Source of the DNA: Chiloscyllium plagiosum
Lineage: Eukaryota
Direction of reading: 5' to 3'
Assembly: GCF_004010195.1 (NCBI RefSeq)
Contig: NC_057718.1
Coordinates: forward strand, 80,300,116-80,364,115
Length of the DNA: 64,000 nt
A program made the translations under genes and the position numbers. Within the stretch, counting starts at the first letter, position 1. Each line of letters opens with the position of its first letter. This document shows positions 1 through 64,000 of the stretch, piece after piece. A model generated the notes under the pieces. It worked only from the letters and a program-made list of their open reading frames with translations. It did no database searches and was not told the origin of the DNA.

Positions 1-321
1 CAAGGTCGTTTACCTAGGTAGGGGAGTCCTAGAGGGCATAGATTTAGGGTGAGAGGGGAAAGATTTTAAATGGACCTAAGGGACAACTTTTCACACAGAG
101 GGTGGTGCGTGAATGGAATGAGCTGCCAGAGGAAGTGGTGGAAGCTGGTACAATTACAACATTTAAAGGCATCTGGATGGGTTTATGAATAGGAAGGGTT
201 TAGATGAATATGGGCCAAGTGCTGACAAATGGGACTAGATTAGGTTAGGATATCTGGTCGGCATGGACGAGTTGGAAGGGTCTGTTCAGTCCCTATACAT
301 TTGTATGACTCTATGACTCTA
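1..321 (+). mobile_element. CR1-type LINE 3' end (HER1-like)
   Basis: End of ORF2 and 3' UTR closely match the copies ending at ~29430 and ~46994; ends in (TATGACTC)n tail. Confidence 0.9.
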
Positions 322-329
322 AAAAGGAG

Positions 330-830
330 CATATGCCGCACTGCGAACCAGTTCAAGAAAAAGTGCAGCGCTCTCTACAGTCTCTGGACCATTGAAAATC
401 AAATGTAAAGCGCCAGAAATATTTCACGACTTAACATATCTCCGCAACGGTTTTCAGGCAGAGCGAGATCGGATCTCGAGTTGGTCGACTCAGCCAACAG
501 CATTGTGGGCGGGATGGAGTGGGGGAACTCGCTGGTTGCCCACAGCCAGAGGTAAAGCGATCCCAGCAGCTGTTACACCCTTCTCAGCAGCCTGCGAGTT
601 GCTGGCGTGTCCGGCTGGCATTGGTATGTGATCCAGATTGCAAAAACGAGGACAAAAACAGAGGAAATGTAAGTCTAATGAAAACGATCGGGACCAACCT
701 TAGAGAAATAAAAAAAACAACACACTTTCGCCTGGAACTTTTGCGAGGGTTCTTCTGATCTTCGGCCGTAAATGTTATTGTAAGATCCAAGCATCCACAG
801 ATTTCTGCCGTTCTTCAATCTCAGCTACGA
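330..830. promoter_or_regulatory. CpG-enriched non-repeat segment, possible promoter or first exon
   Basis: CpG density is visibly higher than in the rest of the window; GGGCGG box near 507; donor-like AG|GTAAAG (~551) and TG|GTATGT (~624) on + strand. Confidence 0.35.
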
Positions 831-1503
831 TGTGAGATTGGGAGAAACCCTGGAAAAAAAAATCGACCTTTGCCACTTAAATATGACCAGTGGATCCCAT
901 CGTTAATTATTTATTCCAGCAGTATTCCTCGTCGCCCTGATTTATATTATGTCTTGCACTTGATTCATTTGTCTAAATTGTTACTTGCCAAGATAACATT
1001 ACAGACCTCCAGAATCACCGCCTTATTTTTTAAGTAATACCAGCACTCAACGAACATTTCGAGTGTTGCCATTTATCAGAAGTTTATCGTGTCCAAAAGC
1101 TAGCTTCCACACTTAGCCCAAATGCTTACACAAACAGAAAATCTAATTCTGCCCTTTCCGCTGGCAAGAACAGTGCTGCAGTCATGGCAAATGCAAGGTG
1201 AAACACTCTCGGATCAAATGTTATAGCCGATCCCACTTAACTGTTTATTGTATCATTAAATATTCCTGTTAAGTGAATAAAATTGTAGAAGGGCCAACAT
1301 AAACATTCCACTCATTTTGGTTAAATAAAGAGCTATAAAATTTCCATTATCTGAATAGTTTCCTACGATTGTATTGCATTTCCCAGCGTAGTGAACTTGA
1401 CCATGTTTGTAACTCACCGCAGGAATTTGTTACTGCACACCATGATACAGCATCAATAAATGAAAAACAGCATAAAAATACTGAATACTGAGTTGTAGTT
1501 CGT

Positions 1504-1719
1504 TGTTAAAAATCACACATCATAGTCCAACAGGTTTAATTGTAAGCACACTAGCTTTCGGAGCGTCGCTCCTTCATCAGGTGGTTGTGCCCTGATTCGG
1601 CACAACCACCTAAGCACTCCGAAAGCTAGTGCTTCCAATTAAACCTGTTGGACTATAACCTGGTGTTGTGTGATTTTTAACTTTGTACACCCCGGTCCAA
1701 CACAGGCATCTCCAAATCA
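1504..1719. mobile_element. Palindromic Penelope-like (pLTR-derived) short element
   Basis: Fold-back arms (ttaaaaatcacac...gtgtgatttttaa); 15-bp TSD TGAGTTGTAGTTCGT at 1489-1503 and 1720-1734; related copies at 26790 and 58167. Confidence 0.85.
1549..1583 (-). ncRNA. Minimal type I hammerhead ribozyme motif
   Basis: Minus strand reads CAC CUGAUGA A GGAGC GAC GCUCC GAAA GCUA GUG: conserved core, paired stem II, short CAC/GUG stem I, palindromic AGCU in place of helix III. Confidence 0.7.
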
Positions 1720-1974
1720 TGAGTTGTAGTTCGTCTGTTATGAATGAGTTTCATAAAGTTGATATTAATACAGGATATTTCTGGTTTTCTCAGATAAAGA
1801 CTGTTTTTATTTGTCATGATTAATAAATTATTTATTTTTGGAAAAAAAACTATTATTTTCTTGATTGCAATGCTTCTTTATTTGCAACACATTATCACGC
1901 ATTCAAATATTTAGTTTTCAATACTTCCTCTCTCCACCTGAAAGAAATCCTATTCTTGCTGGGTTGAAGATGAT

Positions 1975-2345
1975 AAAACTTGTCTTTCATGTAACATTTT
2001 ATGACCTCAAGACATCCCAAAGCAATCTAACCCCATGAAGTACCTTTGAAGAGTATCATTACTGTAATGCAGAATACATGGCAATCAATTGACAAACATA
2101 GGAGTGAACAAACCTGTTAATAAACAGTTGAGTGACAAATATTTGCCAGGACATTGGGTAGAACTCCTTTGCTTATCAATGAAAAGTACCATGGTATTAT
2201 TTTCATTGCCTAAAAGCTGTCAGAGCTTTTGTTTAATAACTTATCCAAAAGACTACATTCAACAGACGTGCAGCTCTCAGCCTGGATTATATTGTCAAAT
2301 CTCTGCAGTGGAACATGAATCCATTATTTGATTCAGAGGGGAAAC
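1975..2345 (-). mobile_element. Deu-domain SINE (SacSINE1/AmnSINE1-like), decayed
   Basis: Minus strand resembles the DeuSINE body and tail (tgtcctggcaaatattt...ttcaaaggtacttcatggg...ctttgggatgtcttgaggtcataaaatg). Confidence 0.6.
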
Positions 2346-2861
2346 AGATTTCAATCACTCTCTTATTGTTGGCCATGTTTTCTGTAGCCTTAGTCCTAAA
2401 CTCTGGAATTGCTGTCTCCTGTCTCTCCAGCAAAGCTCTTGCCTTGAATTCTTTCTTTAAGGTATTTTTAACAGTTTACTCATCTACTCTTATATATTCT
2501 TACATGGCTAAGTATCATACTTTATTTTATAAGGTCCAGAGAAATATTTTGATTTTCTTTATAAAAACTGAGTTGCCATATAAATACAAGTTATTTTTGA
2601 TATCACATACAAAATTATTGGCCATCTGTGTGGTGCACAATTCATGTCTGTTCCTGTGCAAAAGTGAGCGTTAGCCAATGCAGCATGTATCACCAAGAGA
2701 TTTTGCAAATAATGGGTATATTGTTCAGATGAATGAGAGATGATCCCATTAAAACATATAAGATTTCAAGAGGAGTGAATTGAGTAAATATTGGGTGTTG
2801 GATTTAATGGAGGTGAAGGGATTTCTCCCGTCACATAAAGAGCCAGTAAGAGCCATTCGGT

Positions 2862-2985
2862 TTCGAAGGACTTATGCCCCAAACGTCGACTCTCCTGCTC
2901 CTCGGATGCTGTCTGACAGGCTGTGCTTTTCCAGCATCACACTCTTCGACTCTGATCTCCAGCATCTGTAGTCCTCACTTTCTCC
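2862..2985 (+). mobile_element. Penelope-like pLTR fragment
   Basis: 15-bp TSD TAAGAGCCATTCGGT at 2847-2861 and 2986-3000; the same terminus (gtcctcactttctcc) is attached to the GIY-YIG ORF element at 50788-51415. Confidence 0.85.
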
Positions 2986-4080
2986 TAAGAGCCATTCGGT
3001 GCTTCTTTTAGGGAACCTGCTCAATTAAATGCCACCCAGGCACTGAATTGAATATGGTCTGAGCTATCCCCAAATTAAGTAGGCATTAATAGGCTACTCA
3101 AGGGCCTCAGTTAGTGGCATAGCAGGATGGCCATGGATTTAACTGAAGCAAAGATGGGAAAGGTGACTGGGTTTCTACCAGTCTTCCTCTGCATGATTAA
3201 TATCAAGTCAACTTCAAAGTTGCCACAGAGACAGCATTAAATTTCGCATTAGTCCAGAGAGTGCAGAACCAGGAGTGTAGTTTAAGAAGAATTTATGGTT
3301 ATTTAGGACTGAGATTAGGAGAAATTTCTTCATTGAGAAGGTTCTGAATCTAAAAATCTCTCCCATAGAGGACTGTGGATCCTCAGAGGTTGAATATATT
3401 GAAGATTGGGATCAATACATCTTTGACACTAAGGGAATTAAGTGAAATGGAAATCGATTTGAGGGTCAAATGGTCCAGTATTGCTCCCAAAGTGCTAGGT
3501 TCCAAAATCAACAATTCTTGGGTAACTGGAAAAATAAATGTACAAGGGCAAGGTTGGTGTGAGGGACAGGCAGAGATGAAAGCAGGAGGTGCATGGTTAC
3601 ACCATCTGCAGTTGTACATCATTGTGAAGTAGGATTTGAGAAGGGGTATTAGACGTGAGCATACTGTCAAAACACTGATTTCAGCAATACTGTTGGCAAT
3701 GCATCAGTGATAGCAGCTTCACTTATTCCTGATAACTTTTGCTCCATAGGAATTATTACATGCAGCTGGGCGTAGCTCCAACCCATTAGGTGTTGCGATC
3801 ATTGGTCATCTTTTCCTACTAAAGAAAGTGAGGTACGTGACAGTGATGCCATATAATTGAGTAATATCACTGCCACAGCTAAACATTTGGCAATGTTTGC
3901 AACTGTTTGACATGAGTGCACGGCTTCCAGTAGTGCTAAGCAGCTGAGTGTGAACTGAGCATTTGTGAAGTTTGAGTTGTGGTTAATTTTAACTGTTAAA
4001 GAAGTCTGGTGAATGGTACAGAGTGAGACTGGGTGGTGCAATATATGGGATATATCAGATAAGGGGTGCATTCATTGATG

Positions 4081-4330
4081 TTGACAGTTTGTGTGAGATC
4101 ATTAAACTTATTGTAGCACTGTATCCAGCTCTTTGTCTCTAAAGTAGTGGCACCAACTGCAATAGACACTGAATCACCATTTCATTCCCAGCACTTGACT
4201 GATTGACAACCTGGTTTCCTGACAAAAGAGAAATTATTCTCCTGAGAACCCCTTTCACTAAAGATTGCAATGTATCATCCAAAAAATCTCCTTCCAACAC
4301 TTCAAATCTTCTCCAAGCAGATCTCCTCAT
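4081..4330 (-). pseudogene. PIF/Harbinger Myb/SANT-like ORF fossil
   Basis: Minus-strand translations FLDDTLQSLVKGVLRR and KSWIQCYNKFNDLTQTV resemble the Harbinger Myb/SANT motif (W.QC.KKFNDL). Confidence 0.55.
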
Positions 4331-4402
4331 TCAATCTCACCTGCAGTCAGATTGTACATTCCTTTAAGAGTGTATCTGGCTTTAAGTTGTTATAAGTTAT
4401 TT

Positions 4403-4750
4403 GGGGAAGTGATAGCTTAGTGATATTATCGCTGGACTATTATTAACAAAAAGTATATTATGGGGATCCAGGTTTGAATTTTACCATGACAGATGGTGGA
4501 ATTTGAATTTTAAAAAATCTAGAATAAGGGATTTAATGATGACCATTTGATTGTCAATTGTCAAAAAAATCCATCTATTCACGAATGTCCATTAGGGAAG
4601 AAAATCTGCCATCCTCAGCTGATCTGGCCTACATGTGACACAAGACCCACAGTGATGTAGCTGACACCGAAGTGCACTCTGGACAATTAGGGATAAGAAG
4701 TAAGTGCTGGCCTGGCCAGTGATACACATAAACCGCGAGTAAATACAAAG
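4403..4750 (+). mobile_element. tRNA-derived SINE with L2-like tail
   Basis: A/B-box-like head; tail caattagggataag...tgctggcctggccag shared with 31038-31105; a minus-strand copy lies at 34885-35215. Confidence 0.65.
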
Positions 4751-5447
4751 AGAAAGCTCAGCTGAACTTTTCCAGTTACTTGGCTCCTTAATTCATAACT
4801 GAGATCATTTGTTTGCACAGGTACTTACATATTAGAGCGAAGCCTCTCCATATTGATCAGCTCTTGAGAAATCTCAGTTGTATGCAGTCAGGACTATTGT
4901 TAAATGTTTACAGTATTAGGTGTGAAGCCTGACTGCACCAATGAGACTGCCCAATCGAGGCACCTATGCTGACTAATGCCAGTAAACCTGACCCAAGCAG
5001 GCAAGGAGTGCTGAACTCAAATGCATGCTCAACTCAAAAGGCCATCTTTTGTGGTTGTGTCCTTGTCCCATGCAATCCTTTGGTGGAAAGTTATTGGAAG
5101 TGTACATTCTCCTAGTTGCAATGAAACACCAAAAATCTGATGGTGCATGAGCTGCTCAACAATGTAGCTCCTTTTATGTGAATCATGGTAGACATGTAAG
5201 AAGCAGTTTCAGTGTGGTGTCAGTCGTGTTGCATTGGTCACTGCAATTAGTAGCAGACATTAATTGAATGAAGTATCTAATGGAGATGCTTGGCCAATGC
5301 TATAAGGAACAGCAACAGAGCCCTTGTGTGTGAACATTCTCTGCATTGGCAACCTTAAAACACTAAGTCATATTCTTAGGAGGAGTGAGTAGGGAGTGTT
5401 ACATACCATGACAGAGTATAGCAGATTATTCATCTTTCTATGGTACT

Positions 5448-5540
5448 AAAGCCAGGTTTCCCTGATCCACCCATGGTCACTGTACTCTGGAGCAATCTCT
5501 GTCCAAGCTTCATCAGTTAGGATAGCTTCTTGGTGACATC
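5448..5540 (+). pseudogene. PIF/Harbinger DDE transposase fossil
   Basis: Translates KARFP*STHGHCTLEQS...LG*LLGD, matching the Harbinger motifs ARFPGSxHD and GWLLGD with in-frame stops. Confidence 0.55.
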
Positions 5541-6201
5541 TCTTGAGAAAAGATTTTCCTTTCTCTCCTGGGCAGCCTTCAGGTAAGCCTCTAGGGAGAC
5601 ATTGCTAAACCACAGTGTGGCTTTTTGATATTCTCTGACATCTTCAGAGGTGGGTGGGGGTGATGGGCAGAGGTTGAGTGAGGCTATTGGATTTCAGAAA
5701 GTGAAGTGTCATCCAGTGCCTTTAAATATGGTGACAGATTTCAGAACTTGAAAGTTTCCAGTGGGCTTCCTGCCAATAGAAACTGTCATTTTACCTGTAT
5801 ATGCATATATAATGAAATGAAAATAATGTAATTTCATGGGAAAACCCACCCCACTCCCAAGTAGATGTCCTTCCTACTTTTGTACCGACTGCAACACATA
5901 AAAACAAAATTACACTCATATCTAAGCAAAGTTTGACTACTAAAACTTCAGATGTATTTTTAGGACAGTCAGGCAAGTTTAAATTATGGTTATCAGTAAT
6001 TAGGAACAAAATTATGTCTTCGATCCAGGCTTTTAAATAAAATTCATCTTATTACAATGCGCCTATGAGATACTGTCTAAAATAACTCACACGTACTATT
6101 AAAATGCACGGACATCTCTGCTGAAACATTTTGTTCATTTGGGGATTGATTATATTTGAGTATTTCAACACTAAAATTTGGATAATTTTAGCTGTGTTTT
6201 A

Positions 6202-9200
6202 GACCATAAGACTATAAGATATAGGAGCAGAAATTAGGCCATTCAGCCCATCGAGTCTGCCCCACCATTCAATCATTTTTCAACCCCATTTTTCCGCTTT
6301 CTCCCTGTAACCCTTGATCCCCATGAACCTAACTTCGTCATCAAAATACTCAATGACCTGGCCTCCACAGCCTCCTGTGGAAATGAATTCCATCGATTCA
6401 GCATTCTCTGGCTGAAGAAGTTTCTCCTTATCTCCATTCTAAAAGGTCTTCGTTTCACTCTAAGGCTGTGCCCTTGGGTCCTAGTCTCTCTTACCATGGA
6501 AATATCTTCCTAACATCAATTCTGTCCAGGCCATTCAGTATTCCGTATGTTTCAATTAAATATCCCCTCATCCTTCTAAATTCCATCGAGTACGACCAAA
6601 GGTCCTCAAACGTTTCTCATAAATTAAGCTTTACATTCCTGGGACCGTTCCTGAGATATGGGGTCCAAAACTGCACACAATACTCCAAGTGTGGCTTGAC
6701 CAGAGCCTTGCTGAGCCTCCGACTGCTTTTCTATTCAAGTCCTCTCAAAATAAATGCCATCATTGCATTTGCCTTCCTAACTACTGCCTCAACCTGCAAG
6801 TTTACTTTGAGAGAATCCTGGATGAGAACACCTAAGACTCTCATCACTTCAGTCTTCTGAATTGTCTCCACATTTAGAAAATAGTCCATGCCTCAAAGTG
6901 CATGACCTCACACTTGTACTTCATCAGCCACTTCTTTGCCCACTCATGACCTGTCCAAATCCTTCTGCAGCCCTCCCGCCTCCTCAATGCTACCTGTTCC
7001 TCTACTTACTTTTGTACCATCTGCAAACTTACTCAGAATGCCCTCACCTCCTTCATCTAGATCGTTAATGTATAAAGTGAAAAGTTTGGTCCCAACACTG
7101 AGCTTTGCAGAACACCACTTGTCACCGGCTGCCATCCTGAAAAGGACCATTTTATCTCCACTGTCTGCTTCCTGCCAGAGCCAAGCTTCTACTCATGCTA
7201 GCAGCATGCTTCTAACACCATGGGCCCTTATCTTACTCAGTAGCCTCTTGTGCAGCACCTTATCAAAGACCTTCTTGAAGTCCAGGTAGATAACATCCAT
7301 TGGCTCTCCGTGGTCTAACCTGCTTGTTACTTCTTCAAAGAATTCTAGCAGATTTGTCAGGCATGACCACCCCTTGATGACCATGCTGACTTTGCCCTAT
7401 TTTACCACACACTTACAAATATTCAGAAATCTCATCCTTCTCTATGGATTCCAGGATCTTATCCATGACCAAGGTTAGGCTAATGGGTCTATAATTGTCT
7501 GTCTTTTGCCTGACTCCCTTTTTGAACAGGGGTGTCACATTAGCAATTTTCCAGTCCTCTGGGACCCTCCCTGATTGTAGCAATTCCTGAACGATCACCA
7601 TGAACACTTCCATTATCTCTTCAGCTATCTCCCTTAGAACTCTGGGGTGCAGTTCATCTGGTTCAGGTGATTTATCCATCTTCAAGTCATTCAGTTTTCC
7701 TAGTATCTTCTCGTTGGTGATGCCACCATATTCAGCTCTGCCCCCTCACTGTCTTGAATTTTTGGGATATTACTCGTGTCTTCTACCATGAAGACCGATA
7801 CAAAGTAATTATTTAGTTCCTCAGCTATTTCCTTGTTCCCCACTACTATCTCTCCAATGTCATTTTCCAGTGACCCAATGTCCACTTTTGCCTCTTTTTT
7901 CCTTTATTTACTCACTAACTTACCCTCATATTCAATCTTCTCCCTCCTTTTATTTTTACACTCTGTTGGTCTTTGTAAGCTTTCCAATCCTCTGGCTTCC
8001 CACTGCTCTTTGCCACATTATATACTTTCTCTTTTGCTTTTATACTATCCCTGACTTCCCTAGTCAGCCATGGTTGCCTCATCCTCACTATAGCATGCTT
8101 CTTTTTCCTCGGGATCAACCTCTGCTGTGTCCCCTGAATTACTCCCAGAAACTCCTGCCATTGCTGTTCCACTGTCTTTCCTGCTAGGAGCCTCTCCCAG
8201 TCAGTTCTACCCAGCTCCTCCCTCATGCCTTTGTAGTTGCGTTTATTCAACTGTAATATCGTTACCTCTGACTCTATCTTCTCCCTCTCAAATTGCAAAG
8301 TAAATTCAATCATTTTATGATCACTGCCTCCTAAGGGTTCCTTCACTTGAAGCTCCTGCCTCATTGCACAAAACTAAATCCAGTATTGCCTGTTCCCTAG
8401 TGGGCTCCATCACAAGCTGCGCCAAAAAGCCATCTCATACACATTCCACAAATTCCTTTTCTTGCAACCCACCAACCTGATTTTCCCAGTCCACCTGCAT
8501 ATTCGAAATCCCCCATGATCACTGAAACTTTGCCTTTCCTACACATCTTTTCTATCGCCTGGTGTATCTTGCAACCCAACTCCTGATTATTGTTTGGAGG
8601 CCTGTACATAACTCCAACTATGGTTTTTTCACCTTTGCAGGTCCTCAATTGTACCCACAAAGAATCTACACCATCTGACCCTACTTTGTTTCTTACTATA
8701 GATTTAATTGCATTTCTTACTAATAAGGCAACCCCACACCACTCTGTTCACCTGCCTATCTTTTCAATAGGATGTTTGTCCTTGAATATTCAGCTACCAA
8801 TCCCGATCCCTTGCAGCCACATCTCCATGATACCCACCACATCTTAGCTGCCAATTTCGATCTGCGCCACAAGCTCATTTACCTTGTTTCTTATACAGCG
8901 TGCATTCAGATACAACACCTTCAGTCCTGTATTAACCATCCCTCTTCTCATTGTCATTTGTTTGTCCAGAGTGCTTGACGCTTGATTGCTAACCCTTTCT
9001 ATACACTCTGCCCTATTTATGTCTGCACTGAAGATTTTAATAACCTCTCCTAAGTTCTGCACTCTTGCTTCCTCCTTTAATTTGGGTTTACTGATTTCCC
9101 CAATAACTGATCCCCCCCCACCCCAACCATTTAGTTTAAAGCCATGTCGACGGCCCGAGTTTTGTGATTCCATAGGCCTCTGGTCCCAGCACAGTTCAGA

Positions 9201-9305
9201 TGAAGACTGTCCCATCGGAACAGGACCCTTCTTCCCCAGTACTGGTACCAATTTCCCATGAATTCAAACCCATTTCTCCCACACCAACCTGAGCCACATA
9301 TTTTG
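6202..9305 (-). mobile_element. Near full-length CR1 LINE, decayed
   Basis: APE endonuclease (LKVLYLNARCIRNK, GVMYRPP, IMGDF, GSDH) and RT (NYRPISLT, SCLTNLLEFFEEVT, YINDL, KFADGTK) fragments; 3' tail at ~6202. Confidence 0.92.
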
Positions 9306-10493
9306 CCACTGATGGATTCAAAATTCCTATCACCTCAGGTTTTCTGCTGTGAATCATTTCCCATTCTGGGTTTTCTCACTCATAGCTGCTGCCATAAAAT
9401 CACAAGAAAAAATACCTATTTCATAAGATGCATGTGATAATATTTGAAGAACAGGAAGAAGGTAGAAGAGTGGGGTTAAAAAACATATCAGCGATAATCG
9501 AAGGTGGAGCAAACTTGATGGGCCTAATTCTGCTCCTATATCTTATGGTGTTTTGTTCTGTGATCAGATTTTATCAGGGCTTCCAATACTCTGGTGTGAT
9601 GTATTTAGGAAGGAATTGATCAGATGGCACCAGATGCAAAATGCTTGACTACATATTTGCTCAATGTTTGCAATTGTTTTGGTGTTTATACTTGGCACTA
9701 AATAAAATTTTGACCTTGTTTTATGGAGAGATAATTAACATAATTGTTAAATCAAAGCACATTGAAAAATAGAAAGATTTCAGGAAAAATAGACTGAGAA
9801 TAAATAAACTAATACAAGAGAACTGTTTCCTCCTGGGAGAGGTGGTTGGAGACTGGGGCATCTGGTTACTCAGTTAATAATGTTATTGTACCAGGTCTCC
9901 CAATTAACAATTGAGAATTGAGAGCAGGCCAAAAACAATTTTCACCCTGATTTATGGTCTTCTGAAAAATATTACAACAAAATGTTAGGAGAGGCTGCAA
10001 CTAATTTGAATTTTCAATTCTGGTAACTGCATTACTGTGTTTTCCTTAAATTTTTCTTTCATAAAAGGTACTAACCGTGCCCTTTCTCACAATAAGCTTT
10101 TAATATCCCTTTATTACAAACTTTAATGGTGTAAATTTCTCCATGTTTTATCCAGTCTCTTCCTTTAATTGCCCTTTAATAAGTCTCTGTAAAATAATTG
10201 AATAGCTTTGTTTCAACAAAAGTTTCTAGGAGCGAATTCAATATTCCAGCCACCCTCTGCGTAAATATTTTTTAACACTTTAATTATTTTTTCAATTGCC
10301 TTAAATTGAGGTCCTTTTATTACTGTTTGGCAATAAATGGAAATAATTCATTGTTATCTTTCCAAAGCTGTAACTTCGCATTTCTGGTAACATTCTAAAA
10401 ATGTTTCACTGTACAGATTTCCTGTAATAGAATCTCCAAGCTCTTTGCAGTACAAATGCATGTAAGATTATTACTGTTTTGTTGGAACAAATT

Positions 10494-12010
10494 ACAACAA
10501 ATGCTGGAATCTGTACTGAAAACTGGAGATCATAGCAGGTCAGATAGCATCCATGGAGAGAGAGCAAGCTAACGTTTCGAGTCTAAATGACTCTTCATCC
10601 AGTTGAAGTGTGGAGGGGAACAGCATTTATGTTATAGTTTGGGGGTGGGAGCGGGGGGCGTTGGGGTAATGGGTGGAGGGTGCTGGTGAAGAAAAGGTGT
10701 TGATAGTTCAGATGAAGTGATCAGAATGTGAGAATGGCAGAACAATGGTGTGTCTCCTGCCAGACTTGAAAGGATAGTAGGTGGGATGGGAGGAGTGGAG
10801 GACATGATAACAAGCTAAAAGAAAGGGATGAAATGTTCACAATTTAAATGTGTTGAACTCAATATTAAGTCTAGAAGGTTGTAAAGTGCCTCGTCTGAAG
10901 ATGAGATGTTGTTCCTCCAGTTTGTGCTGCGATTCACTGGAGCACTGCAGCATGCAGAGAATAGACATGTGGTTATGCGAGCAGGATGCTGAGTTAAAAT
11001 GACCAGCTATGGCAGGAGCATAAAATGGCACAGAAGCAGTCATGGAATATACAAGAAAAAAGTTGCGGGGGGATCCAATGTTAGATAAGGATCGTTCCAC
11101 ATACCCCATAAAGAGACAGGTGGATGCCCACAGCCACTCTTTTGAACTTGGGAGAAGTGAGATGAATTAAAGGATTAAAGAATTAAGAGAATAAATTCAG
11201 CCAGATGGGGGAGAGTGGTGGTGGATGGGGATTGTTCAAGCATCTGGTCAAGGAAGAAGCGGAGAGCTCTCAGACCATCCTGGTGAGGAATGGAGGTACA
11301 GAGGGATTGGACATCCATGGCAAACAGGAGGCAGTTAGGACCAGGGAACTGGAAATTTTCAATATAAGGGAGGGCATCAGAGACATCGCAGATGTCGGTG
11401 GGCAGGGTCTGGACAAGTGGAGAGAGGATGGAGTCAAGGTAGGAGGAAATGAGCTCAGTGGGGCAGGAACAGACTGACATGATGGGCCTACCAGGAAGTC
11501 TGGGAAGGGGGTAGAAGTGGGCTGTCCAGAGTTAGGAGACTACTAGGTTGGAGGCAGGAGTTGGAGGGGGTGGGGGAAGATCTCCAGAGGTAATGAGATC
11601 GGTGACACTCCTGGCAACAATGGCTTGATGTTCAGATATAGAGTCATGCTCCAGGGCAGTAGGAAGAAGTGTCCGAGTGTTGGTGTTGAGCTTCTGTAAG
11701 ATAAAGATCAGTGTGCCAGACTGCAATAGCACCACTTTTGTTGGCCGATTTGATAACAAAGCGAGAATTGGACCCAAGAGAGTGAAGTGTAGCAGTTTCA
11801 GAAGCAGACAGGTCAGAATGGGTGAGAGGAGCAGAGAAATCGCGATGGCTGATGTCATGACGGTGGTTTTCAATGAAGAGATCAAGAGCAGGTAAGAAGC
11901 TAGGGGAAGGGATCCAAGTGGAGTGTGAATACTGGAGACGGGTAAAGAGATCAGTGGAATGCGGAGGGTAATCCTGCCTGAAGAAGTGAGCTTGGAGACA
12001 GAAGAGGTGG
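10494..12010 (-). mobile_element. Penelope-like retroelement, internally deleted
   Basis: RT fragment (LFAMDVQSLCTSIPHQDGL), GIY-YIG C-terminus (AGHFNS...EQHLIFRRGTLQPSRLNIEF), and a pLTR with HHR-like core ctggatgaagagtcatttagactcgaaacgtta near 10569-10603. Confidence 0.88.
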
Positions 12011-12585
12011 AAAAACAGTTCAATATCTTCTCTGATCTTTCAGCATTTGTCGTCTTCATTACTTTTATGTCTTTGTATTCTACTCCCCCGAACAGTTCAA
12101 CTTGCATTTTCAATCACTTTATCTAGTTTATTCTACCATTTTAATGGCCTTTATATCTTCACACTGAAGTCCTTCTCCAATTCATCCTAAAAAAAGACCA
12201 CTTTTAACAGTATTTTCTATTTCTTTCAAAATTCAGACCATGATTAAAATCTGAAATTAACTTTATTAATACGCCATGTAAAGTTTATTTTATAACAATT
12301 CCCTGTGCTAGAAAATAAAGTTCATGTGGAGTGGTCCATGTAAAGTGGGATGATAAACTGTTCTGACATCACAGAATGTTTTATCCTGTAGTACATCGTC
12401 ATGCAATGCACAGTGCATTATTCTGTTACTTCAGAGAAGCTGTGCTGAATCTTGACTATCCCTTCAGGATCTCACAGAATAATGCTGTAAATACGAACAT
12501 CTGCATAGCTATCTATGCAATAACATGATCAGAAGATGAGGAAATTGTCCATCTTTCAATTATATGTCTAAATACCTGTAGATAC

Positions 12586-13600
12586 TGTCATGACCACAGG
12601 TCAAACCCTAGAAATACGATGGACATGTTTAACCTGTAATTCCAAAATCTACTTTTTCAAAAGAGGGCTGATAATGCCAAAAATGGTTGCACTTGTCTGG
12701 TGAGAGAGAGATCCACAGAATATCATATTTCAAAATACGAAGGCAACTTCAAACAATAATCCTTCAAACAGGGAAGAGGCTAATTGAAAGAAAATGGGCT
12801 GTAATCATTTGTGACTACAAAGGTAACAAGAGCAGGTGACTCCCTGGTGTAGATTATGTCTGAACTGCAGATACATTTTGTGTTTTTCTCTTTGCAGAAT
12901 ACATAAGAGCAGGGGGTTAAAAATCCAGTTTCAATTCTATGTACTGTTGAAGTTGAATATTCCCGTGTGTGCCAGCGGGATAAGATACACATGCATTCTA
13001 GCATGCTGTGCAGGTTTCAGTTGAAGTCACCTCTGTAAATTTATACTCTCACTTTGAATGCTAGCAGCCAGCAAGCTAGAAAACCAGACAAGAAGAAATA
13101 GGACAACAAAACAATTCCCCCTTACACCAAATTCTGGAACTCAGTCATGGTTGAAAGGAATCAGAAGAAGAGAATCACAACTAATCTGCAAAACTAATGA
13201 TCATGAAACTGACTGTTCAATTACCAAACTGACTGTTCAATTACCAAAATCATCATTACCGGTGACCTCCACTGCAACAGTGCAACATTCAACTATTTGC
13301 TGTTCACCAACAATTTCAGAAACTGATCTGTATGTCATATTTTTCAAACGTTTGCTTTTATGATTCACCTAATCTTTCTAATCTGAACGTATGTATGTTA
13401 TTATGTGCAGTATGTGTGTGACTAATTCTTCTTGCATTTAGTAATTGGTAAACTCACTCTTTGTTAACCTTTTAAAACATAAGATAATTTGGGTCCAGGA
13501 CAAAGGTATTCAGCTGTTTCTAAATTAACTTAATTGCAACCAACTGAGGGGGTGGTGAATAATGAAGGGGAGCCACTTCATTCCTCCTCAAAGGGATGCT
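12586..13600 (+). mobile_element. Probable solo LTR (ERV-like), decayed
   Basis: Starts TGTCATGACC; non-coding; TG-rich U5-like 3' part ending ggggagccacttcattcctcctca; no TSD confirmed. Confidence 0.35.
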
Positions 13601-14035
13601 TAATGATTTGGGATATTCCATCTGGAACCCAACAAATTGCAGGAACCTCAACCAGGATCTACACACATAACAATATAAAGGCACTGGTGAAGAGCATAAA
13701 GAACTGACAATAAAAAAGGTATCAATGAAATTCTCTTAGCATCTGAATGACATGGACAATGGCATCAATTTTGCAAAATGCAAAGAGAAAATTAGATTAT
13801 TGGTGTCTTGAAAAAGACTTCCAGTCTTCCCTTTAAGGTTTCCAATACCTAGATCAGAACCTTGCGAGTAAGTGCAAAGGACTCGATTTCCACGCATTTG
13901 TATCTCATTTTTAGATAATATCACCTTATTTATTCTCAGTTTGTGATCTTCCAAAATACCTGTGACAATATACTGGTGATGAGTGGGTGACTGCTTCCAC
14001 CTTTCATCCACATAAATCCGCATCAACAAAACACC

Positions 14036-14138
14036 AGTCATAGAGATGCACAGCATGGAAACAGACCCTTCGGTCCAACCCGTCCATGCCGACCAGATAT
14101 CCCAACTCAATCTAGTCCCACCTGCCAGCACCCAGCAT
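14036..14138 (-). mobile_element. CR1 3' tail fragment
   Basis: Reverse complement of the CR1 3' UTR, fused directly to the plus-strand CR1 that follows. Confidence 0.85.
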
Positions 14139-14949
14139 ACGGAAGAAATAGAATGCGGGGAAATAGATAGCGACATCTTGAAAATTGTTCAAATTACTGA
14201 GGGGTTGACGCTGGACAGCTTAAAACACGAAGGTGGATAAATTCCTAGCACCTGATCAGGTGTACCCTAGAACTTTGTGGGAGGCTAAGGAAGTGATTGC
14301 TGGGTCCATTGCTGAGAAATTTGTATCATCAATAGGCTCAGGTGAGGTTCTGGAAGATTTGTGGTTGGCTAATGTGGTTCCTCTTTTTAAGAGAGGTGAT
14401 AAGGAAAAGCCAAGGAACTTTAGACTAGTGAGCCTGGCAATGGTGGTGGGCAAGTTGTTGGAAGAAATCCTGACAGATAGGATTTACATATATTTGGAAA
14501 GGCAGGGACTGATTAGGGATGGTCAGCATGGCTTTGTGTGTGGGAAATCATGTTCCACAAAATTGATTGAGTTTTTTGAAGAAGTAATGAAAGGATTGAT
14601 GAGGGCAGAGCAGTGGACATGATCTATATGGAATTCAGTAAGGCGTTCAACAATGTGCACTGGTTAGCAAGGTCAGATCTCATGGAATACAGGGAGAACT
14701 AGCTATTTGGATACAGAACTGACTTGAAAGTAGAAGACAGAGGATGGTGGTAGAGGGTTACTTTTCAGACTAGAGGCCTGAGACCAGTAGTATGCCACAA
14801 GGATCGATGCTAGGTCCATATCGGAGAATACAATGTGATCTTCATCAGATAGACCAATGGGCCAAAGAGTGGCAGATGGAGTTACATAAACGAGAGGTGC
14901 TGCATTTTGGGAAAGCAATTCAGGGCAGGACCTATACACTTAATGGTAA

Positions 14950-15499
14950 TGTGGGATATAGGTAAAGCAGTGTTACTTCTGCAATCACAATTGCTTATGC
15001 AAGGTAAATGAACTCACACCAGTGTATAATTGTTTCAGCCAGGAGCTGAGTTAACAAGAATGAAAACTATGTGAAGGAAATATATAATTGTTTTTGTATT
15101 AGCTAAAATGTGCATACAAGAATGAAATGTGCCTGCAAACAATGGTAGATGTTACAGACAAACAGATAAGGTGCTGTGAGGGGAGGGGGTTAAGCTAGAT
15201 ATGTTTGTACAAACAGTTACAAGCATCTGTTTCCCGGTTGTGCAAAAACAAACAAAAAGGACAACCATCAAGAGGTCATAAAGCTCGGTGTATATAAAGA
15301 ATAAAAGGAAATATTGTTTTGGCAAGCACGGAAACAGATGGAGGAGGGAAGAGAAACGAATTACATAAATGTTGTGTACTCGTTAAATTCAGTGTGTGTG
15401 TGTGCCTTCCTTGTGGGCAGTGGACACCACACCCCTCTTACAAGGGCGTAATAAAGGATACTACTGATTCAAATCTTGTCTCGGACTGAAATTATTGAA
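14950..15499 (+). mobile_element. Solo LTR-like insertion inside CR1
   Basis: Splits CR1 between taatggtaa and gtccagggg; begins TGT; TATATAAA at ~15291; AATAAA at 15450-15455; 3' CA end is missing. Confidence 0.6.
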
Positions 15500-15640
15500 G
15501 TCCAGGGGAGTGTTACCAAACAAAGAGACCTTGGAGTGCAAGTTCATAGTTCCTTGAAAGTGGAGTCTCAGGTAGATAGGATAGTGAAGATGTTTGGTAT
15601 ATTTGCCTTTATTGGTCAGTGCATTGAGTATAGGAGTTGG

Positions 15641-15773
15641 AATCCTGATGGAGGGCTTTTGTCCGCAACATCGATCTTCCTGCTCCCCGGATGCTGCCTG
15701 ACCTGCTGTGCTTTTCCAGCACCACTCTCGTCTAGACTCTGATTTCCAGCATCTGCAATCCTTACTTTTGCCT
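15641..15773 (+). mobile_element. Penelope-like pLTR fragment with degenerate hammerhead core
   Basis: ctgatggagggcttttgtccgcaacatc followed by the same pLTR body as 2862-2985. Confidence 0.75.
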
Positions 15774-16154
15774 CGAACATTGGTTAAGCCACTTTTGGAA
15801 TACAGTGTGTAATTCTGGTCTCCCTGCTATAGGAAGAACGTTGTGAAACTTGAAAGGATTCAGAAAATATTTACAAAGCTATTTCCAAGGTTGGTGGGCT
15901 TGAGATTTAGAGAAAAGCTTGAATGGACTGGCACTGTTTTCCTACAGCATCGGAGGCTGAGGGGTGACCTCATAGAGGTTTAGAAAATCATGAGAGGCAT
16001 GGATTCAGTAAATAGACAAGGTCTTATCCCCGAGGTCGGGGAGTGCAGAACTAGACGACATAGGATTAAGGTGGGAGGGAAAGATTTAAGAGGACCTAGG
16101 AGGCATCCTTTTCATGCAGAGGCTCATGCATGTACGAAATGAGCTGCCAGAAGA

Positions 16155-17319
16155 AGTGCATTACTATGTCTCACATGTTGACTTAATATACCTGGAGCTC
16201 CAGCATAAAGTGGCAAAATGAATAGTTAAATAAATGGTTGGGTGAGAACGTGGGGAAGATCAAAACAATGAATTAATAGGGATAGCAACAAAGATGGGAA
16301 TATGAAGAATTACTGGGTTACCTATGCTCAGAGACTGATTCTGTAACTTACTCTGTGAAGGTATTACCAGTGTTTCCTTCTATCCTCTTCTAAATAGCAG
16401 GCGCACAACAGAGATGAAACTGTCTGTCAACATATCCAAAGTGGGCAGAGTAAATGTTTCATTTGAAGAGAGAAGGAACTTCGGCGTGCAATAAACAGAT
16501 AACCACACAATACAAGTGAAAGACACCTGTGAACACTGAATGTGAATCTTGTGCATTGACCTATGCACTGACTAAAAATCCAAAATCACATTTGACCGCA
16601 TCATGCAACATTACAAACCAATCCTGCATTTCTTGTGCTGTCAGGTACAAGCAATATTTTGGGACCTGGAAAGATTCACTCCAGTGTTTAGAGGGATATG
16701 TGCGAAGTGCTGGTAAATGGGACTAGATTTATCTGGGATATCTGAGCGGTCCAGACGAGTTGGACTGAAGGGTCTGTTTCGTGCTGTAAATCGCTATGAC
16801 TCTAACTGGAGTGAATCTTTCCAGATATCTTTCCAAATATTGCTTGTGCCTGACAGCACAAGAAATGCAGGATTGATTTGTAATGTTGCATGATGCAGTT
16901 AAATGTGATTTTGAATTTTTAGTCAATACTTAGGTCAATGCATAAGATTCACATTCAGTTGTATTGTGTGGTTATCTGTTTATTGCACACTGAAGCTCTC
17001 TCCCTCTTCAAATGAAACATTTACTCTGCCCACTTTGGGTATGTTGACAGACAGTTTCATCTCTATTGTGCACCTGCTATTTAGAAGAGGATAGAAGGAA
17101 ACACTGGTCATACCTTCACAGAGTAAGTTACAGAATCAGTCTCTCAGCATAGGTAACACGGTAATTCTTCATATTCCCATCTTTGTTGCTATCCCTATCA
17201 ACTCATTGTTTTGATCTTTCCCATGTTCTCATCCAACCATTTATTTAACTATTTTTCTTGCCACTTTATCCTGGAGCCCCAGGTATAATGAGTTAACATG
17301 CCAGACATAGTAATGCACT
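16155..17319. repeat. Long inverted repeat, arms 16155-16685 and 16805-17319
   Basis: Arms are reverse complements over more than 500 bp with scattered substitutions and one ~20-nt indel; the loop is a CR1 3' tail. Confidence 0.95.
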
Positions 17320-17609
17320 GTCCCCACATTGAATCCAGGATAATGATGACCACCTTCCCACATTACCCTTTTCTCTTCAATGATCTAACATTACTGCCCC
17401 CTTACAGATTAAGTTGCACACGTCACAATTGTTACCCCATCTGTATCCTAACATGTTGCCTCCTATCCCCAGGAATGAATTCCTCAGTTTCCTGCTCACT
17501 GCAGTGGCCCTGATAATCCCTTCCCTCCCACAACCCTCAATTTCAGTGAACAGACCCCCAGGATTGCCTGCGGCCCATTCCCTTCACCGACTTAGACAGA
17601 CTTAGACAG

Positions 17610-17862
17610 ACATTGAGATGACGAGAACTTCTTTCAGCCATTCAGTGATGAACCTGTGCCACAGGTTCTGCCACTGAAAATGGTTGAGGCTAAAACAACA
17701 AATGTTTTCAAGAACAAGTTCGATATTCTGAGGGATGAAGGGATGAAAGGTATGGGGACACACCAGGAACAGATATTAAGTTGCATGATCAGCCATGATC
17801 ATATTGAATGATGGAGAAGGTTTGAAGTGCTGAATAGCTTACTCCTACTCCTTTGTTTCTAT
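17610..17862 (+). mobile_element. Old CR1 3' end
   Basis: gagatgacgagaacttctttcagcc...gatcagccatgatcatattgaatg...tactcctactcc tail. Confidence 0.7.
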
Positions 17863-19680
17863 GACAGCCATAATTGATGAGTGACCAGACTCCTGACTGA
17901 CCTCTGTGCAGCTTCCCAACTGACATCATTATTCACCAGACTGGACCTGCAGGACTAGCCATGTTCAACTCCCCAGACTGTGATGATATGGATGCATTGA
18001 TATCCCCAAGGGGCAAAATAATCTGAGCCATTCAAAGGTGATGTCAGAAAATGTTTGCGCAATTTGAAATTTGTGATAATTTTCTTGTGTTTTGGAAAGG
18101 GTTTTAAGATTAACTGAACCGAAGTGGGTGGATATAATTAAGGTTAGATCAGCCATGATCTAATGGAATGGAGAACAGACTCGAGGAACTGAATTACTTA
18201 TTTGTTATTATGTTGCATCAGAAACAGAAATTGGCAAAACGTTAATATCTCACGTATGGAAATACAAAGTAAGGTCAATTTAGGATGTGACAAAACAAAT
18301 TTGAAAAGGAAGATCAAAACTAGGCAAAAGTCAGAAGTCACATCTGTCACCTACAATCATGAGGCAGAAATTATTGAGTTTACCAGCTAAATAATGAATA
18401 TCATACATCTGAGACAGTGAAAATACATTAGAAAGTAAGTGGCAGAATTAAAATATCCTGAAAATCTACTGTTCTCCTGATTTACTCTAATCATACATTC
18501 ATCGCAGATGCTGGTGAAAAACTGGAAAGTACAATATGAATTTCCTAGCCAACAATCAACAACTTTGGAAATTGCTTGAATTATGCCCTATAACCCTAAA
18601 GAGGAGGCACAACTTTAAAATAAATTGAAAGGGGTTCTTGCAAAGAACTTCTCATTTCTTTTTGGCAGGCAAGTGTATAGAGATACTAGGAAGATAGTTC
18701 TCCTAAAATTGACATTTTCCTGTCACCCACCTTTCAGTGGGTGTGCAGCTTGGATTTGACCCCTTTGGAGCAGATGTCTACATCTGAGTCAACCCAATGT
18801 CAAAGGGTTGTGATTGGCAAATATATTTGATTCTATTATCTTTGACAATTCCACCTCTTTCCAGATATTTAAATATTCTGTTCATGGACTATTAAACTCC
18901 TTAATTGTTTCTTTGTCATTAGATTTGTGAGGTTTGGTTCTTATTTTCACCTTTGGCTCTCAACTGCCCCTTAAATTTATTTCTTCCCTATATTCCAGAT
19001 TCCTGTTCTTACGAAGAACCAATGCCAAGAATGTTGCTTCATGTTTTCTCTTTTGTTTGTTCCAATAATAGTAATTTCAGTTCACAATAGTCCCATCATT
19101 CCTCAGAATGTGAAATGCAGCAGCTTCATACAAATGCCTATTTGTAAAATTCAAGTATCTAGAGATGTTTTACAGATTTGATGACCTTTTTAAATGTTTG
19201 GTTCGAGCCACAAGATTCAAAAGGATGAATCTACGGGGACAAAAACTATGAATTGTACATTTTTGTTGTCTATTGGACAGAATTGCAATTCAATACAATC
19301 AAAAGCAAATGTAATGGGGATAGAAGATACTCCATGGAATTGACCCTGCTGGTTGCTGATTACATAGATAAATGGCAACAATTTGTAAGAGGAGGTGTAA
19401 ATGAGTAAGCCAGTGCTGTCTTGTCTGTTAATACATTATCCAATGATTCTGGAAGCGTAGCAATATAGTATTCCCAGAAGAGTAAGCATGTTGCTTGTGA
19501 TATTGTTGTAGTATAATCATATATTGTGGAATTCTATTTTGAATAGCTAACACTGGAACCGAATATGCATAACATCCTGGAATTTCCAGTGGGAATCTCC
19601 TGTGGTAAACTTATTTTTAAAATATCATAATTTGCCATTTATGCTGTTTCTTTGAGGCCTTTTGAGTCTTTTGCAAAAAG

Positions 19681-19807
19681 GTACAATTGGAGAACCCCTA
19701 CAAAATTCTACACCAAGCTGTGATTTGCAAATGCAATCATGTTATCCTCCTGAAGGAAATGAAACAACTGAGAAGAAGAAAAGAGTGGCCGATTTTGATA
19801 TATCAAT
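19681..19807 (+). CDS. Weak candidate internal coding exon (unidentified product)
   Basis: Pyrimidine-rich stretch + AAG acceptor, open frame (G)TIGEPLQNSTPSCDLQMQSCYPPEGNETTEKKKRVADFDIS, GTATGT donor; lies in repeat-poor DNA; no recognised homology. Confidence 0.25.
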
Positions 19808-21069
19808 GTATGTTTGGTATTTATTGTAAGAATAGAAAGTAAAGCATTATAGCTTTTATACATAATGAACTGAGAGAAACAGTCATGCAAAGAACTGCAC
19901 CAGCTAATCATTAATCAAAACACCACAAACAAACACACTGGCATGTTATGTTACCCGCTTGAACTCATTATGTATGCACATAATTTAGAAATTTAATTTA
20001 CGACTCAAAGTATATGTAATTTATTGACAATAGATTTCCCAGTATTCGACTACAAGTCATTTCACAAAATTCTTGAAGGTTCAGACCAACATAATTGATC
20101 CTGAAGTGTAAAAACAATCAAGCGGCAATAGCATGAAGTAAGCCTGCAATTGCTATCCGCACTGCCAGCTGCTGCAACATTAAATATGACATTAAATTGT
20201 CACAAAACCATATACAAAATTGAAAGCACAAAGATAAAGAACATTCCAAAGTGGTACCAAGCAGGATACCATTAATTTCTAATGTTCAGATAACGTTGAC
20301 AAATACTCTGAATTTGGAGCAATAATATGATAATATTCTTTGCCATATTAGCATTGATATCAGCATTAATGTAATGGGATACAGTCATCTCTACAATCAT
20401 TAAATTTAAACAATATCCAGGAAGACACAACCGATCAGGTGGTTCAATGCTGATTAGAGGATGCCAGCTCAATTGTAACTCTGGGGTTGAAAGTGCCATA
20501 GAAAGCATTATAGATCATGATGTCTAGCCACACAAGGAGATTGATTTATCTGATTATCAACAACACTAGGCTAATATTGTTAAATTGATTTGAGCATCTG
20601 ACTTGAATAAACTGCTCCTTTTCCACATATTTATTTGAGTATGCATTTACAAGTTTCAGAGGTAATTATAACACCTAAAATATTGCTGGTAGAAATAGGT
20701 GATGTTGTTTCATGTACTGCACACACCCAAAATCCTTAAAACAACAACTGTTGTGTACTTTGTAAACCTTTCCCAAATAGTGCTTATTGGGAAAGAACAT
20801 CATAGGAGCACGAAGTTAAGAAAACAAGCACGCAGGATCAATGCTAAGGTCTTGCACAAGAATGATTAGATCATTTTTGATGCACATTGACATGGTTTCT
20901 TTGATAAATAATTTTTAGCTGAGTTTGGTGATATTGTTCATCTCTATGTGTAAAATGAGGATAAGAACAATAAACCTGCAGGAAGGCTATCAGAGAGTGA
21001 TTTTAAGAATCAAACAATCATACAATAGTTACAGCACAGAACGAGGCCATTCATCCCATTGAATCTAAA

Positions 21070-22107
21070 CCTGAGTTTGAGTCTAGAACTCCAAGAGGAG
21101 ATTGACAAATTGATGAAGTGGGTGGATAGAGTAACAGAAGAGGTTCAAATGCAGAAAAATGTTAGGTGATGTACTTGTGTCAGAAGAATATAAAATAGAA
21201 GTACAATCCAAAAAGGGGTGCAGGAGCAGAAGAACGAAGGAGTATTTGTGCAAAGATCATTGAAGTGAAGAATAGGTAAAGAGAGGAATTAATAAATCAT
21301 ACAGTGTTCTCAGCTTTATTAGTAGGGGTAGGGGTAGGGGTTGGTTAGCTCAGCTGGATGACTTTGCAAAGCAGAGGGACACCCCCAGCAAGGGTTCAAT
21401 TCTCGCACTAGCTGAAGTTACCATGAAGGATTCTCCTTCTCAAACCTTCCCCCTATCCGAGGAATGCTGAACCTCCTGTTAAACCATCACCAGTTGTCTT
21501 GTTGAAATAAGAAAGCAACCCTATGGTCTAGTAAGGGCTATAGAGTACAACAGATGATGTCATTTGTTAGACCTCAGCTGGACTGCTGTGTACAGTCATG
21601 GGTACCACATTATACGAAAGATGTGAATGCATTGGAGAGAGTACAGAAGTGATTTACAAGAATGGCTCCAGGAATGAGAAACTCCAGTTATGAGGATAGA
21701 TTGAAAACATTAGGGCTGTACCTTTCAGAAAGAAGACTGAGGAGATTTGATAAAAGTTTTAAAAATCATGACTGGGCTGTTCAGAGTAGATATGGAGAAG
21801 CTGTTCCACTCATTAATCAAATAAAAGGAGAACACAGATTTATAGTGCCATGAAAACAAAGCTCGGGTAATGTGAGAAAAAAAAACTTTTTCAACTAGCT
21901 AGTGATTAGTATATGAAGACACTACCTGGATACATGGTAGAAGCTGTTTCAACTAAGCCATTCGAAAGGGCATTGAACAATTATTTGGATAGAAATAGTT
22001 TTTATGAATATGTAGAAAATGCAGGAGATTAGCAGTAGATAATAGAATTGATGCAGGTCGATGGGCCGAATGGCCTCCTTCTGAATTGCACCAATCCTGT
22101 GATTCTG
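21070..22107 (+). mobile_element. Old CR1 LINE 3' portion
   Basis: Motif remnants VRPQLDCCVQSW, LERVQK and MAPGMRNSSYEDRLKTLGLY; 3' tail. Confidence 0.8.
21337..21535 (+). mobile_element. tRNA-derived SINE inserted in CR1
   Basis: A box (ttagctcagctgg) and B box (gggttcaattctc) followed by a non-tRNA body. Confidence 0.55.
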
Positions 22108-23689
22108 AGTCCATGCCACATCTCTACAAGATCACTTTATCTTGTCTGACACTCACATCCACTCCCCATAGCCCTGCAATTCCTTCATGTGCCTATCCTA
22201 CTCCATTTTGGAACCATGATTGAATTTGCCTCTAGTCATACTTTCAGGAGTTTGTTCCAGATCCTAACTGGCCTTGTGCTGGAAAATGGGATTCGTGTGG
22301 ATAAGTCAGTGCAGACTCAATGGACTGAAGTGCCTCTTGCTACATAAAAATGCCTTTTCCCCTTTTAGAGTCATAGAGTCATAGAAGTCTGCAGCATGAA
22401 AACAGGCCCTTTGGCCCAACTTGTCCATGCTGTCCAGTTTTCATAATTTAAACTAATTCAATTTCTTGAAACTTCTGCCAATGGAAATAGTTTCTGTCTA
22501 TCTACTCTATCTTGTCATGATTTTAAAAACGTCTACCAAATCTCCACTCAACCATTTCTGTTCTCAAAAGAATAATCCCAGCTTCTACCATCTACCTACA
22601 TAACTGAACTTGCTGCCACCTGTCATTCTGTATTCCCAAAGGCAGCCTCAAAAGCTTAACACAGGTCTATAGACTAGTCTTGAGGCAAAGGGTAGCAACA
22701 ATGCTAGAGTAGCTAAATATCTGTCTCTGGAGACAAAGTGAACTTTCAAGGATGATTGAACACCAGCAAGAAAATTGCCTCAAAAGATCAGCAGCAGCCA
22801 GAAATACTACTGCATCAATTAAGCAAGCTGTCAAGAGAAGCCTTCATACGAATTGACGCCACGTTGTTCTGTGTGAGGTCAGTAGTCCCTCTGAGCTGTG
22901 AGATGAGCACAGCAGTCCTGAACTAAACAGGGCATAACATGCTATGCATAAAGTAATTCCCTTAAGATGTGTATATGCACCAGTGTTGTGCCAATTTTAA
23001 AGGGACTGCACAGTCAGACAAACTGACCAACACAGCAAAAGTAATTTAGAGGGTACACTGACGGTGTTGAAATGATTCATAATGGAAACACTGGAAGTGC
23101 TGAATCTCATTAAATTTGTCTCTTTTCTCCACTTACATTCATCTGCACCCTCTCCCTGGTGGTTTCTTGTTTTACAGAATACACCCTATTTTATATCTCC
23201 TTTACCACAATTAGCATTCCCTTGTATTTGGCTGGAGGGCACCTCAAGATCTGTTGCACTTGCTCCTCTTCCTCCTCTGTCATGAGAATAAAAATCACTA
23301 TTTTCTAGCCCATTTCAGTTCTGAAGAAGAGTCATATCAGATTCAAACTTCTACAGATGGTTTCAGACCTGCTGAGTTTCTCCAGGAATTTTTTTTTTTC
23401 AGATTTAAGATATCCACAGTATTTTGGTTTGATCTTCATCAAATTTATTAGAATCCCATTGAAAACAGTTTGTGTTTTCTCTCTGCCACAACAATCATGT
23501 CTGCTAATATCACTGGTCCTTTCAGAAGGAACTGTGCCTGTTCTTCCTGCTACAGTAGAAATGCAGGAGTGGATTCCAGCATCTACAGTTTTTTTGTCTC
23601 GAACCAAGTTTGTTCTTCCTGCTGCCATGTTGGGGACATAAGACTCTTAGGATCCGAAAAGTATGCTTCACGGCCAATATATTTTAAAG

Positions 23690-26070
23690 TGATAGAATCG
23701 TACAGCATAGAAAAGGTCCTTCAGTCTATCAAGTCTGCATTGACCTATCCACACTAATCCTTCTTTCCTCATATGTGCTTGTCCATGTACTTTTAAAAAG
23801 TTGTAAGATTTTCTGCCTCACTGCCAGCACAGTGGCTCATTACTATCTCACAGCACCAGGGTCCCAGGTTTGATTCCAGCCACACTACTAACCACCAGGC
23901 CAATTTTCTTGTCATCCATAAATTTATCATCACCTCTATATTCTCATCTATATTTTTAACATATATCATGAATAATAAGGGACTCAGCAGTGCTCCTTGT
24001 ATTATGCCACTAGACACTGGCCTACATTCACACAAATAGCCTTCTATTACGACACTGTTTCCTACTATTAGGAACATTTTGGATTCTTCTTGCCAAGTTA
24101 CCCTGGATTCCAAGTGATTTTCCCTTCTTTATCAGTCCCCCATGTGAGACTTTGTCAAAGGCTTTGCTGAATCATAGAATGGCTTTCTTTGGATTCTATG
24201 AAACCAGCCATTCTATGATCCATTGAATGAATCAAATTTGTTAGGCATGACCTCCCTTTGACTGATCAAAGGGGGGCCACAGTGGCTGAGTGGTTAGCAC
24301 TGTTGCCTCACAGTACCAGGGTCCCAGGTTCGATTCCAGCCTCGGGTGACTGTGTGTGTGGAGTTTGCACATTATCTCTGTGTCTGCATGGGTTTCCTCC
24401 ATGTGCTCCGGTTTCCTCCCACAGTCCAAAGATGTGCAGATCAGGTGAATTGGCCATGCTAAATTGCCTCATAGTGTTAGGCCAATTAGTCAGAGGGTCT
24501 GGGTGAGTTACTCTTTGGAGGGTCAGTGTGGACTGGTTGGGCTGAAGGGCCTGTTTCCACACTGTAGGGAATCTAATCCCTTGCCTCTCCAAGTGGAGAT
24601 TTACTTCCTCCTTCAGAATTTTCCCCAATTGTTTCCCTACCACTGAAGTCAGACTCATTGGTCTATAATTTATCTGTACCACCCTTTTTTAAAAAGTGAA
24701 ACCCACATTAGCTGTGCTGCAGTTGTCTGGCACCTCTCCTGTGACCAGATAGGAATTAAGAATTGAGACCAGACCTGCTGTAATTTTCTCCCTCATCTCC
24801 CACCGCAGCCTGGGATACATTTCATCCAAATCTGGAATTTTGTCCACTTTTAAACTTGCCAAAATCTCCAATACCTGCTCACTTCCTACGTCAATCTGCT
24901 TAAGAACGTCACAATCCATTTCCCCAAATTCTGTACCAACATGCTCCCAAGTAAAAATAGAAGTGCAGTACTCATTTAATACTGTACCAATGGCCTCCGA
25001 CTCCATGCACAGATTGTTCCCTTGGTCCCTACTCTCTCTCCCTGATCATCTTCTATCCCTTAACATACTTATAGAATATCTTAGGATTCTCCCTAATTTT
25101 ACGTGCTGTCCTAAATGTTTTTTTAACTTCCCCCCCCCCCATCTCCTCCCCCACCGTGTTTTCTGTACTCCAGTAAGGTCTCCACTAATATGCTTTCTTT
25201 ACACCTGCGAAAACCTTTCTTTTCTATCTTGTTTTGACCTGAATATTCCTAGACATTCAAGGTCCTCTAGGCTTGTTGCATCTATGTTTCAACTGAAAAG
25301 GAACATGTTGGGTCTGTACTCCTCCCATTTTCTTTTTAAATGCCCCCACTGTTCTGGTGAAATTTTCTCATAAGTAGCTGTTCCCAGTCTACTTTAGCCA
25401 GATCCTGCCTGATCTTAGTAAAATTTGCCTTCCCCCAATCCAAAACCCTTTTAGACCATCTTTTTCTTTTTCCATAACAAATTTAAAACATTGCTATCAC
25501 TAAAATGTTCCCATACTGCCATCTGTCCAGCTTTATTCTCCAGAATTAGGTCCAGCACTGCACCATCCCTTGTTGAATCTTCCATATGTTGATACAAAAA
25601 ACCTCTCCTGAACACATTTCAAGTAACCTCTGAATCCTTTATAATATGACCATCACAATTAATATTGGAGAAGTTGCAATTCACTAATATAATTCCCCTA
25701 TTATGATTACACACCTCAATAAATTGTCTAATATCTGCTCCTTTATTGCCCGCTGAGTGTTTGGAGACCTATAACATGCACCAACAATGTGACTGTCCCT
25801 GTTTTATTCTTAAGTTCAGCCCAAAAAGCCTCATTTGAAGATTTTGTTCCTCCTTCCTGCAGTAACTGACTCCCTAATTAGTAACACAACACCATCTCTC
25901 CTTTCACATGCTCCCCGATCTCACTTGAAGATCCTATACCTTGAAATGTTGAGTTACTGGTCCTGCCCATCTGTCAACCAAGTCTCTGTGATGGCAGCAA
26001 TACCACAATTCCATGCACCAATCCATGCCATTAACTCATCTGTCTTACCTATATCACTCCTAGCACTGAA
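23690..26070 (-). mobile_element. CR1 LINE, deleted and decayed
   Basis: [40 protein letters not shown]; 3' tail near 23690. Confidence 0.85.
24271..24577 (+). mobile_element. HE1-like V-SINE, full length
   Basis: tRNA head (tggctgagtggttagc...ggttcgattcc), V domain (gtgtggagtttgcac...ggtttcctcccacagtccaaagatgtgc), CR1-like tail. Confidence 0.9.
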
Positions 26071-26278
26071 GCGGAGGTTTCCACCCACAGTTCAAAAATG
26101 TGCAGAATTGGCCAGGCTAAATTGCCCATAGTGATCAGGGATGCGTAAGTTAGGTGCATTAGTCAGGGTAAATGTAGAGTAATAGGATAGAGGAATTGGT
26201 TTGGATGGGATACTCATCAGAGGTTCAGTGTGGACTTGTTGGGCCGAAGGGCCTGTTTCCACATTAAAGGGATTCTAT
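26071..26278 (+). mobile_element. HE1-like SINE, 5' truncated
   Basis: V-domain end and tail match 24271-24577. Confidence 0.8.
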
Positions 26279-28045
26279 TACCTGATCAAGTCCAGGGGAT
26301 TTATCTGCCTTTATGCATTTTAAGGCCTCAAGCATCTCGTCCTCTGTAATATGAACTCTTTTCAAAATATCACTATTTATTTCCCCAAGTTCCCCAGCTT
26401 CCATGTCTTTCTCCACAGTAAATACAGCCGCAAAATAATTGTTATGTATCTTATTTCCCAACAGAAGATCAAGTATTGCTCCTTCTCTAGTAGGTATATC
26501 CACATATTGAATGAGTATGTTTTCGTGCACACACTTAACAAATTCCTCCCCATCCCCTAACACTATCACAGTCCAGTCTATGTTTGGAAAGTTAAAATCC
26601 CCTACCATTGCAAAGCTCTTATTCTTACAGATATCTGAGATCTCCTTACATACTAGCTTCTCAATTTCCTGCTGACTACTGGGGGGCCTAGAATACAAGT
26701 CCAACAAGGTGATCACCCCTTTCTTATTTCTCAGTTCCACCCATGTAACTTTATTGGACTATCACCCAAGAATATCCTCCCAAAGTACACAATACCATGT
26801 TATAGTCCAACAGGTTTATTTGGAAATACAAGCTTTCTGAGTAGTGCTCCTTCATCAAGAAGCAGCGCTCGGAAAGCTTGTACTTCCAAATAAACCTGTT
26901 GGACTATAACCTGGAGTTATGCGATTTTTACCTTTGTATACCCCAATCCAACACCAGACACTCCACATTCTCCTTAAGTACAACTGTGATGTTATCCATA
27001 ATGAAAAATGCCACTCCCCCTACCCCCTTCTTGCCTCCTTTTCTATCCTTCCTAGAGCATCTACACTCAGAACATTAAGCTGATATGATATCCCAGTCCC
27101 GTGTTTCCAACCATGCCCCAAGTTCATCTGCTTTACCTGTCAGGCTTTTTGCATTAAAATAAATGCAGTTTAATTTATCAGTATTACGTCATTCTTTGCC
27201 AAGCTCTTGTCTGTTTTGACTATGTGACTTGCTCCCCTTAGCTGTTGTACAAGGCTCAGCCTTTTCTCACTATTGCTTTGGTTCCCAGTCAAACCCCCAT
27301 GTGTCAGCTGTAGTAGCCCAGATATTACTACCCTTGAAGACCTACTTTTCAACATTCTGCCTAGTTTACCACATTCTCTCTGCAGAACTTCATTCTTATG
27401 TGGCTGATATAAATGTGCATAATGACCTACTGCTGTTCACTCCCTTTTCAGAATATTCTGTACCCACTCAGAGACATCCTTGACCCTGGCACTAGGGAGG
27501 CAACACACCATCCTGATGTCTCGCTGATGGCCACAGAAATGTTTGTCAGTGCCCCAGACTAAATAGCCTCTTATTTGATCGCTTGGAACCTAACAAATGC
27601 CTCATGACAGTAGAGCTAGTCATGGTAGCAGAAACCTGACTGTCAGTGTTATATTCCTCTGAGCATCCCATCCACCTGCTGCAATTGTATCCAGAAGAGC
27701 ATACTTGTTTGAGATATGGTTAGCTACAGGAGGGTCCTGCGTTACCTGGTTACATTTCCTATCATGCTTAGCAGTCAACCATCCACCTGACTGTATCTGC
27801 AGTTTTTCTACCTTCCTGAAACTGTCATCCGTCACACGCCCTTGCCCTTATAAACTCCTCATTGTCTGTAACTGCCAACCAATCCAATCAGTCCAATAGC
27901 CTTCACATCCAAACACACTTCCTGTAGAGTTTCCAGGAACATACAAATTCTTCCTGATCTCCCACATCAGACAGGAAAAGCACCTCACCCTACTAAAAGC
28001 CATTTCTACTCCTTTAACAGTTTGCAGGTCTAGAAATTACCTAAA
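26279..28045 (-). mobile_element. CR1 LINE 5' portion (ORF1 remnant + APE)
   Basis: LYSRPP, MVGDFNFPNIDW, PTREGAILDLLLGN; ORF1 remnant LKSRSSRVVISGLL. Confidence 0.85.
26790..26968. mobile_element. Palindromic Penelope-like short element
   Basis: Fold-back gttatagtccaacaggtttatttggaa...ttccaaataaacctgttggactataac, same family as 1504-1719; imperfect flanking duplication (ctcccaaagtaca / ctccttaagtaca). Confidence 0.8.
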
Positions 28046-28054
28046 AACAAACAC

Positions 28055-29430
28055 AAGAAGGGTGGTAAGGACAAGCCAGGGAACTATAGACCAGTGAGCC
28101 TGACCTCGGTGGTGGGCAAGTTGTACAGGCATTTGGAAAGGCAAGGACTGATTAGGGATAGTCAACATGACTTTGTGTGTGGGAAATCAAGTCTCACAAA
28201 CTTGATTGAGTTTTTTGAAGAAGTAACAAAGAGGATTGATGAGGGCAGAGCAGTAGATGTGACCTATATGGACTTCAGTAAGGCATTTGACAAGGTTCCC
28301 CATGGGAGACCGGTTAGCAAAGTTAGGTCTCACAGTATACAGGGAGAACTCGCCATTAGGATACAGAACTGGCTCAAAGGTAGAAAACAGAGGGTGGTGG
28401 TGGATGGTTGTTTTTCAGACTGGAGGCCTGTGACCAGTAGAGTGCCACAAGGATCGGTGCTGGGTCCTCTACTTTTTGTAATTTACATAAATGATTTGGA
28501 TGTGAGCATAAGAGGTACAGTTAGTAAGTTTGCAGATGACACCAAAATTGGAGGTGTAGTGGACAGTGAAGAGGGTTACCTCAGATTACAANNNNNNNNN
28601 NNNNNNNNNNNNNNNNNNNNNNNNNNNNNNNNNNNNNNNNNAGGTGCTGCATTTTGGGAAAGCAAATCTCAGCAGGACTTGTACACTTAATGGTAAGGTC
28701 CTAGGGAGTGTTGCTGAACAAAGAGACCTTGGAATGCAAGTTCATAGCTCCTTGAAAGTGGAGTCACAGGTAGATAGGATAGTGAAGAAGGCATTTGGTA
28801 TGTTTTCTTTTATTGGTCAGAGTATTGAGTAAAGGAATTGGGATGTCATGTTGCGGCTGTACAGGACATTGGTTAGGCCACTGTTGGAATATTGTGTGCA
28901 ATTCTGGTCTCCTTCCTATCGGAAAGATGTTGTGAAACTTGAAAGGGTTCAGAAAAGATTTACAAGGATGTTACCAGGGTTGGAGGATTTGAGCTATAGG
29001 GAGAGGCTGAACAGGCTGGGGTTTTTATTCCCTGGAGCGTCGCAGGCTGAGGAGTGACCTTATAGAGGTTTACAAAATTATGAGGGGCATGGATAGGATA
29101 AATAGACAAAGTCTTTTCCCTGGGGTTGGGGAGGCCAGAACTAGAAGCCATAGATTTAGGGTGAGGGGACAAAAAGATATAAAAGAGACCTAATGGGCAA
29201 CTTTTTCACGCAGAGGGTGGTACATGTATGGAATGAGCTGCCAGAGGAAGTGGTGGAGGCTGGTTTAATTGCAACATTTAAGAGGCATTTGGATGGGTAT
29301 ATGAATAGGAAGAGTTTGGAGGGATATGGGCCTGGTGCTGGCAGTTGGGACTAGATTGGGTTGGGATATCTGGTCAGCATTGAGGGGTTGGACCAAAAGA
29401 TCTGTTTCCATGCTGTACACCTCTATGACA
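28055..29430 (+). mobile_element. Relatively young CR1 LINE (RT to 3' end)
   Basis: ORF 28094-28690 with [32 protein letters not shown]; intact tail. Confidence 0.95.
28592..28641. other. Assembly gap (50 N)
   Basis: Run of N inside a CR1 copy. Confidence 1.
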
Positions 29431-30927
29431 ATATTCTTTACTCAAAAACACAACATTAACAAGACCTGAATGCTCAAAAATACTGCTCTGGGATAACTTA
29501 CATCAAACCTTAATAAGAAACAGATAACAGTATAAACATAAAGAAAAAGTCTTCATCTTACTCACTATGACAGTTTGACAAGAAACACAGATAGAAGTTT
29601 TATAAGTCTTAAAACAAAAACGTAGCTGATCACGCTCAATAAACAACGGTTGCCCTCTTTTCCAATAGTTTCAGACCTGATTTTTTTCTAAATTACAGAT
29701 ACGTCTGTAGCTGCAATGAAGCTGGATATTAGACCTACCAAATCAGCTATGAAGGTGCATTGCTTGTTTGTTATTTCAGTGAAACCCATATCCAGAGCCC
29801 TTGTGCAATTTCTCATCTACCTATGATATAGTTTGCAAGGATGTGTGAGGAATCTAACTGTCTTGCACAACAATTAGAATGTTGTCCAAGTAGCATTTGT
29901 GGGAGGTATCCATTGGCCATATGAATGCAAGTTCCCCACTTGCCCACAATTCCAACTAAAGTCTTCACACTCTGCAAGGCTCTGTGGTACAGGGATATGG
30001 TGACTGGAAAAGTAACCCACAAGCGAAATAGTGTTGTGATTTGCAAAAGAATCTGAGGTAATGGGTTCCTATCAGAGAAGTAGATTCATTCAGATATGGA
30101 ACTTGTCAATCTCCCTTTATGATTTCAGGAGAAGGGTGCTTGCAATATCTGCAAAAGGTTGGTGACAGTTGATAAAATATGGAACTGGCTGTGCTGGATT
30201 TCTTGAATCGGACAGAGGAGGCTTTTTTGAATATGACTAGTCAACAGGGGGCCAGATTATTTCCAGAGAGGAGAAGTTGAAGTTAGTGCTTGGGGATGAT
30301 GAGTTTCATAGGGACCATCTTTTGGCAACAGTGGTTATGGATTCTTGCAGGGATGGGATAAATGCGTGGTGCGATGAGTGAAGATCATCATATCTGAGCC
30401 TGATCTGATATTATCATATCATCATGCCTGTGTCTTAAGTTAAATTACTTTGCTTAGCTTGAATTGCACTCATCCATTGTAATACTTCAGCTATTCATCT
30501 TTGAGGAAAGGGAAAGGGACTCAGGGGTTCTTATTCCATTCTTGCTCTGCAGCTAGTTCCAGCTCAGATATTGACACCTCAATGGTTTTTCAAAATTTAT
30601 TTGAAGGCGTTGCATATACTAGTTTTAGCACTATTACTAGACCAATTGTTGGAGGCTGTGACATAGTCCAAATTCCTGACTCTCAGATTTATGTGGGAGA
30701 CCAGAGAGATGCTGAATAATGAGCCTCTGTCATTGTATGTAAGGTGGTAAATATTATATACATATTTGCAATGTTTGTGAAGGTTTGGAGATAAATGAAG
30801 ATCTGAAAGAGTTTCCAGAGTGTGTGCACTTCTTCTGAGAGAGTTTATCTATGCCATGAGTACTGCCTTCAATTTCTCTTTTGATTATGAGGCCTCCTCT
30901 ATCAAGAAAGTGATGAATCTTTTGGAA

Positions 30928-31108
30928 CATCGCAGGCTCAAATTCAGGAATTCCCTCCCTAACAGCAGTAGGGGTCAACCCACAGCAGGTGGATTGCAGT
31001 AGTTCAAGAAGGCAACTCACCACCACCTTCTCAAGGGCAATTAGGGACCGACAATAAATGCTGGCCAGTCAGTGACACTCACTTCCAACAAACGAATAAA
31101 ACAAAAAA
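30928..31108 (+). mobile_element. L2-like LINE/SINE 3' tail
   Basis: ggaattccctccctaacagca...ttcaagaaggcaactcaccaccaccttctcaagggcaattaggg...aataaatgctggcc followed by an A-rich end. Confidence 0.65.
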
Positions 31109-31409
31109 CCAGGCCCAATAGTTTAATAAGGGTTTGCTGGGTCTGAATTGAGACTGGCAAATGCATGTACAACCAATGACTTCATGTAGATCTTGCAAAT
31201 GTGAGAGATGGATACAGCACCTGATGTCCCTGCTGTGCCCTCATTCAGCTCAGGTAAAATTTGAACTTCAAGTTAGTGAATACCAGCTGTCTGCATCTGA
31301 TTGCTCCTCTTAGGGGACTCCTGATGATTTCAGCATGTCCTGCACCCTTCTACCAATGACACAGAAGCTTGGGATGCCACAACATTAGAATAAGCTCTTG
31401 CCACCAGGT

Positions 31410-31610
31410 GGTCCAAAGATGTGCAAGTGACGTGAATCAGCTCTGCAAAAATATTGTTTGTAAAGTTCAGGGTTGTGTAGGCTGGGTGGATTAGCCATGA
31501 TAAATGTGGGAATACATTAAGGGGCTGGGTCTGGGCAGGATGCTTCTCAAAGGGTAAGTGTGGACTTGATATGTTGAATGGCCTGCTTCCACACTGGAGG
31601 GATTCTATGA
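31410..31610 (+). mobile_element. HE1-like SINE 3' half, old
   Basis: gtccaaagatgtgc...ggcctgcttccacactggagggattctatga. Confidence 0.7.
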
Positions 31611-32179
31611 AATTCTAGGAATCCCTGATCTATCACTCTCAAATGAAAGTAGGATGCCCACCAGGTTCATCCAGAAAAATAGGACATCAGCTTCAGCAGT
31701 TTGCTTCCAGTGCAGCTGACAAGTTAGGGGATGCAGCATAAATTACTGAAAAAATATCACTGCAAATCCATTATTGGTGATATCTGGATATGTAAGGAAT
31801 GAGTTTTGCATTGTTCCTGTGGTCCTTATTAAACATTTTGACATTTATTACGGTAGCTACTTGCATTTTCATGTCTGTCCTGGAAACAGCCATATATAGA
31901 TTGAGGTTGTAACGCCATGACACCTGAGAATGAAAATGAGGCTAATTTAAAAGATATACATAGAGACAAGCCTTTTGAAAGTCTTCACGTTATCAATTGG
32001 GGGAGACCTGCAAAGACTTACTTAAAACCCCTCATAATCAGGGTTTCCCTTGTCTCTCTAGAACCAAGTCTCTACAGTTCACCATGGTCATGTGGAACAT
32101 CGTATTCCTTCTCTGTGTCATTGCATAAGCTCCCATCTGATGATGCAAAGAGGTCCTTTTTGTCCTTATCCCCAAGATA

Positions 32180-32900
32180 CGCTGCTCTTGGCACTACCAG
32201 GCTATGCAGTGCACAACAAATGACAACAATCAAGAGCAAAAAACTGCAAACAGTGTCTTGCAGCAGCATCACAGTTCTGGGAAGAATATCTAAAAGTAAT
32301 TTGGGGTGAGAGGAAACAACTGATTGGATCTTGTGAGTATTTGCAATATGTTTATTGCTCATAGTTTGTATGGTCTTTATTCTGGATTTTTAGTTTGTAC
32401 AGAGATCCAGAAAAGAAGTGCCTTCGATTTTAAGGGTAATTTAAGGGTTTAATTTAAATGGTGAGGTTATGAAAAGAACAGAACATAATTGCACAGGAAA
32501 ATCCAACTTGTCCCACAAAGGAAATCTATCCCTTTTTATGAGACCAAACCTACTCTCAAAAAAAATTCTGTCCAATGCTCTACTGCCCTGAATAATGCAT
32601 TTGTCACGAGTTTGAAACAGTAGTGGCCAAAGTTTGCAAGCTGCACTAAAGATCTGATAACTGAAAGTATCATGAAGTACAGAAGTTTAGCGCCACCATT
32701 ACTTTCACTAACCAAGGCACTGAGTTTTACATATTTGCAACTTGTCTTCCCAATAATCGTGTCAGCTTCCTGGAGAAATGTAGCCTTCTCATACAATAAG
32801 GTTCAATCATTTGTAGATAATTGAACGTTGCTTGTAAGCATTACCTTCTGGGTAGTGGCTTATCCTGAGATACTAACCCATATGCTCTCTTCAAGCCCAT
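32180..32900 (-). pseudogene. PIF/Harbinger (HARBI1-like) transposase fossil
   Basis: Colinear frameshifted motifs FNYLQMIEPYCMRRLHFSR (32825-32769), VKVMVALNF (32708-32682), HYCFKLVTNALFR and IVVICCALHSL (32230-32198); the catalytic middle appears deleted. Confidence 0.7.
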
Positions 32901-33944
32901 GCTCTATGTGGCCCTTTTTCATCATCATCCTGACATTCATATGTCTTCATGGGTCGATGATGTTCCTAGCCAAGAGGTCTCCTCTTGCTCCATTTCCTTC
33001 TGTCTTCCCTCTGGAAGAGCTTCCATCAAAGTGAACATAGGCACCTTTAGCTCTTTTGCTGAAGCCCTTCTTTGACATAAGCCTCTTCTCCCAATGAATA
33101 CTTTACAGATGATGCATTCATGAATCAAAAGCAGACTCGTCCACCAAATAATTCCAAGACAATCCCGTTTAGCTCTCTTGCAGACCGAGCTGCAACCTCC
33201 TACTCCTCATTGCTCTTCTCAAATATTGACTTTTATCCCACCCTGACACCGTTTGGACATCGTGGCACAACTCCCTCCCACCCATCAGTCCATGTGACCA
33301 CCAATGAATTATACAGGCTACGTAAAATAGTGTTGCCTTAATAACTGAATTGCCTCAACAACCGCGTAACTGGCCTGCTGTAAGTGAAAAGATATCTGAC
33401 TTTTGGGCTTATTTGTCTTCCATAATATTGGATTTGGCTGTGACTGGACTTCACACAATGTCATCACATGTGATTTAGTATCTGCTTCCCATCTGTAAAA
33501 TTCCACCAGTACCTCAAACATATTTAACTATTGTTTAAAGCATTTTGAGACATCCTGAGATTATGAGATGTACTAAATAAATCAAAGTTCTTTCCTTCTT
33601 TTCAGTTTTAATGCTGATGCAAAAGGGTTTTCACTTCATATCAATGCTAAGCTTGTACAAAGCAAATCCATAATTTTGGCTCTGTCTGATTCAGAAGCCA
33701 CTTGCCTATCGTGTTTCTTTATCGGTCCTCTTCTGGAATCAGTTTGATTTTGTATATACTATGACACAAATTATACGAATCATTTCTCCTCTCACAGAAC
33801 TTTACATAATCGCATCAATTTCACAAGGAGAAAGTGAGGAGTGCAGATGCTGGAGATCACAGTGGAAAAGTGTGGCATTCATTTTTTTTCATTCATCAAT
33901 TTTTTAATCATCAATTTTTGTTGACTATATCACCTCATAATGAG

Positions 33945-34875
33945 CACAAAATTGTTGCAGCAGAGGAGGAGGCCATTTAGGGCATCAAATTTTGCACCGG
34001 CTTTTTAAATGAGCCATGCAACAACAGTCACTCCTCTGATTTTCACCATGACCCTGCACATTTTTCATTTTCAGACAATAATTAAATTTCTTCTTAAATG
34101 CTTCAAATGAGCCTGTTTCCGCCATACTCTCAGGCAGCACCTTCCAGTTATTAGCCATTTCTTGCATGAAAATGTTTCTCTTTATAAATCCATTGTTCCT
34201 CTTATAAATTACCTTAAATATGTGCCCTCTTATTCTCAATTCTTCCACCAAGTATACTTTCAGACAAGTATTTCCTATCTACTACATTCAGGCGCCTCAT
34301 GATTTTTACTATCTCTAATAAATCTCAATTCAACCTTCTCTTCTCCAAGAAAAAGATCTCTGGATTTCTCTAATTATCTACATAACTGAAGCTTCTTATC
34401 CCAGGCACCATTCTTGTGAATCATTTCTGTACTCTCTCTGACATCTTTCCTAAAGTGCGGTACCCAGAACTCGACACAGTACTCCAGTTGAGACCAAATT
34501 TAGCATAACCTCCTTGCTCTTGTACCGTATGTCCCTATTCAAGAAGCCTAAAATGCTGTATGCTTGGTTAACCACTCTCTTGACTTAATGTCTTCAATGA
34601 TTTGTATGCATATCCACCCAGGTTCCTTTGTTCCTGCACACCCTTCAGAATTGTGCCCTTTATGCTATATTGATTTTCCATGTACTTCCAACCAAAATTA
34701 ACCACTTGACATTTGTCTGCATTGAAATCCATCTACCATCTAGTCAATGAACATGGTTATGTCTTTTAGAAGTTCTACATTGACAACTTTAATTTACATT
34801 GATATCCATAAATTGTGAAATGACACCCTTTACACCAAGGACTAGGTCATTAATCCCAACACTGATCCCAGGAGA
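33945..34875 (-). mobile_element. Old CR1 LINE 3' portion
   Basis: ORF 33985-34251 (RGHIFKV...RNIFMQEMANNWKVLP) is a CR1 ORF2 C-terminus. Confidence 0.8.
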
Positions 34876-34884
34876 AGTATGTTG

Positions 34885-35215
34885 CTCGCTTTCTAAAAAA
34901 AAAATCACTCATGGGATGTGGCCATCATTGGCCAGGCTAGCATTTATTGCTCATCCCTAGTTGTGCAGATGATAAGGAAAAGCCACATTGTTATGGGTCA
35001 GGAGTCACATGTAGGTCAGATCGAACAAAGATGGCAGATTTTCTTCCCAAAAGGACACATTAGTCAACCAGGTGGGAATTTATGACAATCAACAGTTGCC
35101 ATTAGACGAGCTTTTATTAAACTCAGATTTTACCATCTGCCATGGGTTTCAAACCCATTTGCCTGGGATATTTAGATTTTAAGTCCAGTGACATTACCAC
35201 TACATCACTGCCTCC
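34885..35215 (-). mobile_element. tRNA-derived SINE with L2-like tail
   Basis: Reverse complement of the family at 4403-4750. Confidence 0.65.
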
Positions 35216-36179
35216 CCAAATTACATTATATATGTTAAAGTCCCACTGAATGACTCTCAGCATTCTGGAACAGTTTGTTGATAATTTGCTAGCAGGTCTG
35301 TCACAATGGATATCACAAAGCCATGATTGCAGCTGGAGCTGCTGCCAGTACCTGATACATGAGATGAATCCCCGCAATACTATCTCCTCCAATGTTGATT
35401 CTATTTCCACCTGTGCCACACACGACTCAATTAATTTGCTGAGGAGCATATTGCTGCTCTGTCATTCTCTTTTATTTCATAGTAGTATCATTAAAACAGA
35501 TTACAAATGGACATCTGGGGTTGACCCAAAAAGTACCATACTCTCTGTAAATTGCAAAGTAGTTCTAAGTGGTAACTATAATTGTCAGTATTTAATTATT
35601 AGGAACAAAAATTGTAGAAACATTTGGAGATATAAGCCCATCTTGAGTGATAAACCCTTTTTGCACAGAATGCCTGTTTGTTGTCAAGATCATGGATCAG
35701 ACCATGAAGTTTAAATTACAATCTGGCTAGGAATCGGTCATTTTTATTAGAAAGTAGACAAAGTGTGAGATCCATGGCACATACTTATGGAGTAAATCCA
35801 TAAGAGTCAATGGTTTTTAATAAGCAACAATAAACTTTATAACTTTTGAACAAGAATAGAAGCGACAATAGATTTACTATTTATTTCTAACACTAAGAAT
35901 TAATTTGGTAAGAATGCACAATAAACTGGTTTCGAGCACTCAACAGCATACACCAAATTGCAAATATGATCAAGACACATCCCACGAATTTCTCAGCAAT
36001 TTGCATGAGACATTATTGACAAAGTCATCAAGACTCTTTAAACTTTGCAAGGGATTATAATTTTTCACTTCTATCGTCCTAGCATTGAAATTTCCTCTCA
36101 AGAGCTGCACCAGCACAGGCTGCCTCAATGACTCTTCTGCTCCAGTTCATCACTCTACTTTCCTGGGGTAAGCTTCCCT

Positions 36180-37077
36180 GGACACCAAAATTGGTGGCAT
36201 AGTAGACAGTGAAGAAGGTTTTCTAAGATTACAAAGGTGAAATTGTTCAAGTGGGTCAATGGGCTGAAAAATGGTGGATGGAGTTCAATCTGGATAAATG
36301 CAAGGTATTGCATTTTGGGACAATAAAACAAGGGTAGGACTTATACTATTAATGGGTAGTGTTGTAGAACAGAGGGACCTACGGTGTCAGTGAAATAATT
36401 CTTTGAAGTTTGCGCCACATATAGTCCAGGTGGTTAAAACGGTGTTTAACACGCTTGTCTGCATTGCTCAGTGCTTTGAGTATAGGAGTTGGGAAGTCAT
36501 GTTGAGGTTGTACAGGACATTGGTGAGACCTCTTCTGGAATAATGTTACCACTCCTGATCACCCAATTATAGGAAGGATGTTATTAAGCTGGAGAGAGTT
36601 CAGAAAACATTTATCAGGATGTTGCCAGATATGGAAGGTTTGAGGTATAAAGAAAGGCTGGAAGGCTGGGACTTTTTTAACTGGAGCGTAGAAGTTGACA
36701 GGTGACGTTATAGAAGTTTATAAAATCATGAGGGGTTTAAATAGGGTTAACAATAGGTGTCTTTTCCCTCGAATGGGGGATTGCAAGACCAGGCAGCACA
36801 TTTTTAAAGGTGAGAAGAGAGAAATTCAAAACACAGGAGGGACAACTTTTTTACACAGAGGGTGGTTTGTATGTGGAATGAACTTCCTGAGGAAGTGGTG
36901 GATGCGGGCACAATCACAATATTTAAAAGATGCTGGAATAAGTGTATGAATAGGAAAGGTTTGGAAGGATTGGACCAGGAGCAGGCAGGTGGGACAATTT
37001 TAGTTTGGGTTCATGTTCAGCACACACTGGTTGAACCGAAGGGTCTGTTTCTGTGTTGTATGACTCTATGACTCTGA
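36180..37077 (+). mobile_element. CR1 LINE 3' portion
   Basis: Starts at DTKIGG, runs through LVRPLLE and IEVYKIMRG to the tail tatgactctatgactct. Confidence 0.9.
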
Positions 37078-37122
37078 AATGGCATGATAGCATTCAATCA
37101 CAAGCACAAGTCTAGCTCTTCA

Positions 37123-37332
37123 GGCAGTGACTGTAATGAGGTCAACCAAGTGGACCACACAGAATGCATCCTCTGACTGGGGCTGTTAATCTGGTCCAAT
37201 CAGAGCCAACTCTCAGAGTGTCAGACACTCTGAGAGCTGGCTGTGACAGAGCTGGACCAGTGTCAAGAACTTTTCACATGTAAAGAAAGGGTGAGTCAGA
37301 GACAGGATAGCAGCCTCTGTGGAATTATTTAA
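37123..37332 (+). repeat. Gypsy 5' LTR
   Basis: Similar to 44780-44985 and to the LTR starting at 60635. Confidence 0.8.
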
Positions 37333-39401
37333 GCGGTGACAAGAGTAAAGCATATTCCTTAAGAAACTCACTTGCAACAGTCATCTTTGAGTTGAGGTAA
37401 TTAAGTTGCAGTGTAATCAGATGGAGATGGACACCCTTACTAGTCCTACTGAACTTGGGGATCACTATTTGAGTGAAGGCAATTGCATAGCCACACTCAG
37501 GACATATCCTAAACAGAGGGACTCCAGGTCAGCCCGCAGCAAAACCCAAATCAAACTAAGCCTAAACTAGACCAACACGCCATTGTAGTTGCTGCTGGTA
37601 TGCAAACTCAAAACGACTAAGAAATCCTGCTCGACTTAAATTGAGTTTTAAAAAAAATCATAGACTGGTATCCAGGAGAGTGCATACCCTGGACAGTCTA
37701 CCTACATCTGGTTTGGAACAGTTATACTGCTGAGCAACATGCAAATCAGAACCAATCAAAAAAAATCGTCTGGTTAAATAGTCATCCAGTTCGAACGGAA
37801 GTTGTTGCTGACGCAACCATTTCAGTGATTGCAGAACAGTCTTTGACAAAATTCAATCTGGACTCCAATCCTAAAGTTTGCACAAGGCCTTGGCTCGATT
37901 AAGAATCTATACCAGGGAACCTTTACAGATTAAGGATGCAATTTTGGTTCTGGAATCTCACAAAAAACAGCTGGTTCAGTGATTGTCATAGAAGTCTTGG
38001 GTTCAAGCTTAATGGGGCAAAATTGGTTGCGAAAGATTCACCGAGATTGGCTCAACATTTCTTGACTAGCAAATGGCTGCCTGAGTGCAGTCCCAATTAA
38101 GTACCAGGTGGTCTTTCAGGAAGGTCTATGGACTCTCAGAGGAGCCAAGGCTACCTTGTGTGTTGACCAGGAAGCAATACCACAATTCTGCAAGCCCGCC
38201 CAGTGTCATTTGTCTTATGGCAAAAGAAGAGGCTGAAATTAGAAGGCTGGAAAGCGAAGGAATCATTAAACCAGTCCAGTTTGTGGAATGGACAGCACTG
38301 GTAGTACTGAATTTGAAGCCGGACGGGTCAATTTGGCTTTGTGGGGATTTGAAACAAATGGTAAACCGCTGGATAAATACCCAATCACTCGCGCAGAGAA
38401 TTCAAAGCTGGACATCTGCCATGTGTACTTGCATTTACAGCTGGATGATAATTCCCAGAGGTATGCTACTATTAATATCGATAAGCATATGTATCATCAG
38501 CCTGTGCAAGTTTTCAGTGGACCATGGAGAACATTTTACAAGGTCTACCCTAGGTTGCCATTTATTTAGATAATGTGCTAATAGCAGGGAAGACAGATAA
38601 GGAGCACTGAGAGAACTTGGACATAGTCCTTAGATGTTTCTCCCCAGGCGGGCATATACCTAGGAAGGGAAAAATGTGTGTTCTGGGTGACCTAATTGGG
38701 CTACAGAGTCCACAAGAACAGGTTATATCCATTGGAAGATAAAGTGAGGATGATCAAGGCTTCCATGTCTCTACCAGAGCTTAGGTCTTTCCTTGAGTTG
38801 GTGAATTATGACTGAAAGTTCATACATAATCTGGCCTTCATCCTGGCACTTTGCATCAACTCATAAACTAGGATCGGTCTTGAAAATGTTCTTGTCGCCA
38901 AGCCAGGCTTTCAGGGAAGTGATGAAACTGTTATTATCCTCTAAGGTGTTGCACACTATAATCCCAAGCGAGATCTGGTATTGACATAAAATACTTCAGG
39001 GTACTATTAGCTCATAGGTGGTACCACCACTGGAAGAGCCCATAATGGTTTTAAATTTTTTAGACACACTTCTAGTCACAGCTAATAATATCAGACTTTG
39101 GAAGCAGAAAGATCTGGTCCTGACAAAACTGAAACAACTGGCACTGATGTAGCAAACCAAAGGGACAACACAACCAGAATTTAAACTTTTTGGACCCGGA
39201 GGGACCGCATCACAGTACAGGATGGCATATTATTGTACGAAATAAGAGTGATTGTCCTCAGCCAAGGTCACCACCAGATACTGGATGAACTCCACCAAAG
39301 TCATCTCGGAATCTCCAAAATTAAGCTGTTGGTGAGAAGTTATGTCTGTTGGCCAGGATTGGATGCAGACATAACCACATTGGTGTGGCAGTGTCCAGAG
39401 T

Positions 39402-42400
39402 TCTAACTAGGTTGAACAGGTGATGTTCTGTAGCGGTATGATGGGAGCTGGCTGATCTCATTGTGAATGGCAGTGACCACATCTGCAGCAAGTATTGATT
39501 GCTGGAAGATTTCCAGATCAGAATTGATGATCTGGAATCTGACCTTCAAACACTGTGGCACATCCGGGAGGGGGAAGAGTTACCTGGACGCTTTGTTTCA
39601 GGAGGCAGTCACACCCGGCAGTTTAAGTAATTCAAATTCAGTCAGTGCTCATGAACAACAGGGTGTGTCTGTAAGTAAGGCAGGTAGTACAGGAGTGGAG
39701 AAGCCTCAGCCCTCGACCTTGTCCAACAGTTATGAGATTTTTGCTCCCTGTATGGATGAAGAAAAGGGCTGTGGACAGGATGAGCCAGCTGACCACGGCA
39801 CCATGGTGCAGAAGGCCATTCAAGAGAGGAGAGCAAAAAGACAAGTAGTTGTTATAGGTGATTCAATAATTAGGGGAACAGATAGCACCCTTTGAGAGCC
39901 GGATCGGGAGTCCCGCTAGGTATGTTGCCTGCCCGGTACCAGGGTGCAGAACATGTCCAAATGACTTAAAAGGATATTGGAGCGGGAGGGGAAGGATCTA
40001 GTTGTTGTGGTCCATGTTGGCACAAACAACATTGGCAAGGCTAGGAAGGAGGACCTGTTTGGGGAGTATCAAGCACTAGGAAGGAAATTGAAGAACAGGT
40101 CCTCGAGGGTCATAATCTCTGGATTACTGCCCGAGCCATTGCTAATTGGCATAGGATAAGAAAATCAGGGAAGTAAACACGTGGCTAAGAGATTGGTGTC
40201 AGAACGAGGGTTTCCATTTCATGGGACATTGGCATCAGTTTTGGAACTGGGGCGATCAGTACGGTGATCTGGAACCAGTGTTCTGGTGAAAAATATAAAT
40301 AGGGTGGTCACTAGGACTTCAAACTTGAGAGTCGGCGGGGGGGCGGGGGGTGGGGGAAAGGGAAAGCAACAGGGACTATGGAGTCAAGTAGAAAGATAAG
40401 CAGCAGGTTAGCATGTGTGCAGGGTTTAAGTTCGAGGCAGACAAGGAATGAAGCAAACAGGAAGGCTAACTTAGATAGAGGTGATGGAAATTATGAGGAT
40501 AAGAAAATTAGCATTAAGGTGCTTTACCTGAATGTGCGAAGTATTCGTAACAAAGTAGATGAATTAACAGCACAATCATTGTAAATGATTATGATATGGT
40601 AGGCAGCACAGAGATGTGGTTGCAGGGGATTCAGGACTGGCAGTTAAACATCCAAGGATTTACAACTTATCGAAAAGACAGGGAGGTGGGTAGGGGGTTG
40701 GGGTTGCCTGTGAGTTAAGAATGAAATTAAATCTATGGCATTAAATGATGTGGAGTCTGTGTGGGTGAGGCTGAGGAACCACAAAAGGCAAAAAAAAACA
40801 GAATGGAAGTTATGTACAAACCTCCCAGCAGTGCTCAGGACCAGGGGCACAAGATGTACCAGGAAGTAGATAGGGCATATCAGAAAGGTAAGGTCACGGT
40901 GATCATGGGGGATTTCAATATGCAAATGGTCTGGGTGAATTATGTTGCCAGTGGATCCAAAGAAAGGGAATTCATGGAATGCTTACAGGATAGCTTTTTG
41001 GAACAGTTTGTGATGGAGCCTACAAGGGAGCAGGCTATTCTGGACTTAATACTATGTAACGAGCCAGACTTTATAAAAGATCTTAAAGTCAGGGAACACT
41101 TAGGTGGCAGCAATCATAATATGGTAGAGTTCAGTCTGCAGTTTGAAAGAGAGAAGGCAAAATCGGATGTAAATGGTGCTACAGTTAAATAAAGGTAATT
41201 ACAGGACCATGAGAGAGAACCGATGGAAATTGACTGGAAGCAGAGCCTAGTGGGGGAGACAGTACAGCAACAATGGCAGGAGTTTCTGGGTGTAATTGAG
41301 GACACAATACAGAGGTACATCCCAAAGAAAAAAAAGATTACCCTGGGGAGGGGGTCGGGGGTGTCGGCGGGGGGCGAACGATGAATTGGACAACCATGGC
41401 TGATGAAGGAACTCAGGAAATGTATCACAGACAAAGAGAGTGCCTATAAAGTGGCCAAGAGCATGGGAAATCAGAAGATTGGAAAGACTACAAAACAAAC
41501 ACAGGATAACAAAGAGAGAAATAAGGAAGGATTAGATAAGATTAGATTACTTACAGTGTGGAAACAGGCCCTTCGGCCCAACAAGTCCACACCGACCCGC
41601 CGAAGCGCAACCCACCAATACCCCTACATTTACCCCTTTAACCTAACATGACGGGCAATTTAGCATGGCCAATTCACCTGACCTGCACATCTTTGGACTG
41701 TGGGAGGAAACCGGAGCACCCGGAGGAAACCCACGCTGACACGGGGAGAATGTGCAAACTCCACACAGTCGCCTGAGGCGGGAATTGAACCCGGGTCTCT
41801 GGCGCTGTGAGGCAGCAGTGCTAACCACTGTGCCACCATGCCGCCCATGGAGTGTATCAAATATGAAGGTAAGCTAGTGAGTAATATTAGAAATGAAAGT
41901 AAAAGTTTCTTTCAATACATAAGAAAGAAAAGAGAGGCAAAAGTCAAGATTGGGCCACTCCAAACTGATGTCGCAAGGCTAGTGATGGGAGATAAGAAAA
42001 TAGCTGAAGAACTTAATAAATACTTTGTGTCAGTCTTCACAGTGGAAGACATGAGTAATATCTCAACAATTAAGGAGAGTCAAGGGGAAGGGTTGGCTAT
42101 GGTGGCCATTACAAAGGAGAAAGTACTTGATAAGCTAAAAGGTCTAAAAATTGATTAATCTCCTGGGCCGGATGGGCTACATCGTAGAGTTCTGAGGGAG
42201 GTGGCTGAAGAAATAGTGGAGGCGTTGGTTGTAATATTTCAAAAATCACTGGAGTCAGGGAAAGTCCCAGATGATTGGAAAATCGCTGTTGTAACCCCCT
42301 TGTTCAAGAAAGGATCAAGACAAAAGATGGAAAACTATAGGCCGATTAGCCTAACCTTGGTTGAAGATAAAATTCTAGAATCCATTGTTAAGGATGAGAT

Positions 42401-43710
42401 TTCTAAATTCTTGGAAGTGCAGGGTTGAATTAGAATAAGTCAGCATGGATTTAGTAAGGGCAGGTCCTGCCTGACAAACCTATTAGAATTCTTTGAAGAG
42501 GTAACAAATAGGTTAGACCAGGGAAACCCAGTGGATGCTATCTGCTTAGACATCCAAAAGGCCTCTGATAAGGTGCCTCACAGAAGGCTGCTGAGTAAGG
42601 TGAGGGCCCATGGTGTTCAAGATGAGGTACTGGCATATATTGAGCATTGGCTGTCTGACAGAAGGCAGGGAGTTGGGATGAAAGGTTCTTTTTCGGAATG
42701 ACAGCTGGTGACAAGTGGTGTCTCGCAGGGTTCAGTGTTGGGGCCCCAGCTATTCACTTTATGTATAAATGATCTGGATGAAGAGACTGGGGGCATTCTG
42801 GCAAAGTTCGTCGATGATACGAAGTTAGGTGGACATGCAGATAGTTCTGAGGAGGTGGGGAGGCCACAGAAAGATTTAGACAGTTTACGAGAGTGGTCCA
42901 AGAAATGGCTATGAAATTCAATGTGAGCAAATGCGAGGTCTTGCACTTTGGAAAAAAGAACACAGGCATAGACTATTTTATAAACGGTGAGAAAATTCAT
43001 AAAGCCAAAGTACAAAGGGGTCTGGGAGTGCTAGTACAGGATTCTCTAAAGGTTGACTTGCAGATTGAATCCATGGTTAAGAAGCAAATGTAATGTTGTC
43101 ATTTATTTCAAGAAGTTGGAATATAAAAGCAGTGATGTGCTATTGAGACTTTGTAAAGCTCTGGTTAGGCCCCATTTAGAAATACTGTGTCCAGTTTTGG
43201 GCCCCACACTTCAGGAAGGACACATTGGCAGTGGAATGTGTGCAGCAAATATTCATACGGATGATCCCTAGAATGGTAGGCCTAACAGACGATGAATGGC
43301 TGAGAATCCTGGGATTGGATTCATTAGAGTTTAGAAGATTGAGGGGAGATCTAATAGAAACTTGCATGGCTTAAAAAGGGTGGATGCTGGGAAATTGTTT
43401 CCATCAGGCGAGGATACTAGAACTCGAGGGCACAACCTCAGAATTAGAGAGGGTCAATTTATAACAGAAATGAGGAGACATTTCTCCAGCCAGAGAGTGG
43501 TGGCCTGTGGAATTCACTGCCATGGAGCGCAGTGGAAGCCGAGACGTTAAATGTCTTCAAGGCAGAGATTGATAAATTCTTGACCTCGCAAGGAATTAAA
43601 GGATATCGGGAGAGTGCGGGTAAGTGGCGTTGAAATGCCCATCAGCCATGATTGAATGGTGGAGTGGACTCGATGGGCCGAATGGCCTTACTTCCACTCC
43701 TCTGGTCTTA
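39402..43710 (+). mobile_element. Near full-length CR1 LINE nested in the Gypsy integrase
   Basis: ORF1 SGNH esterase (VVVIGDSIIRG, VVVHVGTNNIG), APE (VLYLNVRSIRNK, IMGDFN), RT (SGVSQGSVLGP, KFVDDTK), 3' tail; Gypsy integrase resumes at ~43710. Confidence 0.93.
41530..41848 (-). mobile_element. HE1-like SINE nested in CR1
   Basis: Full reverse-complement SINE with CpGs retained and an (ATTAG)n tail. Confidence 0.92.
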
Positions 43711-44779
43711 AGGACAAAAATTACCGCAGGCAGCTCCCCCATATTCGTGGGAATGGCTGGGTAAACCCTGGACAACTATACAGGTCCTTGCATGGGCTCA
43801 ATGTTCTGAGTCATTGTAGAGACTCACTCAACATGCTTGGACGTGCATAGAGTTTATCCAAAGAAGGGAATGACAATAGGAAAGCTGTGTACATCTTGTG
43901 CAATACACTGACTTCCAGAACTGTTGGTCACCGATAACAGGCCATTGTTTGCCAGCTGGGAACTTGAATATTTCCTGAGATTGAATGGTATTCGAATATA
44001 AGGACAGCTTCATACCATCCATCATCCAGTGACAGAAAGTGGCTTGGCAGAAAGAGCAATCCAAACTTTAAAGGTAGATTTGAAGAAACAGCCTATAGCT
44101 TCGTTAGATACCAAACTGTCCCAGTTCCTATTTGATTACAGGACCACCCTCATGCAATAACAGGGATACTCCCAGCACAGTTGCTAATGGGGAGAAGATT
44201 CTGAATCAGGTTAAATCTGACCTTACCGGAGCTGGGGGAGGGTGAAATAGCATCAGAAATCCCACACTGGAAGCCAGACTCACACCAAGTTAGAGAGACA
44301 GTTACGACACGGGATAAGATTTGGTGCTGGAATCACAGAAATGGTCCTGCAAGAGTAAGAGCCTTGGTCATTGCAAAGTCAGCACCAGTGACATATAAGG
44401 CTCAGGTAGGAATGAAGATCCTGAATAAGCGTGTGGACCGTATGAATGCAGCAAACTTGCAAACAGTACGGGAGCAAATCATCCCCTCTTCGCAGTACAG
44501 TCGGAACCCTTGAGGTCTCTGTCTCTGTCTCTGTCAAGTGTTGAACAGATCTCTGAATCTGAGATGAACATGACAGATCTCGCCGCATGATGCCTTTGCT
44601 GCCTGAAGAACAGAGTGAATTTCTTCCAAGATGCTCCGCGCACAAGAGGCAAATTTCTGTGCATTGCAGAGTACCGTATCCGAGTAGAGACGGAGGAACC
44701 TGATCCAGTGCTAACACACCCCAGATGGCGCAACAGGAAAAAGGACCATCCTATGTCCTCACACTCAGAGGGACAGGGA

Positions 44780-44985
44780 TGTAGTAATTATAATGAGATC
44801 TGCCAGGTGGACCCCATCTGTTCCAATCAGGGAGCCCTGGCTGACAGATTAAAAAGTGGAGTGAGAGACATTCTGACACACTGAGAACTGGCTCTGAAGG
44901 AACTGGATCAGTTTCAAGGACTTTCTATGTGTAACTAAAGTGTGACAGGGTGACAGTATACTGGCCTCTGTGGAGTTTCTTTTCA
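44780..44985 (+). repeat. Gypsy 3' LTR
   Basis: TGTAGT...TTTCA, preceded by purine tract gagggacaggga. Confidence 0.85.
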
Positions 44986-45061
44986 CTTCACAATCAGCTA
45001 ACTTCACTCAGCGAGTCTGATCCCTGAGGTTTTCCCCAGACTTCAGTTTTGCTGAGCTACA

Positions 45062-46994
45062 TTAAGCAAAGGTGTAGACAGGATAGATCGAGTGAATCCT
45101 GAGTACAGTATAAAGGCAGTAGGAGTATACTTAAGAGGGAAATGAGGAGGGTAAAAAGGGGACATGACATAGCTTTGGCAAATAGAGTTAAGGAGAATCC
45201 AAAGGGTTTTTACAAATACATTAAGGAAAGAAGGGTAACTAGGGAGAGAATAGGGCCCCTCAAACATCAGCAAGGCGGCCTTTATGGGGGAGATACTAAA
45301 CGAGTATTTTGCATCAGTGTTTACTGTGGAAAAGGACATGGAAGATATAAAATGTAGGGAATTAGATGGTGACATCTTTAAAAATATCCATATTACAGAG
45401 GAGGAAGTGCTGAATGTCTTGAAACACATAAAAGTGGATAAATCCCCAGGACCTGATCAGTGTACCCTAGAACTCTGGGAAGCTGGGGAAGTGATTGCTC
45501 AGCCTTTTACTGAGATATTTGTATCATTGATAGTCACAGGTGAGGTGCCAGAAGACTGGAGGTCGGCAAACGTGGTACCACTCTTTAAGAAAGGTGGTAA
45601 GGATAAGCCAGGGAACTATTAGACCAGTGAGCCTGACCTTGGTGGTGGACACATTGGAGGGAATCCTGAGGGACAGGATGTACATGCATTTGGAAAGGCA
45701 AGGACTGATTAGGGATAGTCAACATGGCTTTATGCATGAAAAATCATGTCTCACAAACGTGATTGAGTTTTTTGAAGAAGTAACAAAGAGGATTGATGAG
45801 GGCAGAGAGGTAGATGTGATCCATATGGATTTCAGTAAGGCATTTGACAAGGTTCCCCATGGGAGACTGGTGAGCAAGGTTGGATCTCATGGAATACAGA
45901 GAGAACTCGCCATTTGGATATAGAACTGGCTCAAAGGTGGAAGACAGGTGGTGGTGGTGGAAGGTTGTTTTTCAGACTGGAGGCCTGTGACCAGTGCAAT
46001 GCCACTAGGATCAGTGCTGGGTCCACTACTTTTAGTCATTTATATAAATGATTTGGATGTGATCACAAGAGGTATAGTTAGTACGTTTGCAGATGACACC
46101 AAAATTGGAAGTGTAGTGGACAGCGAAGAGGACTACCTCAGATTACAACAGGATCTTGACCAGATGGGCCAATGGGATGAGAAGTGGCAGATGGAGTTTA
46201 ATTTCTTAAATGTGAGGTGCTGCATTTTGAAAAAGCATTTCTTAACAGGGCTTATACACTTAATGGTAATGCCCTAGAGAGTGTTGCTGAACAAAGAGCG
46301 TAGGTTCATAGCTCCTTGTAAGTGGAGTTGCAGGTGGCTAGGATAGTGAAGAAGGCGTTTGGTATGCTTTCCTTTATTGGTCAGAGTATTGAGTACAGGA
46401 ATTGGGAGATCATGTTGAGGCTGTACAGGACATCGGTTAGGCCACTGTTGGAATATTGTGTGCAATTCTAGTCTCCTTCCGATTGGAAAGATGTTTTGAA
46501 ATTTGAAAGGGTTCAGAAAAGATTTACAAGGATGTTGCCAGGGTTGGAGGATTTAAGCGATAGAGAGAGGTTGAATAGGCTATGGCTATTTTCCCTGGAG
46601 CATCGGAGGCTGATGGGTTGCCTTATAGAGGTTTATAAAATCATGAGGGGCATAGAAAGGATAAATATACAAAGTCTTTTCCCTGGGGTAGGGGAGTCCA
46701 GAACTAGAGGATAGGTTTAGGATAAGAGGGGAAAGATATAAAAGAGACCTAAGGGGCAACGTTTTCACTCAGAGGGTGGTATGTATATGGAATGAGCTGC
46801 CAGAGGAAGTAGTGGAGGCTAGTACAATTGCAACATTTAAAAGGCATCTGGAAGGGTACATGAATTGGAAGGGTTTGGAGGGATATGGTCCAGGTGCTGG
46901 CAGGTGGGATTAGCTTGGGTTGGGATATCTGGTTGGCGTGGACGGGTTGGACCGAAGGGTCTGTTTCCGTGCTGTACATCTCTATGACTCTATG
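45062..46994 (+). mobile_element. CR1 LINE (tether, RT, 3' end)
   Basis: [46 protein letters not shown]; tail ctatgactctatg. Confidence 0.95.
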
Positions 46995-49900
46995 CTTGTG
47001 AGCTTTTCAATCTCCACTCTTAGCTGTACTGAAGTACTAATGCTTGCAGGTCTCTTCTGAGCCCTTTACAGCTTTTTCTAACGGAGAAACAGTGACCTTC
47101 CCACCGTACCTGATCCCCAAGGTTAAGTCCTGACTCCATAATTTAACTGCCTACTAATTCCTAAAACTTCTGTTAGAATACAGTGATAGTTTCACTTCTT
47201 TCATGTGTAAATCACAAAACCCTTTTTTTTTAAAAAGTTGCATTTTTGGGTAACCATTCGGTATTTAACAAGTGACTACATTTTAGTTACCCATATAATC
47301 ATTTATGGATTAATGTTCATTCACTTAAAGCAAAAGCACAAGAGGTTCCCTTACAGTAAAAGCAAATCACAAATACACAAAATTCAGTGAAAAAAGACAA
47401 AAAAAGTTCAAACATACATGTTCTACATATTTAATTTGCCACTTATCTTGCTTCTGGGGCCACACTCGGGCCACACACTTCTGCCATTATGTCAATGATA
47501 TCACATCGCATTCACATTTTCTTGTTCAAAAATTGATCCAATTATATAAAACAGGAATGTTGAAAAAATCTGAAGAAAAGAAACAGTGATGGACAACTAG
47601 CTCACCCAGACAGCAAACATTTGCTCAATTAGTGCAGACTTGTCTCTTGCCCTTACTTACACTTTTGCTGCATAATTAAGAAGGTCAGAATTAATGAAGC
47701 TGCATTGAATAAAGTTCAAGAAATCCCTAGTTACTGTTTATTCTATGACATCTGAGATCTGAATGTCAGATAGGCATTATTAGAGCTATGAACCACAGGC
47801 TTGGCAGCCTCCCAGCAACAAAAGAAAAATTCAAGTGGGATTTACCTGCAGTGTCAAGTCATTCCTCAGCTCCTTTCCAGCAAAGATAACGCACAACTGG
47901 TCAAATGGAACTCCTTGTCTCTTAGCAACAGCCTCCTTAAGCTGCAAGATCCTGGCATTTGTATCAACCTCCACCGGGAATCCATGGCTCAAATTGAACC
48001 TAACAAACACTGATCCAAAACATCAATTAATACTAATAGATCAATACTAATGGACAACATATAGTTTATAATCCCATCAGTACTCTAGGTAATTTATAAA
48101 CTAAAATTAACCAAAAATTTAATTATGATGTCTCAGGTGATATAACAAGATAGATATCCCTTAAAATGGCAAACTGGTTATCTCAACAACTTCTCTTCAT
48201 AACCTATGCACATCCTTTCAAATAATTTAATTCATATTTGCACTCAGCAGAATTTCTATTGAGAATTTCTATTCTTTCCTTAAACAGTAATAACTTAAGT
48301 CTACTGGTAAATGTACAATATTAACAGTGCAATAAATACAAGAATATATAATTTCAATAAATAACGAGCTCAACTGATTACAATTTAAAAGCCACAAAAA
48401 GAGTGTCGAAGAATTGAGGAAAATTACAATTATTAAAGAAATCAAATAAAGTAAACTTGCAAAGGACCCTGCAGGCTTGTATTTTTGCAGTCTACTGCTT
48501 GTAGAATGAATTAGCATTTATGCATGTGGACATAATACAAACGATTCACAATATTTTTAAAAGATTTAATTCCTGTCAAGTAAATACAAAAACTGATCAT
48601 AAAAATTATTCACCTCATCAAAATATGTAGGCTGATAACAAATAATATCCTATGTGTAAGTATCAAGAAATCAATTCACTACTACTTTTCCGATAGCAAT
48701 TAAGGATGGGCATTAAATGCTAGCCTAGCCAGCAATGCACAAATCCTGTGAATGAATTAATATGGTTTGAAACTCTGTGGCACAAACCTTTAAAAGGCTT
48801 CTACAAATAACAGAACTTTTAGAAACTAGATGTTGAGGAGAATTCTATGTTCTTTTTCAAATGTATCAAAAGACAATGCGTTTTGATTTACTGATGCATT
48901 TTCATATGCTCAAGCAGGTGTTCAAATACTCAGGAATTGTGGATGCACATTTCTACTTGCTACATTAAAGCCTCAGCTATTTGCTGGCAGGAATTGAACC
49001 TTAAAATGTCAGAGGGTTTTCTATGTCTAGGTATCTTATTCTGTCTCTGTTTGAAATGTGTGTGGGTTGATCTGAAATTTCCAGATTTGTCAGCTTGAGT
49101 TTCCTTAAAAGTTGTTTCTGTCACATTTACGGCATTCCTGTGACAGCCAGCGATAGCTCTTTCACAATTACAGACAAGAAAGTGGGGAATCCGCTGACAA
49201 ACAAGAGCAAGGCAGAAATAGCATGAAGCTGCTCTTCGAGAAAGAATGAAGTGGCAGAATATCACTGCACAGTACCAGGTAGTGAGAGTTGATAGCAAGG
49301 ATAGCAGAGAGGAGGCAACATATTTAATTGTAACTCACAACTGTCTTACCTCAATGGCAAATTACATTAGATTATTTACAGTGTGGAAACAGGCCCTTCG
49401 GCCCAACAAGTCCAAACCGACCCTCCGCAGAGCAACCAATATCTTTCGAGAGTAAGGAGATCAAAACTGCATAAATATTCTCGGGTTTATCTTGCCAAGG
49501 CCTTACATATTTACTTCAAGAGTGACCAGACAAGGTTGAGAGTTTAGGGCTATGGTGTTGGCATTACTCCAACCAGCAGGGCCTCCAAAACCTTGCCCAA
49601 AAAGCAGGACACTGATTTCCTGCTACTGAGTATCAGCATATCTGCTGAGTGGCAAATTGTTCCAGGTATAGCTCACAGTCAGATGAGGTGGAAATTGAAA
49701 GTGAGACATGCCATAGAGTCGATATGGGTCATTAATTATGCAGTTTTGGTAAGATATGGTGACAGAACACATGAGATTTCACAGTGAAATGCCTTCCAAA
49801 AAACATACGTTCTAACTGTGAATTTCTGTGTTCCCCTCTGTATACACTAAATCTTTTTATTTTTAATTTCCTATATTTTTTTTTATAGATATTTTTATTA

Positions 49901-50787
49901 GAAATTTAACATTTTTACAAGTTTACAAAAATAAACAAAACTCTCAGATATAAACATGTGGACCAAAACGAAAAAAGAACTTTTCAAAACAAAAGATAGC
50001 TGTTTTGAAAATGCTGCATGTTTTAAAAACAAGTAACCATACACTCATTGTAAGCACCATTTACACAGCTATTTGTTTGTGTAGTGATTGAAGTGTGGTT
50101 GCAGATGATATAAAGTTGAGGGGCTGTTTATAGATGGAACTTCAGTTGGTACAAAGTAGCCAAAGGGTAACTAGAGCTGGGTAATAAATGAATAGAAAAA
50201 AGCGTATCTTTCCTTCAGCAGCTTCTGCAAGTTGTAACTTTTAACTGATATGTCAGAGATTTCTTTAAGTAAACCAACTACCCTGTACCTCTTGCAAACT
50301 AGTGGAAGCATCTGGAAAAGAATCACCAAGAAGTATTCTGACCAGTATATGAATAGCTCAGGTACCAGTGAAATGTCTTTGCAGTCTTTCCCTCTATCCA
50401 CACCCATTCTTCGTGCCTTATTATCAGTGAAGGAGAGTTAAAAAATGATTATAGTTTTCATTTGTTGATGTATGCCAATGGTTCATAACTGTTAACTTGG
50501 TGCTTGTAATAACTGGAAATTTTTGTGGTCAGAACAGAAACCTGTTCTGTGTTTTCTGTCAACTTGGATTAAGAAGACAGGTAAACTGTGAAACCATTGC
50601 ATATTTTTGAGAATCTTTAACTTTTATAATGAAATAGCAATTCCAGTGCATTACCATAGTGAAACATGACACCTCTCTCCATGGTCACCTTCCTACACTA
50701 TGGCATTTCTCTAATATTTGATAGAATTTTAGAATTTGAGTATTGTGGTAATTTGAGTGGGAATTTTAGAATTTGAGTATGTCAGGT

Positions 50788-51415
50788 TGGAGAAAGTGAG
50801 GACTGCAGATCCTAGAGATCAGAATCAAAAAGTGTACTGCTGAAAAAAGCTGGTCAGGCAGCATCCTAGGAGCACGAGAGTCAACATTTTGAGCATAAGC
50901 TCTTGATGGAGGTATGGGGTGATGGTGATTGGTCAGAGTGGAGGGTGGAACAGATATGTGGGAAAGACAGGTTGGATAGATAAGAGGCTGGCGCCGAGTT
51001 GGAGGGTTGGATTCGGGATAAGGTCAGGGGAGGGGAGTTGAGGAAACTGGAGAAATCAACATTAATCCTGTGTGGTTGAAGGGTCCCAAGGTGGAAGATG
51101 AGGCATTCTTCCTCCAGGCATTGGGTGGCTAGAATCTGGCGGTGGAGGAGGTCCAGGACTTGCATGTCCTTGGCCGAAAGGAAGGGGGAATTGAAGTGTT
51201 TAGCCACAGGGCAGTGAGTTGTTTAGTGTGTGTGTGTGTCCCAGAGATGTTCTCTGAAACATTCAGCAAGTTGGCATCCTGTCTCCCCAATGTAGAGGAG
51301 ACCACATCGGGAGCAGTAGATGACATGTGACGAGCTGCAGGAAAATCTCTGCCGGATGTGGAAGAATCCTTTGGGGCCTTTAGTGGAGGTGAGGCGGGAG
51401 GTGTGGGCGCAGGCA
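50788..51415 (-). mobile_element. Penelope-like element 3' part (GIY-YIG + pLTR)
   Basis: HVIYCSRCGLLYIGETG...FREHL and AKHFNS...LIFHLGTLQPHRINVDF; pLTR terminus ggagaaagtgaggactgcagat. Confidence 0.9.
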
Positions 51416-51911
51416 TCTAAACAGTTCTTCAATGTCGTGGATTCCCACCACTACCATCCCTTCAGACAGTGAGCTTCAGACCCAAAGCCCTTTAATCCCC
51501 TCTAAACCTTGTGCTCCTGACATTAAAACTGTGGCCCCTCATTATTGACTTCTCCACCAAGGGGAAATGTTTCTCCATATCCAACCTGTCTATGCAAATC
51601 ACAACTTAGTACACCTTAATCAGATTCCCTTCAGCTTTCTCTGCTCTCAGGGCAATAAAATTCTTTCCAGTCTCTCTTTGTAGCTAAAAAAGACAAAAGC
51701 ATTTCATTCTAATCCAAATTAGTCTAATGGTAATTGACAGTTGTCATCAGAGATACAGTGAGACTTTTCTCCAGTTCATTGCTCAAGTCGTTTCCAGGAA
51801 TCCTGTTTAACCATTTCTTTTCTGTTAAGCTGTAAGATTCTGATTTTTATTTAGCTTCACAAGTGAGCAGAATTTTGGAAATTTTAATACAGATTCAAAA
51901 TTTGTTTTCTT

Positions 51912-52256
51912 ATAGAATCCCTATAGTGTGGAAACAGGTAATTTGGCCCAACAAATCCACACCAATCTGCCGAAGAAAATTCCACCCAACCCATCCCCCT
52001 ACTCTCTCCCTGTTACCCTGCATTTCCCATGGCTAATGCACCTAACCTACACATTGCTGAAAACTATGGGTAACTTAGCATGACCAATCCACCTCACTTG
52101 CATGTTTTTGGACTATGGGAGGAAACCACAGCAACCCACGCAGACATGGGGAAATCGGCGGGAACTCCACACAGACAGTTGCTCGAGGTTGAAATCAAAC
52201 ATGGTTGCCTAGTACTGTGAAGCAGCAGTTCTAACCACTGAGCCACCATGCCACCC
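51912..52256 (-). mobile_element. HE1-like SINE
   Basis: Reverse complement of HE1 head, V domain and tail. Confidence 0.85.
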
Positions 52257-53159
52257 TCTGTTGTTGTTCAAAGTGTAATGCAAGTGCCTCAATGCTTTTC
52301 ATTTTGTAGATGATAATATTATTTACATTTTTGAAAAAAAAGTCTCTATGAAAGACAAATAAAACTGCCATATAATCACTGATCACAGTGAAAAGTACCC
52401 AAAACAAACCTGCCATTCACTTTCTATTCTCTGAGCTCAAGTTCATATGCAATGAGGATTTGGTATGGAGTTACAAATATCTTTACTTCTTATGGCTCTA
52501 AACATTTCATGGTTGCGAATTATTCAGTAAGATCCAACTAGTGAATTTTGTATTGAAAGTACTAGTTATAAAATTTAAGCAAGGATAAGTTCCCAATTTG
52601 CAAGTTATGTTTTTTTTAAAAATTGCTTGAGTTACTGAAAGGAAGGAAACAAGGATGATTGAAATTGTCAAAGATGATAGTTGGCTCTTTTGCAAACACA
52701 TAAAGACATTGTGAGTTGTATTTTCCCAAACATCTGGGGTTATTTGGAAGCAGGAGGATACAGAACTTTCCTCTTTACATCAGAACTAGATATTCCAAAG
52801 GGCAGCTGGAATGGTGAAAGAACCTCAGACTCGAATGCAGTGAAGAAAGTCTCAATAAGACTTCAATCTCTCCTGAATCATGTAGACAATCCACAATAAA
52901 ATATATGGCTGATGTGGCTACCTACTGTACAAATGACACCTCAAAGTCTGTTCAGTAAAAGGGTCACTGGGCACGAAATGCTCACTCTGCTTTCTCTCCT
53001 TGATGCTACCATACCTGCTGAGTATCTCCAGCAATTTCCATTTTTATTTCAGATTTTCAGCATCCGCAGTTCTTTGTTTTATTTTATGGGAAGGTAATCA
53101 AGCCTGTTTACTAAGCAATTTACTTCAATTTTACTGAGATTTTCAAATTTCTAAGAAGA

Positions 53160-53378
53160 TCCGTTTTCCTCCTACAGTCCAATGATGTGCCGGTTAGTTG
53201 GATTGCCATGCTAAATTGCCATAGTATCCAATGTGCAGGCTAAGTGGCTTAGTCATGGGGAAATGCCAGGTTACAGGGATAGTGTGTGGAGGGGGGTTCT
53301 GGCTGGGATGCTGTTCAGAAGTCGGTGTGGACTTGCTGAGCCAAATGGCCTGTTTCCACACTGTAAGGATTCTATGAT
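53160..53378 (+). mobile_element. HE1-like SINE 3' half
   Basis: cctacagtccaatgatgtgc...ggcctgtttccacactgtaaggattctatgatt. Confidence 0.8.
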
Positions 53379-53443
53379 TTTATGTGTACAAAAACCATAA
53401 TTTGCAAGGTCTAAGGTCTTTATCCTTTGTGCGTATGATGCTG

Positions 53444-53967
53444 TCATCATAGTTTTAATGACAATTTCGCTAACCAACCAATGCGTTGCTCGAGAACAAT
53501 TGTAACCTCAGGATGTTGCCTTAAGCTTGAGCCAAGGGCAAGGTTTTATTGCATGTCCATGGTTTGATCAGGGATTCCACGGTCGCAGTCAGACAAGGTT
53601 TTGAGGTACCATTGGTACACTAAGTAACAACATCAGCCATGCATTTATTGAGGATTGTCCACATGCTTCAGGAGAGATTGCAGCCTGATTATTGAGACCT
53701 CACTTTCTCCTCTCATCATAGTTTTAATGACAATTTCGCTAACCAGCCAATGCGTTGCTCGAGAACAATTATAACCTCAGGATGTTGCCTTAAGCTTGAG
53801 CCAAGGTCAAGGTTTTATTGCATGTCCATGGTTTGATCAGGGATTCCACGGTCGCAGTCGGACAAGGTTTTGAGGTACCATTGGTACACTAAGTAACAAC
53901 ATCAGCCATGCATTTATTGAGGATTGTCCACATGCTTCAGGAGAGATTGCAGCCTGATTATTGAGAC
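53444..53967 (+). repeat. 255-bp direct duplication (53444-53698, 53713-53967) with 14-nt spacer
   Basis: The two copies differ at about 4 positions by eye; the spacer ctcactttctcctc matches a Penelope pLTR end. Confidence 0.95.
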
Positions 53968-54377
53968 AGATGTTGAGGATTATCTCTTCCAAGTGGAAAA
54001 ATCAGATTCTTGACATAAAGAGAAAATTTTTGATTGTCCCCTCAGATCTTGTGTGGTAACCTAGCAGCAACTATCTTCTTTCCATGTATTTGCATCTCAT
54101 TAAAATCACAACTCATCAATTTATACGCTAGTTCCAACCTTCCCCTGCTCCACTGAGAAGCTAACCAGCAAAAATTCCTGACAAGTGAATCAGAATGGAT
54201 AACTGGCAGCTGCAGTTTGATGAATGCTTGTCCTGGCCATTGTAAAACTGCATCTTCAGAGCAACATTCTTGCATTTTCCATGGCCGCCATCCACATCAA
54301 CTTCTCATCCACACAAGGCAGCACAGGCAAACCACAAGCCTTGTCACATCATACCTGTTCTCAGACTAACTCAGATA

Positions 54378-54650
54378 CGGCAGCATGGTGGCTCAGTGGT
54401 TAGCACTGTTGCCTCACAGCTCCAGGATCCCAGGTTTGATTCCAGCCTTGGTCAACTGTCTGTGTGGAGTTTGCTTATTCTCCCAGTGTCTGCGTGGGTT
54501 TCCTCCGGGTGCCTCAGTTTCCTCCCACAATCCAAAGATATGCAGGTCAGGTGAATTGGTCATACTAAATTGCCCATAGTGTTAGATGCATTAGTCAGAG
54601 GGAAATGGGTCTGGGTGGGTTACTCTTCGGAGGGTCTGTTTCCACACTAA
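54378..54650 (+). mobile_element. HE1-like SINE
   Basis: ggcagcatggtggctcagtggttagcactg head, V domain, shortened tail. Confidence 0.88.
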
Positions 54651-57600
54651 AATGGTATTTAACCTAACACCACTTCAACTGAAGAACACTTCACTGTGGT
54701 GGTTGAGGACACCTACAAATTGCATGCTTCTTCCAGGTCACTTTGCGCACAGGGATAGACATGCATCTACATAGGATGCTATTGTACTGACATTTATGCA
54801 TGCAACTTATGGCTCTTTAGCTTGCATTCTCTGCACACACATACACTTTAGCATATACCTGGAGACTGCCAGCTTCTGTCCACTTTGCATTGCACTCTTA
54901 ATGCAAACTCACTGACTTCAGGTATGACCTACAGGCTGCCATTGCTTTCTCAGCACACACAGTCTTTAGTGCTCAGTTGCAGGATAAAAGCTTCTGTGAT
55001 GCTTGCAATGCTTTTCTGCATAAAAGAAGAGGTAGGTAGCTTGTGACGGTTGGCAGCACCAAACAATCAAACTATTAGGCAGGCAGGGAATGTACATGCC
55101 ACAGTGCAGCACCATTACATCAACGTCAGACCTACTGTATGTAGCATACTTTATGTGGCAAACATAATGCATATGCTTGAAGCAAATAGCCATGTGTGAA
55201 AGTCAAAGAGAACAGCCCTTAGTGGGAACAAGTGTGACAGTAGCAGGGAGTACTATCACAGTCACTCATAGTGCTCATTCAACAAGTCTACAAGAAGTTG
55301 GCCAGAGTCAGTCAGGCACTTGCTCCTACTTGATTGGGGAACTGTGTCTTCACCAACCAAGATTTCAGCCATGGTCATTCTTGCAGGTCAAGTGCAAGCA
55401 GTTCAAGCATTACAGGTTAAGTCAATTGGAGTGCTGTTGAAACAGCACTCAGAAGACTGGCCATGGTCAGAGAGAGCTATCCTGTTGAATCAGTCTAGGG
55501 AGTGGCCATGGTCAATCCTGAGAGTTGGTCAGTAACAGCCAGGTAGCCTACTGGCGGAAGGTCATGGCATCATGAAGAAAGTGGGCAACTTTCAAATCTA
55601 GGCATGGGCTTCATTGTGCTGGGTCCCTGAGGGAAAGCTAATCGGGATGGGGGCAATTGAAGTGGGTGAGACCTCATGATGAAAGTGCGGGGTATTGGGA
55701 GCTCTGGAAGAAATGTTCAAACTGGTCATGGTAACTCTGGTCTATACAAGGGTACAGGACCAAAGTCATGAGTTGTGGAGATAAAGTAGAGAGTAATAGT
55801 TATGTAAAGAGCTTCATTTGAAAAAGGAGAAGGCTGAAATGTCATTGGAATTAAAGGGGTCAATGACAGAAAAGGAATATGAAATATGGGAGGGAGGAAA
55901 GGTTGAGAATACAAGGTAGAGCGTGCAAATCAGACACACTGAAAGGAAGTTGGAACTTTGTTGATGGATCAAAAGTCACTATACAACCACTTCACAAAAA
56001 TAGCTGTAACTGTGTGCAAAGTAGGCAGAAGTAAGCTACTATTTCTTTGGGTTTTGAGACCCTACCAGAGAAAATTGTAGTAATCATCCGTCCACTGATC
56101 ATTAATGCCATTCACCTGGTTTCAATTTTCATTTCAATGACAGGTAACATTGTCCATGAGTGAAGATTAAAAATTATAGTCTCAAGCAGTAGTGAGCATC
56201 ACACAGTGTGCACTAACTGCTTCCTTGTCATATCAGTAAACAGGTATCATGAGAACAAGGAATTTAAATATGAAATCTGAAGTTCCTATTTCATAAATCA
56301 CATTCAATAGCAAGAACTGGATAACAAAACTTTGCAGCTTCCATATTCTCACATTGAAATGTAAGTTCGCAAACACATCAGATCAGTGGTAGCAGAATAT
56401 CCTACATGCAAGATTAGATTAGATTAGATTACATTAGATTACATTACAGTGTGGAAACAGGCTCTTCGGCCCAACAATGTGCTGCAGTAGCTCACTAAAG
56501 CTCCCAAAGGAGCACCTTCCAAATACACAACCAGAAGGACAAAGGCAGCAAATACATGGGAACACCAACTGAAAGGTCCAAGTCACACATTGTCTGACTT
56601 GGAATGACACCACCATTTCTTCATTTTTACTGTGCCAACATCCTGGAACACGCATCTTAACAGCACTGTGGGTATTCCTAATCTATAGGACTGCTGCAGT
56701 TCAAGAAAACTTTTGAGTATTTTAGTTGGGACATCATTTTGAGATTGTCCAGGCTTCTTCTGGAGTACTGTGTGCAGTTCTGGTTACCTTGCTATAGAAA
56801 GAATATTATTAAATTGGAGAGGGCTGAGAAAAAAAAATTCAGGATGTTGCTGGAGTGAACTGCCAGATGAAGTGGTGGATGCAGGTACAGTTAAAACATT
56901 TAAAAAACATTTTGAAAAGTACATGAATAGGAAATGTTTAGAGGGAATATGGGCCAAATGCAGCAACTGGACGAGTTTAGTTTGGGAACATGGTCAGCAT
57001 GGACTAGTTAAATCAAAGGATCTGTTTTAATGCTGTATGACTCTATAACACTAAGACAACTCATTATCACCTTCTCCTGACAATGAGGGATAGGCAATAA
57101 ATGTCGGCCGAGCCATTGATGCCCATATCCCATGAATCAATGTTTTTAAAGAAAAACATCATATTTCCTCAGTATGGCTGTACAGCATCAGCTTTGGTTC
57201 ATCAGTCAGATCCTATCATGTAGCTTGAAATTGGAACCTTGCATGTCAGATGCAGATGTACTGCCAACTGAACCACAACCAAATCTGATTCCTTGATCAT
57301 TACTGCGAACCAGTTTCTTCATAAAAAAACAAATTTCACTACTGTACATGTTACGAAGAATTGAGGGGAGAGCTAGCTGGAGTGGTCTGGGAAAGGAGTT
57401 TAACAGCAAAGATGATTGAGGAACGATGGCAGATATTTAAGAATAGTTCATGGCTCACAAAAAGGAAATATCCCAGTGGGAAAGAAGGATTATAGGAAGG
57501 AGATAAGCCAACACTAGTTAACAAGGGATGTTATTAACTAGTTAACAAAGTTATGTTATGAGTAGCATTCAAATGATTAAAATTTAACACAATGTGGCAA

Positions 57601-58166
57601 ACATTAGTGGTAAGCCAGAGGTTTGGGAAGGTTAAAAAAACAGCAAAAGTTGACCAAAAGGTGAGGGATACAGAAGTGTAACCACAGGCCTCTTAACATC
57701 TGTTGCTGGGAAAATGTTACAATAGCATTTAGAAGTAAGTAAATGATCAAGTCGTCAGCAAGACCTCATGAAGGGGAAATCAGGCTAACAAATCTCTTAA
57801 AATTATTTGAGGAGGTAACAAGTAGGATTGATAAAGAAGTAGTAAATGTGATATATTTGGATTTCCAGAAGGTGTTTGCTAAGTTACCACAGGTTAGGCT
57901 ATTTAATAAGAAAATATCCCATGGTGTTGGAGGTAGTACATTAGCATGAATGGAGAATTGGCTAACTATTAGAAGACAGAATGTTAGGATAGGGATATAT
58001 GTTCAGGATGGCAACCCATAACCAACAGTCACTGTTGACAATTATTTACAATATATATTAATGACTTAGATGAGGAAAGTAAATGTACTGTAGCTAAGTT
58101 TGCAGATGACACAAAAATAGGGGGGTGGTGGAAGATAAGTGGTGAAGACAAGCATGATCTAGGCAG

Positions 58167-58372
58167 TTAAAAATCACACAACACCAGGTTATAGTCCAAC
58201 AGGTTTAATTGGAAGCACACTAGCTTTCGGAGCGCCGTTCTTCATCAGGTGATATTATTTATGGAGTATAAGCTTATACTCCACAACTGCCTGATGAAGG
58301 AGCAGCGCTTCGAAAGCTAGTGCTTCTAAATAAATCTGTTGGACTATAACTTGGTGTTGTGTGATTTTTTAA
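58167..58372. mobile_element. Palindromic Penelope-like short element
   Basis: Near-perfect fold-back centred on ggagtataagcttatactcc. Confidence 0.88.
58288..58323 (+). ncRNA. Minimal hammerhead ribozyme motif
   Basis: CUGAUGA A GGAGC AGC GCUUC GAAA GCUA GUG; stem I is degraded. Confidence 0.6.
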
Positions 58373-59809
58373 ATATGGAAGTTGGGTTGTTCAGTATAGT
58401 TAAGGCTGAGATTGATTGATTTTTAATCAGAAAGGGATTCAATGATTCCATGGAGAAGGCAGGAGAGTGGCATTGAGGATTACCACATTAATTATGATCT
58501 CATTGGATGGCAGAGCAGACTCAATGGGCTGAATGGCCAACATCTGCTCCAACATCTTAAAGTCTTACGCTCTTAGCATCTCAAAAGTGCTAACACTTAG
58601 AGAGTTTATAAACAAATGAATTTGTAACCATTATACAAAGAAAATCAATTTATCCCTGAGCTGTTCAATGCAATAAAAATACATCCTTTGACATCGATGG
58701 ATTCAGTGAAGCAGATGGATGCTTAGTTCAGCCATTAATCACGACAAGTAGTGCAGAAACATCTGATTGTTAGATTACATTATTGTGTGAAAACATGTAT
58801 GCTGAGAAATCAGTTAATGTCATTAAGTACAAAACAAGAGTCTATTCAGTGCAAGTTGTCTTTTTGACCTTTGTGACACCTATTTCTCTTTCAACATAAT
58901 GAATATTAATTGAATACAAGTTGATTGCTATCAGGTAAATTTTAGTTTGCCTTTTCACTAAAGATAAATCAAAATGTTACAATGAAGTCTTATAAATTAA
59001 AAGAAATTGCAACCATCATGTGTTTTTTGATCAGTCTTGCTTTACTAACTCATGTAAATTTATTTATCTAATATAAATACTATATTCTAGATTTGAACAA
59101 ATTATTGGGTTTAAATTAATTTCCTTTGGGAAACTTCTGCAAATATCGAGAAGTTATAAGAACGATAATTGACTTTTTTTTTTACTGTTCCAGAACTAGT
59201 TTGGAGTAGTCATTGTTTCCCTGTGTAGGGGATGAATTGTAATCAATAGACATTGTTATTGATCCAAACTCATTCACCAGAACTATCATTTCAAGTGTGC
59301 TTGTTTATTTAGTGCATTTGCACTGTTGGTATAGTCATTCCTCCTGGACATAACAAGAAACAAATATCTGAAAACGTGATGCATAAACAGAAAACAAGGT
59401 TTGAACAAAAGATCCACATAAAAAACGTGAAATTGCCCTTTCTCTTTTCAAGTGTTTATCAGTCAATTGGTTGAGTTGTTTGAATACACCACAGTAATAA
59501 TGTGTGCACTATTTTGTTTTCATTTTGCTCCTGCAAATCCTATCCCAGATTACAAGTTGAAAGATGGAAAGCTGCTGAGCTTGTATCCTAGGATACTAAA
59601 AGAGGTAGCTACAGAGATAGTGGTTGTAATTTTGCAAAAATCCTTGGATTCTGAAGAAATAAGGAATGATTTGATTTTTGGTTTGATTTTATTGTCACGC
59701 GTGCTAAAGCACAAAAATATAGGAGTACAGTGAAAAATGTATTTTGAGGATACCTCAGAGAAGATAGAAGGGAACCAATAGATATGTTCCAGAATGAAAA
59801 TATTGTCAC

Positions 59810-60746
59810 GATGTTATGTCTGGAGGCCAGGACTGGACACCGACAATAGCCGTGTTGTGGGGCAGTATCAACAAAGACAAAAATTACCATCAGCATTTCC
59901 CCTACATTGAACCCTGGACTCAGCTGCACATCGGCTATGCCAATCCTTTCAAGAGCTTTATGTTTTTAGTCACTGTGGACACCCATTCAAAGTGGTTGGA
60001 CTTGAATTGAGTTCACTCGAAACCAAAACATTCCAGTTTTGGTTTGATAATAGGATCACCTTTCATGCAACTACAGAGACAGCTCCTGCAGAGTGGCTAA
60101 TGGGGAAAAGATTCTGCACCAGTTTAAACCTGATCTTCCTGGACCTTAGGAGTAAGGTGGGGTGTCATGATGAAACAGCGTTGGGAATGCCAATGCTGAC
60201 ACAAGACTCCTCTGCATTGATAAGAGGCATGGTCGACGCGAGGTCAGGTCCCATGACATACAAAATTTGGGTAAGAGAGGCAGTCCAGGACAAGCACATG
60301 GAGCAGATGAAAGCTGCAACCTTGCAAAGGCGGCAGAAGCAAAACATGCTCAGCCCCTTAGAACATCTGGCAAGGTTGGCAGTTCTAATGGGTTCTCCCC
60401 ATCCGTCTAGCGTTAAAGAAACCTCTAAGTATAAGATGGACATATAAGATGTCACAGACTTGACACTGTTATTACCTGAAGAATTTCTTTCAAGATGCTC
60501 CTGGTGCAAAGGCCAGTCTCATCCCAGTACACACTGCCAGTATAAGTGGCAGAGTTAGTGGAACTGGGACTGGTACAAAGAGAAGCTGCAGGAAAAAGAA
60601 CGTGCCTATGTCCCAGGACTTAAAGAGGTAGGGATGTAGTGATTGGAATGAGGTCAACCAGGTAGATCTCATGGAAAATGATTTCCCTGATTGAGGCTGT
60701 TAACTTGGTCCAATCAGGTAACCCTGACTGACAGATCAACAGGAGT
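59810..60746 (+). mobile_element. Gypsy 3' fragment (integrase remnant, PPT, 5' half of the 3' LTR)
   Basis: PWTQLHIGYANPFKSFMFLVTVDTHSKWL and HATTETAPAEWLMG; PPT aaagaggtaggga; LTR starts TGTAGTG at 60635; same family as 37123-44985. Confidence 0.85.
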
Positions 60747-62560
60747 AAAATTCCTTTCTTCCTGGTGGTGAAAATTGAATAAAGATTCGTACACTTTGTG
60801 TCTCTCACTGTGTCTCACACCTGCACACACAACATGGGTGCTGGGGAAAAAAATAAGCACTACCGCAGTTAGGCGGTAGTGTGGGGGTTAAATATAAAAA
60901 AAAGATAAACAGATCCCCTTCACTGTTTGATCACAAGAAAAAAAAAGAAAAAAATCAACAGGAGTAAAATTCCTTTCTTCCTGGTGGTGGAAATTGAATA
61001 AAGATTTGTGCACCTTGTGTCTTTCACTGCATTTCACACCTGCACACACACATGGGTGCTGGGGAAAAAATAAGCACTAAACAAAAGAAAAAAAAATCAA
61101 CAGGAGTATTGGAGAGATGGGAACCGCAGGGAGTGGAGTGTATTATTTCCCCTTTCAACTCTGTTTTAATTTAATCCCTGCCCACCCCTTCACTGTTTAA
61201 TCATGCAGCATTGCCCTTTGATGTGAAGGGTACTGCTTGTCACTGGCCACTCGAGTGTTTCCTTCTTGCTGGTGGTGGAAATTTGAATGAAGATTCGTGC
61301 ACCTTGTGTCTTTCACTGAAAAAAAAATAAAAAGGAATGTCAGACATACTGACATTGAGAGCTGGCTCTCAGGGAGCTGGATCAGTGTCAAGGATTTTCC
61401 AAGTGTAAATAAAGGGCGATTTGGTGATGGGATACCAGCCTCTGTGGAGTTACTTCACGAACCAGACGGGTCTTTATGACAAGCGATAGACACAGACATT
61501 TTCACTGTTACTCAGATTAGCTTTTAATTCCAGATTTAGGAATTGAAACTAAATTTCACCAGTTGCTGTGGTGGTATTTGAACTAAAAAAAAAATCAACA
61601 GGAGTAAAGATTTGTGCACCTTGTGTCTTTCACTGTGTCTCACACCTGCGCACACACACAACATGGGTGCTGGGGAAAGAATAAGCACTAAAAAAAAGAA
61701 AAAAAATCAACAGGAGTATTGAAGAGATGGGCACCGCAGGGAGTGGAGTGTATTATTTCCCCCTCCAACTCTATTTTGATTTAATCCCTGCCCTCCCCTT
61801 CACTGTTTAATCACACAGCATTGCCCTTTGATGTGAAGGGCACTGCTTGTCACTGGCCACTGGGGTGTTTCTTTTCTTCCTGGTGGTGGAAATTGAATAA
61901 AGATTCAGGCACCTTGTGTCTTTCACTGTGTCTCACACCTGCGCACACACACCATGGGTGCTGGGGAGAAAAAAAGCACTACTGCAAAAAAAAAAGAAGA
62001 AAAAAAATCAACAGGAGCAGAGTGCAACTCTATTTTGATTTAATCCCTGGGAGCAGAGTGCAACTCTATTTTGATTTAATCCCTGCCCTTCCCTTCACTG
62101 TTTGATCACATAGCATTGCCCTTTGATGTGAAGGGCACTGCTTGTCACAGGTCACTTGAGTGTTTCTTTTCTTCCTGGTGGTGAAAATTGATTAAAGATT
62201 TGTAAACCTTGTGTCTTTCACTGTGTCTTACACCTGCACACACATGACATGGGTGCTGGGGAAAAATAAGCACTACCACAGTTAGGCGATATTGTGGGGG
62301 TAAAGAGAAAAAAAAACAGGAGTGTCAGAGGTTCTGTTTACTCTGAGAGCAAGAAAAACAAAATTTTAAAAAATGAACAGGAGTATTGGAGAGGTGGGCA
62401 CTGCAGGGAGTGGAGTGTATTATTTCCCCCTCCAACTCTATTTTGATTCAATCCCTCCCCTCCCCTTCACTGTTTTATTACGCGGCGTTGCCTTTTGAGA
62501 AGGGCACTGCTTCTCACCGGCCACTCGGGTGTTTTCTTTCTTCCTGGTGGCAGAATATAA
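60747..62560 (+). mobile_element. Tandem array of 5'-truncated Tx1-clade non-LTR retrotransposon 3' ends inside a Gypsy LTR
   Basis: About 8-9 units, most A-tailed, separated by (TC)AACAGGAG(T); the longest units encode ERWAPQGVECIISPSNSILI*, a Tx1-like ORF2 C-terminus, then a hairpin-rich 3' UTR. Confidence 0.75.
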
Positions 62561-63214
62561 ATAAAGTTTTAAACACTTATGCTAGCTGGGTCAATGTTGT
62601 GGTTGCATAAATAAAGGTTGACTTGGTGAGAGATACTAGTCTTTGTGGAGCTATTTCAGTTGGCAAGCTATGCAGGTATCTCCTTGTGTGTACACAGCAG
62701 CCTTCCATGCTAGCATGAGTCTTCAAAGACCACATCGGAGATCTCTGGAACAGAGCGAGCAAGTGACCCTGCCTTCTGGTAAGGTGAGATCTGCAATACC
62801 CTGTCCCTTTGCTCTGTAGCTCCATTTACAGACAGTGACTCATCACGTGCCTCTGTGATTATATTGGGTACCGTCCTTAGATATTTCTTATGAGTTCCTA
62901 CATGCTTCAGAGAAGAGGTTAATTATAATATGTCAATCATGGTCCTATGACATAAAATGGACCTTAACTACAATTTTGCTGACAGGTAGGTAGGCCATGA
63001 GCAACCTAAACAGTTCTTTAAAATAAAACTGCTTAGAAAACAACTCAAACCATTTTAATGACATAACCAAGATGGGATTAAGTCCCTACAAAACATAATC
63101 CAGGTTTCTACCAGTTGATCCAAGACATGCCCTATGGGAACATTTCCCCTTCGCTTTTCAGATAGTTTAATGTAGAAACCAACCAATTTTCTGTTCTCCC
63201 ATAACCTGGAGACA

Positions 63215-64000
63215 GCTGAGGTAATTGAATGGACTAAAAATTGATAAATTGAAGGTGCTTGAAAGCTTCACTGTAACAAAACTAGATAAAGCACCAGATC
63301 TGCTTGGAATGCATCTTTGGTTGTTGAGTGAAGCAAGAAAAGAAACTGCAGAGCATTTTCCAATTTGTCCCCTGGGTGTGATGCCAGAAGATTGGAGAAT
63401 TGTAAATGTTGCACCCTTCTTCAAAAAATGTGCAAAGGTAAACTCAGCAACTACAAGCCAGTCAATTTAACTTTGGTGCAGAAACCTTTAGAAATGATTA
63501 TCCAGGACAAAATTAACAGTTGCTCAGACTAATGTGGATTAATCAAGGAGGATTTGATAAAGGCAAATCGTGTTTAACTAATTTTATTCAGTTTTTCTTA
63601 ATGAGATAATAGAGATGAGGTTAATGTGGTTGTTAAGTATACATGACTTCCAAAAGGTTTTAAGCCCAACATAATAAGCTTGTTAGCAAAACTGAATTTT
63701 GTGGAACAGGAGGGTAAATAATGGAACAATTATGAAGTTGGCTAAAAGACATGTAACAGACACTGGTGTTAAAAGAATGTTTTACAAGGTGCACAGTGAG
63801 GTTCTACTGGAGTCAGTGCTAAAATCATTGATTTTATTATATATATTAATTACTTAAAATTGAGCTATCCGGGCACTACTTCAAACTTTGCAAATATGAT
63901 AGTGTTATAATCAGTGAGGAGGGTGTGATAGACTTCAATGGAACAGACACAGACTGGTGAAACAGACAAATATGTGGCACACTCAATTTAACTCAGAAGG
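63215..64000 (+). mobile_element. Old CR1 LINE RT region (runs off window)
   Basis: MPEDWRIVNVAPFFKK, plus GKSCLTN- and YIN-like remnants. Confidence 0.8.

Follow-up and report, generated by a model that had tools for sequence, protein, structure and literature searches.

A TATA-preferring Tx1-clade LINE in Chiloscyllium plagiosum and the apparent inheritance of 5' junctions within its arrays

A Gypsy-type LTR of the shark Chiloscyllium plagiosum is interrupted by an array of 3' fragments of a LINE that belongs, judging from its sequence, to the Tx1 clade and that prefers the TATA box of this LTR. The array probably expanded as RNAs of other loci inserted again and again, the cDNA likely annealing to a resident copy just downstream of the cut, so that a new unit adopted the start point of an old one. 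It lies at 60635-62658 of a 64,000-nucleotide stretch of DNA (the window), and its structure as described in an initial annotation is confirmed. The interpretation offered there, independent 5'-truncated insertions of a LINE specific for AACAGGAGT, is partly supported.

The array in the window

The array follows the 3' end of a Gypsy-type internal region that is degenerate (59911..60634, + strand), where a purine tract precedes a 3' LTR. In most of 11 loci this LTR recurs 500-700 bp downstream of homologues of the region, and a Pfam search with the window's own ORF in the region returned no match. The LTR starts at 60635 behind the purine tract and is broken after ATCAACAGGAGT, as annotated; its 5' half (U3; 60635..60746, +) contains a CCAAT at 60710, a degenerate TATA at ~60733-60740 and, at 60735, the first copy of the target duplication (TSD). 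Seven copies of this duplication, ATCAACAGGAG, one of them with a change, split 60735-62569 into seven modules, and the duplicated sequence is private to the window's LTR copy.

All modules lie on the + strand. Module 1 (60747..60953) is a 140-bp LINE 3' end with a terminal stem and an A tail, after which come a short extra LINE piece and a second A tail. The local TSD opens each of the others: module 2 (60954..61095), a 110-bp LINE 3' fragment with an A tail and a 5' junction identical to that of module 1; module 3, whose LINE part (61096..61326) comprises the ORF2 C-terminus and 3' UTR and was polyadenylated early; module 4 (61594..61705), a 90-bp LINE fragment with an A tail; module 5 (61706..62006), a 265-bp LINE 3' end with an A tail; module 6 (62007..62372), a LINE 3' end in which 33 bp are duplicated internally, followed by a foreign target plus 30 bp of LTR R at 62308-62350 and then an A tail; and module 7 (62373..62569), whose tail and last TSD are deleted. 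Modules 3, 5 and 7 have one 5' junction in common. Module 7, the most diverged unit (87% identity to a full-length copy vs 91-94% for modules 3 and 5), is likely the founder of the array. The remaining 3' part of the host LTR (62580..62658, +) picks up at about 62580, past a deletion. Within the window the LINE matches only at the array, and a related LTR copy at 44780..44981 (+) has the site empty, both as annotated; in another copy at 37123..37330 (+) the TATA region is deleted. Neither of these copies holds a LINE.

The motif AACAGGAG occurs 11 times in the window against 3.4 expected, and none of 100 shuffles reached 11. Its listed positions in the array (60738, 60957, 61099, 61597, 61709, 62010 and 62315) are right, save that the one placed at 62375 is really at 62376. 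Every occurrence after the first sits behind an A-rich tail, as had been observed, whereas the T said to follow the motif is replaced by C at 62010. The occurrence at 62315 had been read as resumed LTR; it lacks the ATC that is private to the local copy and likely came in as a piece from another locus. The peptide attributed to the longest units is absent from every single unit (they read ERWEPQ..., KRWAPQ... and ERWALQ...), yet it is the ORF2 C-terminus of the family. To call the 3' UTR hairpin-rich was an overstatement, as it has one 9-bp terminal stem and a whole-UTR fold z of -1.0; among 221 units the stem shows no compensatory change beyond the CpG type.

Module 3 ends in a 3' transduction (61327..61593, +) composed of a foreign target copy, a foreign LTR 3' half, 130 bp of foreign flank and an A tail. 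The whole LTR half and flank, at 61327-61585, are 95% identical (247/260 bases) to locus L181 on chromosome 34 (contig C34), where the flank continues into unique DNA; a third copy lies on contig C25. The 5' junction of module 3 is absent from this donor and present locally in modules 5 and 7. In the donor, which forms the 3' LTR of an element with two LTRs, there are short LINE units only and no full-length LINE, which points to an RNA made from the LTR promoter or by other read-through. No donor unit ends where the LINE part of module 3 ends, so that either an intermediate source or a template jump must be assumed. Because the same-junction modules 3, 5 and 7 are not adjacent, inner TSDs must serve as targets too.

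The whole array (60635-62658) is spanned by no read or contig among those compared, and assembly gaps lie near several arrays, as a collapsed or mis-joined repeat would have it. Such an artefact is nevertheless extremely unlikely. The units differ by 6-16% and have distinct tails, dozens of loci show this architecture too, and contigs of another run (X4) equal 60875-60983 and 61530-61631 with zero differences across the tail-TSD-unit junctions, bridging those of modules 2 and 4.

The LINE, its host LTR and its target site

The LINE is abundant in the 3.56-Gb assembly. First-look searches gave at least 3,516 candidates for its 3' end, at least 937 for inner ORF2 and at least 364 for the 5' UTR (40 scored each); the locus samples used below are the best-scoring 40 of thousands of candidates and not random draws. 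Summed contig depths suggest tens of thousands of 3' ends, a figure that is not a copy number. A natural 7.1-kb copy (L031) encodes an ORF1 with a CCHC knuckle and an ORF2 with APE, RT and zf-RVT domains, interrupted by stops and frameshifts, and none of 11 long copies is fully intact. The ORF2 domains PF03372 and PF00078 score above cut-off, and natural copies contain the ETH, GDFN, DHH and YADD motifs. The ORF1 knuckle is found in 4/9 long copies, with a Pfam E of 0.007 that falls below cut-off. Two subfamilies differ in age, with mean pairwise identities of 95.7% and 88.7% among unselected units.

The Tx1 affiliation proposed from the window is borne out. An unbroken 636-aa APE-RT frame (L171) has Xenopus Tx1 ORF2 as its best named match (52% identity over 98%; E 2e-205, the value for human L1 ORF2p being 4e-56 in a far smaller library). 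In a quick, midpoint-rooted tree of 33 rows, with no named Keno, Kibi or Koshi rows and with the query flagged for composition, it forms a clade with Xenopus Tx1 and turtle proteins (SH-aLRT 100). The poly(A) tail, TSDs and 5' truncation of the LINE accord with the Tx1 clade as well, and a ray protein contains a 62%-identical piece of the LINE.

The host LTR is ~235 bp long. Ten natural empty copies have a CCAAT at ~76, a TATA at ~102, an initiator-like TCACTC at ~129 and AATAAA at ~187, putative promoter labels assigned from known consensus. In 4 loci, LTR pairs 3.8-4.9 kb apart flank degenerate internal regions, and two-LTR copies encode an RT (PF00078, E 8e-11) that precedes a weak match to the integrase core (E 9e-4, below cut-off). 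With its two LTRs, purine tract and RT upstream of the weak integrase match, the host appears to be of Ty3/Gypsy type, a class read from domain order.

Insertions at this LTR were counted in two samples. Among 38 loci chosen by the LINE 3' end only, the LTR 5' half lies directly upstream in 14 by automatic scoring; by eye, 18 are on target, 16 off and 4 unscorable. The other subfamily, after its query's own locus and one duplicate had been dropped, contributed 28 loci (12 on target, 10 off, 6 unscorable). Together, 26/56 (automatic) to 30/56 (by eye) scorable loci are on target, 10/66 being unscorable; LTR 3' halves alone were left out because they are often transduced. Chance placement at the LTR would be well under 1%, given 3 LTRs in the 64-kb window. 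All on-target copies are in sense orientation, and their joins fall ~12-20 bases past a conserved pre-TATA motif (20/28 located). When loci were selected by the LTR instead, the LINE was found at +116 to +123 in 4/29; single loci had a bare A tail, the second element described below, or the LINE placed behind a different insertion, and two had other repeats.

The LTR target put forward initially thus holds up genome-wide as one preferred site within a Gypsy-type LTR, to which only about half of the copies conform. That site, placed in the promoter region below the CCAAT, is the TATA box itself, degenerate in the window copy. On-target TSDs of 12-16 bp start in the TATA box, and on-target LTRs tolerate altered sequence after it. 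Off target, TSDs of 10-18 bp were found at 22/27 sites with one mismatch allowed; TAA lies near their start in 18/22 (control 19%) and AACAGG in 0/22. Flanks of the genome-wide copies are therefore not random, yet they do not require AACAGGAGT, and strict specificity for it is too strong a claim, since about half of the copies sit off target, mostly with TAA and never with AACAGG in the TSDs found. The LINE strongly favours one site but does not strictly recognise AACAGGAGT. A Tx1 element has been called target-specific when more than 20% of its flanks lie in one repeat (PMC4494074), and by that account the LINE, with flanks enriched for one repeat at one position, belongs in this class. It is not strictly sequence-specific in the manner of R2 or Keno, 26/56 scorable loci being off target. 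As TAA and not AACAGG marks the off-target TSDs, cutting seems to occur at a TA/AA step. The preference for the LTR over millions of like steps may come from promoter chromatin, RNA-target pairing, TBP tethering or the wider context.

A second element, ~2 kb long and non-coding, with internal tandem repeats and a short tail, is found at the same LTR site. Its leader resembles the R of a second type of LTR. It adjoins an LTR half in 13/18 loci, it too is found in same-junction tandems, and it likely represents a non-autonomous partner.

Shared junctions and age order within arrays

Units of one array often begin at the same LINE position. The 5' truncation point is identical in 68/279 within-locus pairs vs 66/21,876 pairs between loci (24% vs 0.3%), and comparable figures come from an earlier smaller set (48/165 vs 28/10,861) and from a held-out set (37/141 vs 22/3,099). 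Same-junction pairs occur in 30/46 multi-unit loci and in 14/19 of the held-out ones. Independent truncation cannot yield this excess, and the account in which separate 5'-truncated insertions enter regenerated TSDs, as in the tandem model for R1, with an endonuclease specific for AACAGGAGT, is very unlikely. It draws support from the private TSD variant of the local LTR copy, which bounds all modules in the window, from the frequency of different junctions (211/279 within-locus pairs) and from R1, whose tandems are reported to arise by insertion into the 5' TSD (PMC2718515); the order in which young units come first would also fit. The off-target TSDs speak against the specificity that it assumes, and it accounts for the different-junction modules only, junction sharing having refuted it as the sole mechanism. 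Of the initial annotation's proposal that each TSD regenerates the target and so builds tandems, the re-use of TSDs is upheld, with R1 and SINEU-3 as precedents; the independent truncations left shared 5' junctions, age polarity and the LTR-derived leader unexplained.

Local copying, in which an array's transcript is re-inserted in cis or unequal crossing-over duplicates units with the junction kept, is unlikely, though less so than independent truncation. Rare variants are indeed shared more often by same-junction units (0.0064 vs 0.0010 per base), and pairs of this kind also occur off target (L037, L252 and L012), where a second independent insertion is unlikely. Their identity is slightly higher as well (92.3% vs 90.3%), which still leaves them nearly as diverged as unrelated copies. 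A single subfamily makes up 27/31 same-junction groups, an observation that same-age foreign RNAs fit equally. Against local copying, tails differ in 29/30 same-junction pairs, the tail of module 3 comes from another chromosome, and a transcript begun at the LTR initiator would be without the junction. Four of the 31 groups, moreover, unite the two subfamilies of unlike age at one junction, the young one coming first in 4/4. One pair in L145 has identical tails, as DNA duplication predicts, and local duplication probably adds some same-junction cases of this sort.

The age order extends beyond these groups. The young subfamily is TATA-proximal in 14/15 mixed arrays (p = 0.001), with 157/361 units unclassed or mixed by subfamily. 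A polarity test based on divergence was weak (15 vs 8, p = 0.07), and the subfamily test was therefore used instead.

Along same-junction pairs, taken one per locus, discordance at subfamily sites grows away from the junction, from 6/52 (23.5 expected), 10/55 (26.5) and 19/108 (50.8) to 56/146 (69.0) and 30/87 (41.9) in the farther bins. The controls, different-junction neighbours and other-locus pairs, are flat. Gene conversion between neighbours after independent insertion, spreading one junction, could be read from this profile, given that conditioning on a shared junction alone gives identity decaying from the junction, as observed. That reading is hardly probable. Different-junction units are not homogenised (79/178 vs 82.5 expected, 87/175 vs 81.1 and 66/136 vs 64.0), homology to the left of the junction extends over only 12-14 bp, and the long duplication of target plus R in L172 is left unexplained. 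In that locus, 39 bp of target and R stand on both sides; in L129 about 440 bp are duplicated. Both look like direct products of a long target duplication. A held-out young sample gave no clear gradient, its discordance remaining at roughly half the expected level whatever the distance (0/21, 2/10, 11/59, 29/124 and 10/47) and its all-site differences being flat. This profile was therefore counted against annealing, and it would suit local copying; same-age foreign RNAs fit it equally.

Insertion with annealing to a resident copy, the favoured reading, would proceed as follows. The APE endonuclease would nick the bottom strand at the TA/AA step, and target-primed reverse transcription would copy an RNA from another locus. 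The cDNA would then displace the bottom strand of the resident unit, or that of R in the case of RNAs led by R, and the top strand would be resolved tens to hundreds of bases downstream, effectively a long target duplication. Without pairing, an ordinary new 5' truncation would result.

Leaders, transcription and known systems

None of 47 distinct full-length-type 5' ends is independent. Read by eye, because an automatic classifier erred (4/47 mislabelled, 7/47 missed), 27 have a self-derived leader and 20 begin with LTR R, a ratio that is meaningless since both queries favour one class. The self-derived leader is a copy of the LINE's own 3' end, about 40 bp to over 1.4 kb long, with a fixed join to an R remnant; inside arrays it often has the array's own junction (L031, L079, L082, L175 and L176). 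The R-led ends are seamless with U3 and TATA in two cases, and the R-led copies L161, L168 and L170 show no match to their own downstream R, which speaks against annealing.

The LINE insertion point lies between the LTR TATA and the initiator-like motif. Together with the leaders and with the donor that holds no full-length LINE, this suggests that the LINE may borrow the LTR promoter for its transcription and that fragments may be mobilised in trans. One RNA run (X21) contains 2,378 sense reads of about 13 million near the A tail, without a start site; they are not counted as expression because oligo(dT) priming on genomic A tracts would give the same. Another run (X22) yielded 0 reads. Units between TATA and initiator might be transcribed from the LTR promoter or by read-through from the 5' LTR, dead fragments and whole arrays might thereby be mobilised in trans, and full-length copies might have their leader worn down and then renewed. 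A broader picture is tentative, and somewhat less than evenly probable. A Tx1 lineage without a promoter of its own would live on LTR promoters, cutting the TATA box and being transcribed by the LTR, with resident copies or R as a landing pad that completes second-strand joining, attracts insertions and renews a sacrificial leader. Its subfamilies would have switched from an R-derived to a self-derived leader as targets filled, and the non-coding partner would have adopted the same strategy.

Other Tx1 elements provide the nearest comparisons. Tx1L of Xenopus laevis (P0185) likewise has two ORFs, APE and RT domains and another transposon as target, described as the Tx1D DNA transposon (PMC4494074). 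The shark LINE differs in targeting an LTR TATA box and in having about half of its copies off target, and neither its shared-junction arrays nor its target-derived leader is mentioned for Tx1L in the main account. The crocodilian Tx1-8_Crp and Tx1-4_AMi are reported to prefer specific LTR retrotransposon groups, and SINEU-3 to form tandem copies around the TSD, with transcription from the flanking target suggested (PMC4494074). These two LINEs cluster with Keno and Tx1-Mar and have heads derived from U1/U2, not from LTR R, and the main text, supplements aside, describes no junction inheritance of the kind seen in the shark arrays.

Precise joining by annealing has precedents outside the clade. 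Drosophila R1, an APE-type element with a 14-bp TSD whose new copies enter the 5' TSD, makes some RNAs that carry target sequence, and their annealing gives precise junctions; with downstream cleavage, annealing is stated there to be impossible (PMC2718515). The homology that R1 uses is, in that account, upstream target, whereas that of the shark LINE lies downstream, in a resident dead copy or R. Templated or chimeric L1 insertions by strand annealing were reportedly described by Gilbert and colleagues in 2005. L1 cDNA has since been found to come off its RNA and pair up with homologous DNA close by, duplicating local sequence (bioRxiv 10.1101/2024.08.27.596794). Such L1 events appear there as rare and at dispersed sites, unlike those of the shark LINE, which are seen in some two thirds of its multi-unit loci. 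HeT-A and TART also form head-to-tail arrays, with a promoter outside their own 5' end and a 5' copy of 3' sequence that buffers erosion (PMC5537684). They are, as described, telomeric and jockey-type, lack TSDs and use the 3' UTR of the upstream copy as promoter, not a captured LTR TATA box.

Tx1 elements that prefer LTR retrotransposons and tandems fed by TSDs are thus already known from these reports (PMC4494074, PMC2718515). A literature search outside Repbase, Dfam and the supplements of PMC4494074, which may hold the family or the site, found no description of the family, and none of a target at the TATA box, of a leader made of LTR R or of junctions passed on between units. What appears new for a Tx1-clade member is the target site and the apparent joining mechanism, with junction inheritance and an LTR-derived leader.

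How LINE 5' ends are joined and the second strand is primed is an open question in the field. This family offers natural events by the thousand, subfamily markers revealing where the joint lies in each, and the pattern points to homology-directed joining downstream of the nick, deemed unavailable in R1/R2 models. Arrays of same-length fragments should be counted neither as DNA duplicates nor as independent truncations. As a targeting module with a bias for TATA, the endonuclease is a candidate. If the favoured reading is true, 'dead' 5'-truncated fragments can act as sources, and the LINE would be a clear case of one retroelement parasitising the core promoter of another, likely silencing the host LTR.

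A second element at the LTR TATA site

The TATA site occupied by the LINE in the Gypsy-type LTR also receives a second, non-coding element of ~2 kb containing internal tandem repeats. At one sampled genomic locus, L230, it lies on the reverse strand at about 6960-9240, and further copies are found at loci L188-L206. An LTR half adjoins the element in 13 of 18 loci, and its leader appears to derive from a second LTR type. Like the LINE, the second element builds tandems with the same junction; a first look returned about 2,000 candidates. At L228 and L231, head-to-tail arrays of the element (~1.5-kb spacing) are interspersed with LINE units, and type-B R sequence directly follows second-element copies, running on into the element's own leader.

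Other events in the LTR and its surroundings

In the L130 LTR, nothing but an A tract plus a short duplication occupies the site; in the L110 and L127 LTRs, an unrelated repeat is inserted in reverse orientation at or near the LINE's site. These cases hint at general accessibility of this position. Several LTR copies (L137, L181, and the L160 region) carry an inversion within U3, at LTR positions ~55-90, between two near-palindromic boxes, CTGATTGG/CCAATCAG. What are presumably degenerate CR1-like LINE fragments lie on either side of the region (window 45050-45600 and 63150-64000).

Leader pieces and tandems away from LTRs

Arrays at L164, L165, L166, L169, and L181 include short, polyadenylated, independently retrotransposed pieces of the LINE 5' leader. 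These comprise R plus 60-160 bp and resemble aborted transcripts.

Same-junction tandems also occur at the non-LTR sites L037, L252, and L012, each with its own target site duplication, which suggests that a site already holding a copy is hit again, or an insertion there completed, with greater ease than is the case at an empty site.
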